Shown: positions 1 to 64,000 of the stretch, in pieces
How the letters are laid out: the number at the start of each line of letters is the position of its first letter
How positions within the stretch are numbered: the stretch's first letter is position 1
NCBI GenBank assembly: GCA_023205875.1
Contig: CP060769.1
Coordinates: forward strand, 62,001-126,000
Direction: 5' to 3'
Source of the DNA: Chloropicon primus
Taxonomy: Eukaryota
DNA length: 64,000 bases
Translations under genes and position numbers: made by a program
Notes under the pieces: model-generated
What the model was told of the DNA's origin: nothing
What the model saw: only the letters and a program-made list of their open reading frames with translations
Database searches by the model: none

Positions 1-66
1 TCGATCATTTTTCGATTTGATAGTTGTATTATGAGACCTACGCGCTACCGACTGCGCCACGAAGAC
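1..66 (-). tRNA. tRNA-Met(CAT) elongator, 5' exon plus part of the intron; runs off the window edge
   Basis: Bases 1-120 are identical to 8913-9032, which contain the 5' exon and most of the intron of the complete tRNA-Met at 8871-8978. Confidence 0.8.
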
Positions 67-120
67 GTTTTCCTTGTTGTTTCAAGGGTGTGCACGAGTA
101 GGAAATGACATTTTGGACAA
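1..120. repeat. Direct repeat of at least 120 bp, copy of 8913-9032 (tRNA-Met 5' part plus 54 bp of upstream flank)
   Basis: Exact match at offset 8912; the copies diverge after ...ttttggacaa. Confidence 0.97.
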
Positions 121-384
121 CTTTGCGGAGACCTTGAAGGCAGACCTGGAGGAGACAAAGAGAGCCAAGGCCAATGAGGCTTCCGCCAAGTGCAACAGAA
201 ACGGAGGCGCGCCGCTTGTGGTGCGAGGGATGCTGAAGCTCGTCCGCGTCGCCGTCGCTGGCGTCCTACCGTTGTTTCTGGCAAAAGAAGCGTTTCGAGT
301 GAGCCAAAACTCGGGTTCGTAGCACTTTGTTCTACTAGGTGACGAGGCCGACGCGCAACGCGTTGTGTCTGAGTGGCTCACTTG

Positions 385-750
385 AGTAGCTCTAGCTCTT
401 GATCATCCTCATCCTTTTTCTTGGCAATCCCTCGTCTTGTTTGCTCCCTCCGTATCAATCTGCTGCTGCCAACGAAGAACCTGAACTGCTCCAGTGGGAG
501 AGGCAACAAGACCTGGAAGAAGGAAGCCGCGGAGATGTGCCCGAGCTGCCAGCTTCGACCCGTGCTTGGTCTACCTCGAGCCAGAATCACCCGTTCTGGC
601 CTGCTTCTGTGCTGGTCATAGCATAGTAGCTCTAGCTCTTGATCATCCTCATCCTTTTTCTTGGCAATCCCTCGTCTTGTTTGCTCCCTCCCTCTGCCCT
701 GTCCCCTCAGCAAGACGGGGACCGGCAATCCCTCGTCTTGTTTGCTCCCT
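385..750. repeat. 67-bp direct repeat (385-451, 625-691) with a partial third copy (~724-750)
   Basis: agtagctctagctcttgatcatcctc...tttgctccctcc recurs with 240-bp spacing. Confidence 0.9.
450..564. repeat. 115-bp segment with an inverted copy at 2582-2696
   Basis: ccgtatcaatc...gacccgtg is the reverse complement of cacgggtc...gatacgg. Confidence 0.95.
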
Positions 751-881
751 CGCCTCGCCTTGCCTCGCCTCGCCTTTGCCTCCCAAGTCCAGTTTTTCCC
801 TGCTGAAAGCCGTTTCGTTCTCCCCCCTTCCAATCAAAATCCAATTCATGATGAACAATTCATGAGCTGGGCGAAGACTTT

Positions 882-1262
882 GTGCATGAGATGCGATCGA
901 TGCTGGCCAAGGAGGAGGAAGACTTTTACTCGAGCTGCGTGGCCTGCGTGGACCAGGCCCTCGCCCTCTACGAGTCGAGGGAGTGGGACCATTCGAGAAC
1001 GGATGCTTTCCTGAGGACGATCGAGAGGGGCGTGAGGAGGAGGACGACGGAGCTCGCTGTCGCAGCGCAAGTGAAGGAGGTCTCGGTGGAGGCGGAGGCG
1101 GACAATGCCCTGTGGTTCCCGAAGAAGGGCGATAGGGTCAAGCTGAAGAGGCTTGGCGGGACGAAGGCCACCGTCGTCGGCTTCAACAAGACGAATCAGA
1201 CGGTCACCGTCCGGAAGGGAACGATAACAATGACGTGCACGCTGGGTGATCTCAGCAGATGA
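882..1262 (+). pseudogene. C-terminal fragment resembling the MutS2 KOW/SH3-like region
   Basis: WFPKKGDRVKLKRLGGTKATVV...VTVRKGTITM resembles the MutS2 KOW motif. Host-like codon usage, but no ATPase region upstream. Confidence 0.45.
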
Positions 1263-1307
1263 AGAAGCCGGTGCGATGATGGATGTTGGATGATGGATCC
1301 TCTCTCT

Positions 1308-1548
1308 CTCCCCTCCCTCCTCTGTCTGATCAAAAGAAGCCTGATCATCTGTCTCTCTACTAAAGGGTAACTGAAGCAAAAGAAGCCAAATCATCATCCA
1401 AGCAAAGTAACCGATGCATCTCCTCCCTCCTCTCCCTCCTCTGTCTGATCCAAAGAAGCCTGATCATCATCCAAGCAAAGTAACCGATGCATCTCCTCCC
1501 TCCTCTCCCTCCTCTCCCTCTGTCTGATCCAAAGAAGCCTGATCATCT
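1308..1548. repeat. Nested short tandem duplications
   Basis: ctctgtctgatc(c/a)aaagaagcctgatcatc occurs three times and catccaagcaaagtaaccgatgcatctcctcc twice. Confidence 0.85.
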
Positions 1549-1708
1549 TAAGAGAGAGAGAGAGAGAAGGAGGGAGAAGGGAGGACGAGGACGAGGACGA
1601 GGGTGGCGGAGGGTTCGACAAAAGGAAGCGTCTCATTACGAGCTTTCCGTGGACCACTCGATTGAAGGATTTGGTGTCCTGTGGAGGATTGGAACCCACG
1701 GGAGATGA

Positions 1709-2076
1709 TTGGAGGAAGTGGAAGATGAAGAAGACGCAGTGGTGAGGATGTCGCTGGCTGCTGAGGAGATCTTGGAGCTGAGCGAGCAAGTGTTGCGAAG
1801 CTCGAACAAGGTGAAAGGAATCGAAGCGGAGATGGTCACAGCCATTGCTCTCATCGAAAGCAGTGGAAACGTCAAGGCTTATCGGTACGAGGAGCACCTA
1901 GGAGAAGCTTCTTCTGGATTAACCCAACTGCTGCAAAGTACGGCGAAGGTAAATGCGATTCTTTCGCTCTTTGATCTCGACGTCATGCGCATCTCCTCTC
2001 TCCTCTCTCTCTCTCTCTTTCTCTCTTCTGCCTCTTTTTCTCACACACACACACTTCTGCCTGACCCTCTGCCTGA

Positions 2077-2110
<34 letters not shown>

Positions 2111-2581
2111 GATGCATGGACACTTGTCTTGTCTTCTCCTTGCCGCTTGCTGCTTGATGGCTTGGGTCGCACGCACGCGTAACGCACGGCGGACTGGACA
2201 AATGGCTCCTCTCCTTCCCTTTTTGGTTTTACTTCCTCCACTTCTCTTGCTCAGTGGCTAGCCGAGGACCTTTCCTATGATGAGTACGAGTTGGACCTCT
2301 ACCAGCCTGCATCATCCCTGTACTTCTGTGCCGCTTATCTTTGCTGGCTCAAAACATACAAGAGCGTTACCCGGTCGGATGAGTTCGTCGTTCGCGGGTA
2401 TAACGGTAAGCTTTGCCCTTGTGCATCTTCTTGCAGATGGATCTGGATGGAGCTCTCATTGCTTCCATTGATTTAGGACACCTCCTCACCCATCACTGCG
2501 ACCTCATGCCTCTTCCTCTCTTCCTTTGGAGCAGGTGGACCCAACGGCGTGAACCTTGAGGCAACGGTGCCGTACTCATGA
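1709..2581 (+). pseudogene. SLT/lysozyme-like transglycosylase gene with introns 1949-2254 and 2406-2534; appears truncated
   Basis: Spliced frame reads AIALIESSG...GLTQLLQSTAK/WLAEDL...FCAAYLCWL...RGYN/GGPNG with GT-AG introns. It stops at PYS* exactly where the inverted 115-bp copy begins. Confidence 0.7.
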
Positions 2582-3157
2582 CACGGGTCGAAGCTGGCAG
2601 CTCGGGCACATCTCCGCGGCTTCCTTCTTCCAGGTCTTGTTGCCTCTCCCACTGGAGCAGTTCAGGTTCTTCGTTGGCAGCAGCAGATTGATACGGCCCG
2701 AGCTCACGATCACGAAGTGAATCAAGTGTTGATGATGGTCCGGGGCGCTGAGGCTGGTCAAGAGTTTGGTGGACCCATGGGGTGGCAGCTCCGAGTTGTG
2801 TTGGCTCTCGTGAAGGCGCTGCAACTTTCTCCTCGCGGCGGACTATGCGTGAGTGAGGTCATGATACGTCCCGATTGATTGAGACGCCGCCACAGATGTG
2901 GAATTGGACTTTGGACAACCCGTTTGTTTCTGCGTGAGACGCTGAGACTGAGACGCCCGTTCGGTGTGTGTGTGTGTGTGTGTGTGTGTTTGAGACCGCG
3001 TCTGTGGAAGGATGAGTCCATGAGTCCATGAAAAGGAAAAAGGCAAGCGTGTGCCGTCTCCTCCTCATACTCCTCATACTCCTCATACTCCTTTGTGTCC
3101 AATCGGGAAGCCCTCGCCGTCATCACACGTCCATCGAGGGAAGGATTCTCGTCTCCA

Positions 3158-3253
3158 TCAGGGTACGATCAGGTAGGCCTTCACGAGGACTCGAGGGACG
3201 CATGCAGCATCGTGACACCCTTTGGACGGTACCGACCCTTGATCCTTCCTCAA
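3158..3253 (+). mobile_element. Ty3/Gypsy-type reverse transcriptase fragment
   Basis: SGYDQVGLHEDSRDACSIVTPFGRYRPLILPQ fits the GYxQIxLxxxxxxxTAFxTPxGxYxxxxMPxG RT motif. Confidence 0.65.
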
Positions 3254-3439
3254 GAGACAGTCCAGCAATATTCTCGATCATCCTCGATCAGAGTACCACC
3301 AAAGGCACGTTAATGAATTGTCTTTCTTGTTGTTTTTCTTGTTGTGTTGTGTCCTGTTTTGTGATGTGCCCTTCTCTCTGGCCTCTCTGGCCTCTCTGGC
3401 CTCTCTCTCTCCCTTGAGATGACCACCCCTTTGGCGGCC

Positions 3440-3857
3440 AGCAGGGCTTCAAAATGTAACGGACGCCGAGTGATCAGGAAGAAGACGGCTCGCATGCTTT
3501 TGACGTTGAGGCACTATGCGCTCAGAACGTACTTGGCTTCCAAGGTGCTCTTGTGCGGCAAGGAGCTGGCGATCGTGACGGAGGAGTACACCTCCAAGAC
3601 CTGTGGCAGGTGCGGACACATCAAGGAGAACCTGGGTGGAGCAAAGGTTTGCAAGTGCCAGGAGTGTGGCTTCAAGTGCGATCGGGATGCGAACGGGGCA
3701 CGCAACATCCTTCTCAAGCACTTGTGTGAACCACAAGAAGTGCAACTCCTCAGGGTTGCACACGCGTTTGTTAGTACGAGCTGCCCTTGCTTGCTAAGGG
3801 TGGAATGGTCCTTTCGAGAAACTCAAACTGAAACGACCTTTGCACAAAACTAACGGG
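3440..3857 (+). mobile_element. Fanzor/TnpB (Fanzor2/IS607-like) 3' relic: zinc ribbon plus RuvC-III, followed by a putative omega-RNA
   Basis: KKTARMLLTLRHY...IVTEEYTSKTCGRCG...CQECG..DRDANGARNI. The RuvC-I and RuvC-II regions are absent. Confidence 0.85.
3721..3857 (+). ncRNA. Putative Fanzor omega-RNA scaffold
   Basis: Consecutive stems cttgtg/cacaag, gtgcaac/gttgcac, ccctt/aaggg and ggtc.tttc/gaaa.gacc lie directly 3' of the RuvC-III coding region. Confidence 0.5.
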
Positions 3858-4650
3858 TAGAGATCCGGCCGTGGGAGGAGGACATAGACCGCAGCAAATT
3901 GCCTGCGAGCTGAACCATACCAGCCATACCAGCTGCTGCTTCACTATGCCCCATATTGCTCTCCACTCCAGACATGTGGACAGGGAAGTCCCGTTTGGTG
4001 GCCTCGGAGAGTAACACAGCAGATGCCGCACCGACCTCAATGGGGCCACCAAGAGGAGTACCTGTACCGTGCATCTGCAAGACCTGTGCACTCCAGGCAT
4101 CAAGGTCTGCCGAGTGCAAGCTCATACGCATCACTTGCTGTTGAGAGGGTCCGTGCGGTGCGGTCAAAGCACTGGATCGCCCATCTTGGTTCACAGCAGT
4201 GCCACGTAGCATCACCGTATCTTGTTTGGAACCATCTTCAAGAGGACCGAGAACGCAAGCGATGCATATTGTGTATATAGTCCCTTCGAGACGTCGCCAA
4301 GAACAAGGCTCATGTAGGACATGTGTGCTGCGACAAGAGAGGATGAACAAGCCGTATCAACAGCTGCACAAGCTCCTTGCAAACCATATGTGAAGGACAG
4401 TCGCCCTGCAGAAACACCCAAAGAACCTGACGTAACCGCATGAGCCTCAGACTTATGGCCATAACCAGCATAGATATTGCTGTATTCAACATGCTGAGTG
4501 AGTGTACATGCCCACCATCACACCCATCCTCTGTTTCTGATGCATCCAACTCGAGGAAGAATCGGATTCCATGCTGTGCAGAGCTTCATACGATACCTCG
4601 AGAAGAAGACGTTGGTGAGGATCCATCCAACACGCCTCAGAGCGAGATGC
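3858..4650 (-). pseudogene. Type I polyketide synthase ketosynthase-domain fragment, frameshifted and internally deleted
   Basis: MDPHQRLLLE, VDTACSSSL, NQDGRSSALTAPHGPSQ, HGTGT and GHSEAAAG motifs occur in order but in different frames. Confidence 0.9.
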
Positions 4651-5503
4651 CTTGCTCTCGAGCCTCCGTCTTCACCTTTGGCTTGGGGAACGGTGCATCC
4701 GCCGCACACCTTGCACCTATGAGTTTGTCACGGACATGAACTGCGAGTATGGCAAGGCTGGTGGCATGGTATCGCAGCAGGAGTGCAGGGATGGGTGCGA
4801 CGGCCTCACGCGAATCGGATCTTTGTTCACACGCCCGGAATATCGACGGACGAGAGCTTAATCTAATCTGAAAAACGAGACTATCGTACAATCGAAGGAC
4901 CCATAATTCCCCTCCCTGGAAAAGAAACGTCTTTCGTAGTCCCAGCAGATCGAGAGAGAGAGAGGCCACACCCAGCTCAGCAAGACTTTATCACATGCTG
5001 CGTGCCAAGGTCGCGCCTTGCCTCTCCACCGGCGTGAAGGTGTGACCCCTCTCCCTCTCCCCCTCTCCCCCTCTCCCCCTCCCGCCCTTCCCGCCCGATC
5101 GTCCGTTGTTCGCAACGCCACCCCACAAGTCACAAGCCTGTTCCTGTTCCTGTTGGTCTTCGTTCTCCCTCCACCTGGGCTCCTCGATCGATCGATCGAT
5201 GCCAGGTGCCACCTCTTCTTGCTGCTGCTGCTGCTGCTGGAATTGCGAGATGCGTCCAGCGGAGACACTCTGCAAGTCCCTCACTGAATCTTGTCTCTCC
5301 CCGAGTTTCGTTTGTTGATGCGAAGTTCCATGATCGTGGAAGGAAGGTCACCTGAACGACGTTTTTAGGATGGAACGAACGAACGAACGAACGATGTGCC
5401 GGCGGTCAACGGAGACATACATAGTGTGGTGGAGGAGGATAGAATATTTCAGCTTTAGGATTGCTTTTTGGGGATTAGGATTAGGATAGTCTTTAGGATC
5501 GGC

Positions 5504-8458
5504 TTAGGAGTCCTGTAGCATCATGTTGACGAGCATTGGATGCGGGGTCACTACCTCTTTGGCCTTTCTGTTCTCGGACTTCTGCCGGCCGGAGCCAACG
5601 TTCACGCCGCCTCCTTCTGCGTTCTCCTTGTACCCCTTGCCGATTTTGCCATGTTCATAGCTGCAGGACAAGCACCTCAAGCCCTTTGAACCGTTGGTTG
5701 GGATCAAGGGGATCGAGGGGATCTTCTCGATCAAGGCTTCCTCGGACTCAGGTTTCTTTGTACACGGAACACAAAACCAGAAGCCAATCGTGTTCTTCAG
5801 TTGTGTCATGCCAATTTCCTTGCTCATGTCCCAAAGCTCCTTCTTGTCGACAGACTCCGTCGCTTTCAAGAAGCATCCGAACGAGCACCAGTGGTTAAAC
5901 TCACTTTTGAAGATGAAGCGGTGGCAGTACCAGCACCAGTTCGAGAGGAGGCAAGTGGGATTGTGCCCACCTCGATCACGTTCCTCCCCAGGAACCGGGG
6001 TCAGAGCTCCTGTTTTGACCAAGGGGCACTCAGGGCGACGAAAAGCATCACAGCAGATGCAGCGCAGGGTTTGAGTACCGTCTGTAGTAGGAAGTCGAGG
6101 AAACTCCTTCATCGGCTTCCTTGCTTTGGCCTTCCTCTTCCCTTTCGTGTTGGTCTTGGCCTGTGTCTTCCTTGTCGTACCAGTGCTCAAGGGGCTGCTG
6201 CTGCAACGTTCACAGGGACATGCAGCGGCATCAAATTTCCGAAGCTCTCTCTCCCTCTCCCCGCCGTCCTCGGCGTCGCTGTCCACCAGAATGCAAGGAC
6301 GCTTCCTCTTGCACATGTCACAACCACAAATGCATCGAGTATGTGCTGGAGCGGTGTTCGCGGTGCCTGTTGTCCTGGACGACTTGCGAGAGCATTTATC
6401 AGCGCAGGAGCATTCGAAGAAATCTTTTGAGTCACAGAGATCGCGGTTTCTGGGAAACATTCATTCTCAAACACGACATCGACATGTTCTCCCTTTAGTG
6501 CATCCGCAAAGTACTCAAAGACTCTGCTCAATGCGTCTTCATCCAAGCCGTGTCCATCACGGTTTTCAAACAACTCGTCCCTCACGGAGTGAACGTGGCA
6601 GTATTGCCTGTAGGTCTCCAGGAACTCCATGTGCTCCTCGCGAAGAATGATGTCGTAGTTCGCTTCCGTGATGGAACAAGCAGCGACGAGCACACGAACT
6701 GTGGGTTGGTTCTTCCATGCGCGGACGAGATCACTCGCCCGTTGCTCCACAAAGCGCTTTCCAAGAAGATACTCCTCATCTCCAGCGAGAACCTGGGCTA
6801 CGGCCTCTTGAACGTGTCTCTCCTCGGTGACGACGGCATCCACTTCTGTCAAGCACGCAACCGTTGCTATGTTCGCCTTACAGCACCTTTCCAAGAGCGT
6901 CCCGAGCGTCGCAAGCTCCCTTGTAAGCCGATCTGCACGGGTGCAGAGTAGAACGCCCCCTGCGTATTTGCCCTCGTCGCAGACCTTCTTCACCCATTCT
7001 TGGACGGCAGCCTCCTCCGAGGTCGAGCCTCCACACTTCTCTGCAAAGGTCCCAATTGTGATTTCAATCACCGGCAGCTTCCCGCTTAGCGCAACATCCT
7101 TCTGAAGGTTGTCGCGCACCTTGAGGAGGACGTGGAGGAGTAGGCACCGTTGGACATATATCGAAGTAGACTTGGCGACGTCAGTTCCAGGCGACGTACG
7201 GGCAATACCTACGAGGAGAAGGGGTTTCCCGTGCTTCTGCTCCCCGGCTTCTCCAGATTCTCCAGCTTGTGCCTCAGGACGTGCTCGACGTGTTCGACGA
7301 GGAGACAAAGTTCCTCAGAAGTGTGTTGGCCCGATGCTACAGAACAACGGGTGGCGCCGGACTTGAGCATGCAGTGCGACGCCGAGTACACGGCGTGCCC
7401 GTCCGAGGTGCTTGCAGCCTTGCTCATGTACTTTTGAGCTCCTCTTTCTTTTCCTCCCCAATCAAAGCTGCTGCATGGGACGTCGGGATACACGCCAGTA
7501 TAGAGGCCTGCCCTGCGCGCTCAGCAAGGTAGTCGAGGTCCTCGTCAGCTTGTGACCGTCTCGACAATCGCGACAAGGCAGCTACAAGAAGCGCGCAAGG
7601 CTCGCCCTTCTCCTTCGCAAGGGCAAGAGCTTTCGTAAGAACTTTGCGGTCCTTGAGGCATCGCGAGCGGCTGGCGGTCCCAAGCTCCACGAAACGAAAT
7701 GCTTTCACCTGTTTAGGAAGATCTTTGCCGAGCAACGCGCTTGAGATCGTGGCCGCCTGACCAGCGAGCTTGTTCCCAAGCCCCTCCTGCGCAAGGGACT
7801 CGCGGAGGAAGACGATGCAGTGGGTCAGTTCTTTCAAGCCCTCAACGCGCTCCAGGTGGACTCCGCCACGGCCTCGGACCACGCGGACCAGGGTCAGCTC
7901 CTCAGGCTCGCGAGTTCGCTCCGCCCGTGTACCCTCGCGTGCAAGGGTGGGCCGCGCGCCAGCTGATTCGTCGTCTGCGAAGCGAAGAGAGGCAATAAGT
8001 CCATCCGCATTGAGAAGCGTCGTCGGATCCACGTTCTCCTCGAAGGCGGCCATCTCCCGCTCCCTATGAGGTCCCGCGGAGATCGCCAGGGCCACTGTGC
8101 AAGCGTTGGTGTCCAGGCTTGTTCCGAGTGCCACCGCGCCGCACGGCTGCCCGCTGCCCTGCAAGTGGGTGAAGACAGAGACATTGGCACCACAATCCTT
8201 GGGCGCCACCCGCCATCCTTGGGCGCCACCCCCTGGAGAACCGCGGCCGGGGTGGCGCCACCAGCCCCTTCTTCACATGACGTCCCAGTATTCGTCAGTC
8301 TCCTCTTCTTCGTCGGCAACCAGCGGCCGAAGTATTCCAGGAGGTAACTCATCGCTTTCTCTCTGGTCGTGGTCTTCTCGTCCCCACTCGTCGGCCGCCT
8401 CGTTCGCGGCTCTGGCGTTACGGCGGCTCTCTTTCTCTCTCCAGCTCCGCCAGGTCAC
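5504..8458 (-). CDS. Long interrupted ORF: two serine recombinase catalytic domains plus a Cys-rich (multi-zinc-finger-like) C-terminus
   Basis: Domain 1 is IVFLRES..Q..FVELGTAS..DRKVL..LLVAALSRLSR (~7820-7490). Domain 2 is VGIARTS..SIYVQ..VLLCTRADRLTR (~7220-6855). The frames join by -1 shifts at homopolymers near 7433, 7244 and 6454. Confidence 0.7.
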
Positions 8459-8687
8459 ACACCTCGTCGGCCGCCTCGTTCGCGGCTCTGGCGTTACGGC
8501 GGCTCTCTTTCTCTCTCCAGCTCCGCCAGGTCACACACCTCCTCGCCGTCCTCCTCGCCGTCCTCCTCGCCGTCCTCCTCCGCCGTTACGATCTCGTTGT
8601 GATCCTTGTATAACTAACGTCAGTCGCCGTCGTCGTCCTCGCCGTCCTCCGCCGTTACGATCTCGTTGTGACCCTTGTATAACTAAC
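8387..8687. repeat. 76-bp tandem duplication, 12-bp repeats and a 38-bp direct repeat (8581-8618, 8650-8687)
   Basis: Read directly from the sequence. Confidence 0.9.
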
Positions 8688-8870
8688 TTCTCTCACAGAA
8701 CCCTTGTCTCACGGAGCAAGAGGTAAGGCGGCTGTTGTTTCGCCGCGGTGTTGTTTCGACACCGGATGTGATCCCCGTACTAGAGGTCGGAAGTGTATCA
8801 CGGGTCGGAGTTTCCCGTGTCATTTTGAACCATGGTTGGAGAGCAACTTGTGTTCGTTGCTGCCGAGATG

Positions 8871-8978
8871 TGCCTTCGGCGGGGATCGAACCCGCGACCT
8901 TAGGATGACCCTTCGATCATTTTTCGATTTGATAGTTGTATTATGAGACCTACGCGCTACCGACTGCGCCACGAAGAC
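8871..8978 (-). tRNA. tRNA-Met(CAT) elongator with a 35-nt intron (8907-8941)
   Basis: Acceptor stem GTCTTCG/CGAAGGC+A, D-arm TGGCGCAGTCGGTAGCGC, anticodon loop CTCATA|A with the intron at 37/38, T-loop GTTCGATC, and the U31:U39 pair typical of elongator Met. Confidence 0.95.
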
Positions 8979-9127
8979 GTTTTCCTTGTTGTTTCAAGGG
9001 TGTGCACGAGTAGGAAATGACATTTTGGACAATTTATCCGACTTGTCTCGTCGGAGATCGACCGCGAAGCTCGCAGACGCCGCGCTGGCGGCTCGGCAAA
9101 GGTAAGGTCGGTCGAAGCGCGCTCACG

Positions 9128-11395
9128 ATGGCTTCGAGCGGCAGCTTGGTCGTCGCCCTGGGTTCCGTCCTGCTTCGGCGAAGGGCACTGGCGTGGAGCC
9201 ACCCTCTGGGATTAAACCTCCTCTCCTCGCACCACCACCACCACCAGTTGTACTCCTCGTCCTCGTCGTCCTCGTCGTCCTCGTCGTCGTCGTCGTCGTC
9301 GTCGTTGCGTAACATTGGGATCTCTGCGCACATCGACAGCGGGAAGACGACGCTGACGGAGAGGATCCTGTTCTACAGCGGGAGGATCAAGGACATTCAC
9401 GAGGTGAGGGGGAAGGACGGGGTGGGGGCGAAGATGGACTCGATGGAGCTGGAGAGGGAGAAGGGGATCACGATCCAGAGCGCGGCGACGTACTGCAGCT
9501 GGGGGGAGAACCAGATCAACATCATTGACACGCCGGGGCACGTGGACTTCACCGTGGAGGTGGAGCGAGCTCTCCGCGTCCTCGACGGGGCCGTCCTGGT
9601 GCTGTGCTCCGTCGGCGGGGTCCAGTCCCAGTCCATCACCGTGGACAGGCAGATGAAGAGGTACAGCGTGCCGAGGCTCGCGTTCATCAACAAGCTGGAC
9701 AGGTCCGGGGCCAACCCGGACAAGGTCATGGACCAGGTGAGGGACAAGCTGCGGCTGAACTGCGCGGCGGTCCAGGTCCCGATCGGGCTGGAGGACCAGC
9801 ACGAGGGCGTGGTGGACCTGGTGAACATGAAGTCGTACAGGTTCGAGGGGGAGAAGGGCGTGGACGTGGTGGAGAGCTCAGAGGTCCCGGAGGACCTGGC
9901 GGACAAGGTCTCGGAGGCGAGGGCCGCCCTGGTGGAGGCCCTCGCGGAGGTGGACGACGAGATCGGGGAGCTCTTCCTGGAGGACGTGCAGCCCACGGAG
10001 GACCAGATCAAGCAAGCGATCAGGAGGACCACCATCGCCAACCAGTTCGTCCCCGTGTTCATGGGGAGCGCCTACAAGAACAAGGGGGTGCAGAGGCTCC
10101 TCGACGGGGTCGTGGAGTACCTCCCCGCCCCCCACGAGGTGAGGAACATGGCCCTGGACGTCTCCAAGGCCGACGACGGGGAGGAGACGCCCGTCGAGCT
10201 GAACTCGGAGGACCCCTCCCTCCCCCTGGTCGCCATGGCCTTCAAGCTGGAGGAGGGGAGGTTCGGGCAGCTGACGTACCTCCGGGTGTACCAGGGCAAG
10301 CTGAAGAAGGGGGACTTCATCTACAACATCAACAACGGCAAGAAGCTCAAGGTGCCGAGGCTGGTCAGGATGCACTCCAACGAGCTGGAGGACATCACCC
10401 AGGCCCCGGCCGGGGAGATCGTGGCCATGTTCGGCGTGGAGTGCGCCTCGGGGGACACGTTCACGGACGGCAAGCAGCAGGTCGCGCTGAGCTCTATGCA
10501 CGTCGCGGACCCCGTCATGTCCCTCGCCATCACCCCCGTCAGCAGGGACGTCGGCACGCAGTTCAGCAAGGCCCTGAGCCGCTTCCAGAGGGAGGACCCC
10601 ACCCTGAGGGTCCACTTTGACTCGGAGACGGGGGAGACCATCATCAGCGGGATGGGGGAGCTCCACCTGGAGATCTACGTGGAGAGGATGAAGAGGGAGT
10701 ACAAGGTGGAGACGAGGACGGGCAAGCCCCGCGTCAACTTCAGGGAGACGGTCACCTCCAGGGCCAAGTTCGACTACACGCACAAGAAGCAGTCGGGAGG
10801 CCAGGGCCAGTTCGGCCGGGTCGTCGGCTACATCGAGCCCATCCCGGACTCCAAGGAGGTCGAGTTCGTCAACAACCTCGTGGGGAACAACATCCCGCCG
10901 GGTTTCGTGCCCCACATCGAGAAGGGGTTCAGGGAGGCCTGCAACGCGGGCTCCCTCATCGGCCACCCGGTGGAGGGTGTGAGGATCGTGATCGAGGACG
11001 GGGCGGCCCACGCCGTGGACTCGAGCGAGATGGCCTTCAAGCTCTGCTCCCTGTACGCCTTCAGGCAGGCGTACATGGAGTGCCAGCCCAGGATCCTGGA
11101 GCCCGTGATGAAGTGCGAGGTCAGGGCGCCCACCGAGTACCAGGGAGACGTCATCGGAGGCCTGAACCGAAAGAAGGGGGTCATCAACGACAACGTGCAG
11201 GAGCTGGACGAGGCCGTGATCGAGGCCCTCGTCCCCCTGAACAACATGTTCGGCTACTCCACGGAGCTCAGGAGCATCACCCAGGGCAAGGGCGAGTTCA
11301 CCATGGAGTACTCGAACCACGCCATCGTTTCCATGGACGTGCAGCAGGAGCTCACCAAGTCGTACGAGAAGAAGAGGAGCTCCGGAAACAAGTAA
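9128..11395 (+). CDS. GFM1: Mitochondrial elongation factor G (EF-G1)
   Basis: [32 protein letters not shown] and KKQSGG motifs, preceded by a presequence-like N-terminus. Confidence 0.97.
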
Positions 11396-11544
11396 GGCGA
11401 AGACTGACGACGACGACGAGCCAAAAAAAATAGAAACAATTTTTATTCTTTATTTTTTCAAACTCGCAAACAGACTCTTGCACAGAGAAAAGACAAAAAA
11501 CCCTCCCGAAAACGATTAAATACTCCCTCGCCCTCGCCCCCTCC

Positions 11545-12117
11545 TCAGTGGATGTCCATGAACCTGTCGATGAGGACGGAAAAGGCCGCCACGGTGGCGC
11601 AGCCGAAGCACATGGCCTTGGGTCCCGCCTGGTAGGCCAGCGCCCCCCCCGTGAAGCAGCCCGCGGCCGCGCTGTTGTACACGTCGTGCTTCGCCCTGAA
11701 CGACTCGATGACGCACTCCGAGCCCGAGTACACCATGCCGAAGCCCCCAAAGCCCTTGGCGTAGGACCAAGACCTCGCCCGAAGGTGGGTGAGGGACTGC
11801 CTCAGCGCGGCGGGCTGGAAGGCCGCCCTCATCTGCTGCCTCAGCGTCTGGTTCTCCGTGACGGCGAGGGAGGCGTTCGGGTCGCTCGCCCCGAAGGCCG
11901 CGCCGAAGAGGGCGCCCATAACCCCCCCGAGAGCCCCCGCGATCACGGACTTCACCGGGCAGCTGTCCCAAAACTGCGCGGCAAGTATCTGCTCCGGCGT
12001 CGGCAGCACCACTGGCTCGTACGCCTTCCTCTGGAGCACTGGGAGGCCGTTCAACCCCCCGCTCGACGTGCTGACCGCCGTCCCCTCCCCTTCGTCCTTC
12101 CTCTCCTCTCCGCTCAT
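11545..12117 (-). CDS. TIM22: Mitochondrial inner membrane translocase Tim22
   Basis: DSCPVKSVIAG...SYAKGFG...SECVIESFRAKHD...AGCFTG pattern. Confidence 0.93.
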   Translation of the reverse strand: MSGEERKDEGEGTAVSTSSGGLNGLPVLQRKAYEPVVLPTPEQILAAQFWDSCPVKSVIAGALGGVMGALFGAAFGASDPNASLAVTENQTLRQQMRAAFQPAALRQSLTHLRARSWSYAKGFGGFGMVYSGSECVIESFRAKHDVYNSAAAGCFTGGALAYQAGPKAMCFGCATVAAFSVLIDRFMDIH

Positions 12118-12943
12118 ACCACGACGACCCAAACGCGTTCCTCCGAATCAATCCAACACCTTTCCCTTCTCCCTCCGTGGCCGCCGAACACCTCACCTCA
12201 AGTTCTCGACCCGCGTTGGGTCAAAACGTGGTCAAATCCTTCGACCAACCTATCGACCGAAAGATAAAAACAATCTCGTTCGATCTCCCTCCCCCTCCCT
12301 CCTCCTCAACACCTTTCTCTCCCTCCCCTTGGACCTCAAAGTCCAACTCTTCCGTCGCACCACGCGCCCGATCCCGATCGTTCCGTCTGGCTTTCGTTTC
12401 GTCGTTCGGCTGCGCGATATGGAAATATTTATGACATTCCCATATGGAAATGGTATAACATTTCCGCCCCCCGGGTTAATGGATAAGGCCATTCCAATTC
12501 GTGGCGAGAAAAGTGTCGGCGGAGGAGAGGGAGAGGGTAAGAGGGGATGGCTTCATCGATTGGATAACACACACACATATATACACATATACACACAGGG
12601 GTCACACCAACAGTGTTGTCTTCTTCTTCTTCCGCTCTTTCGAATGAGCCCTCGCTCGAAGGAAACGGACAAGGGTGCTGACTCTCCGAGTTTTGTTTTG
12701 GTTTTGGTTTTGGTTTTGGTTTGTTTGGATTCATCTCTCTCTCTCTCTCTCTCTCTCCTGGACTAGAGTTTGAGGTAAGGGACTTTGGCATCGGCGGGTC
12801 ACACCAACACAACTGGAAGCGAGCGCCTTCTTCTTCCGCTCTTTCGAACGAGCCGTCGGGTGCTGACTCTCCGAGTTTTGTCTTTGTTTCATCATCAACC
12901 ACCCAGTTGAGAAGGAAGGCATCGCTATCGCTATCGCTATCGT

Positions 12944-13603
12944 ATGATGAACGCGGCTGCGAAGGTGAGGGTGGGGAGGGCGTTGGTGCACCCGAGAACG
13001 TGCCGGTCCTCCTCCATGGTGGTGGTGCGCGCGGCGACGGAGGCGGCCAAGGAGGGTGAGACGGAGGAGAGGTTCAGGCTGAACAACCTGAGTCCTGCGC
13101 CTGGGTCGAAGAGGGCGAAGAAGAGGATCGGCCGCGGGTACGGGGCCGGCCAGGGAGGAAGCGCGGGGAAAGGTATGAGGGGCCAGAACGCGAGGAGCGG
13201 AGGAGGAACCAGGCCGGGGTTCGAGGGAGGACAGAACCCTCTGTACAGGAGGCTGCCCAAGCTCAAGGGAATAGCAGGAGGCATGGGCGCGGGCGTGAAG
13301 GACTACAACGTCGTCAACGTCGGCGTCCTGAGCGAGAACTTTGCGGAGAACGAGGAGGTCACGCTCGAGGCTTTGGCGGAGAAGAGGGTCATCGACGTGA
13401 GCGGCAGGGAGAGGAGCCTGCCCCTCAAGGTCCTTGGCGACGGCGAGATCGACAAGAAGCTCGTCGTCAAGGCGGTTGCCTTCTCCAAGTCCGCCTCGGA
13501 GAAGATTGCCGCGGCGGGTGGCGAGGTCGTGACCCTCCCAGGGAGGAAGAAGTGGACCAGAGCGGAGCACGAGGCCAGCAAGAAGGCCCAGGGAGACTCC
13601 TAA
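12944..13603 (+). CDS. RPL15: Plastid 50S ribosomal protein L15 (uL15c)
   Basis: Transit peptide, then RLNNLSPAPGS..RIGRG..GQGGS..GFEGGQNPLYRRLPK. Confidence 0.95.
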   Translation: MMNAAAKVRVGRALVHPRTCRSSSMVVVRAATEAAKEGETEERFRLNNLSPAPGSKRAKKRIGRGYGAGQGGSAGKGMRGQNARSGGGTRPGFEGGQNPLYRRLPKLKGIAGGMGAGVKDYNVVNVGVLSENFAENEEVTLEALAEKRVIDVSGRERSLPLKVLGDGEIDKKLVVKAVAFSKSASEKIAAAGGEVVTLPGRKKWTRAEHEASKKAQGDS

Positions 13604-13806
13604 ATATATCTGTACCGTATACCTTTGCTTTTTCGAAGAAGATGCGCAAGACGACGAGGTGGGGACGACGATTGATCCCCTTCCCAGACCCCTCCACCTC
13701 TCTCCGTCTTCGGCTCTTCTTCGTCTTCTTCGTAAAAAAGGAAAGTAAAAAATTACACAATTTAGTTCATCATCATCATCATCATCTACCTGCTGACGTT
13801 CGTCGT

Positions 13807-14930
13807 TCAAGACATGTCCATGGCGGTCGCGGTGGTCTCGACGGTGACCTGGGTCTCCAGGGAGGGCACCGGGAGGTCCTTGGACTTGAGGACGGGCGTG
13901 GATCCAATCTTGAAAGGAGCAGGGACCGCCGTGAAGGTTCTTGGGTTCGGCATGTCTATGTTTCTCAGGTACTCTGCGCCGTCCGCGGTGATGACGCACA
14001 AGTCAACGTTGGATCCGGAGCCCAAGTCGTTGAAAATGCCGGCCCGGATCGCCCGCTTCGTCAGCTCCATCGCTTCCTCCTTCGTCATGTCCTCCTGAGC
14101 AGGCCAAAAAACAAAAAAAAACACGAAGAGATTTGTGGGTGAGCGACTGCTCCTCCCAGAGAAAAAAAGAGAGGCGCAAAAGGCCTCCGCCTCGTACTCA
14201 CCTTGTACCCGGACTCGTAGACGGCCATGGCGTTCAGGGAGCCACTGCCCATGGTGCAAAACGGCAGGGCGTCCGTGGAACCGTGAGGGAACACCGTGAA
14301 GAGGTGTGGCCCCTTGCAGTCCACTCCCCCAAGCACGAGTGCGGCCGAGATGTAACCCTGGTACCTGAAGAGGTGGCTCTTGAGCAAGGTCAAGCTCGTG
14401 ACCACCCGAGACTCTCTCCCCGTCCTGAACCTGTGAAGCTCCAACTGCGAGCTGATCATGCCGGTGACGTTCTCGGTATCCGCAGCCGTTCCGGCGCCAC
14501 AGCAATAGATGTTCGGGGCCATGAAATGAATCTTCTCGCAGTTCTTGTCCGCCACGGTCTCCCCCGCGGTTGACCTCGTGTCCGCACCCAGAACGACACC
14601 ATCCTTCACGGCCCAAGGAAAAGGAACAGGGCGACGAAGAAGACAAAAGCAAAGAGGTAGAGGTTTCGTCGTCAGTCCTCCGAACGCGGCAGCGGGACGA
14701 GCAGCAGCAGCAGGAGGAGGAGAAGGAAAAGAAGAAGAACAAGAAGGAGAACAAGAAGGAGGAGGAGGACCTCCTGTCCTCGTGATCGGACATACCTTGA
14801 AGACGACTCCGCAAATGGTGGTTCCCGTGGACCAAGGCTTGAGCGTCTTCAGTCCCTGCTTCTCCAACCAGTCGTTCCTCTTGCACAGGTCGAAGTCAAA
14901 CCCCTGAGGCTTCCTCTCACTCGCTAACAT
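13807..14930 (-). CDS. PBB1: 20S proteasome beta-2 subunit; exons 14930-14796, 14603-14202, 14094-13807
   Basis: [24 protein letters not shown] and [13 protein letters not shown] motifs; GT-AG introns. Confidence 0.95.
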
Positions 14931-15752
14931 ACTCCCCTCCTCTTCGTGGTCGCGCTCCGATCGCTTGTTCTGATCCACCCACCCCCACAAAACAAAAAAC
15001 AAAAAACAAAAAACAACCTTTCCTTGGCGTCGCCTCCGCGTCCTCCAAAAAAAAAAACGTCTCGTTTGATCACTCCCCTCCCGCCGTCGTCGTCCTCCTC
15101 CTCGTCGTCGCCGCCGTCGTCGTCGTCGTCGTCGTCGATCGATCGATCGCTTCTCTCTGTTTCTTCTTCTGTTTTTTTTGTTTTTTTTTTGTGATCGATC
15201 GCTCGATCGCTCGATCGGCTTTTGGTTTAGGGTTTGGCGGCCTGGAGGGATCGAGAGAGAGGTAAGTTCGGTTTTGGCGCGCGTGAGGGTCCTCGCGGAC
15301 GGAGGAGAGGGACAAGGAGGGACTTGTGGTGGTCGGCGGTCTTTCCAACGACCCCTCGCTCGAAAGATTTGGACCTTTGGGGAGGACAAGACGACTGAAA
15401 AATGAAACTTCCTTCCGCTTGGACTCGGGTTTGGTTTCGTCGTGCATTGCCACGCGAAGAGGTGAGTGGAGAGGGGATCGAAACGCGGAAGGGGCGTAGC
15501 AGGGATTCCTCCTCGTATCGCGATCTTTCGTTTGAGCCGTCGCTCGAAGCGAACGAGGCTCGGAGGAGGACTGAACCCTAACAATGACTTTGTTTTGTCT
15601 TTTGCTGGGTCATCATCATCATCATCATCATCATCACCATCACCATCATAATCATAATCACCATCACGCTTTTGTTTTGTCCTTTTTCTTTTGTTGTTGT
15701 TGTTGGTCGGCCAGGCGCAGGGGAGGACGGCTAGTGTTAGGTACTGTTCACG

Positions 15753-16310
15753 ATGGTTGCCGACGGGAAGAGCAACTGCATGCCGATGGTGAAAGCCATG
15801 ATCGTGTTGGACTCTGAGGGGAAGAGAATAACCGTGAAGTATTACACAAAGGAGTGGGCGAGTTCTGTCAAGGAGCAGAGTAACTTCGAGAAGAGCTTGT
15901 TCACCAAGACGTGCAGGACGAATGCAAGGGGCGAGGCCGAGATCATCATGTTCGACAACCACGTCATCGTGTACAAGTTTATAGCCGACGTGTTCTTCTA
16001 CATCGTGGCGAGCCCGGAGGAGAACGAGATAGCCATGGCGCAGGTCCTGGCTGCCCTGACGGAATCCACCTCGATACTCTTGAGGAGCAACGTGGAGAAG
16101 AAGTCGGTCTTGGAGAACATCGACTTGGTGCTGATTGCGATGGACGAGATAGTGGACGGAGGAATAATATTTGAGACGGATGCCCAACAAGTAGCGAGCA
16201 GGGTGACCATGAGAGGGAAGGACGACGGTTTCGGCTCCCTGTCGGACCAAACGCTGAGCCAGGCGTTCGCCAGCGCCAAGGAGCAGTTCTCGAAGCACAT
16301 GCTCCGATGA
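15753..16310 (+). CDS. COPZ: Coatomer zeta subunit
   Basis: [12 protein letters not shown]...FEKSLF.KT...ENE...[13 protein letters not shown]. Confidence 0.95.
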
Positions 16311-16441
16311 TGAGGGTTTTTTGGATATGTCCTTCTTTTGTAACGAATTTGGCTTCTTATACAACATATACTTTACGATCCATTATTTTTTCCTTCCTTT
16401 GTGTGTGCGTATGTTACAAGTCTGTTTCTGTCCTCAGCCCG

Positions 16442-17377
16442 TCATCCCTTGTGAGACTTCATGTACTCGCGGACCTCGGGGTGATCCTTCATCCTGCAGA
16501 TATCACCCAAGTCGATCATCCTTTGCTGTATGAAGTCCAAAACTTTCTTCATCTCGTTCTCCTTGGGCTTGCTCATCCCAATCGTAACGCAGCGGCTGAA
16601 GATGTTGTGGATCGCCATCTTCGCCTCGCCTTGCTCCCTCTTCTTCTCCATGATCTGGCTCTCCTTGTAGAGCTGAGCCTGCTCCAGTTTCTCGTTCTCT
16701 AACCGAAGCTGGTCGCTCAGCTGCTGGTACTGGGCAATCTTGGACGTGATCAAAAGCATCTTCTTCTCGGCGTCTTTCATGTACGTGTTCAGCTCGATCC
16801 TCCTCTCCTCCGCTGCCTTCAAGCCTTCCTCCACGGAGGCGCCAAGGTCGCTGTTCGATGCCTGGAGCGTCGCGTGGCGCCTGAGAATGTCGTTCACCTC
16901 GTGGAAGTCCTCCGAATACTCTAAGAGCCTCTCCAGGTACGCGTCGTACACCAAGAGCTTGTTCAGGGTGTGAGTGATTTGCTCCTTCTTCTCGCTCTGC
17001 TGCTGGAGCTCCTGCCTCAACGCGATGATCTCCTGCTCCTTTTGCTTGCACGCATTGATCTCGTCCCTCTCCTTCTTCATGGCTCTGGCACGCTTCACAT
17101 CGTTCTCCTTGACGAACTTTTCGAAGTGGACCACACTCTCCCTGATTTTCTGTTGCTTCTCCGCCAGCTCCTTCTCCTTCTCGTTGCACTTTCGCATCCT
17201 TTGCTCAAACTCGCGCTTCTTGCGCAGCAACTCGCTCTGGACGTCCTGCATCTTCTTCTGCTTCTGCAACAGAAGCGTCGACTGAGAGTCGGTCATATCA
17301 TAAGCGTGAGGGGCCTCAATGGCCGCCTCGTAGTTCTCGTTACCCAACTGGGTAAGGAAAGCTTGGGCTTGCGGCAT
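16442..17377 (-). CDS. CCDC42/CFAP73-family ciliary coiled-coil protein (DUF4200)
   Basis: TLLLQK..MQDVQ...FEKFVKENDVKRARA coiled-coil signature. Confidence 0.75.
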   Translation of the reverse strand: MPQAQAFLTQLGNENYEAAIEAPHAYDMTDSQSTLLLQKQKKMQDVQSELLRKKREFEQRMRKCNEKEKELAEKQQKIRESVVHFEKFVKENDVKRARAMKKERDEINACKQKEQEIIALRQELQQQSEKKEQITHTLNKLLVYDAYLERLLEYSEDFHEVNDILRRHATLQASNSDLGASVEEGLKAAEERRIELNTYMKDAEKKMLLITSKIAQYQQLSDQLRLENEKLEQAQLYKESQIMEKKREQGEAKMAIHNIFSRCVTIGMSKPKENEMKKVLDFIQQRMIDLGDICRMKDHPEVREYMKSHKG

Positions 17378-18345
17378 CTTGCTCTCTGCTCTACGACTCG
17401 TTCCTTCTCTCTCGTAGCACCTTTCCTTCTGCACAACACAGGACTCTCGCCTCCAGTCCTCCTGCCAGGTGACCAAGACCAATATAGGTTGTTCCTATTC
17501 TACCTCAGAGGAGGGGTCAAACACCTCCCCCTAGACGCACAAAAAGAGAGCCTCGTCCCCAGGGAAAACCTTCTCCTTTGGGATGCACAACCACCTCACG
17601 AAGACACCGCCAGCACTGCTTGCCACTCCTGTGGGACTCGGCGTGATATAGTAATAGGTTCTGGCCTTCCCGAAGCTCTCGAAGGGCTCGTCCTCGTCCC
17701 AACGTTCAAGTGGTGGCACCTCAAGATTTCTATTTCTGCCAGTGACATGAATTCTACCTGAAAAAGAAGAAAAAGGGCCCAAGACAGGATCTTGGGCTCG
17801 TGTTCTATACGAAGGATTTCCGTGGAAGACGCCATTGGCAAGATTTCGCCGATGACGCGGTTGTGTATTTCAGATTTCACTTTCTCTGACTTTTCCGAAA
17901 GTGGAATGTTCTCTTGCGAAGGGTTTGGCACAGGCATCGAAATCACCCCGCTCCGTTCTCCAAGTTTTCCAAAGTTGAAATTTGTTCGGCCTTCTTCGAC
18001 ACGCATTTGGTCAAACAGGAGGGTTCAAAGGGGTTTAGGCCCCCCATCATCACGAGGTCACTGTGAGGCTTCCCTTGGGGCAACAAGGAGTCCTTGAATT
18101 CCTTTCCTTCCCTTGCCTTGCCTTGCCTTGCTTTGCTTTGCTTTGCTTGGAACGCACCGACACTTGTGAGGCCCAGGAAGGAAGGTTGCTCTCCTTCTTC
18201 TCACTTGTCTCTGTCTCTCTGTCTCTGCGTGTGTGGGCGCGAGATAGAATTTATATGTTCTTCATACCTTGTGGAGCTTGTTGCTGAAGTGTTGGAGAAG
18301 CAGAGAGCGAGCGAGGGAACCGGGTTTTTTGTTTTGTAGCAAAAG

Positions 18346-20325
18346 ATGCCTCCAAAGAAGAAGCCTGCGGGGAAGGGAAAGAAAGCGGCCGAGACGCCAG
18401 AGCCAGACCACGCTGGGGAGGAGCAGGAGAAGGTGCCAGTGAACACCAGTATGTTTAGCCTCGAGAACGAGGTGGAGCGGAAGGTTGTGAAGCCCTCGAA
18501 CCAATTGGAGCTCACGGAGGATGAGTTGAACCAGGAGATGCTCACCGTGTTGAAGAGCACGAATCCCCAGGCCCCGAAAAGCATCGTGAGGTATGACTTC
18601 AACGAGCAGTGCTTCAAGCCCGAGGCCATGGTGGACCAGTTCACGATACATTATAGGACCGACGGGTGGCTGCTCCATTCGGAGAGCGAAGAGGGGAAGC
18701 AGCAGCTCGAGGCGAAGAAGAAGGAAGCGGCTGCGATTGAGGACTTCAAGGCTGCGATAAGCAAGGCCACGGAGGCGGACGAGCAGGAGGCCAAGCAGTA
18801 CAGAAACCAGTTCAACTTCACGGAGAGGGCCGCCCAGACCTACAACCACGGGACGAGGGATCGCATGGCTGCAACTGAGCCGCCCACCGTGCTGACTTAT
18901 TCTGGCTCCACGACCCAGTGGGAGATTTACGACGCGTACATGAAGGACTTTGCCGTCCAACAGATGCAGAACGAGAGCAGGTCCTCCAAGAAGACGATTG
19001 CGGAACCAAAGAAGGAGAAGCAGAAGGAGAGCACCGTGAAGAAGGAGGAGAAGGAGGACATCATGCACACTCAGAATATGTCAGCCGCTGCCAAGGTCAT
19101 GGAGAGGGTGATGAACCAGAACACCAACGAGGACATCACTCAGGACTTCAAGTATTGGGACGATCAGGCCGACAAATTTAGGGAGAACGAGGGAACTCTC
19201 TTGCCTCTTTGGAAGTTCACGAACGAGAAAACGAAGAAGAGGAACGTCACGAGCATTTGCTGGAACCCCGAGTACCCCGACATGTTCGCGGTTGGCTTCG
19301 GTTCCTTCGACTTCACGAAGCAGGGAAGGGGCATGATCTGCTGCTACTCGCTGAAGAACCCTAGCTTCCCGGAATTCCTGCTGTACACCGAGTCTGGCGT
19401 CATGTGCCTGGACTTCCACCCGCAGCAGTCGAGCCTGCTCGCCTGCGGACTGTACGACGGCACCGTGCAAGTGTACGACATCAGAAACAAAATTAGAACT
19501 CCAATCTTCCAGTCCACCGCACGAACTGGCAAGCACACAGACCCGGTGTGGCAGATCTTCTGGGAGGAGGCGGACCTCAACAAGTGGATGCAGTTCTACT
19601 CCATCTCCTCGGACGGCAGGGTGACCCTGTGGACCCTGACGAAGGCGGAGCTGCTGTACGAGGACATCATGGAGCTCCAGCCGCACGCCCAGGCCTTGAC
19701 CTCCATAGAGGCGGACTCTGCCCAATTCTCTCGCCTTGAATCGGGCTGCTGCTTCGACTTTAACAGGCTGTCAGACCACCTCTTCATCGTTGGAACGGAG
19801 GAGGGCGTGATTCACAAGTGCAGCAAGTCCTACAACTCACAGTACCTGGAGAACTACACCGAGCACGGGATGTCTGTCTACGCGGTGAAGTGGAACCCAT
19901 TCCTTTCAAACGTTTTCCTCTCTGCGAGTGCGGACTGGCAGGTTAAGGTGTGGGACCACAACCATTCCAAGAGTTTGTACTCGTTTGATCTTAACGCCCC
20001 GGTGGCGGACATTGCGTGGGCGCCTTACTCCTCCACCGTCTTTGCTGCCATCAGCTCTGACGGGAAGGTCCTGGTCTATGACCTGTCGATGAACAGGAAC
20101 CAGCCCATCTGCGAGCAGAAGATCTCAAAGAAGCCAAGGCTGACAAAGGTGTGCTTCAACCCCCACAGCCCAGTCCTTCTCGTGGGAGACGAGAGGGGTT
20201 GCGTCACCAGCCTGAAGCTTTCGCCAAACCTGAGGAAGGCCCTCGACAATACGGAGTCCAAGGACAAGCAAGTCCAAGCGAACAACATGAAGACCATCGT
20301 AGACATCGCCCTGAAACAACAGTGA
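18346..20325 (+). CDS. DNAI1: Outer-arm dynein intermediate chain 1 (IC78/IC1, WD40)
   Basis: RNQFNFTERAAQT, QWEIYDAY, TLLPLWKF, KHTDPVWQI and LKLSPNLRK motifs. Confidence 0.93.
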   Translation: MPPKKKPAGKGKKAAETPEPDHAGEEQEKVPVNTSMFSLENEVERKVVKPSNQLELTEDELNQEMLTVLKSTNPQAPKSIVRYDFNEQCFKPEAMVDQFTIHYRTDGWLLHSESEEGKQQLEAKKKEAAAIEDFKAAISKATEADEQEAKQYRNQFNFTERAAQTYNHGTRDRMAATEPPTVLTYSGSTTQWEIYDAYMKDFAVQQMQNESRSSKKTIAEPKKEKQKESTVKKEEKEDIMHTQNMSAAAKVMERVMNQNTNEDITQDFKYWDDQADKFRENEGTLLPLWKFTNEKTKKRNVTSICWNPEYPDMFAVGFGSFDFTKQGRGMICCYSLKNPSFPEFLLYTESGVMCLDFHPQQSSLLACGLYDGTVQVYDIRNKIRTPIFQSTARTGKHTDPVWQIFWEEADLNKWMQFYSISSDGRVTLWTLTKAELLYEDIMELQPHAQALTSIEADSAQFSRLESGCCFDFNRLSDHLFIVGTEEGVIHKCSKSYNSQYLENYTEHGMSVYAVKWNPFLSNVFLSASADWQVKVWDHNHSKSLYSFDLNAPVADIAWAPYSSTVFAAISSDGKVLVYDLSMNRNQPICEQKISKKPRLTKVCFNPHSPVLLVGDERGCVTSLKLSPNLRKALDNTESKDKQVQANNMKTIVDIALKQQ

Positions 20326-20522
20326 GTCGTCGGGCCTTGGGGACGGAGGACAACTCTTATCTATCTGTATCTGGAACTAAATAATTGTGTATTTGTTTGG
20401 TTTGGTTTATGGCAATGAATCAGCTGCTTTTCTTAGGATTCATTCCGTCCTTTTTCTTCCTTTTTGAAGAGCATAAAGATACAAGTGTGTAGCGTGTGGG
20501 AGTGTGACGATGACGACTCCTG

Positions 20523-21266
20523 TTAGCTGTAAAGGCGGTTTGCGCTCTCAAGACCCACGGCCTGCAGCTTGGCTTGCAGGGTCTGAATCTTGGCGTCCTT
20601 CAGTCTAACGAGCTGCTCGAGCTTCCTCACTTTCGTGTCCAAGATCTCGTTCGCTTCCTTGAGCTCCTGAATGTACCGCTCCTTGCTGTGCAACTCTCGC
20701 ACGTTTGGACTCGAGGAGCCGCTCCTCATTCTTCCCTCCTCGCGGAAACCGACGTGGCTATGGTTTTTTCGCGCTGGCTCGATCCTCCTAGGCTCCCCGC
20801 TGCGCGGCGACCCCGAACTCGCGTTGCTGCGGCCCTGGCCGTGTCCATTCGCCCCGGAGCCGTGCCTCTCTCGCGATCCGAGCTGCCGCGAAGACGTTGC
20901 CCTCGCGCTGCTCTGGTTCTTTGAGTGGTACTTTGCGATCTTGACTTGAAGCTGCTGCAAGAGCTTCTCGATGGCCCCGCCCACGCAGTTCGAAATCGCT
21001 TCGAAATCCTGCCGACTCGTTTGCATCCCTATGCGCTTGAAGCACTTGGTGTTCAAGGTGTCCCAGTTGTATATCTTTTGGCTTATGCCACTGGCGCTGC
21101 TGTAGTTGTGCAAGTCCACGAGCTTGGGCAAGTAGTGGTGAACTATCTCAGCGCAAAGGACGCCATCGCTAAAGTCCCTCGCTATGTTCCTCTTCGGCCT
21201 CGAAAGCGGGATGGTGTCCACCCACTGGTACAGGGACTGGAGCTCCTCCACACTTACTTCGTTCAT
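20523..21266 (-). CDS. SPEF1: Sperm flagellar protein 1-like (CH domain)
   Basis: LYQWVDTIPLSRPKRNIARDFSDG...KLEQLVRLKD. Confidence 0.92.
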   Translation of the reverse strand: MNEVSVEELQSLYQWVDTIPLSRPKRNIARDFSDGVLCAEIVHHYLPKLVDLHNYSSASGISQKIYNWDTLNTKCFKRIGMQTSRQDFEAISNCVGGAIEKLLQQLQVKIAKYHSKNQSSARATSSRQLGSRERHGSGANGHGQGRSNASSGSPRSGEPRRIEPARKNHSHVGFREEGRMRSGSSSPNVRELHSKERYIQELKEANEILDTKVRKLEQLVRLKDAKIQTLQAKLQAVGLESANRLYS

Positions 21267-21748
21267 GGTGGTGGTGGTGGTGGTGGTGATGGCCACCAAC
21301 TCTTCGACTCCAACAGCAACACGAACAACTGAGGACCACACTCCTCCTCCCTTGGAATACTACGACGTCAGCGGCAGACGGTTTCAAGGCCAAACCCTCG
21401 CGTCCAACAGAATGGGGCAAGTGTCGTCCCCCCCTCCCTCCTTGGTCCCTCTCCGTCCCTCCCTCCTGCCACCCCCAGCAACGACGAACACAAAACCGAA
21501 GAAAAGACGCAAGACAGGCGCAAGGCTTTCGGTTCAGTTTCTTCTCGCAAACGAGGGGCACTCTCGAAGATCACAAGACGATGCTTCCCTACGACTCGCC
21601 CTTGACCTTCACCACGCCACCGTCCTCATCGCGTATCTCGCCCTCCACTCACCTCGTCTCAAAGAACTCTGTTCAGCAGCCAGCCAGGTCAAGCGAGAAA
21701 CCATTCTCCTGTTAGTCTTCCCCCCATGGCGTGCGGTCCTTTTCGTGT

Positions 21749-22156
21749 ACCGAGGCATCCAACGAAAGAGCACGAAACAATGTATCGATACACGAGGCCC
21801 CCTTTACCAAGGCACGACGTCCTCGTCCTCCCTCTCGCCCTCCACTCACCTCAATCGTCCCCCAGGCCCTTGGAGTCCAAGGTGGTCTCTCCGAGGGCCA
21901 GTTCTTTCATTTCAAACCCAATTGTCTTGGGGATCCAGACCCCCTCCATACGAGTGTAACATATGGTACACTCGTGATGAGAGGATGGAGACGACCCCCA
22001 AGAGGGGACTGCCACAGGAAGCGAGCGTTACAGGGCGCCGCGACACGAAGACGACGTGAGTGGAGGGCGAGAGGGAGGACGAGGACGTCGTGCCTTGGTA
22101 ATGGGGGCCTCGTGTATCGATACATCGTTCCGTGCTCTTTCGTTTGATACCTCGGT
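21749..22156. repeat. ~410-bp imperfect palindrome (foldback): ~100-bp arms with a palindromic core
   Basis: 21749-21849 is the near reverse complement of 22056-22156; core acgagtgtaacatatggtacactcgt at 21950-21975. Confidence 0.92.
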
Positions 22157-22305
22157 GGAGGAAAATGACGCACAAAGAACTTCCAGACTAACAGGAGATT
22201 GGTTTCTCGCTTGACTTCGCTTGACCTGGCTCGTTGGCTGGACAGACTCCTTGAGACGACTCACTTTGGGAGCGTGCGTGGAGAGGGGGACGGAGGCATA
22301 CCGCA

Positions 22306-23568
22306 ATGGAGGTCGGAGGTGTACCTTGCGTGGTCCTGACGGTATGTCGCGTGGCAGTCGCTCTCGCGCTGGCGCCCATCGCGAGCATCTTCGCTTCCCT
22401 CGTCCTCGCGTACACCGTGCCGAGGCGATTGGCTGAAAAGCATCCAGGGTGGGGGTGGGCGGCGGTGCCGGTGGGCGGATTGCTCGGCGCGGCGGCCGGA
22501 CTCGCTGCTGTGGGTCCCCTGGGGACTGTCCTGTGGGCGATGTACGGGCCGAGCGCCCCGGAGGAGCCATTCTCCTTCAGAACGTTGAAAGAGGCGAGGA
22601 GGCACGCTATCCCGAGGGAGAGGGAGGTGAGAGCCAACGCGGTCAAAGAGAGGCACGGGCGGGCCTTGGAGTTCACGAACGAGGTGATCTCGGACATGTA
22701 TTGCCACGTCGTTTCGCCGCGTGACCGCCCCTCACGCGGGATTCTCGTGATGCACCACGGCCTGCACTCGCATGGTGGCGCCGCGAGAATGCTTGAGATC
22801 GCCGTGTACTTCTCCCAGAAAGGTTACACCGTGTACTCTTGTGACGCGGTGGGGCATGGGAGGTCTCACGGGAGCTTCGGGACGATCCCTGCGCTGGAGC
22901 AACTGGCCAAGAACTTTGCAGCGGTGGTGGACAGCATCAGGGGGAAGCACCCCCGCCAGCCCATATTCCTCAAAGGAGCGAGTATGGGCGGCCTCATCGT
23001 GCTGTGGTCGACCTTCTTCATGGAAGACGAGACGAGGGAGGAGGGTCTGAAGGGGATCATATCGGTCTGTCCTGCCCTCACGGTCGGTGATGCTGCCAAG
23101 AGCAAGTTCCTGATCGAGTTCTTCAAGTTCCTTCCGGTGCACTTTCTCGCAAACTTTGTGTTTCCGAAGCTGCCGTTGACAAAGGGTCCGAGGGGAGTCA
23201 GCTTCAGCGAGGATCCGGAGCTGAGGAGGCTCGCAGAGGAGGAATCAGACGCGGACCCGATGGAGTACAAAGGGAGACTCAAGTTTGCGACTGCCCTTAC
23301 CTTCACCCTGACTCTGATGGAAGAGCGAGCCAGCGCGTACTTGGTGAAACTTCTGCAGACGGTGGAGACCCCCCTACTGATGCAGCACGGGACTGGGGAC
23401 AAGACGGTAGACGTGGGAGGCTCGAGGACGTTCATCGCGGGGGTGAAGGCGGACAAGAAATCCCTGATAGAATACCAGGGAAAGAGTCACGTCTTGCTGA
23501 GTGAAGATGAAAAGACAAGGGAGAAGTACCTGAGCGACATGTTCACTTTTGTCAACAAGCTGCTGTAA
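22306..23568 (+). CDS. Alpha/beta hydrolase, monoacylglycerol lipase/lysophospholipase family
   Basis: HHGL, GHGRSHG, GASMGG, HGTGD and catalytic His; hydrophobic N-terminus. Confidence 0.9.
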   Translation: MEVGGVPCVVLTVCRVAVALALAPIASIFASLVLAYTVPRRLAEKHPGWGWAAVPVGGLLGAAAGLAAVGPLGTVLWAMYGPSAPEEPFSFRTLKEARRHAIPREREVRANAVKERHGRALEFTNEVISDMYCHVVSPRDRPSRGILVMHHGLHSHGGAARMLEIAVYFSQKGYTVYSCDAVGHGRSHGSFGTIPALEQLAKNFAAVVDSIRGKHPRQPIFLKGASMGGLIVLWSTFFMEDETREEGLKGIISVCPALTVGDAAKSKFLIEFFKFLPVHFLANFVFPKLPLTKGPRGVSFSEDPELRRLAEEESDADPMEYKGRLKFATALTFTLTLMEERASAYLVKLLQTVETPLLMQHGTGDKTVDVGGSRTFIAGVKADKKSLIEYQGKSHVLLSEDEKTREKYLSDMFTFVNKLL

Positions 23569-23574
23569 AATTTT

Positions 23575-25254
23575 TTAAGTTTTGTTGAGTTTTTGGTCAA
23601 TCCACGATATGGTGTTCTCCAAGTAGTCCCTCCTCGTCCCGTCGTCCTCCGTGAGCAAGCTGTGGCATTTCCCGCCGTACTCGATGAAGTCCACAGGTAT
23701 CCTCTGGCTCGACAAAAGGGTTTTGACGATGTGCCTGCTTCCCCTCACATCGACGCACCTGTCCGCGGTGCCGTGCTGCACCAGGAGGGGCGCATCGAGC
23801 TGACTAATCTTGCCGAGGAAGGCGTCTCGCCCGGCAAAGGAAAGCAAGGAGTTCTTAAAGGTCACTGCCGTGGCGAGCTTCATCCAGTCAGTGTAGAGCA
23901 ACCCGTCGCTCTTCTCCTCGGCGATGGCCTTGTCCCTCAGGTCCTCGTCTTCCGGATAGCATATTCCGACCACCCCTTTGTCAACCGGCAGCTTTGGGAA
24001 GCTTTGGGCCATGAATTCGAGGGGAAGGCTGTCCACAATGGCGTCCACCGTCGTCTCCCTCGGCCGATGGATGAGAAAAGCTGGGCAGGTGGCCACCACC
24101 CCCGCCAGCTTGCCCTCCAAGTCCCCCGAGCTCCCCGCGAGAAGGGCCAAGAGACCTCCCATGCTCTCCCCCATCAGGAAGAGAGGGAGGCTGGGAAACT
24201 TTTCGCAGCAGCGGTGCGCCAGGAACGCAAGGTCCTCCGCGAGCTCGTAAAAGCTTGTGATGATGGCGAAATCTCCGTCGCTCTGGCCGTGGCCCAGGGC
24301 ATCGGGGAGGGCAACGGCAAAGCCGGCCTTGGCGAAATAGAGCCCGAGCTCCATGCACGCCGCGGTGCCGCCGTGGCAATGCAAGCCGTGATGAAAGACG
24401 AGGATCCCCCTGAACTCGCTCGGGCTCATTGTCTTTGGGGTCAGAAACCGAACGAACAAGGAATACGCGTCGTACTTGCTCCTCGACGGGTCCCACCGCT
24501 GTCGTTCGAAGACCTCAGACGCGCAGAAGACTCGGTCGGAATTCATGGCCTCCACGAAGAATCGATGCTGGTGAAGAGCCTCCGCCTTGTCGATCCTGTC
24601 CCTGCTCCTCCTCCTCGTCTCCCAGAGGTGGTCGGGAGCTCCCGGGCCATACAGGGCGGTGAGTATGGGGAAGAGCAAGCCCGCCGCGGCGCCAGCGACA
24701 AGTCCCAAGACGGACGAAGAGCACAGCACCAAGGCGAACACCGCGCAGAAGAACAGAATTCTCAGGACCTGCGCCACATGCACCACGGCGACGTGGTTGG
24801 CCTTCCTGGACAGTCCCCGAACGCAGCAGTTGCCCTCGAGGTGGCCCCAGATTCTCCTTCTGTGGGAGAGCAGGAGCGCGGGTGCGAGGGCCAGCCCGGC
24901 GATCGCACCCACGAACGCCGCGAGGGGTCCAACAATCAGGCCAGCTGCCAGCCTCTTCGTGCTCTCCAACGCCGGCGCGACCTTCCCAGCATTATTCCTC
25001 CTCCTGGACTTGCGCACGTATGCCTCCGCTCGCTCCCTCCTCCCTCCCGTCCTCCCCCCGAAGGCCTCCCCCACCTCGAGGAGCTTCTCCTCCTCCGCGG
25101 TGGCGCCCCCCTCCTCCTCCCCCCAACTGAGTCCCGCCTCCTCGTCCTCCTCCTCGTGGAGCAAGTTCTCCCCCAGTTCGAGAATCAGGTCCACGTCGCT
25201 CGCATACTCCGTCCCCTCTCCCCTCCTCGCACCACCACCACCACCGCGACTCAT
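23575..25254 (-). CDS. Alpha/beta hydrolase, monoacylglycerol lipase family; paralog of the neighbouring gene
   Basis: HHGL, GHGQSDG, GESMGG and HGTAD motifs. Confidence 0.9.
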   Translation of the reverse strand: MSRGGGGGARRGEGTEYASDVDLILELGENLLHEEEDEEAGLSWGEEEGGATAEEEKLLEVGEAFGGRTGGRRERAEAYVRKSRRRNNAGKVAPALESTKRLAAGLIVGPLAAFVGAIAGLALAPALLLSHRRRIWGHLEGNCCVRGLSRKANHVAVVHVAQVLRILFFCAVFALVLCSSSVLGLVAGAAAGLLFPILTALYGPGAPDHLWETRRRSRDRIDKAEALHQHRFFVEAMNSDRVFCASEVFERQRWDPSRSKYDAYSLFVRFLTPKTMSPSEFRGILVFHHGLHCHGGTAACMELGLYFAKAGFAVALPDALGHGQSDGDFAIITSFYELAEDLAFLAHRCCEKFPSLPLFLMGESMGGLLALLAGSSGDLEGKLAGVVATCPAFLIHRPRETTVDAIVDSLPLEFMAQSFPKLPVDKGVVGICYPEDEDLRDKAIAEEKSDGLLYTDWMKLATAVTFKNSLLSFAGRDAFLGKISQLDAPLLVQHGTADRCVDVRGSRHIVKTLLSSQRIPVDFIEYGGKCHSLLTEDDGTRRDYLENTISWIDQKLNKT

Positions 25255-25695
25255 CCCTCCACAAACCACTCCACTCCACTCCACACTCCTCTCTCTTCCT
25301 CTCTCTTCCACCCAACACGGGACACGGACACGGGTCGCGTGGCGTGGCGTGGCGTTACGTGAGCAACCACGCGAGCAACCCCGTCGCCCAGGAATCCACA
25401 ACGAACGTCCTCCGCCCCCCTCGAGCCCTCGTCCACCGCCAGCACAGACGTTACGTCGTCTGCTGCTCCATTGAAGTCATCGAAGAAAGAACCAAAATCG
25501 TCATTCACGGGCAAAGGAGGATGCGATGGCGATGGCGCCGTCGGTGTGGTGTGGAAGGCAAGACCAAGCCTGGGCTGGATCAAGTTGATGCTAAACGAAA
25601 CACAATCAAAAGGAAAAGACCTGGGACTCTTTGCATTTCAAACGGTATATTTATATTATATGAAAAGGTTTTAAGAGGTGTTTGTAAAAATATAT

Positions 25696-26316
25696 TTACT
25701 TCTTTCCGCCGCACCAGTCGACCTTGGAGCAAGCCCAGCCAATTCCGGCAAGGGCCAACTTCTCCAAGTAGGACAAGGCCCTGTTGGCCCATCCCTTGAG
25801 GGCGTATCTGCTCTTCCAAGCGGCACCAAGAGCCTTAATGACAGCGTTGTTAAGGTGTCTGGACTCGACATCAGACTGGGACAAGATGACCTCAAGAGCG
25901 GATCCCTCCAAGACGTCCATGGACTCGAGCTGACCGTCCTTCTGGACAACGATCAAATCGTCACAGACGGTGGTGACGGTGGTTCCCTGAACGACAACGG
26001 CGTTGATGGCAGAGTTCACGACGAAGTCGTCAGCCTCGAAGATGAGTCCCTTGGCGCCAACGACGATCTTGCTGGAGAGCTCGGTGTTGACGGTCATGAC
26101 AGACTTTCCGTCCTTGGTGGAGAGGGTTCCGTTGGAAACCTTAACCTCCTTGGAGACCTCGTTGGCGAGGATGGTGACTCCGAAGACGGCGGCCAAGCAG
26201 GCAACAGTCAAGACGGAACCGACAACGACGGCGGCCTTCATGCTCTTGACAGAGCCCTCGACGTTGGACAACTGTCCCTTGAGGCTGGACACGGTGGATC
26301 TTCTCTCGGACTCCAT
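25696..26316 (-). CDS. Hypothetical single-pass membrane protein
   Basis: 206-aa ATG ORF with a short coiled coil and a TM segment; AT-rich flanks. Confidence 0.65.
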   Translation of the reverse strand: MESERRSTVSSLKGQLSNVEGSVKSMKAAVVVGSVLTVACLAAVFGVTILANEVSKEVKVSNGTLSTKDGKSVMTVNTELSSKIVVGAKGLIFEADDFVVNSAINAVVVQGTTVTTVCDDLIVVQKDGQLESMDVLEGSALEVILSQSDVESRHLNNAVIKALGAAWKSRYALKGWANRALSYLEKLALAGIGWACSKVDWCGGKK

Positions 26317-26684
26317 TATGATTTGGTTTGGTTTGGTTTGGTTTTGTGTTTGTACGAGAACGTGTTCGTAAAAGTGAGACCTCCTGGTGGTCGATTTCGC
26401 CTTATATACCTCTGGATAAGAGTCTCACAACATGTTGCCTTTGTTTTATTTTTTATTTTTTCACAAACGAGGAAAACTCTTTCCTCGGTAGGCAGCGTCG
26501 TGGAATTCAGCTTGCACAAAAAATTGCGCATGTATTGGCAGGCCGAGCAGACAAAAGAAATCGTGAAGATTTCAAAGAATTGAGTGACTCCAAGGAAAAA
26601 AAAAGAAGTGTTTGGGTGGTTGGGTCATCCAGTTCGGACCCGTCTTTGGACCCATCACATGAAATCATCATCTGCTGCGTGCGA

Positions 26685-27818
26685 TTACAACTTATCAATG
26701 AAAGCTTCATTTTGTGAGGTTCTGTAATAGTCCCAAAGGATCTCTTCCCAGCATCCTTCGCAGGAGTCCAACAAAGCGACGATCTGCTCGCTGGGTATCT
26801 CAAAACCTATGGAGAATCTGTGAGCGGTCTCGCTCACCACGGTGTGCCACAAGTTTGTTTTACGCCCTGTACTCTTGTCCTTGAACGTGTTTGTAAATAT
26901 TCTAACCGCCCCGTTGAAGTCCGGTACATTCTTCAGCTTGCCGTCGCTCTTGGAAATATATTTGAAGGAGGAGCCTCCGTCAAGGTCAACGCTCAGCAAG
27001 TACATTCGATAGGTGACCTGGCTGTTGTCGCGTTTGTTTGTGTGCCACATGAGGAAGCCCCCAGGTGGCATGTACACAAAGTTTTTGACGTTTCCAATCG
27101 AAAGGGGATGTTCACTTCCATCCCACAGAGTAGGAATGTATCCTAGTTCTCTCAGTGCCTTCCCATACAAGTTTCGAAGAGTTGGTTTTTCTTCATTAGG
27201 CATTTGAAAGCCACGAGCTAGCCCACTCAGTGTAGTCAGTGGACTACTCTTTGATAACAAGTTTTTGTGTGACTTCAAAAAAGTCTTGATGTCTTGCTCT
27301 CTTCCGTCGTAGAGGCACTCTCTGTTTCTCCCCCCGGCCTCGACTCTTGCGTAGAAGTCTTGATCGAAATCCCCTGACATACTCGCGCTGTCTTCGTAGT
27401 AGCTTTGGCAACTCTCGTCAAAGTCTGAAGCGTTGAAACCTTTAATGAGGTGTTTCTTCTTTTGCTTCTCGAAGGCTTTGAACAGAGGGATGAGCGGAGG
27501 AACGTTCTCCACGCTGGTCTCAAAAACGTTTCGGGTCAGGTAAGAGTCGAAAAGCTCCATCTTGGTTCGAGCGGACAAGCCCTTGGTTGTTGTACTTCTG
27601 TGTGTGTCACGTCGTAGCTTCGCCGAACTCTCAGATCTAGTCCAAGCTGTTCCCGTGAGAATGGAGAGAAGCACCACCACCACGAGAAGAGCTGGGACGA
27701 GGGTCTTCTGGAATTCCCATGCCTTATTCAAGGGCGCCGTGAAGGAGTCTGCGCCTTGCTCCCACGTTTCATGGTCTTTCCGTTTCCCTTTCTCACTCAC
27801 ACGAGAATGGCGCAACAT
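26685..27818 (-). CDS. Type II membrane protein with a putative 2OG-Fe(II)/DSBH oxygenase domain
   Basis: TM anchor, then YMPPGGFLMWHTN...SSFKY...LWHTV....RFSIGF. Confidence 0.6.
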   Translation of the reverse strand: MLRHSRVSEKGKRKDHETWEQGADSFTAPLNKAWEFQKTLVPALLVVVVLLSILTGTAWTRSESSAKLRRDTHRSTTTKGLSARTKMELFDSYLTRNVFETSVENVPPLIPLFKAFEKQKKKHLIKGFNASDFDESCQSYYEDSASMSGDFDQDFYARVEAGGRNRECLYDGREQDIKTFLKSHKNLLSKSSPLTTLSGLARGFQMPNEEKPTLRNLYGKALRELGYIPTLWDGSEHPLSIGNVKNFVYMPPGGFLMWHTNKRDNSQVTYRMYLLSVDLDGGSSFKYISKSDGKLKNVPDFNGAVRIFTNTFKDKSTGRKTNLWHTVVSETAHRFSIGFEIPSEQIVALLDSCEGCWEEILWDYYRTSQNEAFIDKL

Positions 27819-27893
27819 GACTCACGGTCGTCTACCACCAGGGACGAGGAGGGAGGTCGAAGCCCGTACCACTGCTCATTTCATCGTTGAAGG

Positions 27894-28814
27894 ATGGCGC
27901 CGTCGGTGTGGACAGCAAGCCCAACGTTGGGTCGGATCAAGACCGAGTCGAGGACCTCGTGGAACCCTTCCAGCAAGCCAAGGCTAGGACGACGGCGATC
28001 GCCGTCGTCCTCCTCCTCCTCGCTCCCCTCGTCCTCGTCCTCGTCCTCCGTTGCGGCGAGGTGCTTTGAGGGGGATGATGTTGTTGTTGGGAAGATGGCC
28101 AGGGGCAGGGGGTTTGAGTACGCGACCTCGCTGGCGGAGAACACGGCGGAGCTGAGGTCGGTGGCGAGCCTGCGCTCGAGGGTATTCAAGGAGGAGTACG
28201 ACAAGGTCATCACCATATCAGAAACGATACCTGCGGAGCAGAGGAGCAGGATTTTGGCCACGGTGGAGTGGGACAGGCTCGAGAGGGCCACGAGGGGAGG
28301 CGGCGCCTTGTGCGTGGCCTCTTGGCTCGGGGACCGGTGCGAGGAGGAAGTGAGGCAGGCCATCCTGCTCGAGACGGATCGGTCGACCATGATGGTCAGC
28401 CGAGGACATGGCGGTGGCGAGGTTTTCCGGCCTCTCCTCGGTTCGCTCGACATCACTTTCGAGAGAGAAGAGGGGGAAGAGGGGCGGAAAGAGATCCCGG
28501 GCGACGTGCTTCGGCAAAAGGACCTCCTCAACCTGAGGGAAAAGTACGGGGGCAGCGCCAAGGTGGGTTACATCTCCAACGTAGGAGTCCTCCCCGCAGC
28601 ACGGGGCGCCGGCGTCGGCGGGTCTCTCCTTCGCTTCGCTGCCAGCAAGGCTCTGGAGAGGAACATTCGTTACGTCTTCGCCCACGCTCACAAAAGGGAG
28701 CTCGACAAGTTGCTCTACTTGAAGCACGGTTACGAGGGCTTGAGCGGTGATGGATCCACGGTGCTGCTGGGCAGAGAGATATCGACGTCGGCGTCGTCAG
28801 CCACAGCACAATAA
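27894..28814 (+). CDS. GNAT acetyltransferase, probably plastid-targeted
   Basis: YISNVGVLPAARGAGVG...LYLKHGY; Ser-rich N-terminus. Confidence 0.85.
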   Translation: MAPSVWTASPTLGRIKTESRTSWNPSSKPRLGRRRSPSSSSSSLPSSSSSSSVAARCFEGDDVVVGKMARGRGFEYATSLAENTAELRSVASLRSRVFKEEYDKVITISETIPAEQRSRILATVEWDRLERATRGGGALCVASWLGDRCEEEVRQAILLETDRSTMMVSRGHGGGEVFRPLLGSLDITFEREEGEEGRKEIPGDVLRQKDLLNLREKYGGSAKVGYISNVGVLPAARGAGVGGSLLRFAASKALERNIRYVFAHAHKRELDKLLYLKHGYEGLSGDGSTVLLGREISTSASSATAQ

Positions 28815-28904
28815 AGGAAAAGTTATGCTATTACTGTTGTTACACAAAACTCTAATAACCAAAGAATAATTTATCGTAGCTGTACACCTAGTTAGTTAGT
28901 CAAC

Positions 28905-31679
28905 TTATACAATCGTGGCAACAAAGCTCTCCAACACGCTGGTGTCTTTCTCCACCACCGGGAGGTCGTTCAGGGTCTCGAGAATTGCGGAGGCATCCGC
29001 CCGCAGCTGACCCCTCCAGTGGTCCCCCCCCGGCTCCAGATCCTTGAAGTGCGAAGTGATGTTCGCGGTGTAGATCTCGCAAATCTGCCCAAAGATGGAC
29101 TCGAGCTCTTCCTCGAGCAGGAAGGAGAGGGCAGATTTCAGGACGTCGAGTTGCTTGCTCACCGCCCTCGCGAATTGGCTCGGCTTGTACTCCACGGAAC
29201 CGTCCTCCGCGGTGCTCCATTGCTCGTCCCACGTCTTGCTCATGCTTGCCAGCACCCCGAGGTTGGCCGAAAGCCTGTCCTGCATGATTTTGACGAGCTT
29301 GGCCTCGAGCCTGCCGTGGTGCTCCCCCAGATCCTTCCCCAGGCTCCTGAACTGGGGGGCCAATATGTTCTTGTGCAAAGGGACGAGCTTGCTCATGAGG
29401 TTTGCCTTCACGAGGGGCAAGACTCTCTTGATGAAGGAGATGGCCTGGGCCGTCGCCGCGAGGTGCTTGGCGGATATGGACTTCAAGCCCGCCTTATCCA
29501 TCGCACCGGCTCCCAAGATCAGGCTGCAGCTCAGAGCATTGTAAATCTTGAAGAGCTCGATCAGCCTGTGCGTGACCTCCGTCGTGAGCTGCGGCACCTT
29601 GTGGGAGTAGGAGATGAGGTCCGACACGGTTTGCACAAACACGACCAGGCTCGGCACCAAGTGAAACTTCCCGCCCTCCAAAACGACGCACTCTATGACG
29701 TCCGACTTCCTCCTGGTCTCCGTTTGAGCCAAGACTGGACTCCCGTCCTCGCCAAACGAAGTCGTCGTCTCGCTGAGCCACCCAACGAGATCCTGAATGT
29801 GCCGGGAGACCGGGGACACCTTCCACTGGTCGTGCTGCAGCGCTGAGACGAGTTTCGTCTTGCAATACTTGTGCAGCACGTCCAGGTAGGACTTGCTCTG
29901 GCTGTTGAGGACGTTCCTCACCACGTTGTAGCGGCTCGCGCCCTTGCTCGTGTCCTCGCCCAACAAGGCCCGCGTGGCCTCAATGAGCTTGAGGTACTCC
30001 TGGAGCTTGTAGGTCTGGTGAGCAGGGTACCGCATGCTGAATATCTTGGCCCAGTACCCCGCAAACGTCTCCTCCAGGAAGTCTGCCATGGACTCAAAGC
30101 CTTGAGAATAGACGAAGAAGGACTCCTTCAGGATCAGTTCCAGAATGCCTCGAACGTCGTTGAGGCTCTGGGAGACCCACTCCCTCACCAACGAGACCAT
30201 CTTCTCCTGCATCCGCAGGAAACTTTCCAGCGGCAACTCCACGAGTTGGTTCCTCAGCAAGTCGCCCCCCTCCCTCGCCTCGGGGCGATCATCCTCGTCG
30301 TTGTCGCCATTCTCATCCTTCTCGGCCGCTTCGCTCCCCAAGGTCCCAGGGTGGCGCCCCGCCTCCGAAGACGCCGTTTCCACGAGGTGCGTCACGACTT
30401 TCGGCATGCTCGTCTTCATGTTGTGCTCCAAGCGCGTGAAATAGACCTTGATGGCATCCCCGAGGCTCCCCGTTCTGTGCAAACTGAGCACCAAGGGGAG
30501 CATCGAGTCCACAAGAGGCCGGTGCCGGGGGCTAGAACCCTGCGCGTCGTCCCTTCCCCCGGTCACTCGCTCCCCGTCCTCCTGCAGGAGAGGTCTGCCT
30601 GCCTTGAGCGCCAGCTTGACAAACCCCTCGTTCATTTCCTCCACCAGCTCAGTCTTCACCTCGGAGATCTTGCTTTCGCTTCCCTTGAAGCAACGCAGGG
30701 CCCTGACCTCACTGTTGGCCTCCAACGCGGTCTGCAGTGTTTTGGTCACGTCAAGAATGCTCGCGTAGTCCCTCGTGGGCAGAAGCATCTGCAAAGTCGA
30801 GTTGGCGTGACAGACCGTGTCCAGGTCGGTCGCCAGCCTCAGCACCGCCTCCAGGGCCTCCTTCTCTTCCTGCAGCCTTTTCATGTTCGCCACGGACGAG
30901 GCCGTGGCCTTCTTGTTCTGGTTGAGGCCCCTCCTCGTGATGCTCACGCTGAGGCAAGCCTGTGACGTGCACCTTTGTAGCTTTTGGATGATATCCATCG
31001 CTTCGAAGAACTGGTGCGCCCTGGCTTGTATCTCCCTCATGAGGTTGATCTCGACGTTGTCGACGTAGTGCGAGAGCTGACCCACCGCCTCCATCCACAC
31101 GGCCTCACCCTCGTCCATCACGGAGGCCTCGTTGTGCCCCGCCGGCCCCCTCAGAGTCTTGTTGTAAGTCTCCGGGTTGGCGAGGTCAAAGGTTTCCTTG
31201 AAGTACATCTCCGGCACGCTTCGCATGCTCTCCACGAGACCTTCGCCCTGCTGCCACGACCTCCTCCTCTCCTCCTTCCCTCCCTCCTTCCCGTTCTCCC
31301 TGGCCCTCGCAAACCGGCTCAAGGCCTCCTCGTTCCTCGCCAGGTACTCGCCAAAGTCACCAGCACTCACCTCGAAAAGGGAAGACACGATTCCATTTCC
31401 GCCCTTCTCAGGCGTCCCGAGGCCGGCCACGGAGCCGCCGGCATAATTGTACAGCTGCCCGATCAAACTGTTCGTGTAAGAGCTCGTGCTGCTGCTCGCC
31501 AGGTACTCGTTCGTTCCCGTTTGCTGCCTGGTGGCGTAAGCATTCACGGTGGCAACCAAAGCCTGTCCCGCAGTGGACAACTCCCTTATCGTCTCCTCGT
31601 CGCAACCTCGCTTCTCCAGAGCGGTCCTCCAGTGTCTGGAGTCACTTGCCCCGCTCGTGGACTCCTCGAAATCATCCAT
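28905..31679 (-). CDS. VPS54: GARP complex subunit Vps54 (start uncertain)
   Basis: VPEMYFKETFDL, LSHYVDNVE, FFEAM and LILGAGAM..AGLKSISAKHLA motifs. Confidence 0.93.
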   Translation of the reverse strand: MDDFEESTSGASDSRHWRTALEKRGCDEETIRELSTAGQALVATVNAYATRQQTGTNEYLASSSTSSYTNSLIGQLYNYAGGSVAGLGTPEKGGNGIVSSLFEVSAGDFGEYLARNEEALSRFARARENGKEGGKEERRRSWQQGEGLVESMRSVPEMYFKETFDLANPETYNKTLRGPAGHNEASVMDEGEAVWMEAVGQLSHYVDNVEINLMREIQARAHQFFEAMDIIQKLQRCTSQACLSVSITRRGLNQNKKATASSVANMKRLQEEKEALEAVLRLATDLDTVCHANSTLQMLLPTRDYASILDVTKTLQTALEANSEVRALRCFKGSESKISEVKTELVEEMNEGFVKLALKAGRPLLQEDGERVTGGRDDAQGSSPRHRPLVDSMLPLVLSLHRTGSLGDAIKVYFTRLEHNMKTSMPKVVTHLVETASSEAGRHPGTLGSEAAEKDENGDNDEDDRPEAREGGDLLRNQLVELPLESFLRMQEKMVSLVREWVSQSLNDVRGILELILKESFFVYSQGFESMADFLEETFAGYWAKIFSMRYPAHQTYKLQEYLKLIEATRALLGEDTSKGASRYNVVRNVLNSQSKSYLDVLHKYCKTKLVSALQHDQWKVSPVSRHIQDLVGWLSETTTSFGEDGSPVLAQTETRRKSDVIECVVLEGGKFHLVPSLVVFVQTVSDLISYSHKVPQLTTEVTHRLIELFKIYNALSCSLILGAGAMDKAGLKSISAKHLAATAQAISFIKRVLPLVKANLMSKLVPLHKNILAPQFRSLGKDLGEHHGRLEAKLVKIMQDRLSANLGVLASMSKTWDEQWSTAEDGSVEYKPSQFARAVSKQLDVLKSALSFLLEEELESIFGQICEIYTANITSHFKDLEPGGDHWRGQLRADASAILETLNDLPVVEKDTSVLESFVATIV

Positions 31680-32324
31680 GTCCCCCGCACTCAGCCCGAG
31701 TTGCCCTTCATTCACCTGCCTCGAGGACAAGAAACACGCAACTCAATCAGTCGTCCCGTCCCTCATACTCCGCCATTCCTTTCGAAAAAGGGGTCCACGG
31801 AAAGATCACCTCCTGATCTTTCCGTTATCGTTCCCAAACACCGTCGAAATACCCCACGACGTCGACAAACGATCGATGACTTACCCTCCTCGTCCTCCTC
31901 CTCCCTCTCTCTCGAAAACCTTTGAAATGGAGGAGAGCTTCACTTCGTCGGGGGGAAGAGGTTTCTCGTAACGTTTTTCGAGGAGGGGGGCAAAGAGCGG
32001 CGCGCTAATCGCGGGAAGGAGTCGAGGAAGGGGTGGATGGCCGTGTCAGGCGAAAGAGGGTGTCGAGATCTTTCGATTGGTACCGAGCTCGACGGGTTTG
32101 ACGCCGATTTCGTGGGACGAAAGCCGGAGTGAAAGGGAGATCATCTCCACACACGAGGCGAGAGGGGAGGGAGGCAGCGAGGAAGCTGGCGGCCGGAGGG
32201 GTAGCGAAGGGGGCTGAAGTGAGGAACACGGGGCGGGGATCGCTCTTCACGAGGGCTCGACCGATTTTCGCGAGCCCGAGTGTGACACTACTCGAGAAGC
32301 AGGGTTCTGGTTAGGCACATCGTG

Positions 32325-34790
32325 ATGGACCTGTTTTCAACGCGAAGCAGGAAGAGGCCCAAGGGGGTGAGCAAGAGTGGGAGGTCGCACACCATCGTGA
32401 TTGAGGATGGCGAGACCTCCACCAGCCCTCAGCGGAACTTGATATCGAGGGCCAAGTCCTTTTTGCAGAAGTTTGACCGCAAGTCCTCCCTCGCCGAGGA
32501 CATGAAGGCGCTCGAGAACCAAAAGTTCATGAGGAAGGTGTCGATGGACGACTCGCGATCGAGCCAGAGGGCCCTCCGCGTCAGTCCGAGGCGCCTGTTG
32601 TCCTCCGACAGGAGGATGCCAACGGACACGGTGAGGACAGCCGTTTCTGACTACACGGACGCGGGTTCGAGCTCGAGGTCGGTGCGAGGCGGCGTGAGCA
32701 AACTCGACTGGTGGTTCCCGGCGAAGGCCGCGTTTGGGAGGAAGAGGGACGTGGCAGTGGAGGAGCTGTTCAACAGGCTGACCAGGCCCTCGATGGCCTC
32801 CTCGGAGAAGCACTACGAGTCTCTGCTGATCAGGGATTCTGTCGACGTGGACAAGATTGAGACCAACCAAACAAAGTGGATCGACAGGGGCCAAGGGTAC
32901 TTTCACAAGCAGAGGAAAAAGAACAAGCAGGCCGCCCTGGTGGAGACGGGCATCCATGCCGGCAGGTCCCTTGTCCAGCTAGCGGGAATAAGGAACATGA
33001 CCTGGCACAGGCTGAGGCACGATGCTTTTTCTTCCCTCATATCCATGCATTTCTCGAGAATGATTCTCTTGGTCGTCGCTTTCTATCTGTTCGTCTGGTT
33101 CCTCTTTGGGTTCGTCTGGTGGTCGGCCTACACCATGGAGCCAGACTGCTTCATCAACACGGCTGGGTTTTTGGACGCCCTCGTGATGTCGATAAGCACT
33201 GCCAACACTATCGGGTACGGGGTGAGAGCGATCAGGGGCAACCTTGGGGGCGAAGCGAAATGCATGTACTCCATCGGGGTGCTCTCCGTGCAGAGGCTCG
33301 TTGTCATCATCATGGACGCCCTCCTTGTGGGCATTCTCTTCTCAAAGCTGAGTCAACCAAAGAAGAGAAGCAGGACGATCTTCATCAGCGATTCTGCCGT
33401 CGTTTGCCAGCGCGACGGCATCCTCAAGTTCCAGTTCAGGGTGGGAGACGCGAGGCAGACCACAATCATCAGGCCGATGATCCAGGCCTACATGCACACT
33501 TTCAACCCTTCCAGGCGAAGGAGGACGCTCGAGGGGGAGTTTATACCCAACAGGGTTGCGCCACTCAAGTTAGAAGTGATGGACGAGTCCCTCTTGCTCC
33601 CGATTCTAGTCTCCCACGTGATTGACGAGACCAGCCCGCTGTATGGAATGACAAAGGCAGAGATGGAGGAGCTCAAAACAGAAATCGTCGTCACCTTCGT
33701 TGCCGTCAACAGCGAGACTGGATCAGAGTTCTCCGCGAGGCAGTCTTACCTGTCGTCTGAAGTATTCTTTGGTTTTCAGTTCTGCAAGATCATCAAGACC
33801 ATGGTCTCCGACAGTCACAAGTTCCACGCCATCGACCTCGCCAAGTTCCACGACATTGAGCCCCAAAAGCTGTGGTCGAACGTGTTCATGACGCAGAACG
33901 AGATCAGCAAGGTCCTCATGAATTCGATAGGCAACTCGATGACTGTTCCTGTGCCAGTTTTGGGGGACAACACCCTTGTGATCAGCGGCGGGGCCTCCCT
34001 CATCACGAAGAACGGGCAGTTGAAGCTGTCCTTTAGGGTCGGTGACGTCTTCCCTCCGCTCGGGCAATTCCTGGAGGCCCAGGTCTTCGCCTACTATTAC
34101 CCTTGGAAGTTCCACCAGACCTCCGAGGGCACGACGCTAGACTACTCGTGCCAGGAACTCGCCTTGGGGACGGATGCGAATCCCGCCAGCAACAAACTGT
34201 TCTTGAGGATGCCCGTGCTTGTCGAGCACTCGATTGACATGAGCTCCCCTCTCGCGGGTTGGATGACAAGGGACGGTTTCATCGCAGACTCTGGGGGTGA
34301 GATTCTCGTCATCGTTTACGGAAAGAATCAGATGAACCAGTCCACCGAAAGGGTGCAGAGAACCTATCGGGTCGCCGATGGGCACATCAAGTGCGGGTAC
34401 ACGTTCGCCGAGATCGTCTCCCCCCCATCCGAGAACGCCGATGGCAAGCCCAAGGTGTCTTACGACAATTTTCATGACATGGAGAAGTGCGCCCCACCCG
34501 TCAATAAGAACGAGGCGGGCACTGGGTGGGTGTACAACTTCGAGCCCTTCATGGCTCGCGACGAGAGCGCGGATTTTATGCAGAGCGAGTTTGGTACTAC
34601 TTTCGACAACGAGCCCATCTCGGAGAGGGAAGCCACCAGAAAGTTCAAGAAGACTTTGGGCGCACCGGACAGCCCAAAATTCACCAAGCTTTCCGAGTAC
34701 TTCCCCGGGGCTCCTTTGCGTCAGAGCCAGGAAAGGAACGTCCGCCGAAGTCTGGAGGGGAGATTGAGCACGGACGCGGACACGGATTAA
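32325..34790 (+). CDS. Inward-rectifier K+ channel (Kir) with a duplicated cytoplasmic domain
   Basis: Two TM helices around the TIGYG filter, followed by two IRK_C-like domains. Confidence 0.9.
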   Translation: MDLFSTRSRKRPKGVSKSGRSHTIVIEDGETSTSPQRNLISRAKSFLQKFDRKSSLAEDMKALENQKFMRKVSMDDSRSSQRALRVSPRRLLSSDRRMPTDTVRTAVSDYTDAGSSSRSVRGGVSKLDWWFPAKAAFGRKRDVAVEELFNRLTRPSMASSEKHYESLLIRDSVDVDKIETNQTKWIDRGQGYFHKQRKKNKQAALVETGIHAGRSLVQLAGIRNMTWHRLRHDAFSSLISMHFSRMILLVVAFYLFVWFLFGFVWWSAYTMEPDCFINTAGFLDALVMSISTANTIGYGVRAIRGNLGGEAKCMYSIGVLSVQRLVVIIMDALLVGILFSKLSQPKKRSRTIFISDSAVVCQRDGILKFQFRVGDARQTTIIRPMIQAYMHTFNPSRRRRTLEGEFIPNRVAPLKLEVMDESLLLPILVSHVIDETSPLYGMTKAEMEELKTEIVVTFVAVNSETGSEFSARQSYLSSEVFFGFQFCKIIKTMVSDSHKFHAIDLAKFHDIEPQKLWSNVFMTQNEISKVLMNSIGNSMTVPVPVLGDNTLVISGGASLITKNGQLKLSFRVGDVFPPLGQFLEAQVFAYYYPWKFHQTSEGTTLDYSCQELALGTDANPASNKLFLRMPVLVEHSIDMSSPLAGWMTRDGFIADSGGEILVIVYGKNQMNQSTERVQRTYRVADGHIKCGYTFAEIVSPPSENADGKPKVSYDNFHDMEKCAPPVNKNEAGTGWVYNFEPFMARDESADFMQSEFGTTFDNEPISEREATRKFKKTLGAPDSPKFTKLSEYFPGAPLRQSQERNVRRSLEGRLSTDADTD

Positions 34791-34855
34791 GTTGATGAAA
34801 CAATACATACATGGAATGAGTGATGTACACATTTTACAATAAAAAAGCCCCCCCG

Positions 34856-35668
34856 TCACCGAACGTGCCTTCCTGTGGCGTCGGCTGCGTCCAGGATGTT
34901 CAACTTCTCGTCCAGCTTCTCCTGCAGCTGCATGGCTTGCTTGACGGCGCCCCGAAGAGCGGCAATGTCGTTGGACAGCGCCTGTATTCCCTGGACATCT
35001 TTCAAAGCCGTCTTCAAAGATTCCCTGTTGTTGTTCACCCCTTGAACCGCCAGCTTGGCCATGTAGCTCACATCCTCGATCTCGTCGTGCAAGCCGAGCT
35101 GCTGCCTGGTGACCAAGGTCGCTTGTCTCCCGTACCTTGTCGCGCGTTGAGACAAAAGGATAAAAGGGACGCGATCGGAGAGGTCGAGGTCAGCAAAAAG
35201 AAAGAAGAAGAAGAAGTGGAAGAAGAACGGTGATGCCTGAAACCTCTCTCACCATTTTGCCAACTCATTGAACGCCGCCTCAAGGGCCCACTGGACCCTC
35301 ACTCCCGCACTGCTTTCCTCCATGGCAGCCACGAAGTTGGGGACCTTGGTGGTGTGGATATCGTCCACGTCATCCATACCATCGTCCTCCTCTCCTTCCC
35401 GCCCGCCCGCGGGAGCCTCCCCCTCCTGCACCCTCTTCCTCAAGGGACTCCGCCTGACGTACTCTCCCAACTTCTCGAGGTCCTCCCTCTCCCAAGTCAA
35501 GACCGGCTTGCTTATTTTTATCTCCTTCACTTTCCTCAATATCGCACCCTCCGCGCTCTCCTGCCTCACCTCATCCGGTGACCTCGCCTCAGCCACCGTG
35601 ATGAACCCCTCACCTCCCTCCTCCTCCTCCTGCTGTCCTTCCTCCCCTTTGCTCGTCGTGTTCCCCAT
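34856..35668 (-). CDS. BORCS5/LOH12CR1-like coiled-coil protein with one intron (~35136-35252)
   Basis: MGNTTS myristoylation-like start, GT-AG intron and coiled-coil C-terminus. The family call is tentative. Confidence 0.5.
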
Positions 35669-36241
35669 CCCCTTCACGATTCACGATTCACGATTCACGT
35701 CACGAGAAAACGTTTCACGCACTCCACCCAGTCAACCTTGGTATCAAACGAAAGAGAAAGAGAAGCTCCTTCGATTGATCCACTTGTCTCTTCCCTCCTC
35801 CGCTCTCCCTCCTCCCTCCCTCGTCGCCTTTGTTGGCGCCTTGGCCTGAGTCTCGTTCTTTCCCGCCAAGGGATCATCCCACGAGGAGCGGAGGGAGAGG
35901 AGCGGAGCGGCGGTAGAGACGAGGACGAGAGAGAGCGACACGAAAGCGGAGAGCGCTCCGGAAGCGTCGGAGAACGTTTCTTCATCTCCAGGGTCTTTCC
36001 TTTTCATCCCTCACGCCAAGCTCCATCGCGACACAAACGAACGAAAGAACGAAAGGAAGAGCCAAAGGAAGGAAGGAGTTTGCCGAGGAGGAGAAGCAGG
36101 GTTGGCGCTTTGCTTTGCTCCGCGTTGGCCTCAGCATCGCTTGAGTGTCGCGGTGAGCGTTATCCGTAACGCCTTTGTGCAGGACGGACAGAGGGAGAGA
36201 GAGAGAGAGAGGGAGGAGGAGGAAGAAGAGAGAGAGAGTGG

Positions 36242-37573
36242 ATGGAGGAGAGCAGTTTTAGGACGGCGGAGGAGGGAGGAGGAGAGGGGAGCGAGGAGGA
36301 GGAGGTGTCGTCACTGGAGATCGAGTTCTCGGACGAGGACGTGATGGGCAGCGTGCCGTGTCGGGACGAGGACGACGGCGAGAGGGAGGGCGGGAGAGGG
36401 GCTTCCGTCTCGAGCAAGGAAGGACGAGGTGATGGGGACCAGAGCTCGAGGAGGGGTCTGGAGCGCAAGGTGGGGGGCAAGGGAAGCAGCTTGGAGCGTT
36501 ACGCGGCTTGGTACAGAGCGAACGAGCACTGGATCGCGCCCTTCGAGCAGGCCCTTCAGAGCGCAATCTGGTTCATCCCCGACGCCATGGGCAGCGAGGT
36601 GGGAACGGAGCTCTTGCACTCCTTCGCTTCCATGTGGACCGTGGGAAACGAGCAGGTGATGATGCTGACCGACGAGAACGCAGAGCTCGAAGAGCTGAGG
36701 AGCGTGGAGAAGCGCTTCCCGCAGTTTTTGCTGCCCCTCCTCGTGGCCACGGTCGAGCAGTTCGAGACGGTAGTGGAGGTTCTCCTCGTCCAGAGGCACC
36801 ACAGGATCCAGCGCGCGTTGGTCCAAAGCGGGGACTCTGCGAAGCAGCCGAACGAGGCGCAGACTCTGCCGCGGGACAGGTACAAGTGGCTCTGCGTGAT
36901 CGAAGCCTTCAAAGCGGTGATGCGTCTGGGGCAGTTGTACAAGGGCAAAGGCACGGGGTGCTTGCTGCTTGACGGAGGAGTGTCCGGGGTGGCAAAGGTG
37001 GTGGACGCCTCGAGCGCCATAAGCACGGCGGAGGTCAAGAGAATCGAAGCGTTTCAGGTCTTCAGGGCCAAGTACCTGGTCCACCCCAACGGCAACGCTT
37101 TTCAGGACCCGTCCGGCGGCGGAAAGTCCGTGCTGGACCCATCGAAGCAAACGGCAAAGTTCGAGCTGGACATCACGTCGGATGACGCCAAGCTGCTCAC
37201 GCTCGCGGAAATGATGCACGTCATGAGGCCGGTGGTGTACTGCTCGCTGTTGTGGAGAGACGGGGCCAGGTCGTGGAGGCCTTGGGTCACCTCCCTCGCG
37301 GTGGAGGTGGTCTCCGTCGCCATGACTCACCGGGTGGTGAGCAGGAGCTACAGCCTCAAGGGCAACCCCATGTGCCAGAGGGAGAAGGAGGCCCGGTGGG
37401 CCAGGCTTGTTTTGTACTTGGCGAGGTCGCCCTTCTACGATGGATTCACGAGGGGGAGGCTCGAGAGGGTGAGGGACTTGCTCAAGCCGGTGCCACTCAT
37501 CGGCATGGCGGCCACCGCAGGTTACAACCTCATCGACGAGATCCAAGGCTATTACACGTACACTTCCGGTTAG
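36242..37573 (+). CDS. PEX16: Peroxisome biogenesis protein Pex16
   Basis: IEAFKAVMRL, EMMHVMRPVVY, RSWRPW, YLARSPFYD, KPVPLIG and YYTYTSG motifs. Confidence 0.9.
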   Translation: MEESSFRTAEEGGGEGSEEEEVSSLEIEFSDEDVMGSVPCRDEDDGEREGGRGASVSSKEGRGDGDQSSRRGLERKVGGKGSSLERYAAWYRANEHWIAPFEQALQSAIWFIPDAMGSEVGTELLHSFASMWTVGNEQVMMLTDENAELEELRSVEKRFPQFLLPLLVATVEQFETVVEVLLVQRHHRIQRALVQSGDSAKQPNEAQTLPRDRYKWLCVIEAFKAVMRLGQLYKGKGTGCLLLDGGVSGVAKVVDASSAISTAEVKRIEAFQVFRAKYLVHPNGNAFQDPSGGGKSVLDPSKQTAKFELDITSDDAKLLTLAEMMHVMRPVVYCSLLWRDGARSWRPWVTSLAVEVVSVAMTHRVVSRSYSLKGNPMCQREKEARWARLVLYLARSPFYDGFTRGRLERVRDLLKPVPLIGMAATAGYNLIDEIQGYYTYTSG

Positions 37574-37991
37574 AGTGGGGGTCGTTCGTCCACGCGGCAA
37601 CGAATCGCGGGGAAGAGGCGGATCGCTCTCTCTCTCGACCAGACACACAAAAAATTCAATTCAGTTATTCACTTATTTAAGAAAGTTTTTGTTTTACCAC
37701 GAACGCTCTCCCTCTCAATCCTCCACCAATTCTCCTCAAGTGAGTGCTCCTTGGAAACCATAGGAGACCATGCATGCCTCTCCACAGGAGACAGACTCTT
37801 CTCCAGTACATCCATCACAGGCCACACCAGAGCAAGACTTCCTGCTGCTCATCCTGCTGCTAATGCTTCTGCTAATGCTCCTGTTGTTGTTGTTGTTGTT
37901 GTTGTTAATGATGTTGCCTCCCTTCCTCCCAGGACCCAAGGCTCCATCCCCTCCTCTCTGTCTCTCCTCCAGATTCGCGGTCATCCACAAA

Positions 37992-40490
37992 ATGCGAGGC
38001 GGGCGGACGACGAGGGGCAACCTGCTCCTCGGAGGGAGGTGGTCCAGTCAAGCAAGAGATGCCAACTCCTTGACCTCCGCACCATCACCATCACCATCAC
38101 TATCACCATCACTATCACTTGTCCTCCATGCGACCACGAGCTCGTCCAACGACCCAAACGAAACCTGGAACAACTCCAACAAGGTGTCGTCGTCGTCGTG
38201 GATCGAGCATGGGCAGCAGCAGTGGAGGGGTCTCGCGAAGAGAAGCGGGAGGAATGAACCGAAGTGGTGGGTCTCATCGGAAAGGTTTGTCACGTCAGGG
38301 GACGCTTGCTTCGTTCCATTCGCGCTCACGGGACTTCCACCCGTCAGACCACTCCATTCACGACGGCAGACTCCTTTGGGTGTGGGGGACCATGCAGCAG
38401 GGTTGAGGGAAGATCCGCGAGGTCTGGGCGGAGGTGGTGAGGTGAGGCGGTTGCTGCTGGAGAAGGAAGTGGTGCTGGGAGGGAAGGGGCGGTGGCTCAG
38501 CACGCAGCCCGCTCAAGCAGTGGGTGCTGCCGAGAGCAAGGGTGGTCCAGAACAGGAGCCTGCGGTGAGGAAGTTGAGTATTGGGTCGAAGAAGGGGGCC
38601 GAGGAAGACGAGAAGGAGGCAGCAAGTGCAGCGAAAGTGACGGCAGAGGATTGCTCCCTGTCGATCGAATCGTTGGACGAGGTGGAGGAGAAGGTGGCGA
38701 GGAAGAAACTGACGAAAAAGGTGTCCACTTTAAAGAGAGTCGCCGACATCGTTTTCTTTGTGGTCGACGGGGTGAAGTACGTGCTGAACGGCACGGTAGC
38801 CGTGGCGCAAGGGATCAAAACGATGTCGAGTTACTCGAAAGAGGAGTGGAGGGACAAGAGGAAGGAGTGGTTGTGCATCGGGAAAGACGTGCTGAAGCAC
38901 TATTGGGTGGGGACGAAGCTGCTTGCCACGGAGGTGAAGATTGCGAGCAAGTACGTCGGCAAGGCGGTCCGGGGAAAGGCTCTGAGCAGGAGGGAAAGGA
39001 GGCAGCTGACGAGAACGACTGCTGACATCTTTCGGATGGTTCCGATGCTGATCTTCGTTCTCATACCCTTCATGGAGCTCCTCCTTCCCGTCGCCCTGAC
39101 CATATTTCCGAACATGCTCCCCTCCACGTTCCAGGACAAGCTGAAGCAGGAGGAGAACCTGAAGAAGAAGTTGAGGCTCAAGCTCGAGGTGGCCTCCTTT
39201 TTGCAGGACACTGTCGACGAGATGGCCAGCAACATCAAGCAGAAGAAGAGCGGAAAGAAGGCTGCTAGCGCGGAGGCTCTGAGGGACTTCATTCAGAAAA
39301 TTCGCAACGGGGAGGTGGTCACGAACGACCAAATAAGCGAGTTTGCCAAGCTCTTCAACGACGAGTTCACTCTGGACAACATGTCCAGGATGCATCTGAT
39401 CAACATGTGCAAGTTCGCTGGGCTGACTCCGTTCGGCACGGATGTCATCCTCAGGGAGCAGCTTCGGAATCACCTGAGGGATATCAAGCACGATGACATC
39501 TTGATCAGGTCCGAGGGAATCGAGACCCTGTCTCCGGGTGAGCTCAGGGAAGCGTGCAGAGCCCGCGGAATGCGAGCGGCCTTCGGGGCGGAGAGCATGA
39601 CCTACATGCAGAGGCAGCTCAAGGAGTGGATCGACCTGAGCTTGAACAGGAACTTGCCTTCCAGTTTGCTTCTGCTCTCCAGGGCATTCATCTTCACGCA
39701 CAGCGCCTCGAGGCCCGCGCAGGTCATGAATGCCGTCAAGGAGACCATCGGAACCTTCGACGACGAGGTGGTTTCGGACATGCAGATCGCTCTGGAGGAA
39801 GAGAACAAGATCGAAGCGGAGAAGAAACTCGAGTACATCAAGCAGCAAGAGGAGCTCATCGCAGAGGAAGAAGAGCAGATGAAGGAGCACGAGGAGCTCG
39901 AGCTAAGCAAGATGGAGGAGGACTTGGCCGCGAAGAAATCCTTCCAGTTGAAGAAGGTGGCCTCGGCTTTGGCGGTCCTCGCTTCCGCCTCGACTGTGAG
40001 CGAGGAGAGGCAAGCCTTTGTCAAGGTCGTGGACAAGGGAATCAAGGCTTACCAGTCCAAATTGGCAGAGAAGGCTGGTGCTCAGCTCCTGTTCTCGGGT
40101 GGCAAGTTGATTGAGCACAGGCCTGCCGAGGAGCCCGAGGACCCAGACGAGAGTGCCGCCAGCTCTCTGAGCAACAAGGTCAGCAAGATGCTCAAGAGGC
40201 TGGACAAGGAGCTGGACTCTGTGGAGCAGAAAGTGAAGACTACGATGAAGGTCGTCGACAAGGACGACGACGGCCTGGTCACGAGGGACGAGCTCCTCGG
40301 AGCTCTCGGGTTTCTCAAGGAGGAGCTCGGGGAGGAGGCTCTGCAGAATTTGATAGAAAAGCTCGACACGGTGCAGCACTCGAGCCAGACCGACCATATT
40401 GACTTTGCGCATCTCTTGCAGAAGCTGGAGAGCAATGACGGAATGGACGAGGATTACGTCCCACCTTTCATGAGGCAAAAGGCCTCGTAA
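37992..40490 (+). CDS. LETM1: LETM1/Mdm38 mitochondrial inner-membrane protein with an EF-hand (start uncertain)
   Basis: HYWVGTKLL, LSRRERRQL.RT.ADIFR, FPNMLPSTF and DKDDDGLVT.DE motifs. Confidence 0.93.
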   Translation: MRGGRTTRGNLLLGGRWSSQARDANSLTSAPSPSPSLSPSLSLVLHATTSSSNDPNETWNNSNKVSSSSWIEHGQQQWRGLAKRSGRNEPKWWVSSERFVTSGDACFVPFALTGLPPVRPLHSRRQTPLGVGDHAAGLREDPRGLGGGGEVRRLLLEKEVVLGGKGRWLSTQPAQAVGAAESKGGPEQEPAVRKLSIGSKKGAEEDEKEAASAAKVTAEDCSLSIESLDEVEEKVARKKLTKKVSTLKRVADIVFFVVDGVKYVLNGTVAVAQGIKTMSSYSKEEWRDKRKEWLCIGKDVLKHYWVGTKLLATEVKIASKYVGKAVRGKALSRRERRQLTRTTADIFRMVPMLIFVLIPFMELLLPVALTIFPNMLPSTFQDKLKQEENLKKKLRLKLEVASFLQDTVDEMASNIKQKKSGKKAASAEALRDFIQKIRNGEVVTNDQISEFAKLFNDEFTLDNMSRMHLINMCKFAGLTPFGTDVILREQLRNHLRDIKHDDILIRSEGIETLSPGELREACRARGMRAAFGAESMTYMQRQLKEWIDLSLNRNLPSSLLLLSRAFIFTHSASRPAQVMNAVKETIGTFDDEVVSDMQIALEEENKIEAEKKLEYIKQQEELIAEEEEQMKEHEELELSKMEEDLAAKKSFQLKKVASALAVLASASTVSEERQAFVKVVDKGIKAYQSKLAEKAGAQLLFSGGKLIEHRPAEEPEDPDESAASSLSNKVSKMLKRLDKELDSVEQKVKTTMKVVDKDDDGLVTRDELLGALGFLKEELGEEALQNLIEKLDTVQHSSQTDHIDFAHLLQKLESNDGMDEDYVPPFMRQKAS

Positions 40491-40556
40491 AGGTTGTAAT
40501 ACATTTTTTTGGTTTAAGAATACGTCTGATTCGTTTGGCCTCCCATCCCCGTTCTC

Positions 40557-41327
40557 TTACTTGGACAGGAACAGGTGCTTCGTCAGCCTCGCAAGGACGG
40601 CGGTGGAGAGAAACACGGCGCTCGTGAACAGGACCATCTGGGGATCAACAGAGAAGGAGAAGTCCATCTTCTTGCTCATCCATCCCCGCGAGGAAGAGGG
40701 CGGCGGGCGGTTCAGGTCTTGACCGAAGGCTACCGCGTAGAGCCTCGCATCAATGGCCAAGTCTTCCGACTCGCTGAGACTTTGCAGCTCCTGCCCGAGT
40801 TTGTCCGCGCTCACGTAGTGAACCTTGATGTCCTCCCCCTCGTCGAGTTCCTGGGTTGGCACCTGATTCCGAGTGTCATCCATGTCCACCACGACCTCCA
40901 CAAGCTTCATGTTGGCGCTTGACATCCCGGGGTCGCTGAAGACAACCGGGGACTCTCTCGTCGCCTTCCCCACGAGCCCAGTCTCCTCCCTCAGTTCTCT
41001 CAACGCTGCTTCCGCTGGCGTCTCCCCGCTGTCCACCAGGCCAGCTGGCAGCTCCAGGACGTTACAATCCAGCGGAGGCCTGAACTGGCTCACGAGCACG
41101 ACCTGCTCACCGCCCTTCGATCCCTTGGAGACCAAACGAGCATACACTGCAACGGCATCTATCCCTGACGGTGGTCTCGTGCTCCGCTCTGCGCTCTCCC
41201 AATTCCGCTTGTTCCCTCTCCTGTCGACGTACGACAGGCGCTTCAGCCTCAGCCACCTGAAACCTTGCGGACTATAGTCCTCCCTCGTCACCACTCTCGC
41301 CCTTCCCTTCTTTCCTTGGTCTCCCAT
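40557..41327 (-). CDS. Nudix ADP-ribose/ADP-sugar pyrophosphatase with a C-terminal TM segment
   Basis: QFRPP..LELPAGLVD.GE....AALRELREETG Nudix box. Confidence 0.9.
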   Translation of the reverse strand: MGDQGKKGRARVVTREDYSPQGFRWLRLKRLSYVDRRGNKRNWESAERSTRPPSGIDAVAVYARLVSKGSKGGEQVVLVSQFRPPLDCNVLELPAGLVDSGETPAEAALRELREETGLVGKATRESPVVFSDPGMSSANMKLVEVVVDMDDTRNQVPTQELDEGEDIKVHYVSADKLGQELQSLSESEDLAIDARLYAVAFGQDLNRPPPSSSRGWMSKKMDFSFSVDPQMVLFTSAVFLSTAVLARLTKHLFLSK

Positions 41328-41814
41328 CACGAACACAAGCACCAGCAATCAATTCAATCAATCCAATCCATTCAAATCCATTCAATCTCTCTCTGACGCA
41401 CCAGAGCACCGTTTCTCTCGAGCGACGGTTCTTTCGAAAGAGAAAGACAAGATGCTTCTCCCTGTACCGTCTCTCGGACCTCTAACTCCCTCACCAGTCC
41501 TCAAACGCTCCCCTTCTCTCTCCCTCTCTCTCTCTCTTCTCTCTCTCTCTCTTTGGTTTTTTCAAACTGACTGCAGCGCGTGCCTGAGGGAGTGAGGGAA
41601 GTCGTCAGTCATCGAGGACGAGCGCGACGCGAGGGAGGAACGAGGTGTTGCGTGTTTCGTGACATCTGGAAATTGCGTCTCACAAGCTTTCGATTGACCG
41701 CTTCATCGACTGTTTTGACCCACGGAGTGGTCTGCGACGTCGAGAGGCATCCTTCGAACACGAGGAGTGAGTCATCGGCATCGGCAGAGAGTTGGTTGGT
41801 TCTTCTTCGACAAG

Positions 41815-42514
41815 ATGAAAGCGATGAGTTTGAAGAGGATGAGACCACCACCTTCATCTTCATCTTCATCTTCATCATTGTCGTCGTCGTCGTCGTCGTC
41901 GTCATCTCGTGGTGCTTTGTTTCAAAAGCAACAACTCACCACGAGATGGTGGAGATGTTCAGGGGATGCAGGAGGAAGGGGACAAGGGTTTGGTGGTTTG
42001 GATGGATCCCGTCGATGGGTTCGTCCCGGACAGTCGCTTCGTGCTCGTGAGAGGCTTCTAGTGAACGCGCAGCCTGCTCAAAAGTCTGCGGACAAGCTGG
42101 ATCAAACCAATGATTGGGTGCAAAAAGTTTTGGAGATTCCTGGGAAAGCGAGAGGATGTCACGTCATCACGAGCGAGATCGTCGCGCAGCTTCCCGAGTT
42201 GGCCAAGTTTCGAGTGGGAACGGCGAACTTCTTCGTCATGCACACCTCTTGCAGCCTGACAATCAACGAGAACGCGTCGCCTGATGTGCCACTGGACTTG
42301 AACGACGCCCTGGACCAACTCGTTCCCGAGTCCTCAAGCTACAGACATATCGACGAGGGCCTTGACGACATGCCAGCACATGTGAAGTCGAGCATGATGG
42401 GTTGTTCTCTCACAATTCCAATCAACTCGGGCAGGCTCTTGCTCGGCATTTGGCAAGGCATCTACTTGAACGGTACGTTTGCTCGCACGGCTTCGTGCCC
42501 CTCCTCCTCGCATA

Positions 42515-42546
<32 letters not shown>

Positions 42547-42643
42547 GCTGCTGCTGCTTCCAACTTGTTGGTTTGCAGAGCACAGGAATTACGGGGGCCC
42601 GAGGAAAGTTTGCGTGACCATCAACGGGCTGCGCCAAGAATAA
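41815..42643 (+). CDS. YjbQ/UPF0047 family protein with intron 42473-42578
   Basis: HTSCSLTINEN.SPDV, DDMPAHVKSS and LGIWQGIYLN/EHR motifs. Confidence 0.92.
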
Positions 42644-42676
42644 CAAAGGTGTAATAGACATGATGATATAGCAAGA

Positions 42677-44004
42677 TTACAATGCCCTTTGTTCCATGAG
42701 GGAAAGGGCGAGGGCTTCCTGGAGCAGCATCTCGTCTGTGACTGTGAGGCTGGCGCTGTTCGGAGTTGTCGGTGTTGGCGTGGCCGTTCGAGACGACATG
42801 TCGGACAAGCTGTGAAGAGTCAAAAATAGAGCGGCAAAGGGGGAGAAAAGAACGAGTCAGTCAGCGCTGGGGTGCTGAGAAACGCCGCGTATGGGGGCGA
42901 GACCAAAGACTTACCCTCCTGGGGAGCCCGGCGAGAGCGGGCCCAAGAGGTTGTGAAAGAAAATCATGACGCTCGTGTGGAAGAAGCTCGGCCTGGGCGA
43001 GTTGTGCCCGCCCTCGAACGAGATCAGGTTCTTATCCCCGGCATACGCAGCGTAAAGCTTCTCTGAGTGCTCAAATGCCACGAAGTCGTCCTCCTTGCCG
43101 TGGCCAAAGAGGGCCGGAATGAAGCTCGACTCGGCAGCCTTGAGAGGATCGCTCAAGTAGATGTCGAAGTTTGCTCTTTTCTTTATACTCCGCCGCAGGA
43201 ACCCGATCAAAGGCCTCGTCAAAAACCCTGTCAGGAGCTTGTGGCTCGTCGCGAGCTCTTCCATGAGAGCCACCAGGTTGCTGTTCGGAACAGAGAAACG
43301 CGGAGTCAGTAGTGGGCTCGGCAAACAGAGAGAAAGAAAAGCCTCCGCAGGGGGACCTACCTGAAAGGGCTATCCAGCACTATCCCCGCAATGCTTGGGT
43401 CCCTCTGACCGTAAAGCAAGCACACCACCGCTCCCATGCTCCGTCCCCACATCCCAATGTGAGAAGTGCTTCTCTCCCTCAGCCACTTTACCACGTCTTC
43501 CACGTCATCCACTTCGTTGACACCCAGAGTAACGTAGTCTCCGTCCGAGTTGCCGCTGCCTGCAAAGTCCAGCGCCATGACAGCGATGCCCTGGGGAACG
43601 AGCATCGCAACGACCTCGTTCGCGTCACACCTGCTTCCAGAGTTGCAGTGGCAGTACACCACGCAAGGAAGCTCTGCCGGGGTTCCCCTCATGGTGGGCT
43701 TGTAGTAGCTGCGCGCATCAAACGCAAAGACAGACGAGGCGGGGCAAGAAAGGAAACGTTTTCAAAGGTCAACTCCCACCCTTTTGACTTCAGGCTCCGA
43801 ACCCGTCTCGCCAACTTACCTGCACTTGAGCTTCTGTCCCCTCTTGTTCGTTATGGTGACGTCCTCCCGTTTGCCTCGGACCATGCCGACAGCGAACTTT
43901 CCCGAAGTCCCGCCCACGAGCTCGCACTCCGAGTACTCTGCCCTCGGCGGCCGTATCACGCAATCCTCCAGGGCACGCCACTGCTCTCGAAGACCCTTGA
44001 ACAT
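42677..44004 (-). CDS. Alpha/beta hydrolase (four exons) with a C-terminal UIM-like motif
   Basis: IRPPRAEY, YCHCNSGSR, WGRSMGA, HGKEDDFV, GGHNS and DEMLLQEALALSL motifs; GT-AG introns. Confidence 0.85.
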
Positions 44005-44498
44005 GGCGAATCCTTTTGCCCCCCCCTCTCTGCCTCACTCCCGGGTTCCCCCACTTCGAGTTCGGGTCAATGGAGAGAGCAAGAGACAAAGATGACTCCT
44101 CCACCGATCCAACCCTCTCTTGACCCTGTCGCGGCCTCGCCCTCGCCGTCGCCTCCCCCTCTCCCTCCCTCCCTCTGCTGCCTCTCCCTTCTTGCCCTCT
44201 TTCGCGTCCTCCAATCCTCACCACTGGGTCGTTTCTTTCGAGCGACGGCTCTTTCGAAAGAGCAAGAGACAACGCTTCTGGTTTTCGGATCCCCCACCTC
44301 CCTTTCTCCCTCCCCCCTCGTCACGCGCGTCCTCAATCCCTCGCGCAAGGTCCTGGTGCGACGTCTCCAACGTCAGTCTTGATCTTCTCGCCTCGATCTC
44401 CTCGTGACCATGCATTCTGCAACAATTTCTCGACGGGCGAGATTGATCCCAAGGACAAATTTCAAAAAACTTCACAGAGGGGATCGCTTGGACCTTGG

Positions 44499-44798
44499 AG
44501 AGGTGAGTTCGCGGAGGTGTGGACGACGGGGGAAGACCGAGAGGCGTCCGGTGACGGCAGATTTCGGTGATCAACCTCGTGATCTTTCTCGAAAGAGCCC
44601 TCTCTCGAAAAGATTGGCGAGCTTGGGACTGAAGACTTGTTGTGACTACTCTTGTTCGCTCGCGGGTCCTTGGGGGATATTGGTTGGTTGGACAGAGGTG
44701 AGTTCGCCGGAGGTGTGGACGACGGGGGAAGACCGAGAGGCTTCCGGTGACGGCAGATTTCGGTGATCAACCTCGTGATCTTTCTCGAAAGAGCCCTC
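44499..44798. repeat. ~104-bp direct repeat (44499-44602, 44694-44798)
   Basis: Near-identical copies, each beginning ag|gtgagt. Confidence 0.93.
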
Positions 44799-45005
44799 CA
44801 TCTCGCGTGACGAGGACGGAACTAACCGAAACCGTTTTGTTCTCCCCAGACTGAACGTGAGAGCTTGTCCTTGCTCGTTCACGGGACCAGGGCGGAGGAG
44901 GCGTCAGGGAACCTCAGCGGAGTAGTCGAAGGGATTGGATTGGCCGGTCAGGCGCCTTGGTGCTCCGTGTTGTTCTTCGCGTGAGACTGCAGGCAAGAAA
45001 CGAAG

Positions 45006-47324
45006 ATGGCTGGCAAGAAGAAGGTAGGGGTTGGCTCGAACGCGGCGGAGTGCGTCAAGGTCGTCGTGCGGTGCCGTCCTCTGTCTCAGGGGGAGGTGGG
45101 CGACGGGAAGAAGGGGATCGTCAACATCGACACGAAGCTCGGGCAAATCGCGATCAAAAACCCGAAACTGGAAGAGAAGGAGCCCGCGAAGAACTTTACC
45201 TTCGACATCGTGTACAACTGGAACACCGAGCAGATAACCTTGTACCAGGAGACCGCGAGTCCCATCGTGGACTCCTGCCTCGAGGGCTACAATGGCACGA
45301 TCTTCTGCTACGGTCAAACCGGAACGGGGAAGACCTTCACCATGGAGGGCAACTTGGGCGACGACAAGACCAAGGGAATCATTCCGAACGCGTTCGACCA
45401 CGTGTTCCGGGCCATAGAAACGAGCCAGGATGACAAGAAGTTTTTGGTTCGAGCAAGCTTCTTGGAGATCTACAACGAGGAGGTGAGGGACCTCCTGTCC
45501 AAGAACTCGGCGAACACCAAGCTCGAGCTCAAGGAGAACGTGGATACGGGAGTTTACGTGAAGAACCTCACAAGCTTCGTCGTCAAGGGGGTGAGCGAAA
45601 TTCACAACGTTCTTGCAGTGGGAAAGAAGAACAGGACGGTCGGGACGACGCTGATGAACAGGGACTCGTCCCGGTCCCACTCCATCTTCACGATAGTCAT
45701 CGAGTGCTCCGAAACCGTGAACGCTGACAGCGGGGACAGCAAAATCCGCGTCGGAAAGCTCAATCTTGTCGATCTGGCGGGCTCGGAGAGGCAGTCCAAG
45801 ACTGGGGCTACCGGGGAGCGCCTCAAGGAGGCCACCAAGATCAACCTCTCCCTGTCCGCCCTGGGCAACGTGATCAGCGCCCTGGTGGACGGGAGAAGCG
45901 GTCACATCCCGTACAGAGACTCCAAGCTGACGAGGCTTTTGCAGGATTCTTTGGGAGGCAACACCAAGACGGTCATGGTGGCGAACATTGGCCCTGCGGA
46001 CTACAATTACGATGAGACCATGTCCACGCTGAGGTACGCCAACCGTGCGAAGAACATCAAGAACAAGCCTAGGATCAACGAGGATCCCAAGGACGCCATG
46101 CTTCGGGAGTTCCAGACGGAGATCGCGAGGCTCAAGGCCCAGCTGCAGAACGCCGGCAATCCGGAAGCCCCGCGAGCCGGGCCAACTGAGGCAGCGGAGG
46201 TGTCCCAGGCGGACAAGGAGCAGATCAAAAGGGAAGTGGAGCAAGAGATGCGAAGCAAGGGTGCGGACCTTCTCTCTCCCGAATCGAAGAGGAGGCTGGA
46301 AGAGGAGAGCGAGGAAAGGTGCAAGGAGGTTGCGAGGAACCTGATGAAGGAACAGGAGGCGCTCAAGGAGGAGAGCAAGAGGATAGCCATGGAGACGGAG
46401 AGGGCCCAGCAGGAGACGGCGAGCCAGCAGCAGCAGCTGGAGGAGGCCAGGAAGAGGAAGCTTGCCATCGAAAACAGGGTCAAGCTGATGGAAGCGAAGC
46501 TCCTTCAGGGCGAGAGGAGGGGCGGCCTCCTCGAGGACACCAAGGCCAAGGAGAGGGAGGTCCTCAGCTTCCAGAGAAAATTGGCGGAGAGGAAGATGGA
46601 AGAGCAGGAGCACGCCCAGAAGATCGCGGAACTGGAGGAGCAGGCCCTGTACGCGGAGGATAACTACGCCACCGTCCAGGACGAGGCGTCCTCGAAGACG
46701 AAGAAGCTCAAGAAGCTGCTCCACCGGTACAAGGCCACGAAGAACGAGATTGAGGAGGTGGCCTGCGACTTCCAATCCGAGAAGGAGGACCTCCTGGAGT
46801 CGGTGAGGTTCCTCAACAGGCAGCTCCAGCTTAAGAACAAGATCATCTCTTCCTTCATTCCCATCGAGGAGACCAAGAAGGTGATGAAGAGGGCGCAGTG
46901 GGACGAGGAGAAGGACGCCTGGCTGCTGGAAAGGCTCAGCAACGTGTCCGAGAGCGACAACAGCGCGAACATGAAGAGGCCCCAGTCGGCTTCCGGAGCC
47001 AAGCGGCCCGTGTCCGAGTACGCCAAGGTGGCCGCCGCCCTCGGGGACCAGAACCCGAGGTTCAAGGGCGAGAACATTTTGGTGATGGAGCTCGACCTGC
47101 CCGATCGCACCACCTACGACTACGACGAGGACTCCGTCGGCGACGCTCAGGCGGCCCTGGACACAATCCTGCACTCGGAGCAGCGGCAGGGCGCCGGAAA
47201 CATCTTGCCCCTGGACAACATCTCGGTCAATTCGCCATCGTTCACCGATGACATGTCCCTCAAGCTCAAGAAGGACGAGAAGAAGAAAAGAATGAAAATG
47301 AGAAGGATGTCCTCCATCATGTAA
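45006..47324 (+). CDS. FLA8: Kinesin-2 (IFT) motor subunit, FLA8/KIF3B-like
   Basis: GQTGTGKT, SSRSH and DLAGSE motifs; FVVKGV..VGKKNR and the tail NPRFKGENIL..LDLPDRTT. Confidence 0.85.
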   Translation: MAGKKKVGVGSNAAECVKVVVRCRPLSQGEVGDGKKGIVNIDTKLGQIAIKNPKLEEKEPAKNFTFDIVYNWNTEQITLYQETASPIVDSCLEGYNGTIFCYGQTGTGKTFTMEGNLGDDKTKGIIPNAFDHVFRAIETSQDDKKFLVRASFLEIYNEEVRDLLSKNSANTKLELKENVDTGVYVKNLTSFVVKGVSEIHNVLAVGKKNRTVGTTLMNRDSSRSHSIFTIVIECSETVNADSGDSKIRVGKLNLVDLAGSERQSKTGATGERLKEATKINLSLSALGNVISALVDGRSGHIPYRDSKLTRLLQDSLGGNTKTVMVANIGPADYNYDETMSTLRYANRAKNIKNKPRINEDPKDAMLREFQTEIARLKAQLQNAGNPEAPRAGPTEAAEVSQADKEQIKREVEQEMRSKGADLLSPESKRRLEEESEERCKEVARNLMKEQEALKEESKRIAMETERAQQETASQQQQLEEARKRKLAIENRVKLMEAKLLQGERRGGLLEDTKAKEREVLSFQRKLAERKMEEQEHAQKIAELEEQALYAEDNYATVQDEASSKTKKLKKLLHRYKATKNEIEEVACDFQSEKEDLLESVRFLNRQLQLKNKIISSFIPIEETKKVMKRAQWDEEKDAWLLERLSNVSESDNSANMKRPQSASGAKRPVSEYAKVAAALGDQNPRFKGENILVMELDLPDRTTYDYDEDSVGDAQAALDTILHSEQRQGAGNILPLDNISVNSPSFTDDMSLKLKKDEKKKRMKMRRMSSIM

Positions 47325-47481
47325 CCACCAAACAAATGTGTAAGACTATTAGCCTTTTGGAAGCCAGTTGTTGTTGACCAACACCGCCATTGTCCATCGT
47401 TCATCGTCGGTTACTTTCTTCTCGAGTCTCTCTCTCTCCTATCATTCATCCTCAACCTCAAACGGCAGCAACAGACAGAGA

Positions 47482-47524
<43 letters not shown>

Positions 47525-47692
47525 GGGTGGTCAATCGAACACGCACACACTCCTTCTCTCTCCGCCATCCGCCATCACCATCAGTCTCTGTTGCTGGTTG
47601 TCCTCCTCCTCCAGCGGCGAAGCATGATCAAAAGGAGCGAGGAGCGAGCGAGGAGCAAGGTGCGAGGAGGTTGAGGGCGTTGGAACGAGGTT

Positions 47693-48631
47693 ATGGTGGC
47701 GGGGGTGGCGCGCGCGGCTTTGACGATCGGGAGGATCCTGAAGATACCCAAGCTGGTTCCAATCCCGAGGCCTGGTGTCCAAGCGAAGGCGCCGCTTGAT
47801 TGGACCAGGCTGTGGAGAAGCGAGGCCACGAGGAGGGGGAGGCCTGGTGTCCAAGCGAAGGCGCCGCATGATTGGAGCGGGGTGTTGAGGAGGGAGGCCT
47901 TTGGTCGGGTTCCAAGGCTGGTGGCCGCGGGGTCTGGCGGGAAGACGGGCAGCGCGTTTCAGAAAGTCTTTCGCAGGCAGTACCACATCACCAACAGCAG
48001 AGGAGGGCTCAACTTCAACTCGAGGCAGTTTGATAATCACGAGACTGTGCTTTATGGCCTGATGGGTCTGAATGCCGCGGTGTTCGCCTCGTGGCACCTC
48101 TTCTCCTCGTCGTTCATGCTCAAGCACTTTGCGTGCTCGACGGAAGCCTTGCGAAACCTGAGGCCGTGGACTCTGGTGACCTCCATGTTCAGCCAGTTCG
48201 ACTTCAGTCACTTCGCAGTGAACATGCTTGGGCTGTACTTTTGGGGGAGGGACGTGGGGCAGCTCCTGGGGGGGAAGAAGTTGCTTGGCCTGTACCTCGC
48301 CGGGGGCCTCGCGGGGGCGGCCGTTCAGCTTGCTCTGGACTACTCGAACCAGAAGGAATACCGGTGGGGTCAGCCCAGGGAAAGGTACTGCCTCGGAGCC
48401 TCCGCGGCCGTCAACAGCATGGTGACCCTGAACATCCTGCTCTTTCCCAAGTCCACCGTCCTGCTGTACTTCTTCATCCCCGTGCCGGCGGCCTTGCTCG
48501 GAGGACTCTTCCTGGCCCGAGACTTCTCCGGCCTGTACGACAGCAATAGCGGGACCTCGCATGCCGGCCACCTCGGGGGTGCCGCCGTGGGATTCCTCTA
48601 CTGGCTCCTCCGCTTCAGGAGGTTCTACTGA
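47693..48631 (+). CDS. Rhomboid protease, organellar PARL-like
   Basis: HFAVNM, GASAA and HAGHLGG motifs; duplicated RPGVQAKAPxDW in the presequence. Confidence 0.9.
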   Translation: MVAGVARAALTIGRILKIPKLVPIPRPGVQAKAPLDWTRLWRSEATRRGRPGVQAKAPHDWSGVLRREAFGRVPRLVAAGSGGKTGSAFQKVFRRQYHITNSRGGLNFNSRQFDNHETVLYGLMGLNAAVFASWHLFSSSFMLKHFACSTEALRNLRPWTLVTSMFSQFDFSHFAVNMLGLYFWGRDVGQLLGGKKLLGLYLAGGLAGAAVQLALDYSNQKEYRWGQPRERYCLGASAAVNSMVTLNILLFPKSTVLLYFFIPVPAALLGGLFLARDFSGLYDSNSGTSHAGHLGGAAVGFLYWLLRFRRFY

Positions 48632-49432
48632 GGCGCATTCGTTGGCCCAGTCGTTGTTCTCGTGCATTGTCATCGACCTCTGTGTTGTGCCGACGATGCA
48701 GCGTCGACGCTGGAAGAGGAGAGCGTCGAGTACGACCATGTGAGGGCCTTAACAGCATGGCGGCCGGCCGTGTTTGCTTGCGGCAAACGGGTCCTCTCCC
48801 TCGTCTCGGAGACTTGAGAACCAGAATGAGTGAGAGGGAACCGAGCAAGGAATGGAACACACAGAGGCGTTACCACACACTGCTTCGTTCCATCATCCAG
48901 AGCGGAGAGAGGGAGAGAGAGAGGGAGAAGCAGAGGGAGAGGACCCTCCGCCTGGTGGTGACGATGAGTGGAGTCCGGACGCGGAACGAACGGATTGAAC
49001 GAGTGAGAGTCGAGTCGAGTCGAGTCGAGTCGAGTGTGCGTCCAATCAATCAGCATCCAAGGCTTGGGAAAAGATGATGAAGATAAAGTTTATAATAACT
49101 TCTCTCGGGAAGAGAGATCTCTAGCCACAAGATCTTCGCATCAATAGAATCTCATCGTCGAGGCACTTTCTGTCGTCTCACTCGAGGTTGAGGTCGTGAA
49201 CGAACGAGGTGAGTCTCGCCGCCGCTTGGACGAGGGCGTCGAGAGGCGGAGTCTCGTGACGGAACTCTCACGCAGCGCTCTTTCGTTCGACCCCTCGGTC
49301 GACGCGAGGCACCAAAGTTCGACGGAATGGAATGGAATGGACTGAATTGTTTTGTTTTTTTTTCCTTTTCGATGCAGGTGAGTCTCGTTCCTCGGTTGTC
49401 CGTGGTGGCCTGTGTCTTGTCTGCTGGTCTAG

Positions 49433-50323
49433 ATGGAGCTGGCGCGAGGAGTGAGGGTGAGGGGAAGCGCGAGGGGCGTGGGATTGACAGGGACGTCCTC
49501 CGGAGTGTCGAGCGGAAGGGTCCAACTCAGGAGGGGTGCGAGGCACTTGGTGAGACTCGTCGGGGGACGGAGAGGGGTCGAAGCCAAGGCGCTCGACGTG
49601 CTGTTGGAGCGGGCCGTGGTCGTCGTGGAGTCGACTGCGGCGACAAATGACTATGGTTGGCTGGTGCTCGCCACGGTGATCGCGAGCACGGAGCTCGTTC
49701 CCCTCATACCGACCCAGCCCCTGTCTCTCGTGAGCGGGCTTCTGTTTGGGGCCTCGAAGGGGGCGACGATCACGCTGCTTGGCACGGTCACTGCGGCCAC
49801 CGTGGCCTTCTCGCTGGCAAGGGGGCCCGCGGGGAAGACGCTCTCGTCCGTGGCCCTGCGGTTAGAGGGGGGCGAGGGTGACGACGAGGGGTCCAGCAAC
49901 GCCGTGCTGAGGAAGATGGGGGAGGGCGTGGAGGACATGGGTTTCGTGCAGCAGACGATTAGCATCGTCCTCTTGAGGATGTCGCCCGTGGTCCCCTTCA
50001 GCATATCGAACTACATGGTGGGCCTGACGCCGGTCAAACCCCTGCCTTTCGTGTGCGGCACCCTCATCGGCATGAGCCCCTGGTGCCTCCTTTACGCGAC
50101 CCTCGGCAAGGCCGCGGGGTCCATCCTGTTCCAGGATGGGCAGGCCTTCACGATTGAGGGCCTGGAGGACCTGAGGAGCGCCGTGCAGCAGCAGCTCTCC
50201 CAGTACAGCGAGGAGATGTCCCTGTTCGGCCTCGGCACCCTCGTCATGCTCAGCGTCTTCGTGTTCACCATGGTCAAGAAGAAGAGCGAGGAGAACAACA
50301 ACAACAACAACACATTGTTGTAA
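49433..50323 (+). CDS. SNARE-associated/TVP38 (DedA/VTT) membrane protein
   Basis: SGLLFG...LRMSPVVPFSISNY..GLT. Confidence 0.88.
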   Translation: MELARGVRVRGSARGVGLTGTSSGVSSGRVQLRRGARHLVRLVGGRRGVEAKALDVLLERAVVVVESTAATNDYGWLVLATVIASTELVPLIPTQPLSLVSGLLFGASKGATITLLGTVTAATVAFSLARGPAGKTLSSVALRLEGGEGDDEGSSNAVLRKMGEGVEDMGFVQQTISIVLLRMSPVVPFSISNYMVGLTPVKPLPFVCGTLIGMSPWCLLYATLGKAAGSILFQDGQAFTIEGLEDLRSAVQQQLSQYSEEMSLFGLGTLVMLSVFVFTMVKKKSEENNNNNNTLL

Positions 50324-50517
50324 TTTGTGTAATCATACTGCTGCTACTGCTACTAGATTATCGCGCGGCACAGGCACGCCACCCGTCCAAAAGACAGCAG
50401 CAGAACAACAACAACAAGGAGGAGAGAGGGGGGGGGGAGGGCGGCGCCATCATCTCCTTGGATCATCACTCATCATCGTACACAATCTGCGGATTGTGTT
50501 TTGGTGAGACCAGAGAA

Positions 50518-50817
50518 AGAAGCAGCGAGGAAGATACAATGATGCGTCACCCATGCATCCATCCCATCCTCCCCCTCCTTGATCCTCCACCACCATTGCT
50601 TACTCCCCATCAGAGGACTCCTCTCTCCTCGATCGATCTCTGGCATCGATGCTCTCCTTCTGCGTTTTTAGGCGGGGTAAGAGGAGAGAGTGCAGAGAAG
50701 CAGCGAGGAAGAGACAATGATGCGTCACATCCATGCATCCATCCCCCCTCCCCCTCCTTGATCCTCCACCACCATCGCTTACTCCCCATCAGAGGACTCC
50801 TCTCTCCTCGATCGATC
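50518..50817. repeat. ~120-bp diverged direct repeat (50518-50638, 50696-50817)
   Basis: Read directly from the sequence. Confidence 0.85.
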
Positions 50818-50975
50818 GCTGCGTTTTGCCGTTTTTTTTTTTGGCGGGCTCGAGGAGAGAGTAGAGAGGAGCACCTTGTGACTCCCACCGATGAGGAAGA
50901 GCGTAGACACAGAAACGGAAGCCACTTCGGCGCCAACCTCGTCTTCCACAAACGTAAGTCACAACAACAACAACA

Positions 50976-51007
<32 letters not shown>

Positions 51008-51170
51008 GAACGAGGAACGAGGATCACCACAACCACAACCTCAACCTTATCTCCACGATCGTTCGTTCGTTCGTGCGTGCGTTCGATCGTCTTGGAGATG
51101 GTTCTGGTTCGCTCTCTCGGTTTGGAAGGGAAGGCATCGTGGGTGGGTGGTGTTGACTTGGCTCGCTCCG

Positions 51171-51201
<31 letters not shown>

Positions 51202-51339
51202 TCCTTCCAAGGGACACGAAGACGGAACAGGATCGCAGCAAGGCCTCCACCTTGATCATCCCCATGCCCTTTTCGTTCGTTCGAGGAAACTGACTGACTC
51301 CATTTCGTTTCGTTTCGTTTCGTTTCGCCTCGTTGACAG

Positions 51340-53376
51340 GTGAACGGCGAGGAGGAGGAGGAGGTTGTTGTTGCTGCTCAGCAGCGCGACGAGGAAGTTG
51401 TTGTTGTCGCCGAGGCTGCTGATCCCTTAGCTGAGGAGGAAAGGGACACCAAAGCGAAAGCCAAGGGAGGGTCTATGGCGACGCCAGTAGCGGCAGCAGC
51501 GGCGGTTGCTGGGCTCTTCGTGGTGAAGAAGTTGTTCGGTGGGAGGAAGGAGAGGCTGGAGAGAGGGGTGGTGACGAAAGAGGCGGACAGGTATGGTGCC
51601 CTGGTGGAGGTGCTGGACTTGAGGGCGGACGCGGCGGAGTTGCACGCACCGCCGCCGATGAAGCCGCCGGTCCTGACGGGGCGGACCTTCGTGATCAAGG
51701 ACAATATCGATGTGGCGGGCTCCCCGACGCAGTACGGCTGCCCCGCTTGGAGCTCGGCCAAGGCCACCAAGAACGCCCCGTGCGTGGACAAGTTACTGAA
51801 AGCGGGGGCGAGGGGCGTGGGAAAGGCCGTCTTGGACGAGCTGGCCTACGGAATGGAGGGGGAGAACCCCCACCACAGGAGCAACGGGCCAAAGAATCCT
51901 TTGAACGAGGACTTGGTGACGGGAGGCTCTTCGAGCGGGAGCGCGGTCGCGGTTGCAGGGGGGTTGTGCGACTTCGCGCTCGGGACGGACACCTGTGGCA
52001 GCGTGAGGGTGCCGGCCGCGTGCTGTGGCGTGTTCGGGATGAAGACCACCTTCGGGGCCATAAGCACCGAGGGGGTCCTCCCCATGGCCAAATCGTTCGA
52101 CACCGTGGGGTGGTTTGCGAGAGACGCCGCGCTGCTGAGGCAGGTGGGCCACGTGCTCCTGGACGACCCGTCGTCGTCCTCTGAGCTGCTGCTCGCTCCA
52201 TCAAAGTTCTTGATCGCCCAAGATCTGATCTACTCCTGCAAGCCGGCGGAGTACTCTCAGATCCTCGCGGACGTGGCCCAGCTATCCGCTTCGCGCCTCC
52301 TCGGGTCCGCCAACGTGGCTCAGGTCAAGCTGGAAAACTTTCTCACCAAGCAGGTGCCTGAGTTGAAAGTTTTCAAGAAGGACAGCTCCACGTCGTCGAG
52401 GGAGGCGGCGTATTCCGCGGGCAGAAGAAAGCTTCTCTTCGAGGTCGCCCAGACTTTTTCTGCGTTTTTCAAGAAGGCAGACAAGGGGAAGATGAGTAAA
52501 GTGGTGAAGAACCGGATCAAGCTGTCTCTCGACTTTCACGCCGCGGTTTCCAAGAAGGCCAAGGGCAGCCGGGAAGGGGAAGCCCAGGGGGTATCGACGG
52601 AGTGTGCCGTGGTCGAGACGATGGGGGACACCCTGAACGAGGCCCTGTCGAGGGAGAAGGTTCTCATCGTTCCCTCCATGGCAAGGCTGCCTCTGAGGAA
52701 GGGCGCGGGAAAGGAGGAGATGGCGGAATGGAGGGACGACAACTTCAGCATCCTCATTCTGGCCTCTGCCACTGGATTGCCACAGGTCACCATGCCTCTG
52801 GGAGAACTGGATGACAAGGATGGCAAGAAGATTCCAGTGAGCTTGAGCCTCATTGGCGCCAGGGGCTCGGACAAGCTCCTGCTGGACACCTGCCACGCCA
52901 TGGTCGAGAAGGTTTGCCAGGTGGCGTTCCAGCAAGCGCTCAAGAAGCAGAAGAGCGCTGGCAAGGGCAACGGCCACGTGGACCAGGACAAGCTCATGGC
53001 GGCAAGCCTCAAGGACCAGGGCAACCAGGCTTTCAGGGAAGGGAGGTTCTACGACGCGGTCCAGCTCTACAGCCAAGGGATCCAGTTGGACGATTCTCTA
53101 GCGGTCCTTTACAGCAACAGGGCGATGGCCCTCCTGAAGCTTGGCAACTTTGTCGATGCGGAGAGCGATTGCACGACCTGCCTTTCCCTGGACCCCTCGA
53201 ACGTGAAAGCGCTTCTCAGGAGGGGGACTGCGAGGGCGTACCTGGCCCAATTTCAAGAAGCTCTTGAGGACTTCGAGCAGGTCTTGGTCTTGGAGCCAAA
53301 CAACGCCGCTGCAGCTCAGGAGCTCGAGAGGATGAAGGAAGCCTTTTCCACGCCGGCTGCTCAGGATAATGCTTAG
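51340..53376 (+). CDS. TOC64: Toc64/OM64-like protein: TM anchor, amidase domain and three TPRs (5' exon uncertain)
   Basis: IKDNID, GGSSSGS and TDTCGSVRVPA motifs; KDQGN..SNRA..KALLRRG TPRs. Confidence 0.85.
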   Translation: MNGEEEEEVVVAAQQRDEEVVVVAEAADPLAEEERDTKAKAKGGSMATPVAAAAAVAGLFVVKKLFGGRKERLERGVVTKEADRYGALVEVLDLRADAAELHAPPPMKPPVLTGRTFVIKDNIDVAGSPTQYGCPAWSSAKATKNAPCVDKLLKAGARGVGKAVLDELAYGMEGENPHHRSNGPKNPLNEDLVTGGSSSGSAVAVAGGLCDFALGTDTCGSVRVPAACCGVFGMKTTFGAISTEGVLPMAKSFDTVGWFARDAALLRQVGHVLLDDPSSSSELLLAPSKFLIAQDLIYSCKPAEYSQILADVAQLSASRLLGSANVAQVKLENFLTKQVPELKVFKKDSSTSSREAAYSAGRRKLLFEVAQTFSAFFKKADKGKMSKVVKNRIKLSLDFHAAVSKKAKGSREGEAQGVSTECAVVETMGDTLNEALSREKVLIVPSMARLPLRKGAGKEEMAEWRDDNFSILILASATGLPQVTMPLGELDDKDGKKIPVSLSLIGARGSDKLLLDTCHAMVEKVCQVAFQQALKKQKSAGKGNGHVDQDKLMAASLKDQGNQAFREGRFYDAVQLYSQGIQLDDSLAVLYSNRAMALLKLGNFVDAESDCTTCLSLDPSNVKALLRRGTARAYLAQFQEALEDFEQVLVLEPNNAAAAQELERMKEAFSTPAAQDNA

Positions 53377-53402
53377 GTTTATTCTTGTAATTACATATAC
53401 AC

Positions 53403-54695
53403 TTAATCTCGCAGCTGCTTCACGCACAACTCGAGAAAGTCTCTTATGGAGGACTTCACCTGATCGATTTGGCTCTTTTCCACTGCGTAAGACCTGAGCA
53501 ACATGGTGATCTCCGTCTGCAGGAGGCTGCCATTGGTTCGCACGACGGACTCTGCCGCCTGCCTCTTTTCCTCCTCCTGTTTGTGCTCCCGCTCCTTCTC
53601 TGCATCGATCTGGTCCGCGAAGCGGTGGAGAGATTTGACGCTCGACTCCATGCTCTCCGCGCAGACGGCCATCTTGTTTCGGCTCCTCTCGAGGTCCTTG
53701 AGCTTGGTAATCGATTGGTACAGCCGGTCCACAAAGAGGGTGTTGGGAACTTCAGGTGCGCCCTTCCCCTTCCCACGCTTCTGCTGGTTTTGGGAGGACT
53801 TGATGTTCTGGTCCCTTTCCACCAGGGCGTCCACCTTCTTGTGAATCAAGCTCGCGTCTTGCAATAATCGCGTCACTCTGCTGTCCGTGCCTCCGCTGCT
53901 TCTCCCTCCGGCACCGGCCTGGGCCCTCGCCGCAGCAATGCTAGAATTGGTTCTGCCCGCGCTCTGAAGAAGCTCGACCGTTCTCCCTTGTCTCCCCTCC
54001 TTGCGCCCTGAAACCTCCTCGGCCTTCTCCTTCCCGCTCGATGATGCCGCGAGGGGGGCCACTGACGCTCCTTGGGGCTTCGACGCGAACGGCATCGCCT
54101 TCTTCCTCAAGTTCTCCAGTGTTTGTCCAATGAGCTCCTTGGCCTTCGTTCTCGGTGACACCTCGGGAACAAGAGCAGCTTGGGGTGTCTCTGCCCGGGC
54201 CGTCGCAGTCTCCTTCCCTTCCCCGCCGCCTGCTACCGCCTTCGGTACCGCTGGACTCGGTGGGGCCGCGGTGTCTCCCCGGGGAGCGGGGCTGGTGGCC
54301 CTCACCACGCTGCTCCTTCGGAAGGACGAGCGGGGCGACCTCTTCGATATCGGAGGGACAGAAGACGACGACGAGGCGTCTTCGTGACTCGCCCTGCCGA
54401 CATCCACCGACCGTGCAGGTGGAGGGGCGGGCGAAGTGAACGAAGGCCTCCTGCTGCCATCGCCCTTGGGCCTCGTCGGGGGGAGAGGGGGCGCCACCGG
54501 TGTCACTGGTTTCGACTTGTCCACACCACCTGGTCTGATGGACTGTTCACTTGCCTCACCCCCTTTGGTGCTCTGCAGCTGCTTTCTCGTGTCCTCTATC
54601 CGTTTTCGATACGCTTCCAGCATACTCGTCCTCTTTCCTGCCCCCAAGGCGTCGCCTTGGCCCCCACCTTGGCCCACACCACCACCTTCCTCCAT
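53403..54695 (-). CDS. Hypothetical low-complexity/coiled-coil protein
   Basis: 430-aa ATG ORF with host-like codon usage. Confidence 0.7.
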   Translation of the reverse strand: MEEGGGVGQGGGQGDALGAGKRTSMLEAYRKRIEDTRKQLQSTKGGEASEQSIRPGGVDKSKPVTPVAPPLPPTRPKGDGSRRPSFTSPAPPPARSVDVGRASHEDASSSSSVPPISKRSPRSSFRRSSVVRATSPAPRGDTAAPPSPAVPKAVAGGGEGKETATARAETPQAALVPEVSPRTKAKELIGQTLENLRKKAMPFASKPQGASVAPLAASSSGKEKAEEVSGRKEGRQGRTVELLQSAGRTNSSIAAARAQAGAGGRSSGGTDSRVTRLLQDASLIHKKVDALVERDQNIKSSQNQQKRGKGKGAPEVPNTLFVDRLYQSITKLKDLERSRNKMAVCAESMESSVKSLHRFADQIDAEKEREHKQEEEKRQAAESVVRTNGSLLQTEITMLLRSYAVEKSQIDQVKSSIRDFLELCVKQLRD

Positions 54696-55129
54696 ACTCT
54701 CCCTTGGGCGTCAAAGTCTTCAAGGTATTCGGACTCCCAACCTCACCAGGACGCCAAATCGTTCGAGGGAGAGGTCTATGCAAAGAGAAGGAGACAATGC
54801 TTCCGTTAGTGTCTCCCAATCGGCATGAAACGTTCGCCTCTTCCGTCAAAAGGTGAGACAAGTCTTACCTCTTGGTCTCTCCCCCCTTGCCAGTGCCAGT
54901 GACAGATTTTGATTTGGTTTCAAATTTCCCAGCAGCAGCCGAGGGCGAGGGCGAGGGCGAGACGACGATGTGACGAGGGGAAGCAGACGGGGAAGGCATT
55001 CGTTCCATCGCATCCGTCAGAACGGGACAGAGGAACAATTCTCCTCCTCTCCCTTCGTTTCCTTTCGTCTTCGTTTTCCTTTTCCTTTTCCTTTTCCTTT
55101 TCCTTTTCGTCGTCGTCTTCGTTTGTGGA

Positions 55130-56029
55130 TTGATGGCCACAACATTATCACCATCAACATCACCACCACGGGATGGAGCGTTGGAGGACGAGGATAGGGA
55201 AGGTGGAGATGGGAAGTGCACATCGTGCGGACGCCAACTCAAAGTAGCGTCGTGGACGATCTGCAACACGTGCGTGCAGACCAGGAAGCGCAAGAGGGTT
55301 ACGGACCAACGAGCTGAAGTGTTCCGAGGCCTGTGCAGTGCTTACTCGAACCAAGTGACTGACGAGCAGGTGAAGAAGCTTTTGGAAGATCCTGCGGTGG
55401 ACTTGGAGAAGGACGTGAGGAGCTTTGCATTCACGCAGAGGGTGGAGCACGCCATCGGCGAGGGACCAGAATTACGATACTTTGCTGGAGGTGATGGGGA
55501 AGGGGAAGGGGAGGCCAGCGCTGACCGGGGGGAAGGGGACAGTAGGGCACGGAGGCGAAGCGGGGACGAGACTCGCCTTTACGTTGGCTCACTACCTCTC
55601 AGCATGGCAGATGATGACCTGAAGGCTTTGTTCGAGGAGCACGGAACGGTGGAGGAGGCCAGCGTAGTGAGGGACCTAGGCGCATCGGGTGCGTCAAAGG
55701 GGTACGGTTTTGTGAAGATGGCCAACAAGGACGAGGCAAGGCTTGCGGTGGAGAGGCTGGACAACCAGGGCAGCAGCTTGGTGGTTCGACCCGCGGGGAA
55801 GAAGGGAGGGGGGGACACCGTGGTAGTTCCGTTCCCAAACGGGTGCATCAGACTCGTGCCGGAGCGACAGCAGATCGCGTTGGCCATAGAAGCAATGGCC
55901 AAAAAGCTGTTGGACGGCCAGCCCAACAGGTCTGCGCTGAACGGAATCTTCAACTGGAAGCTCTTGATTGCTCTCACCTTCATTTGCGAGGACCTGGTTG
56001 AACGCTCGACGAGGAACTCGAGCGTGTAA
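55130..56029 (+). CDS. RRM-domain RNA-binding protein with an N-terminal CxxC..CxxC
   Basis: RNP2 LYVGSL and RNP1 KGYGFVKM. Confidence 0.85.
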   Translation: MMATTLSPSTSPPRDGALEDEDREGGDGKCTSCGRQLKVASWTICNTCVQTRKRKRVTDQRAEVFRGLCSAYSNQVTDEQVKKLLEDPAVDLEKDVRSFAFTQRVEHAIGEGPELRYFAGGDGEGEGEASADRGEGDSRARRRSGDETRLYVGSLPLSMADDDLKALFEEHGTVEEASVVRDLGASGASKGYGFVKMANKDEARLAVERLDNQGSSLVVRPAGKKGGGDTVVVPFPNGCIRLVPERQQIALAIEAMAKKLLDGQPNRSALNGIFNWKLLIALTFICEDLVERSTRNSSV

Positions 56030-56077
56030 ATGCAAGGGGCACGACGCGTACTTCAAAGCAGAGAATAATTCTGTGAT

Positions 56078-57949
56078 TCAAAAGGTATCTTTCAAAAAGT
56101 AAGTATTCATCTTCTCTTTCCCCTTAACGACGACCCCCTTGCGAGGCTCCCACTCGAAGAGCTCATCGTCGCCATCGATCACCAGGTTATAGGTGGTTTG
56201 CGATATCTGCATTCTTCCTGGGATCGACGTGGACTCCATCCTCGAAGCGGTGTTCACCGTGTCCCCGTAGAGGCAAAACCTCGGCATCCGCCGCCCAACC
56301 ACGCCTGAGCAGACAGAACCGGTATGGACCCCGACTCGAATCTGACAGGGCTCGCCATTCGGCATCTGCTGGCACCGAGCTTCCTGCAGGGCTGAAACTC
56401 CAAAGTTGATCACGACTTTTGCTTCATCCCGCTTTCCTGTCGCTGAGCTCATGGACGAGGACAAGGACAGGACCAGCTGTTCCTTCCTCATTTGATTCAT
56501 CGAGTTTTCCTTGGCTTTCCGCTGCGCTCCTTTCGGATCCATGAGTATAAAAGTCCCTGTTCGCCCATAGCTCATGATGGTGGAGCTGTTGCCAGAATCT
56601 TCCAGCACGCGGCTGCTGCCCGTGTCCGAGCTTGCGATGACACTGTTTGAATCCGTATTTCTCGAGGAATCCATGTTCCTCGAGCACGTCTCTGAGGGAG
56701 AAAGCATCTCCACGACAACTCCGCTGCTCGAGCTTTCCCCGTCCTCCTCGATTCCAAGCCCCGCTGCCACCATGAAGGCATCGCCAACGGTCTCGACCTT
56801 CCACAGGTGGGATTCCAAGTCCACGAACTCGTCAAAGGCCGTGAAGAGATTGTTGAGGAAATGCATCACCTCGTAGGGCAGGGACTGCTGCGCCATAGCT
56901 GTAAAGCCCACTATGTCCGTGAATAGAATTGTGACCTCCTGATGCATTCTGGCCACCGTTCGTCCAAGAGCCAAGACGTCGCTCCTCGGCCCGACGCCAC
57001 TCTTATCCTCCTTGGCTCTATTGATCAAGTCCCTTGCGATCATCTTTGGAAAGATCGAGTATATCAGCTCCTCCTGGTCGTCTCTCTGCTTCACGAGCGA
57101 CAGCTCTTTCTGCCTAGTCAGAGCCTGAATGATCTTCTTGCTCTTGAAAGCGTCTCTCGCCGCCTTCTCCGATATCAGCCCAACGAGAATGATGATGAAG
57201 CCTATCATGCATGCAATCACAACTGGCGTGAGGTAGGTCACCTGGTATATCGAGACGCACTGGTCATTCCCGTAGCAGAAAGAGTTTGGATCTAAAGTGA
57301 GCAAGTGCTGGAAAATGTTCTCCCTACTCATCTTTGACCAAGCTCCGGTCGTCGCGGGGATGACCCCGATGAGAACTACGCATGCCAACCCCACAATTTC
57401 GACGACCAGGAGCAACGGCAGCTGCATGAAGAAGGTCGAAATGTACGGCGTGAGAATCCCAAAGCACAAGAATATAGACCACCCGCCCAAGCCAAACACG
57501 TTGTCAAAGTCGTTTATGGAGTACGTGAACCGCAAGCTTTCACTCAACGTGAAAACGAGGAAAACGACCTCGGAAATGCAGAAGACCACGCGCTTCTTCT
57601 TCATCCTTTTGGATTCGAACACGATTGTCGTGACCGCTAGACCCACGATGAAGAGTGCGAGATTCGTGCAGGTCGTCCCAAAATTCCTGGCGTAGAACCC
57701 CACCGGGTAGTTCGCCGTCTCGAAGAAATCCAAGTTGGCCAGCATGAAGATGAGGTCCGGGAAGATGATGAGCGCGATGCAGCACAGGTAGCCTATGTAG
57801 ATCCTGCTCTTGCTCGCAACGCTCAGGTACTCCCTGAACTCTGACTCGAGGTTTCGGTCTCGAAAACCGACGGTACAACAAAAGTACTCCTTCGGGGCAT
57901 ACTCCTTCGAGGCGAGCTGGAGATCCTGGCACGCTCTATTGCTGCCCAT
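56078..57949 (-). CDS. Membrane class III nucleotidyl cyclase with guanylyl-type residues
   Basis: About six TM helices; LFTDIVGFT, KVETVGD and RFCLYGDTVNTASRMES motifs. Confidence 0.92.
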   Translation of the reverse strand: MGSNRACQDLQLASKEYAPKEYFCCTVGFRDRNLESEFREYLSVASKSRIYIGYLCCIALIIFPDLIFMLANLDFFETANYPVGFYARNFGTTCTNLALFIVGLAVTTIVFESKRMKKKRVVFCISEVVFLVFTLSESLRFTYSINDFDNVFGLGGWSIFLCFGILTPYISTFFMQLPLLLVVEIVGLACVVLIGVIPATTGAWSKMSRENIFQHLLTLDPNSFCYGNDQCVSIYQVTYLTPVVIACMIGFIIILVGLISEKAARDAFKSKKIIQALTRQKELSLVKQRDDQEELIYSIFPKMIARDLINRAKEDKSGVGPRSDVLALGRTVARMHQEVTILFTDIVGFTAMAQQSLPYEVMHFLNNLFTAFDEFVDLESHLWKVETVGDAFMVAAGLGIEEDGESSSSGVVVEMLSPSETCSRNMDSSRNTDSNSVIASSDTGSSRVLEDSGNSSTIMSYGRTGTFILMDPKGAQRKAKENSMNQMRKEQLVLSLSSSMSSATGKRDEAKVVINFGVSALQEARCQQMPNGEPCQIRVGVHTGSVCSGVVGRRMPRFCLYGDTVNTASRMESTSIPGRMQISQTTYNLVIDGDDELFEWEPRKGVVVKGKEKMNTYFLKDTF

Positions 57950-58974
57950 CAGGTCTTGGCTGGACGACCGCGAAACACGGATTGCAATGCAAAGTCAGGA
58001 GCCGAGCCGAGGGGGTCTGCTTGTGGCGAGTCTCTCGGGGTTACTTACTCGAAGAAGAAATCCTCGTCGTGGAGCCACCTTGTGACGAAGTCCGAAGTCA
58101 TCAAGAGGTACGCCATGGCACCACCCCTCTTGCGCCGCGGAGGGCCTTGCGCTGCGTGTGCGTGTGCAGATGAGGACAGAGCAAACGAGAAGCTTGTGAG
58201 TTTCCAGAACGCACCGGTGCTCACGGTTCGGTCCTTACCTTTCAAGAAAAGAACAACAACAAAAAGAAAACCCCGGGCTGGTCGTGGAAACGAAGAAACC
58301 GCAGGTCCAGGCAGTTCCTTTCTCCCGTCGTTCGAGCGGCGTCGGGGTCAACGCTGGGCCTGCTTCACGGGCCAAGTGACGCGCAGCTCGCAGAACCCGT
58401 CTGACCACAACCACCTTTCCCCTTGTAACGCCGCCCGAGTGGGCCCTCTTGCAAAACCCAAAACCAGAGCCGAGGGAGGGCCGCTCCGGAAGCCAGACGG
58501 ATCGCCAGAAAGCTCACGAGGTCTGCTCTCGTGAAAAGACCCTCTCCGGACCTCTGCCGTGCCGTCGTTCCCTCCTCTTACTCTTCGCCTTCGCTCCGCC
58601 TTCTGCCGTTACGAACACGCCGGTCTCCGACCCTCATAGCTCGATTTCGATTTTTCGATTGAGTGGTGTCCTGATCCCGCGGACAAGATTGGGAGGGAAG
58701 GTGCCCAAGGAGCAAAGGTGAGTGGGTTTGGGACAGGACATGGACGAGGAGGACGTTGAATCACGCAGTGGGTCGGGTTGTGGTCGATACTATCGCCTCT
58801 TTCTCTTTCGACAGACCCCTCTCTAGAAAGATTTCGGAACGTGGTGAAGATGAAACGACTGAAAGAGTGAGCTTGCTTGCCTGCTGGCTATTGTGTGTGT
58901 GTGTGTGTGTTTCCTTGGCAGGCCAGGGCTTGGCTTGTGGCCTGGCCGGGGGAAGAGGGCGAGGAGAGGCCGTC

Positions 58975-61086
58975 ATGGACGTGAGGAAGCAGAATTTCGA
59001 AGGCAAGCACGCGAGGAAGTCCCTTCCGGAGCAGCCAAGCATGTCGCTGAAGGGGAGTTATTACGGCGTCGCAGGAGAGCTCACGGAAGCTATGGGCCTG
59101 GCCGGCCTTCGAAGCTGCAAGACAGCTTTGGACGAGGGTCTCATCTCGCTGGAGGAGTACAATAAGGCCAAAGGCACGTTCCTGGAGGCCCAGCAGTCCC
59201 AGATCAAGCAAGAGGTCGAGGCTTCGATAGTGCTGAAGAAGAAGATGCTGGAGCACGAGGAGAAGATGCTGGAGCACGAGGAGAACCTTCTGATCGAGGG
59301 CCGAGGCCTTGCCATGGACCTGGAGAGCCTTGGGAAGGAGGAGACGCTTCCGCTGCAGATAGAGAGCGCCGAGGCCGTGGAGACTCGAAGGAAGGACGAG
59401 GTTGAGCGGCGGAAAGAGAAGGAGAGGGACAAGGCCAGGGAGATGCAGGTGATTCAGAATTGGTGCAACACGGAGAGGACCAAGCAGAGGCAAGGCAAGG
59501 CGATCGGCGCCATGGACGGCCTTTGGTCCCCGAAGCCGCAGGACAGCAACAAGAGGAAGCCTGACTCAGACGTCAGAGAGTCTTGGGACGACGTTCGCAA
59601 CGAGATCTTGAACTTCTACCCTTCGCCCTCGGCGGACATCTCGGAGAAGAGGGCGAGGTTCATGGCGGAGAAGGGGAAGCAGATCAAACAGATTCCCTCG
59701 ACAAGCGAGCAGATGGGCAGCCGGCCGAGCAAGGAGCACAACGAGGGCAACGGCCGCGAGGACGATCAACTCGAGAAGAAGAAGAAGCTCCCGTTGATGT
59801 CCAAGCCCTCGAAGATGACAAGAATGGAGTGGGCGTTGTCTCTCGTTGGGAGGCGTATCGAAGTCCTTTGGAAAGTCACCAGCGGTCCGTATCGATGGCA
59901 GTACTACATGGGCACTGTTGTCAGCTACTCCAAGAGGATGAAGAAGCACAGGGTGAGGTACGACGACAACGATGTGAGCTACGTGGATCTGAACCCCACG
60001 AAGGCCACCATTTACAATCTCCTTCCTGCGAGCGAGATGATAGGGAAGAGGCTGGAGATCCTCTTCGACGATCCACCATCCTATTACATCGCAACCGTAA
60101 CTGCTCACAAGGGCAAGTCCACGTACCAAGTCCGTTACGACGACGATCAGGAGTGCGACGAGGTGGACTTGATCGACATGACGACAAAGTATAGAATTCT
60201 GTCGGACCCTTCGAGGCCCGAATACGATGAGGACGAAGCCCCGACCCAGGCAAACGGGGAGGTGGAGAAGCAGGAGAACACCGCGGAGCCTAAGAAGAGG
60301 TACTTTCAGCCGGGTTACGACCTGCAGCCGAAACACAAGGACTACCACGCGTCTTGTCCGAGGTGCGAGATCAAATTTTCTAGCCGAGAGGACAAGAGCA
60401 ATCACACCAAGGAGGAATGCGACGAGCAGATGGAGTCCAAGAAACAGAACTTGGTCTACAACCTGCCCAAGCGAATATGGGGCTACATCCTGGAGCACCT
60501 CAAGGAGGACGACCTCTTTCCCTTCGCGATGACTTGCCGGTACTTCAGGCGAATGCAGAGGTTCCTGACTCAAAAGAGGAAGAAGGGGAAGCTCAAACTC
60601 AGGACCAACTTGTCTCGAGCTTTGGGATGCGGGAAGCAACCCAAGACGATGTGGACTACCGGGTACCTCAAGTGGCTCTACCGCGGCACGGGCGACAAGA
60701 GCGAGGAGGCCGTGAACAAGAGGAAGTTTGCGATCATAAATTTCGCGGCCCGGGAGGGGCATGTCGACCTCTTCCATTGGCTGGCGAAGCAGAAGGGGGA
60801 GGAGAAGGCACAACCACCTTGGGGCAAGCTGACGTGTGCCCACGCAGCGTGGGGGGGGCACCTTCGCGTGCTCAAGGTTCTGAGAGAGCATGGGTGCCCT
60901 TGGGACGAGGAGACTTGTTCTTCCGCGGCTGGCGGGGGGCACCTCGAAGTTTTGCAGTGGGCGAGAAAGCAGGCTTGCCCTTGGGATTATTGGTCCTGCT
61001 ACTACGCTGCTCAGACGACCAAGTTGAGGGGGCAGGGGGAAGTCGCAAAGTGGGTTTCCCTCCAATTGCAGGGGCCGCAAAAGTAA
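58975..61086 (+). CDS. Multidomain protein: tandem Tudor-like domains, C2H/C finger, F-box-like motif and ankyrin-like repeats
   Basis: LVGRRIEVLW..HRVRYDD twice; LPKRIWGYILEHL..LFPFAMTCRYF; AAxGGHLEVLQWAR..CPWD. Confidence 0.8.
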   Translation: MDVRKQNFEGKHARKSLPEQPSMSLKGSYYGVAGELTEAMGLAGLRSCKTALDEGLISLEEYNKAKGTFLEAQQSQIKQEVEASIVLKKKMLEHEEKMLEHEENLLIEGRGLAMDLESLGKEETLPLQIESAEAVETRRKDEVERRKEKERDKAREMQVIQNWCNTERTKQRQGKAIGAMDGLWSPKPQDSNKRKPDSDVRESWDDVRNEILNFYPSPSADISEKRARFMAEKGKQIKQIPSTSEQMGSRPSKEHNEGNGREDDQLEKKKKLPLMSKPSKMTRMEWALSLVGRRIEVLWKVTSGPYRWQYYMGTVVSYSKRMKKHRVRYDDNDVSYVDLNPTKATIYNLLPASEMIGKRLEILFDDPPSYYIATVTAHKGKSTYQVRYDDDQECDEVDLIDMTTKYRILSDPSRPEYDEDEAPTQANGEVEKQENTAEPKKRYFQPGYDLQPKHKDYHASCPRCEIKFSSREDKSNHTKEECDEQMESKKQNLVYNLPKRIWGYILEHLKEDDLFPFAMTCRYFRRMQRFLTQKRKKGKLKLRTNLSRALGCGKQPKTMWTTGYLKWLYRGTGDKSEEAVNKRKFAIINFAAREGHVDLFHWLAKQKGEEKAQPPWGKLTCAHAAWGGHLRVLKVLREHGCPWDEETCSSAAGGGHLEVLQWARKQACPWDYWSCYYAAQTTKLRGQGEVAKWVSLQLQGPQK

Positions 61087-61179
61087 CCGCGTGTCCTTTG
61101 TGAACTTGACACAAAAAGATTTTACAGTTTCTCTCTTACATCTTCACTTCCACAAACGAGGCAATTGGTCTTTCACCGC

Positions 61180-62856
61180 TCACCGGTCCCCGCTCAAAGT
61201 CAGTTTCATCTGGGAGGCGAACAAGAAAGTCGCCGCGTTCACGTCGAGACAGGTAGTGGCATTGCGGCTGACAGGCGAGTAGATCAAGTTCTTCACGGGC
61301 GTGTAGTCGTTGCGTTGTCTTTCGAGCTTCTTCGCAAAGTCGTGCTGAAGCATGCTGCTAGGCGTCGTGTAGCTCCTCGTGCTCCTCTTCAAAAACTCGC
61401 TCGCTGGCGTCAGGGACGACCCTCTCGACTCCCCGATGCTTCGCCAAACCTTCTTTTGCGTCCTGTTCCTCAGCCTTTGGACGCTTTTGCGAACAGCTGG
61501 CGTGGTTTGGCACTGGCTTGCTGCCGGCGCTGACCCCCCCTCCCCGGTGATCTCGCTGTCCTCCATCTCCAGCAGCGACTGGACTGCGACTGGACTGACT
61601 CCCGCACTGATTGCCACGGAAGACGACACGTACCTCCCCCTGCTCTGCAAGTACGTGATGGCGCGACTGCAGATCGTAGTCAGAGCTTCCTCGTTGACCT
61701 TCTGCCCGCACAACTCGCAGGCAAGGGAACCGATTGTCGGTGGGTCCATCACCGAGACGGGCGACATCTTGGAGACCAACTTGAGGTCCTCCCCCACTCC
61801 TTGGGCTCCTCCGCCCGCGTCCCTCGACGACGGATCAGCAGCAGCGGCACCCTCTGCGGCACCCTCGGCCCCTTCTTCTTGCTCCTGACAAGGGTGGCTC
61901 GCGATATCTTCGGCTCCCACGGGGAAGGACAGCTTGCTCCTCACTTCCCTCCTCATTCGACTCGACTTTGACTCGGCTGACTGGGATGCAGAGGCGTTTT
62001 CGTCATTCGCACCGCACGACCCAGCTTCTTCCGCGCTCCGAAACCCGACTTGGTCGGCTTTAGCACCCACGGGCCGCAGTGGCAGACCTTCCCTCATCGG
62101 CGAGGGCTCCGGCGGTGGGCTAGGCCTCATTACTCCCCCTGGCATCCTCCTCCTCGGCGTCTCGTAGTACGCCTTGGCGTTCTTGTCCTGAACCTGATTC
62201 TTCGTCCTGAGAACTCGGAGCCTCCTGACACGCATGGCAGGGGACGGCTGGTGCGACACACTCCGCACGAAGCAGTCTCCCTTCTTGGGGCTCGTGCTCG
62301 GGGGCCTCACCGCCTCCTCCACCACCGAGGCCTTGCGCTCCTCGAAGTGCGTGAACAGCCCTGCGAGTGGGAAAGCGGAACAGAGGAGGAAAATGAAACG
62401 TGCAGAGGTCAGCGGATAGGCCAGCGGACGCGGTGATACCATGGCTCGGAACTTACCGTGCTTGTTGTCTCTAATGATCTCTGGACTGATGAAGGAGAGC
62501 TTGCTGCGAGTTTGCTTCCGGCCAGAAACCACCCTGGACGATGCCTTGAAGTTGTTCTTCACGATCTGAGCTTGAGGAGTCTTCGGACTTCTCGGAATCT
62601 CCCTCTTGGGCAACGCGGGAAGGCTCGAAGGATCCCAAGATGCCATCTTGGAGGCAGTACCAGTACAAGTACCACCGTGAAGTTGTTGCTGCTGCTTGCG
62701 TTGTTGTCGTGTGGAGGTGGAGTCCTCCTCATCCGTCGCGGTGGTGCAATTCCCTCCGATGGTGTCCATGGAGCTTTGTGCGGCGAGCTGCCTCAACCAT
62801 GGAGAATTGGTTTCCATCCTCGTTCTCCTCGTCGTGTTGCTCTGTTGGTCTCTCAT
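61180..62856 (-). CDS. Hypothetical protein with a probable in-frame intron at 62361-62456
   Basis: Long ORF containing a 96-bp gtaagt...ttcccactcgcag segment. Confidence 0.65.
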   Translation of the reverse strand: MRDQQSNTTRRTRMETNSPWLRQLAAQSSMDTIGGNCTTATDEEDSTSTRQQRKQQQQLHGGTCTGTASKMASWDPSSLPALPKREIPRSPKTPQAQIVKNNFKASSRVVSGRKQTRSKLSFISPEIIRDNKHGKFRAMVSPRPLAYPLTSARFIFLLCSAFPLAGLFTHFEERKASVVEEAVRPPSTSPKKGDCFVRSVSHQPSPAMRVRRLRVLRTKNQVQDKNAKAYYETPRRRMPGGVMRPSPPPEPSPMREGLPLRPVGAKADQVGFRSAEEAGSCGANDENASASQSAESKSSRMRREVRSKLSFPVGAEDIASHPCQEQEEGAEGAAEGAAAADPSSRDAGGGAQGVGEDLKLVSKMSPVSVMDPPTIGSLACELCGQKVNEEALTTICSRAITYLQSRGRYVSSSVAISAGVSPVAVQSLLEMEDSEITGEGGSAPAASQCQTTPAVRKSVQRLRNRTQKKVWRSIGESRGSSLTPASEFLKRSTRSYTTPSSMLQHDFAKKLERQRNDYTPVKNLIYSPVSRNATTCLDVNAATFLFASQMKLTLSGDR

Positions 62857-62889
62857 CTGTTGGCTCTCATTTTAAATCATGAATCAAAA

Positions 62890-62912
62890 ACCTAAAACCC
62901 TAAAAACCCTAA
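62890..62912. promoter_or_regulatory. Telo-box-like AAACCCTA motifs in a divergent promoter region
   Basis: cctaaaaccctaaaaaccctaa upstream of RRP40. Confidence 0.4.
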
Positions 62913-62935
62913 TAGTCAATGTCAAAGGAGGAAGG

Positions 62936-63377
62936 GGCGATCGCGGGCTTGGAGGACGAGGAGGTGACTTTGCGTTCCTCGATCCCGCCCCTGCGTCCAC
63001 CATTGTCCCGTCTTGGCCCTCCCTCGAGAGAGACCCGACCCTCTGGAGCTCTGGATTGAAACGGAGGCCGGAAAGGTCGATGTCACAAAGGAGGAAGGAA
63101 GGGGCTGAGATCGGCGATCGCGGGCTTGGAGGACGAGGAGGTGACTTTGCGTTCCTCGATCCCTCCCCTGCGTCCACCATTGTCCCGTCTTGGCCTTCCC
63201 TCGAGAGAGACCCGACCCTCTGGAGCTCTGGATTGAAACGGAGGCCGGAAAGGTCGATGTCACAAAGGAGGAAGGAAGGGGCTGAGATCGGCGATCGCGG
63301 GCTTGGAGGACGAGGAGGTGACTTTGCGTTCCTCGATCCCTCCCCTGCGTCCACCATTGTCCCGTCTTGGCCTTCCC
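62936..63377. repeat. 177-bp tandem repeat, 2.5 copies
   Basis: Units start at 62936, 63113 and 63290 and are nearly identical. Confidence 0.95.
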
Positions 63378-63464
63378 AATGTCCCACTCCCCGTCTTGGC
63401 CAAGAGCGCCCTCAAGAGAGGCCACGGAAATTTGTCCAAAGGAGGAAGGGGCTTGAGATCGACG

Positions 63465-64000
63465 ATGGCGATGAGCACGGCGGCGGACGGGGGAGGGCCG
63501 AGGAGGTGCGTGCCGGGTGAGGTGGTGGCACAAGTACCTCGAGAGGAACCGGTGACGACGACGGTTCGCCTTGGTAGCGGAACAACGCAAGAGAAAGCAG
63601 ACGGGAAGACCATCCTCATCAGAACGACCAAGGCAGGAGTGCTGAGGCAGACAGGGAAAGCGGCCTCGAAGCGCTACTGGGTGGAGACGAGGCATCAGAG
63701 GTACGTGCCGACAATGGAGGACCTCGTCGTGGGAATCGTATTGGACTGCCACGGTGAGAATTACTCGGTGGACATCGGTGGGCCACAGCATGCTCTACTC
63801 CCGATCCTGGACTTCACCGGTGCCACGAGGAGGAACAGACCCATGCTCGGTTACGGCGATGTGGTGTACGCAAGCGTCTCGCTTGCCGACAGGGACATTG
63901 ACCCCATGGTCACCTGCGTGGAGAAGAACTCGAATCGATCCAAGGGTCTGGGGCCACTCAAGGGGGGCTACGTCGTCAAGGTGGCCACCGGTTTCTCTCG
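63465..64000 (+). CDS. RRP40: Exosome component Rrp40 (partial, runs off the window)
   Basis: VPGE..VRLGSG...RYVPTMEDLVVGIV...VDIGG...FTGATRRNRPML..GDVVYA. Confidence 0.9.
   Translation, partial: MAMSTAADGGGPRRCVPGEVVAQVPREEPVTTTVRLGSGTTQEKADGKTILIRTTKAGVLRQTGKAASKRYWVETRHQRYVPTMEDLVVGIVLDCHGENYSVDIGGPQHALLPILDFTGATRRNRPMLGYGDVVYASVSLADRDIDPMVTCVEKNSNRSKGLGPLKGGYVVKVATGFS

What the first reader, a model, noticed from the sequence alone, without database searches (positions are those of the whole stretch)
5393..8978. Candidate site-specific integration at the tRNA-Met 3' end with an 8-bp core repeat
GATGTGCC at 8867-8874 spans the last four tRNA bases (GGCA) plus four flank bases. It recurs at 5393-5400, about 100 bp beyond the recombinase stop codon and immediately after host-type (GAAC)n microsatellite. 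The copies continue ggcgg and ttcggcgg respectively. This resembles attL/attR of tRNA-targeting integrative elements, which are established for prokaryotic islands but unusual in nuclear genomes. Caveat: the same 8-mer also occurs at 534-541, so chance is possible.
Basis: partly seen in the sequence, partly recalled or inferred. Interest (0 to 1): 0.8.

Follow-up and report, generated by a model that had tools for sequence, protein, structure and literature searches.

The report
tRNA-seeking twin serine-recombinase element in alga
A 3.4-kb repeated DNA element of a tiny marine green alga encodes a protein with two bacterial-type serine-recombinase domains and sits just behind several different tRNA genes, so it is likely an undescribed kind of eukaryotic jumping gene, while the proposed 8-base integration core is probably not its boundary.

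Summary
The 8-mer is probably not an att core. It occurs 9 times in the window. Another copy of the element runs through the 5393 copy to 5357, and other copies leave the window's sequence at 8718-8746, not at 8867.

The larger idea holds in a changed form. Region 5357-8718 belongs to a Chloropicon primus repeat family, with 9 and 11 loci in two published strains, 4 of them annotated in one strain only. It encodes a ~950-aa protein with two resolvase-type domains, each keeping its catalytic motifs, as do distant marine homologs. Of 7 other junction contexts seen, 5 show a tRNA, of different isotypes and all on the same strand. The 4 with a measurable distance lie about 5-30 bp from the core end.

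Best reading: an element placed by position behind tRNA genes, likely moved by its own recombinase across a 2-bp overlap. It fails IS607 and att-island tests. No empty site or circle was seen, and the left end rests on one contig.

The parts
8871..8978 (-). tRNA-Met(CAT) gene with an intron at about 8907-8941; the target-side landmark
   Evidence: Rfam RF00005, 52.7 bits; missed by ARAGORN; intron limits by my count
5357..8718 (-). Core of the repeated element, about 3.36 kb, co-oriented with and downstream of the tRNA
   Evidence: Right end: four other contexts leave at 8718-8721. Left end: one contig aligns from 5357 with 75 unrelated letters before it (X5 record 19). Summed contig depth about 4-12 times the neighbouring EF-G gene in X1 (not a copy number)
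5504..8352 (-). Single gene for a ~950-aa protein, here in five frames because of one-base losses at 6424, 7241, 7431 and 8231
   Evidence: tblastn of P0013; all laid contigs of 4 of 4 runs carry one more base at these four places; intact copies P0013, P0014
7433..7830 (-). Serine-recombinase domain 1 (motifs FLRES and LSRLSR; Ser186 of P0013 at about 7796-7798)
   Evidence: PF00239 E 0.002, below the curated cut-off on its own; motifs conserved in distant homologs
6745..7245 (-). Serine-recombinase domain 2 (motifs IARTS and RADRLTR; Ser388 of P0013 at about 7192-7194)
   Evidence: PF00239 E 1.3e-6, above cut-off; motifs conserved; ESM Atlas feature hits to resolvase clusters at 0.91-0.92 for residues 150-640
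5507..6457 (-). Cys-rich C-terminal region, six CxxC motifs, likely zinc-binding; candidate DNA- or host-factor-binding part
   Evidence: 25 of 46 cysteines of P0013 lie in residues 640-950; no Pfam match; function inferred
6770..7209 (-). Stretch missing in a deletion derivative of the family (loses the core of domain 2)
   Evidence: Joint 6769-7210 in 3 of 4 runs; matching truncated tail in P0007, P0009, P0010 from three loci
5355..5356 (+). AA dinucleotide at the left junction; candidate 2-bp crossover overlap
   Evidence: Sequence; the other left junction seen reads AT; weak
8718..8719 (+). AA dinucleotide at the right junction of the core; candidate 2-bp crossover overlap
   Evidence: Sequence; other contexts read AA or AT here
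5365..5509 (+). Six TTAGGA words near the distal end; subterminal repeats resembling the TTTAGG telomere unit
   Evidence: 6 of the window's 11 plus-strand TTAGGA lie here; telomere unit from PMC12301720 section 21
5393..5400 (+). Distal copy of the 8-mer; probably internal to the element
8867..8874 (+). tRNA-end copy of the 8-mer
   Evidence: shared with the tRNA-Met paralog
8719..8870 (-). 152-bp spacer between tRNA end and element core: 8719-8746 shared with two other contexts, 8756-8870 at about 2-3 times single-copy depth; no T4 terminator. Either a longer element end or carried-along flank
8387..8690 (+). Tandem repeats upstream of the gene (76 bp x2.2, 69 bp x1.9), variable between copies

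Best explanation
The region 5357-8718 is one copy of a multi-copy Chloropicon element that encodes a protein with two serine-recombinase domains and lies just downstream of different tRNA genes, and it likely moves by that recombinase, choosing its site by position behind tRNA genes and not by an 8-bp tRNA-Met core. Shown: the repeat family, the two domains with catalytic motifs, the tRNA-proximal junctions on the same strand, the dispersed deletion derivative, and the lack of terminal inverted repeats. Inferred, in falling order of support: (1) mobility, from dispersed loci, strain-specific loci and the dispersed derivative; (2) catalysis by the encoded protein; (3) strand exchange over a 2-bp overlap (A/T then T on the gene strand) through a circle, as in IS607, with no true target duplication (about 0.45); (4) the two domains acting as a one-chain dimer (about 0.35); (5) targeting through RNA polymerase III factors or the open DNA behind tRNA genes, possibly read by the Cys-rich tail (about 0.4). 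The window copy is either a pseudogene or an intact gene with assembly slips.
For: Family: 11 members in the P0002 cluster plus 5 further clusters, all named C. primus, on chromosomes 2, 3, 5, 6, 9, 15, 16, 17. Five near-full-length copies are 92.9-99.0% identical. Published orthogroups OG0000040 and OG0000045 give, by my grouping of neighbouring gene numbers, 9 loci in one strain and 11 in the other. Eight pair up by gene number, 1 is listed only in the first strain and 3 only in the second.

Protein: PF00239 in two stretches, E 2.5e-10. All four motifs are present in 6 of 13 C. primus models checked (the others are truncated or have gaps in the model) and in P0034 and P0035, which are about 30% identical.

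Junctions (sample S1), 7 contexts besides the window's: (a) 8721, T arm aligned to the tRNA-Met T arm plus a TCG anticodon arm, tRNA-Arg, 5 bp after the discriminator; (b) 8746, T arm and acceptor strand abutting directly, Asp-like (label from recalled identity rules); (c) 8718, T loop and acceptor end 10 bp away, isotype unassigned; (d) 8719, D loop and TTC anticodon arm of tRNA-Glu followed by a T run; (e) joint 8609-8879 to a T arm, distance unknown; (f, g) two flanks I could not assign. Among the 5 contexts seen only as loose ends, which are not selected for tRNA likeness, 3 are tRNA. With 46 annotated tRNA genes in 17.4 Mb, a random site lies within 30 bp behind one on the same strand about 4 times in 100,000 (hand arithmetic).

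The deletion derivative occurs at three loci, which suggests movement in trans. No terminal inverted repeat was found.
Against: No empty site and no end-to-end circle joint was seen (15 of 17 joints shown; contigs drop rare forms). The left end and the 2-bp overlap rest on one contig from another sample, which could be a segmental duplicate. Right ends are not uniform (8718-8721, 8746, and up to 8870 here), which a precise recombinase would not predict. tRNA identities come from 30-letter flanks read by eye, and only 17 of 45 loose ends were shown. Domain 1 is below Pfam's cut-off on its own. Strain-specific loci rest on gene annotation, not on DNA comparison. No DNA context was obtained for the distant homologs, so tRNA targeting is shown for one species only. 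The region around is a patchwork of duplicated fragments, so other routes of spread exist.
Confidence: 0.7

Rival explanations
1. One reading: site-specific integration into tRNA-Met by crossover in the 8-bp core, giving attL at 8867-8874 and attR at 5393-5400.
For: The 8-mer overlaps the tRNA end and recurs just beyond the gene, with 13 of 16 positions alike, reached in only 19 of 548 control pieces. The tRNA lacks a nearby terminator. In one other context the element abuts a tRNA discriminator directly, and 8 letters of that tRNA end also appear in a second context.
Against: Another copy aligns across the distal 8-mer to 5357. Other copies sit at Arg, Glu, Asp-like and other tRNAs with unrelated junction letters. 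The 8-mer is common in the window, 9 copies. No large-serine Recombinase domain PF07508 was found.
Confidence: 0.07
2. The recombinase gene is a passenger. Copies spread by retroposition of tRNA read-through transcripts, or by ectopic recombination and segmental duplication among tRNA loci, without the protein's own activity.
For: Variable tRNA-proximal ends that begin 0-10 bp after a tRNA end resemble processed tRNA trailers (inference). The neighbourhood is a mosaic of duplicated fragments, with a duplicated tRNA-Met. Contigs of runs guessed to be RNA cover the gene (not proof of transcription).
Against: No reverse transcriptase is encoded and the distal end has no poly(A) tail, only five A (sequence). 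Four contexts share one end within 3 bases. Catalytic motifs of both domains are kept across proteins about 30% identical. The junction tRNAs are of different isotypes, which homologous recombination would not favour.
Confidence: 0.15
3. The element is a recombinase transposon with little target choice, and only copies behind tRNA genes survived selection in a gene-dense genome.
For: The genome is compact (0.50 gene per kb, PMC6731263 passage). Two of 7 flanks were unassigned.
Against: There are about 8,600 protein genes, hence thousands of other intergenic sites, against 46 tRNA genes. Junctions cluster within about 30 bp and on one strand.
Confidence: 0.05

Closest known systems
IS607 family and its eukaryotic homologs (IS607EU)
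   Same: Serine recombinase as the mobilising enzyme; no terminal inverted repeats or target duplication; short subterminal direct repeats; exchange over a 2-bp identity (PMC6188088 passages; PMC13565253 passages).
   Different: Here two catalytic domains in one ~950-aa chain with a Cys-rich tail, no match to an N-terminal DNA-binding domain or to the NCBIfam IS607 model, no TnpB inside the element, ends not GG, and a tie to tRNA genes. The 2026 review calls IS607EU the only known eukaryotic DNA transposon with a serine recombinase.
Prokaryotic genomic islands and prophages integrating at tRNA 3' ends (attL/attR)
   Same: Recombinase gene next to a tRNA 3' end. Features recalled, not from a call.
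   Different: No shared core across copies, many tRNA isotypes used, insertion behind the gene, nuclear genome, no large-serine Recombinase domain or tyrosine integrase.
Tn4451/Tn5397-type large-serine-recombinase transposons
   Same: Serine recombinase; excision as a circle (Tn4451 title in the reference list of PMC6188088); short dinucleotide at the junctions (recalled).
   Different: No PF07508; twin catalytic domains; eukaryotic; tRNA-linked.
Dictyostelid TRE3 and Skipper-2 retrotransposons
   Same: Position-specific insertion downstream of many tRNA genes in a compact genome (Skipper-2 at 7-133 bp and 8-23 bp, TRE3 at about 100 bp; PMC5006619 passages).
   Different: Those are retroelements with reverse transcriptase; this element has none.
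Dada DNA transposons and Starships
   Same: Eukaryotic DNA elements aimed at small RNA genes: Dada at tRNA and snRNA genes (PMC3706591 abstract), some Starships at 5S rDNA (PMC11162782 passages).
   Different: Dada uses a DDE enzyme with 6-7 bp duplications and sequence-specific targets; Starships use a tyrosine recombinase and insert inside 5S genes. This element has serine-recombinase domains and lands behind the gene.

Membership tests
IS607 family | Serine-recombinase catalytic domain with R-x-S and R-x-x-R motifs | tested here: met
   PF00239 in two stretches; motifs
IS607 family | TnpA with N-terminal DNA-binding domain and a single catalytic domain | tested here: not met
   Only PF00239 in Pfam; no IS607 model hit in NCBIfam at E up to 5; two domains in 950 aa
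IS607 family | TnpB/Fanzor2 gene inside the element (usual, dispensable) | tested here: not met
   The only TnpB fragment (3419-3853) lies 1.5 kb outside the left end and has far higher depth
IS607 family | GG dinucleotide at ends and target | tested here: not met
   Junctions read AA or AT on the plus strand
IS607 family | No terminal inverted repeats or target duplication; short subterminal direct repeats | tested here: met
   No end similarity; TTAGGA six times at 5365-5509; left end rests on one contig
tRNA-integrating island (attL/attR) | Direct repeat of the tRNA 3' end at both element boundaries | tested here: not met
   Distal 8-mer lies inside the shared sequence; other copies join at 8718-8746
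tRNA-integrating island (attL/attR) | One preferred tRNA target with a conserved core | tested here: not met
   Met, Arg, Glu, Asp-like and further tRNAs
tRNA-integrating island (attL/attR) | Empty attB allele and excised attP circle | tested here: inconclusive
   No such joint among 15 of 17 shown; contigs drop rare forms; no assembly available
Large serine recombinase elements (Tn4451/Tn5397 type) | Recombinase domain PF07508 after the catalytic domain | tested here: not met
   No PF07508 at E up to 1 in P0002-P0006, P0013, P0035
Large serine recombinase elements (Tn4451/Tn5397 type) | 2-bp overlap at both junctions | tested here: inconclusive
   AA at 5355-5356 and 8718-8719; only two left junctions known
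TRE3 / Skipper-2 retrotransposons | Insertion downstream of tRNA genes | tested here: met
   5 of 7 other contexts plus the window copy
TRE3 / Skipper-2 retrotransposons | Reverse transcriptase, with LTRs or poly(A) tail | tested here: not met
   No such Pfam domain; no long terminal repeats
Dada | DDE transposase and 6-7 bp target duplication at a fixed site of the RNA gene | tested here: not met

The most novel reading that the evidence does not exclude
This is the founding member of a new superfamily of eukaryotic DNA transposons, independent of IS607. Its transposase is a single-chain twin serine recombinase that finds RNA polymerase III genes by position and inserts behind them without a scar, and it has relatives with an AP2-like tail in other marine eukaryotes.
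Probability: 0.4. Interest if true: 0.87.

Novelty: new variant of a known kind. Interest (0 to 1): 0.72.

Why it matters
A 2026 review states that IS607EU is the only known eukaryotic DNA transposon using a serine recombinase (PMC13565253 passage). A second, unrelated lineage with a fused two-domain enzyme would extend the classification of eukaryotic mobile elements. It would also add a non-retroviral, non-DDE solution to targeting tRNA genes in compact genomes. A recombinase that is native to a eukaryotic nucleus and lands behind tRNA genes would be of interest as a safe-harbour integration tool. Two public strain assemblies that differ at four annotated loci make the ends and the empty site directly checkable.

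Tried and rejected
No whole genome was held, so copies could not be extracted. Searches for loci found nothing confirmed: P0013 in metagenome and viral contigs; alignments of the distant clade in viral, metagenome and prokaryote genome contigs. P0013 had no match in plasmids. P0035 in phages hit only its AP2-like tail. Sequence searches of solved structures gave no recombinase.

Both structure predictions were too poor to use (mean pLDDT 27.9 and 37.3). The fold search gave nothing at E 0.001 and is no evidence either way. A second ESM Atlas search did not complete.

Rejected: a relic element end at 8794-8803 (score reached in 640 of 2000 shuffles); terminal inverted repeats; the 4350-8782 joint as an empty site, because it cuts the PKS active-site motif; low depth of some X3 junction contigs as a sign of circles, because the same joint has ordinary depth in X1 and X2. 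Domains 1 and 2 show no clear similarity to each other by BLAST in the part of the output printed.

Supplementary Data 8 of PMC6731263 had 0 hits for 5 end motifs, but cells are cut at 400 characters, and its 12 chromosome-16 rows are all under 200 bp.

Not in print as far as searched: searches found no description of this family; the orthogroups are labelled hypothetical protein, bar one member labelled CCR4-NOT. The library lacks most subscription papers, and Repbase was not searched.
Full report
Observation. The window is from a eukaryotic alga; the proteins closest to the region are named Chloropicon primus. Rfam finds one tRNA in the window, 8978-8871 on the minus strand with a CAT anticodon and an intron. 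The 8-mer is at the stated places. It occurs 9 times in the window against 1.89 expected. A match of this quality to the tRNA end turns up in 21 of 548 control pieces (exact) and 19 of 548 (gapped).

The gene. Three long minus-strand ORFs are pieces of one gene from 8352 to 5504. P0013 (950 aa) aligns over five blocks, at 95-100% in the three long ones. All laid contigs in 4 of 4 runs carry one extra base at 6424, 7241, 7431 and 8231. Three of these are beside four-base runs and the fourth is in a C-rich run, so they may be assembly slips. The named model P0005 shares the window's out-of-frame words and bridges the breaks with gaps. The intact protein has two PF00239 stretches (E 2.5e-10). Domain 1 alone is below cut-off and domain 2 above it. 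Each has an R-x-S motif and an R-x-x-R motif. All four motifs are present in 6 of 13 C. primus models checked and in the distant P0034 and P0035. A search of 1.84 billion representatives gave 8 hits. A profile search gave 8, of which 6 were new unnamed ENA and JGI proteins. P0035 (1139 aa) aligns at 28-30% over both domains and the region after them and ends in a weak AP2 match. Their hosts are not known; that they are marine eukaryotes is my inference from the AP2-like tail and from no hit in prokaryote genomes.

The family. Cluster look-ups list members on eight chromosomes. In PMC12301720 Supplementary File S1 (part 1 of 23 read) they form two C. primus-specific orthogroups. By my grouping of adjacent gene numbers there are 9 loci in one strain and 11 in the other; 8 pair up, and 02p16300, 03g27050, 14g72430 and 16g76820 are listed in one strain only. 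This is annotation, not DNA comparison. A 440-bp deletion that removes the core of domain 2 is seen as a joint in 3 of 4 runs and explains the same truncated tail in models from three loci. A defective derivative was therefore itself dispersed.

The tRNA-proximal end. Contigs of three runs of one sample were laid on 8590-9330 (17 of 45 loose ends and 3 joints shown). Four contexts leave the window at 8718, 8718, 8719 and 8721, two at 8746, and one joint links 8609 to 8879. The 8721 context is a tRNA-Arg(TCG): its T arm aligns to the Met T arm and the X3 loose end shows the anticodon arm. One 8746 context is a T arm and acceptor strand directly abutting (Asp-like by recalled rules). One 8718 context shows a T loop and acceptor end 10 bp away. 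The 8719 context reads as the D loop and anticodon arm of tRNA-Glu(TTC) and a T run, perhaps a permuted tRNA gene, a form reported in green algae (PMC12636532 passage). The 8609 joint ends in a T arm. Two flanks are unassigned; one has a T run like a terminator and the other keeps 8 letters of the Asp-like end. That makes 5 of 7, all with the element downstream on the same strand, and 3 of the 5 seen only as loose ends. With 46 annotated tRNA genes in 17.4 Mb (PMC6731263 Supplementary Data 1), chance per site is about 4 in 100,000. No common core sequence is visible at these junctions.

The window's own proximal junction is less clear. The core end at 8718 is 152 bp from the tRNA-Met. Part of the spacer (8719-8746) is shared with two contexts. 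The stretch 8756-9032 is one contig at about 2-3 times the depth of the branch into the EF-G gene in X1 and X2, matching the duplicated tRNA at 1-120. Runs X3 and X5 show this tRNA's flank joined at 8782, through six A, to PKS sequence with no element. That joint cuts the PKS active-site motif, so it looks like a deletion. X3 is labelled DNA but shows a GT..AG joint and little intergenic cover, so it may be RNA. The tRNA-Met has no T4 run for 2826 bp, the only gap that long between such runs on that strand. The true insertion point here may thus be close to the tRNA end, with a longer element end.

The distal end. One contig (X5 record 19) aligns from 5357 to 5875 with 75 unrelated letters before 5357 (24 of 193 loose ends shown). 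It crosses the 8-mer and the GAAC run; it is a net 8 letters shorter, which I take to be two GAAC units, though the place of that gap was not shown. Six of the window's 11 TTAGGA words lie at 5365-5509, one beyond the 8-mer. The window has AA at 5355-5356 and at 8718-8719, and other junctions read AA or AT. This fits a 2-bp crossover as described for IS607, where GG lies at both junctions without duplication (PMC6188088 passages). It rests on two left junctions.

Mechanism. The most likely account is a serine-recombinase element that leaves as a circle and re-enters over a 2-bp overlap behind tRNA genes, guided by position. Mobility is inferred from dispersal, strain differences and the dispersed derivative. 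Catalysis, circle, one-chain dimer and the targeting factor are untested. Variable proximal ends may reflect use of alternative cut sites near the tRNA; they also keep the passenger rival alive.

Comparison. It works like IS607 in chemistry and like TRE3 or Skipper-2 in site choice (PMC5006619 passages). It fails membership tests for IS607 (no matching model, no TnpB, no GG), att-type islands, large serine recombinases, Dada and retroelements. The C. primus Fanzor2 elements in PMC10711439 have inverted repeats and target duplications (passages) and are a different family. PMC3627910 reports eukaryotic serine recombinases in IS607-like Fanzor2 elements (passages). Of the ten paper searches, nine bore on the element and none listed a description of it; one search was about permuted tRNAs. 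What I saw of each paper: passages for PMC10711439, PMC6188088, PMC12636532, PMC3627910, PMC5006619, PMC13565253 and PMC11162782; abstract and outline for PMC3706591; abstract, passages, section 21 and part of the supplement for PMC12301720; passages, Supplementary Data 1, and part 1 of 5 plus a search of Data 8 for PMC6731263. Unread supplement parts and cut cells could hold a polymorphic copy.

Verdict. The 8-bp att core is unlikely (0.07). A tRNA-downstream serine-recombinase element is likely (0.7), and it appears undescribed. Interest 0.72.

Noticed in passing
window 1-120: Exact copy of 8913-9032 (5' half of tRNA-Met and its upstream flank), so a second tRNA-Met begins just left of the window; 864-3490 lies at about three times single-copy depth in X1, suggesting a local tandem duplication.
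   Followed up: partly
window 4350 and 8782: Runs X3 and X5 join PKS sequence at 4350 through six A to 8782, giving the tRNA a T8 terminator 89 bp downstream and cutting the PKS DTACSSS motif; not listed for X1.
   Followed up: partly
window 3419-3853: C-terminal fragment of a TnpB/Fanzor protein (PF07282, E 7e-19) from a high-copy family, about 30 times single-copy depth in X1; C. primus Fanzor2 elements are already described.
   Followed up: partly
window 3853-4800: Polyketide synthase ketosynthase fragment on the minus strand (PF02801), multi-copy in reads.
   Followed up: partly
window 1709-2576: Gene with a lytic transglycosylase SLT domain (PF01464, E 2e-5) and two GT..AG joints in contigs; unusual for an alga, with paralogs suggested by loose ends.
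   Followed up: no
window 882-1262: Duplicated 3' fragment of a MutS2-like gene (weak MSSS SH3 match); a 3-kb contig of X3 carries it at its end.
   Followed up: no
window 443-564 and 2582-2703: 122-bp inverted duplicate (98%) holding two of the nine 8-mers; contigs show opposite-strand joints there.
   Followed up: no
loose end behind window 8719 (run X1): Flank reads as the D loop and anticodon arm of tRNA-Glu(TTC) ending in a T run, which would fit a permuted tRNA gene in Chloropicon; only 30 letters seen.
   Followed up: partly
loose end behind window 8718 (run X1): Flank with a T-run on the element's strand but no tRNA T loop in 30 letters; may be the 3' end of another polymerase III gene.
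   Followed up: no
window 5365-5509: Cluster of degenerate telomere-like TTAGGA words at the element's distal end (telomere unit TTTAGG).
   Followed up: partly
P0001, P0008, P0018, P0021: A subfamily has a longer acidic C-terminal tail, so a second type of distal end probably exists.
   Followed up: no
window 9017-11395: Intron-free elongation factor G gene starts about 40-150 bp from the tRNA's 5' end on the opposite strand (name from motifs, recalled).
   Followed up: no

Follow-up and report, generated by a model that had tools for sequence, protein, structure and literature searches.

Two serine-recombinase domains in one chain: a multi-copy gene family of Chloropicon primus that may encode a eukaryotic transposase

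An intronless gene in the nuclear DNA of the very small marine green alga Chloropicon primus combines two serine-recombinase domains and a Cys-rich tail in a single chain, and the question is whether such a gene is the transposase of an element of its own or cargo that other processes have copied. The locus lies in a 64,000-nucleotide stretch (contig CP060769.1, positions 62,001 to 126,000 of the forward strand), called the window below, and positions are counted from its first letter. A preliminary description had proposed a fused, two-domain eukaryotic recombinase that may define an undescribed class of integrative element. Domain, hidden Markov model (HMM), and copy evidence supports the two domains, a place outside IS607 TnpA, and the behaviour of a dispersed repeat family. 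We regard it as fairly probable that the gene is the transposase, with predicted activity, of a eukaryotic DNA element of approximately 3.4 kb whose movement relies on serine chemistry.

5504..8352, minus strand: recombinase open reading frame (ORF), an intronless single frame of 950 aa in intact paralogues, located by tblastn of P0012

The reading frame begins at 8352 rather than at 8458, as had first been described, and in the window four one-base losses interrupt it (near 8231, 7431, 7241, and 6424), leaving domain 1, domain 2, and the Cys-rich tail in three different frames of the minus strand; the same frame changes appear in the database model P0004. The paralogues P0012 (950 aa) and P0013 (949 aa) read through from MSYLL to their last residue without a frame break, and tblastn of P0012 against the window gives identity at 266/266 residues (aa 42-307) and 274/274 residues (aa 371-644) in the core segments. 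Each loss sits at a run of at least four equal bases, such runs making up 3.7% of the gene, and one extra base is present at every one of the four sites in all four sequencing runs examined (of 21 listed; the runs may derive from other strains, and X8-X17, which contain 0.05-0.42 of the words, stand outside this comparison). Because intact 949-950-aa paralogues exist and four runs carry the missing bases, the frameshifts are most likely assembly errors. A genuine lesion at this locus is possible, given the window's own variants near 5650-5693, which are absent from the runs. Two other explanations of the frame changes were considered. Introns are rejected: contigs of all four runs pass through the sites with one extra base, and P0012 and P0013 are continuous. 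A true pseudogene is unlikely, with 540 of 540 core residues matching P0012 and all four losses at homopolymer runs; four frameshifts without an amino-acid change in 540 residues would be unlike pseudogene decay.

The ORF is likely transcribed: runs X1 and X3, whose RNA status is a guess, both cover it and contain spliced GT..AG joints in the neighbouring gene. Run depth was not taken as copy number because the runs may be RNA. Third-position GC (GC3) is 0.62-0.67 in the recombinase gene versus 0.97 in the neighbouring EF-G gene, and by this single comparison gene its codon use looks foreign.

7380..7819, minus strand: serine-recombinase domain 1, aa ~179-325, with F182, R184, S186, E223, R236, S261, R262, and R265
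7222..7379, minus strand: linker from domain 1 to domain 2, ~50 aa, also present in the distant relatives P0021 and P0022
6721..7221, minus strand: serine-recombinase domain 2, aa 379-545, with I384, R386, S388, Q402, E439, D475, R476, and R479

Both catalytic motifs and their serine codons are where the preliminary description had placed them, namely TCC at 7798-7796 in IVFLRES (Ser186) and TCG at 7194-7192 in VGIARTS (Ser388). Comparison with the Pfam Resolvase profile PF00239 upholds two catalytic domains in one eukaryotic nuclear protein: the domain 2 frame reaches 27.8 bits (E 3.1e-6; cut-off 23.3), the domain 1 frame 18.4 bits (E 0.0023), which is under that cut-off, and the intact paralogue P0012 exceeds the curated cut-off of 23.3 with 41 bits in two stretches. 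A custom HMM trained on 91 serine-recombinase domains of bacteria (61 large, 16 small, 11 IS607, and 3 other) scores domain 1 at 14.4 bits (E 6.9e-5, aligned from the first motif to SRLSR) and domain 2 at 28.3 bits (E 2.2e-9), and none of 1000 shuffled controls reached either score. Comparison by hhalign supports the same identity (probability 93.5, E 2e-7).

Tn3 resolvase requires Y6, R8, S10, D36, R68, and R71 (PMC2794168, text available in part). The equivalents of R8, S10, R68, and R71 are kept in domain 1 (R184, S186, R262, and R265) and in domain 2 (R386, S388, R476, and R479), the Y6 equivalent is replaced by F182 and I384, respectively, and E223 and E439 stand in the position of D36. 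Domain 2 has no arginine equivalent to R236, and the long helix-E motif of small resolvases is poorly matched in the protein.

The fold of domain 1, predicted from an alignment of five family sequences only, with no known recombinase among them, has the strand-helix order of a resolvase (pLDDT 58.7, pTM 0.61). Against the PDB, the top three Foldseek matches of this model, at E 0.01 and probability 0.95-0.98, belong to TP901-1 integrase and Sin, and no match reaches E<=0.001. By VIA, serine recombinases fill six of the eight top rows for what is a modest model (pLDDT 58.7), and Sin (Z 8.0, rmsd 3.0, 87 residues aligned) is tied with the GTPase HflXr. The whole-protein model, made from one sequence, has a pLDDT of 33. 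An Atlas feature search with aa 170-640 places resolvase clusters in 29 of the 30 matches listed (best 0.92). Judged from sequence, both are genuine serine-recombinase catalytic domains, with catalytic activity predicted. Compared alone, domain 1 and domain 2 do not match one another, and the twin domains may have arisen by internal duplication or by fusion of two genes.

5507..6424, minus strand: Cys-rich tail, aa ~645-950, with several CxxC pairs; putative zinc-binding DNA-recognition part

The tail is as Cys-rich as first described (25 Cys in 310 aa), and a metagenomic relative, P0019, is 53% identical to it. Its earlier label as a TRASH/MYM finger goes back to a by-eye resemblance (CxxC-x12-CSxxC) and is not borne out by profile searches, which gave no family match for the tail in Pfam at E<=5 and no usable one in Atlas. 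We infer that the tail is a putative zinc-binding, DNA-recognising part.

An ordinary single-copy host gene is excluded by the number of copies. In supplement S1 of PMC12301720, the part of that source used here, the family forms two orthogroups specific to C. primus and absent from the C. roscoffensis orthogroups, a restriction judged on these two species; 27 of its 28 entries are named hypothetical protein. With adjacent tags merged, the 13 gene models listed there for strain one fall into 9 loci on 6 chromosomes and the 15 for strain two into 11 loci on 9 chromosomes, and 8 loci pair between the strains by tag position. The four unpaired loci are not proof of polymorphism; the other strain has spare tags there, and these may be gene models left unclustered in the supplement. 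A search of longer proteins with the domain 2 region gave 5 matches among 7995 candidates, all named Chloropicon primus, whose clusters list 15 proteins, 6 of them with both full motif sets. Some copies are labelled in UniRef as containing a resolvase domain. The words ‘recombinase’ and ‘resolvase’ are absent from the main texts, figures aside, of two C. primus genome papers as available, and those of the supplementary files that were covered, figures again aside, use neither word for this family.

6770..7209, minus strand: stretch missing in a deletion derivative, 440 bp, the core of domain 2; joint 6769-7210 in X2 and X3

Full-length copies are 93-97% identical. In comparisons with P0012 that are not independent of one another, three other full-length copies differ at 0/501 positions in domain 2, 15/465 in domain 1, 24/298 in the N-terminus, and 51/930 in the tail; the low divergence of domain 2 could come from gene conversion. 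Four further proteins (P0006, P0008, P0009, and P0031), encoded at three loci on two chromosomes, share one shifted frame at their end, with a stop just ahead of the first motif of domain 2 that fits the 440-nt joint 6769-7210. Spread that follows the deletion is how a non-autonomous element typically behaves, and an active transposon would be expected to leave both dispersed near-identical copies and deletion derivatives, as seen here; segmental duplication could be an alternative source of the dispersed derivative.

5357..8721, minus strand: putative element, ~3.4 kb, with lower end 5357 and provisional upper end 8721
5362..5510, plus strand: TTAGGAT direct-repeat cluster, 5 copies just inside the lower end; candidate recombinase binding motifs
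8387..8690, no strand assigned: tandem repeats upstream of the ORF (76 nt x2, 67 nt x2)

The lower end is placed at 5357, where an X3 contig departs from the window sequence and an X1 joint leads to different DNA; the upper end is placed at 8721, where a single X2 contig (depth 12.9) departs. The flanks of other copies are readable for a few dozen bases at most. Five of the seven TTAGGAT copies in the window lie within 147 nt, and the other two in the remaining 63.9 kb; the motif is also present in the tRNA described below. No terminal inverted repeat was found between the end regions on the 5357 and 8721 sides. As a separate observation, TTAGGAT resembles the telomere repeat of the alga, (TT)TTTAGG (PMC12301720, in part), and three such units occur in intergenic DNA at 62891-62913.

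3462..3862, plus strand: 3' fragment of a Fanzor/TnpB gene (PF07282, E 1e-18), facing the recombinase gene; a separate element family
3853..4517, minus strand: polyketide-synthase ketosynthase fragment (profile match), downstream of the element

The surroundings of the element are a patchwork of duplicated gene pieces. Another annotated copy adjoins a polyketide synthase, as the one at this locus does. No tnpB/Fanzor gene lies directly downstream in the same orientation; there is a facing 3' fragment 1.5 kb past the element end, and in one contig 36 nt of the Fanzor fragment are joined to the element end in the same orientation.

Such a setting would also suit a passenger or domesticated host gene, carried along by segmental duplication or within some other element (Helitron-like or a Fanzor element bearing terminal inverted repeats), whose own recombinase activity would be irrelevant to its spread. 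The region is a tandem duplication with MutS2-like, polyketide-synthase, and Fanzor gene pieces, a second recombinase locus has a polyketide synthase beside it, hairpins and CTAG occur at 8746-8783, and eukaryotic IS607-like genes have often spread by segmental duplication or been domesticated (PMC3673617, in part). Against it, two runs both depart from the window at 5357 and continue in different DNA, the derivative that lacks domain 2 has dispersed too, the catalytic residues are kept, and the family is restricted to one of the two species compared in the supplement; on balance we think it unlikely. Some copies may nevertheless stem from segmental duplication, given the patchwork surroundings and the polyketide synthase at the second locus.

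8871..8978, minus strand: host tRNA-Met(CAT) (Rfam), with a 35-nt intron at 8907-8941; its 3' end is 150 nt from 8721
1..123, minus strand: repeat of the tRNA-Met region (99% identity with 8913-9035), truncated at the window edge

The tRNA gene noted beside the recombinase gene in the preliminary description is confirmed as tRNA-Met(CAT) at 8871-8978, minus strand, with a 35-nt intron, and an integrative element that inserts just downstream of tRNA genes has to be weighed. At this locus the tRNA-Met 3' end is 150 nt from the upper element end, and in the X2 contig (depth 12.9) 14 intervening letters separate 8721 from the 3' part of a tRNA with a different acceptor stem; the end motif TTAGGAT occurs in a tRNA too, and the genome has few tRNA genes, so that two cases are suggestive. 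Yet the two distances differ (about 6 versus 150 nt), the 3.4-kb unit lacks a flanking tRNA-derived direct repeat, with none at 5357, and accession gaps fit one non-protein gene at most between the chromosome-5 loci, which are 431 tags apart, locus-tag offsets between strains being a noisy proxy for tRNA gene positions. The tRNA repeat itself has another shape: X2 record 9 continues the left tRNA copy with 8782-8912, so that 254 bp are duplicated, the whole tRNA gene with both flanks, in copies 8.9 kb apart. The left unit is preceded by a second copy of the sequence ending at 4350 and lacks 4351-8781. From this arrangement the repeat is read as part of a tandem segmental duplication, not as an att pair. 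The joint 4350-8782 was considered as an empty site and rejected; the ketosynthase match runs over 4350, and the joint is thus read as a deletion derived from the tandem duplication. The suggestion of tRNA-targeted integration, which draws on one locus and one low-depth contig and faces a 254-bp repeat that covers a whole tRNA gene with its flanks, unlike an att core, was not upheld, and we consider tRNA targeting distinctly unlikely.

Relatives outside C. primus are few. A phmmer search with P0012 against 1.84 billion representatives gave 8 matches at E<=0.001, comprising two C. primus proteins, three metagenomic fragments (53-78% identity), and P0020, P0021, and P0022 (33-40%). P0021 and P0022, which are metagenomic, 33-37% identical to P0012 and 61% identical to one another, carry LRTS and SRATR in domain 1, followed by the linker and by IGRTSP, the first motif of domain 2; the alignment of P0012 with P0021 spans 201 residues from domain 1 to the start of domain 2 (31%). 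Beyond that start the two sequences turn to low complexity or end, and the tandem layout is seen that far only. The P0020 match is confined to the second half of domain 1, with the serine motif absent as aligned. Domain 2 alone matched 0 of 163 candidates among proteins of 99-315 aa, and a sequence search of the PDB gave no relative. With searches by shared words or patterns, which are weak at such distance, no relative was confirmed in viral contigs (0 in four scans) and none was found in JGI metagenome contigs, prokaryote genome contigs, plasmids, or phages; among 903 bacterial genomes of three phyla the best match (E 6.5e-4) lay in the Cys-rich tail and contained stops, and of 120 loci picked up by a motif scan for relatives in bacteria, 2 were clear recombinases.

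Descent from an endogenous giant virus or a polinton-like virus, of which the gene would be a relic with an internally duplicated resolvase that then spread passively, is very improbable: the gene is intronless with low GC3, and when domain 1 is compared with viral structures, resolvases of pithovirus and other giant viruses take ranks 3, 4, and 6 (E 0.002-0.003), but phage integrases match domain 1 equally well in that comparison, the four viral-contig scans and the phages yield no relative, and no viral gene stands beside the recombinase gene within the window.

If the gene is the transposase of its own element, movement would follow the serine cut-rotate-rejoin chemistry, in which both strands are cleaved through phosphoserine links before they are exchanged, with the Cys-rich tail binding the repeated end motifs and two protein chains furnishing the four active sites of the serine-recombinase synapse. 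Such a synapse holds four catalytic subunits and two DNAs, and after cleavage one half rotates by 180 degrees (PMC11607074, in part). Each rotating half holds one half-site per DNA, and hence the two subunits on one site face each other across the rotating interface. A linked dimer on one site is therefore doubtful, because the 50-residue linker would tie the rotating halves together, and the idea of a ‘pre-dimerised’ recombinase becomes doubtful through this conflict with subunit rotation. Bridging appears to fit better: each chain probably connects two DNAs, domain 2 and the tail on the element end and domain 1 on the partner DNA. We favour this arrangement because a chain placed across two DNAs rotates as one piece, its linked domains turning together, and would solve target capture, a difficult step for serine transposases. 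Domain 2 is assigned to the element end since it is invariant and the tail follows it. Excision and insertion would resemble those of IS607, without inverted repeats and with little target specificity, and copies without domain 2 would be moved in trans.

The literature searched, which left aside Repbase and most subscription papers, contains no natural protein with two resolvase domains; the architecture is undescribed and belongs to a multi-copy eukaryotic family that is not a member of IS607. We tentatively propose, as a suggestion that may well fail, that Chloropicon and other marine plankton carry a eukaryotic DNA transposon superfamily of a new kind, whose single-chain serine recombinase with two active sites would pre-build half a synapse, one domain on the element end and the other capturing the target, possibly beside tRNA genes. 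If this is true, eukaryotes would have their first serine-recombinase element outside IS607, together with a naturally asymmetric recombinase, and the classification of eukaryotic elements would gain a transposase type through a second, independent lineage in which the catalytic domain is doubled. It would also offer a natural test of subunit rotation, by showing which pair among the four subunits tolerates a covalent tether. The two differing active sites could be mutated singly, an attractive feature for the engineering of asymmetric recombinases that are already functional in a nucleus.

Among known systems, large serine recombinases (TP901-1, Bxb1, PhiC31, and TnpX) resemble the protein in that an extended, cysteine-containing C-terminal part comes after the catalytic domain, and TP901-1 is the top Foldseek match of domain 1. 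The protein described here differs in having two catalytic domains and no PF07508 Recombinase domain (PF00239 is the sole Pfam match of P0012 at E<=2), and no att pair was found. Small resolvases and invertases (Tn3, gamma-delta, and Sin) share the catalytic motifs and probably the catalytic fold, Sin being the top VIA match of domain 1, but they are prokaryotic and have one catalytic domain with a C-terminal helix-turn-helix (HTH), whereas here helix E is poorly matched and no HTH was detected.

Inverted repeats together with a 5-nt target duplication point to a DDE-type enzyme, not to a serine recombinase. The Fanzor2* elements of C. primus have both and are non-autonomous (PMC10711439 and bioRxiv 2023.08.09.552727, each in part), and their autonomous partner was not found, according to the available part of the preprint (bioRxiv 2023.08.09.552727). 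They share the genome with the recombinase element, a fragment lies 1.5 kb away, and one contig joins the element end to such a fragment; the inverted repeats and 5-nt target duplication set them apart from the putative recombinase element, in which no inverted repeat was found between the end regions.

The IS607 family, which has copies in eukaryotes and giant viruses, offers a close parallel. The eukaryotic serine recombinases published so far derive from IS607 (80 sequences, 14 species, 430 genomes; PMC3673617, in part), and Lachancea (Saccharomyces) kluyveri has six single-domain IS607-derived genes (PMC2715888, in part). IS607 TnpA likewise has a serine catalytic domain and is mobile or multi-copy in eukaryotes (PMC3673617 and PMC2715888, in part); it binds short direct repeats near the end, without inverted repeats (PMC6188088, in part). 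IS607 elements further have a GG crossover core and make no target duplication. The putative element described here, whose upper end is provisional, shows no inverted repeat between the end regions and has a cluster of short direct-repeat motifs at one end. The protein is nevertheless not an IS607 TnpA, as had been proposed: neither HTH nor NF033518 gives a match at E<=1-2, and the IS607 sub-profile, which is small and cyanobacterial only, scores negative and lowest of the sub-profiles. TnpA has ~200-250 aa, an N-terminal MerR-like HTH, one catalytic domain, and usually tnpB after it, whereas the C. primus protein has 950 aa, two catalytic domains, and a Cys-rich C-terminus.

A single joint, recovered in three Chloropicon primus sequencing runs, connects position 4350 to position 8782 through a short A run. 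By this joint, the recombinase element and part of the polyketide-synthase piece are missing from the left-hand unit of the tandem duplication. The interval between the two tRNA copies (124-5356) is a patchwork of gene pieces, which are listed here together with other features of the window.

443-564 and 2582-2703: arms of a 122-nt inverted repeat, 98% complementary
855-1262: 3' piece of a MutS2-like gene
1946-2253 and 2404-2534: two spliced introns of an SLT-domain gene
within 124-5356: Fanzor fragment
within 124-5356: ketosynthase fragment
9014-11395: mitochondrial-type elongation factor G gene (assigned from sequence motifs, without a family scan)
62891-62913: intergenic DNA with three CCTAAA units that resemble a telomere repeat

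The inverted repeat encloses the MutS2-like and SLT pieces, and joints between its arms occur in three runs. A single 3-kb contig matches 864-1419, in the region of the MutS2-like piece, and then continues into other sequence.

At the lower end of the element, one contig of run X1 (depth 23.4) links 5357 to 3490 in the Fanzor fragment, which lies on the opposite strand; at 3495 this contig has the Fanzor allele of the window itself. The joint reflects either an inversion or insertion into Fanzor, and the rearrangement is possibly a product of the recombinase.

Additional decayed fragments of the recombinase family are found in two records named C. primus (P0032 and P0024), one joined to ferrochelatase by the gene caller and the other comprising only the end of the Cys-rich tail. 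A metagenomic relative (P0017; 56% identical) has a different N-terminal extension of 180 amino acids, which had no family match and could be a DNA-binding domain serving domain 1.

Above the element, the intron-containing tRNA-Met (8871-8978) was detected by Rfam and not by ARAGORN run with bacterial settings; ordinary host genes resume at the elongation factor G gene. Fold z-scores for 8722-8870 were -2.4 and -3.4. Within this stretch, 8770-8780 is an inverted match to the T-arm end of the different tRNA reached by an X2 contig, and 8746-8783 contains hairpins followed by CTAG, an arrangement that resembles a Helitron 3' end.
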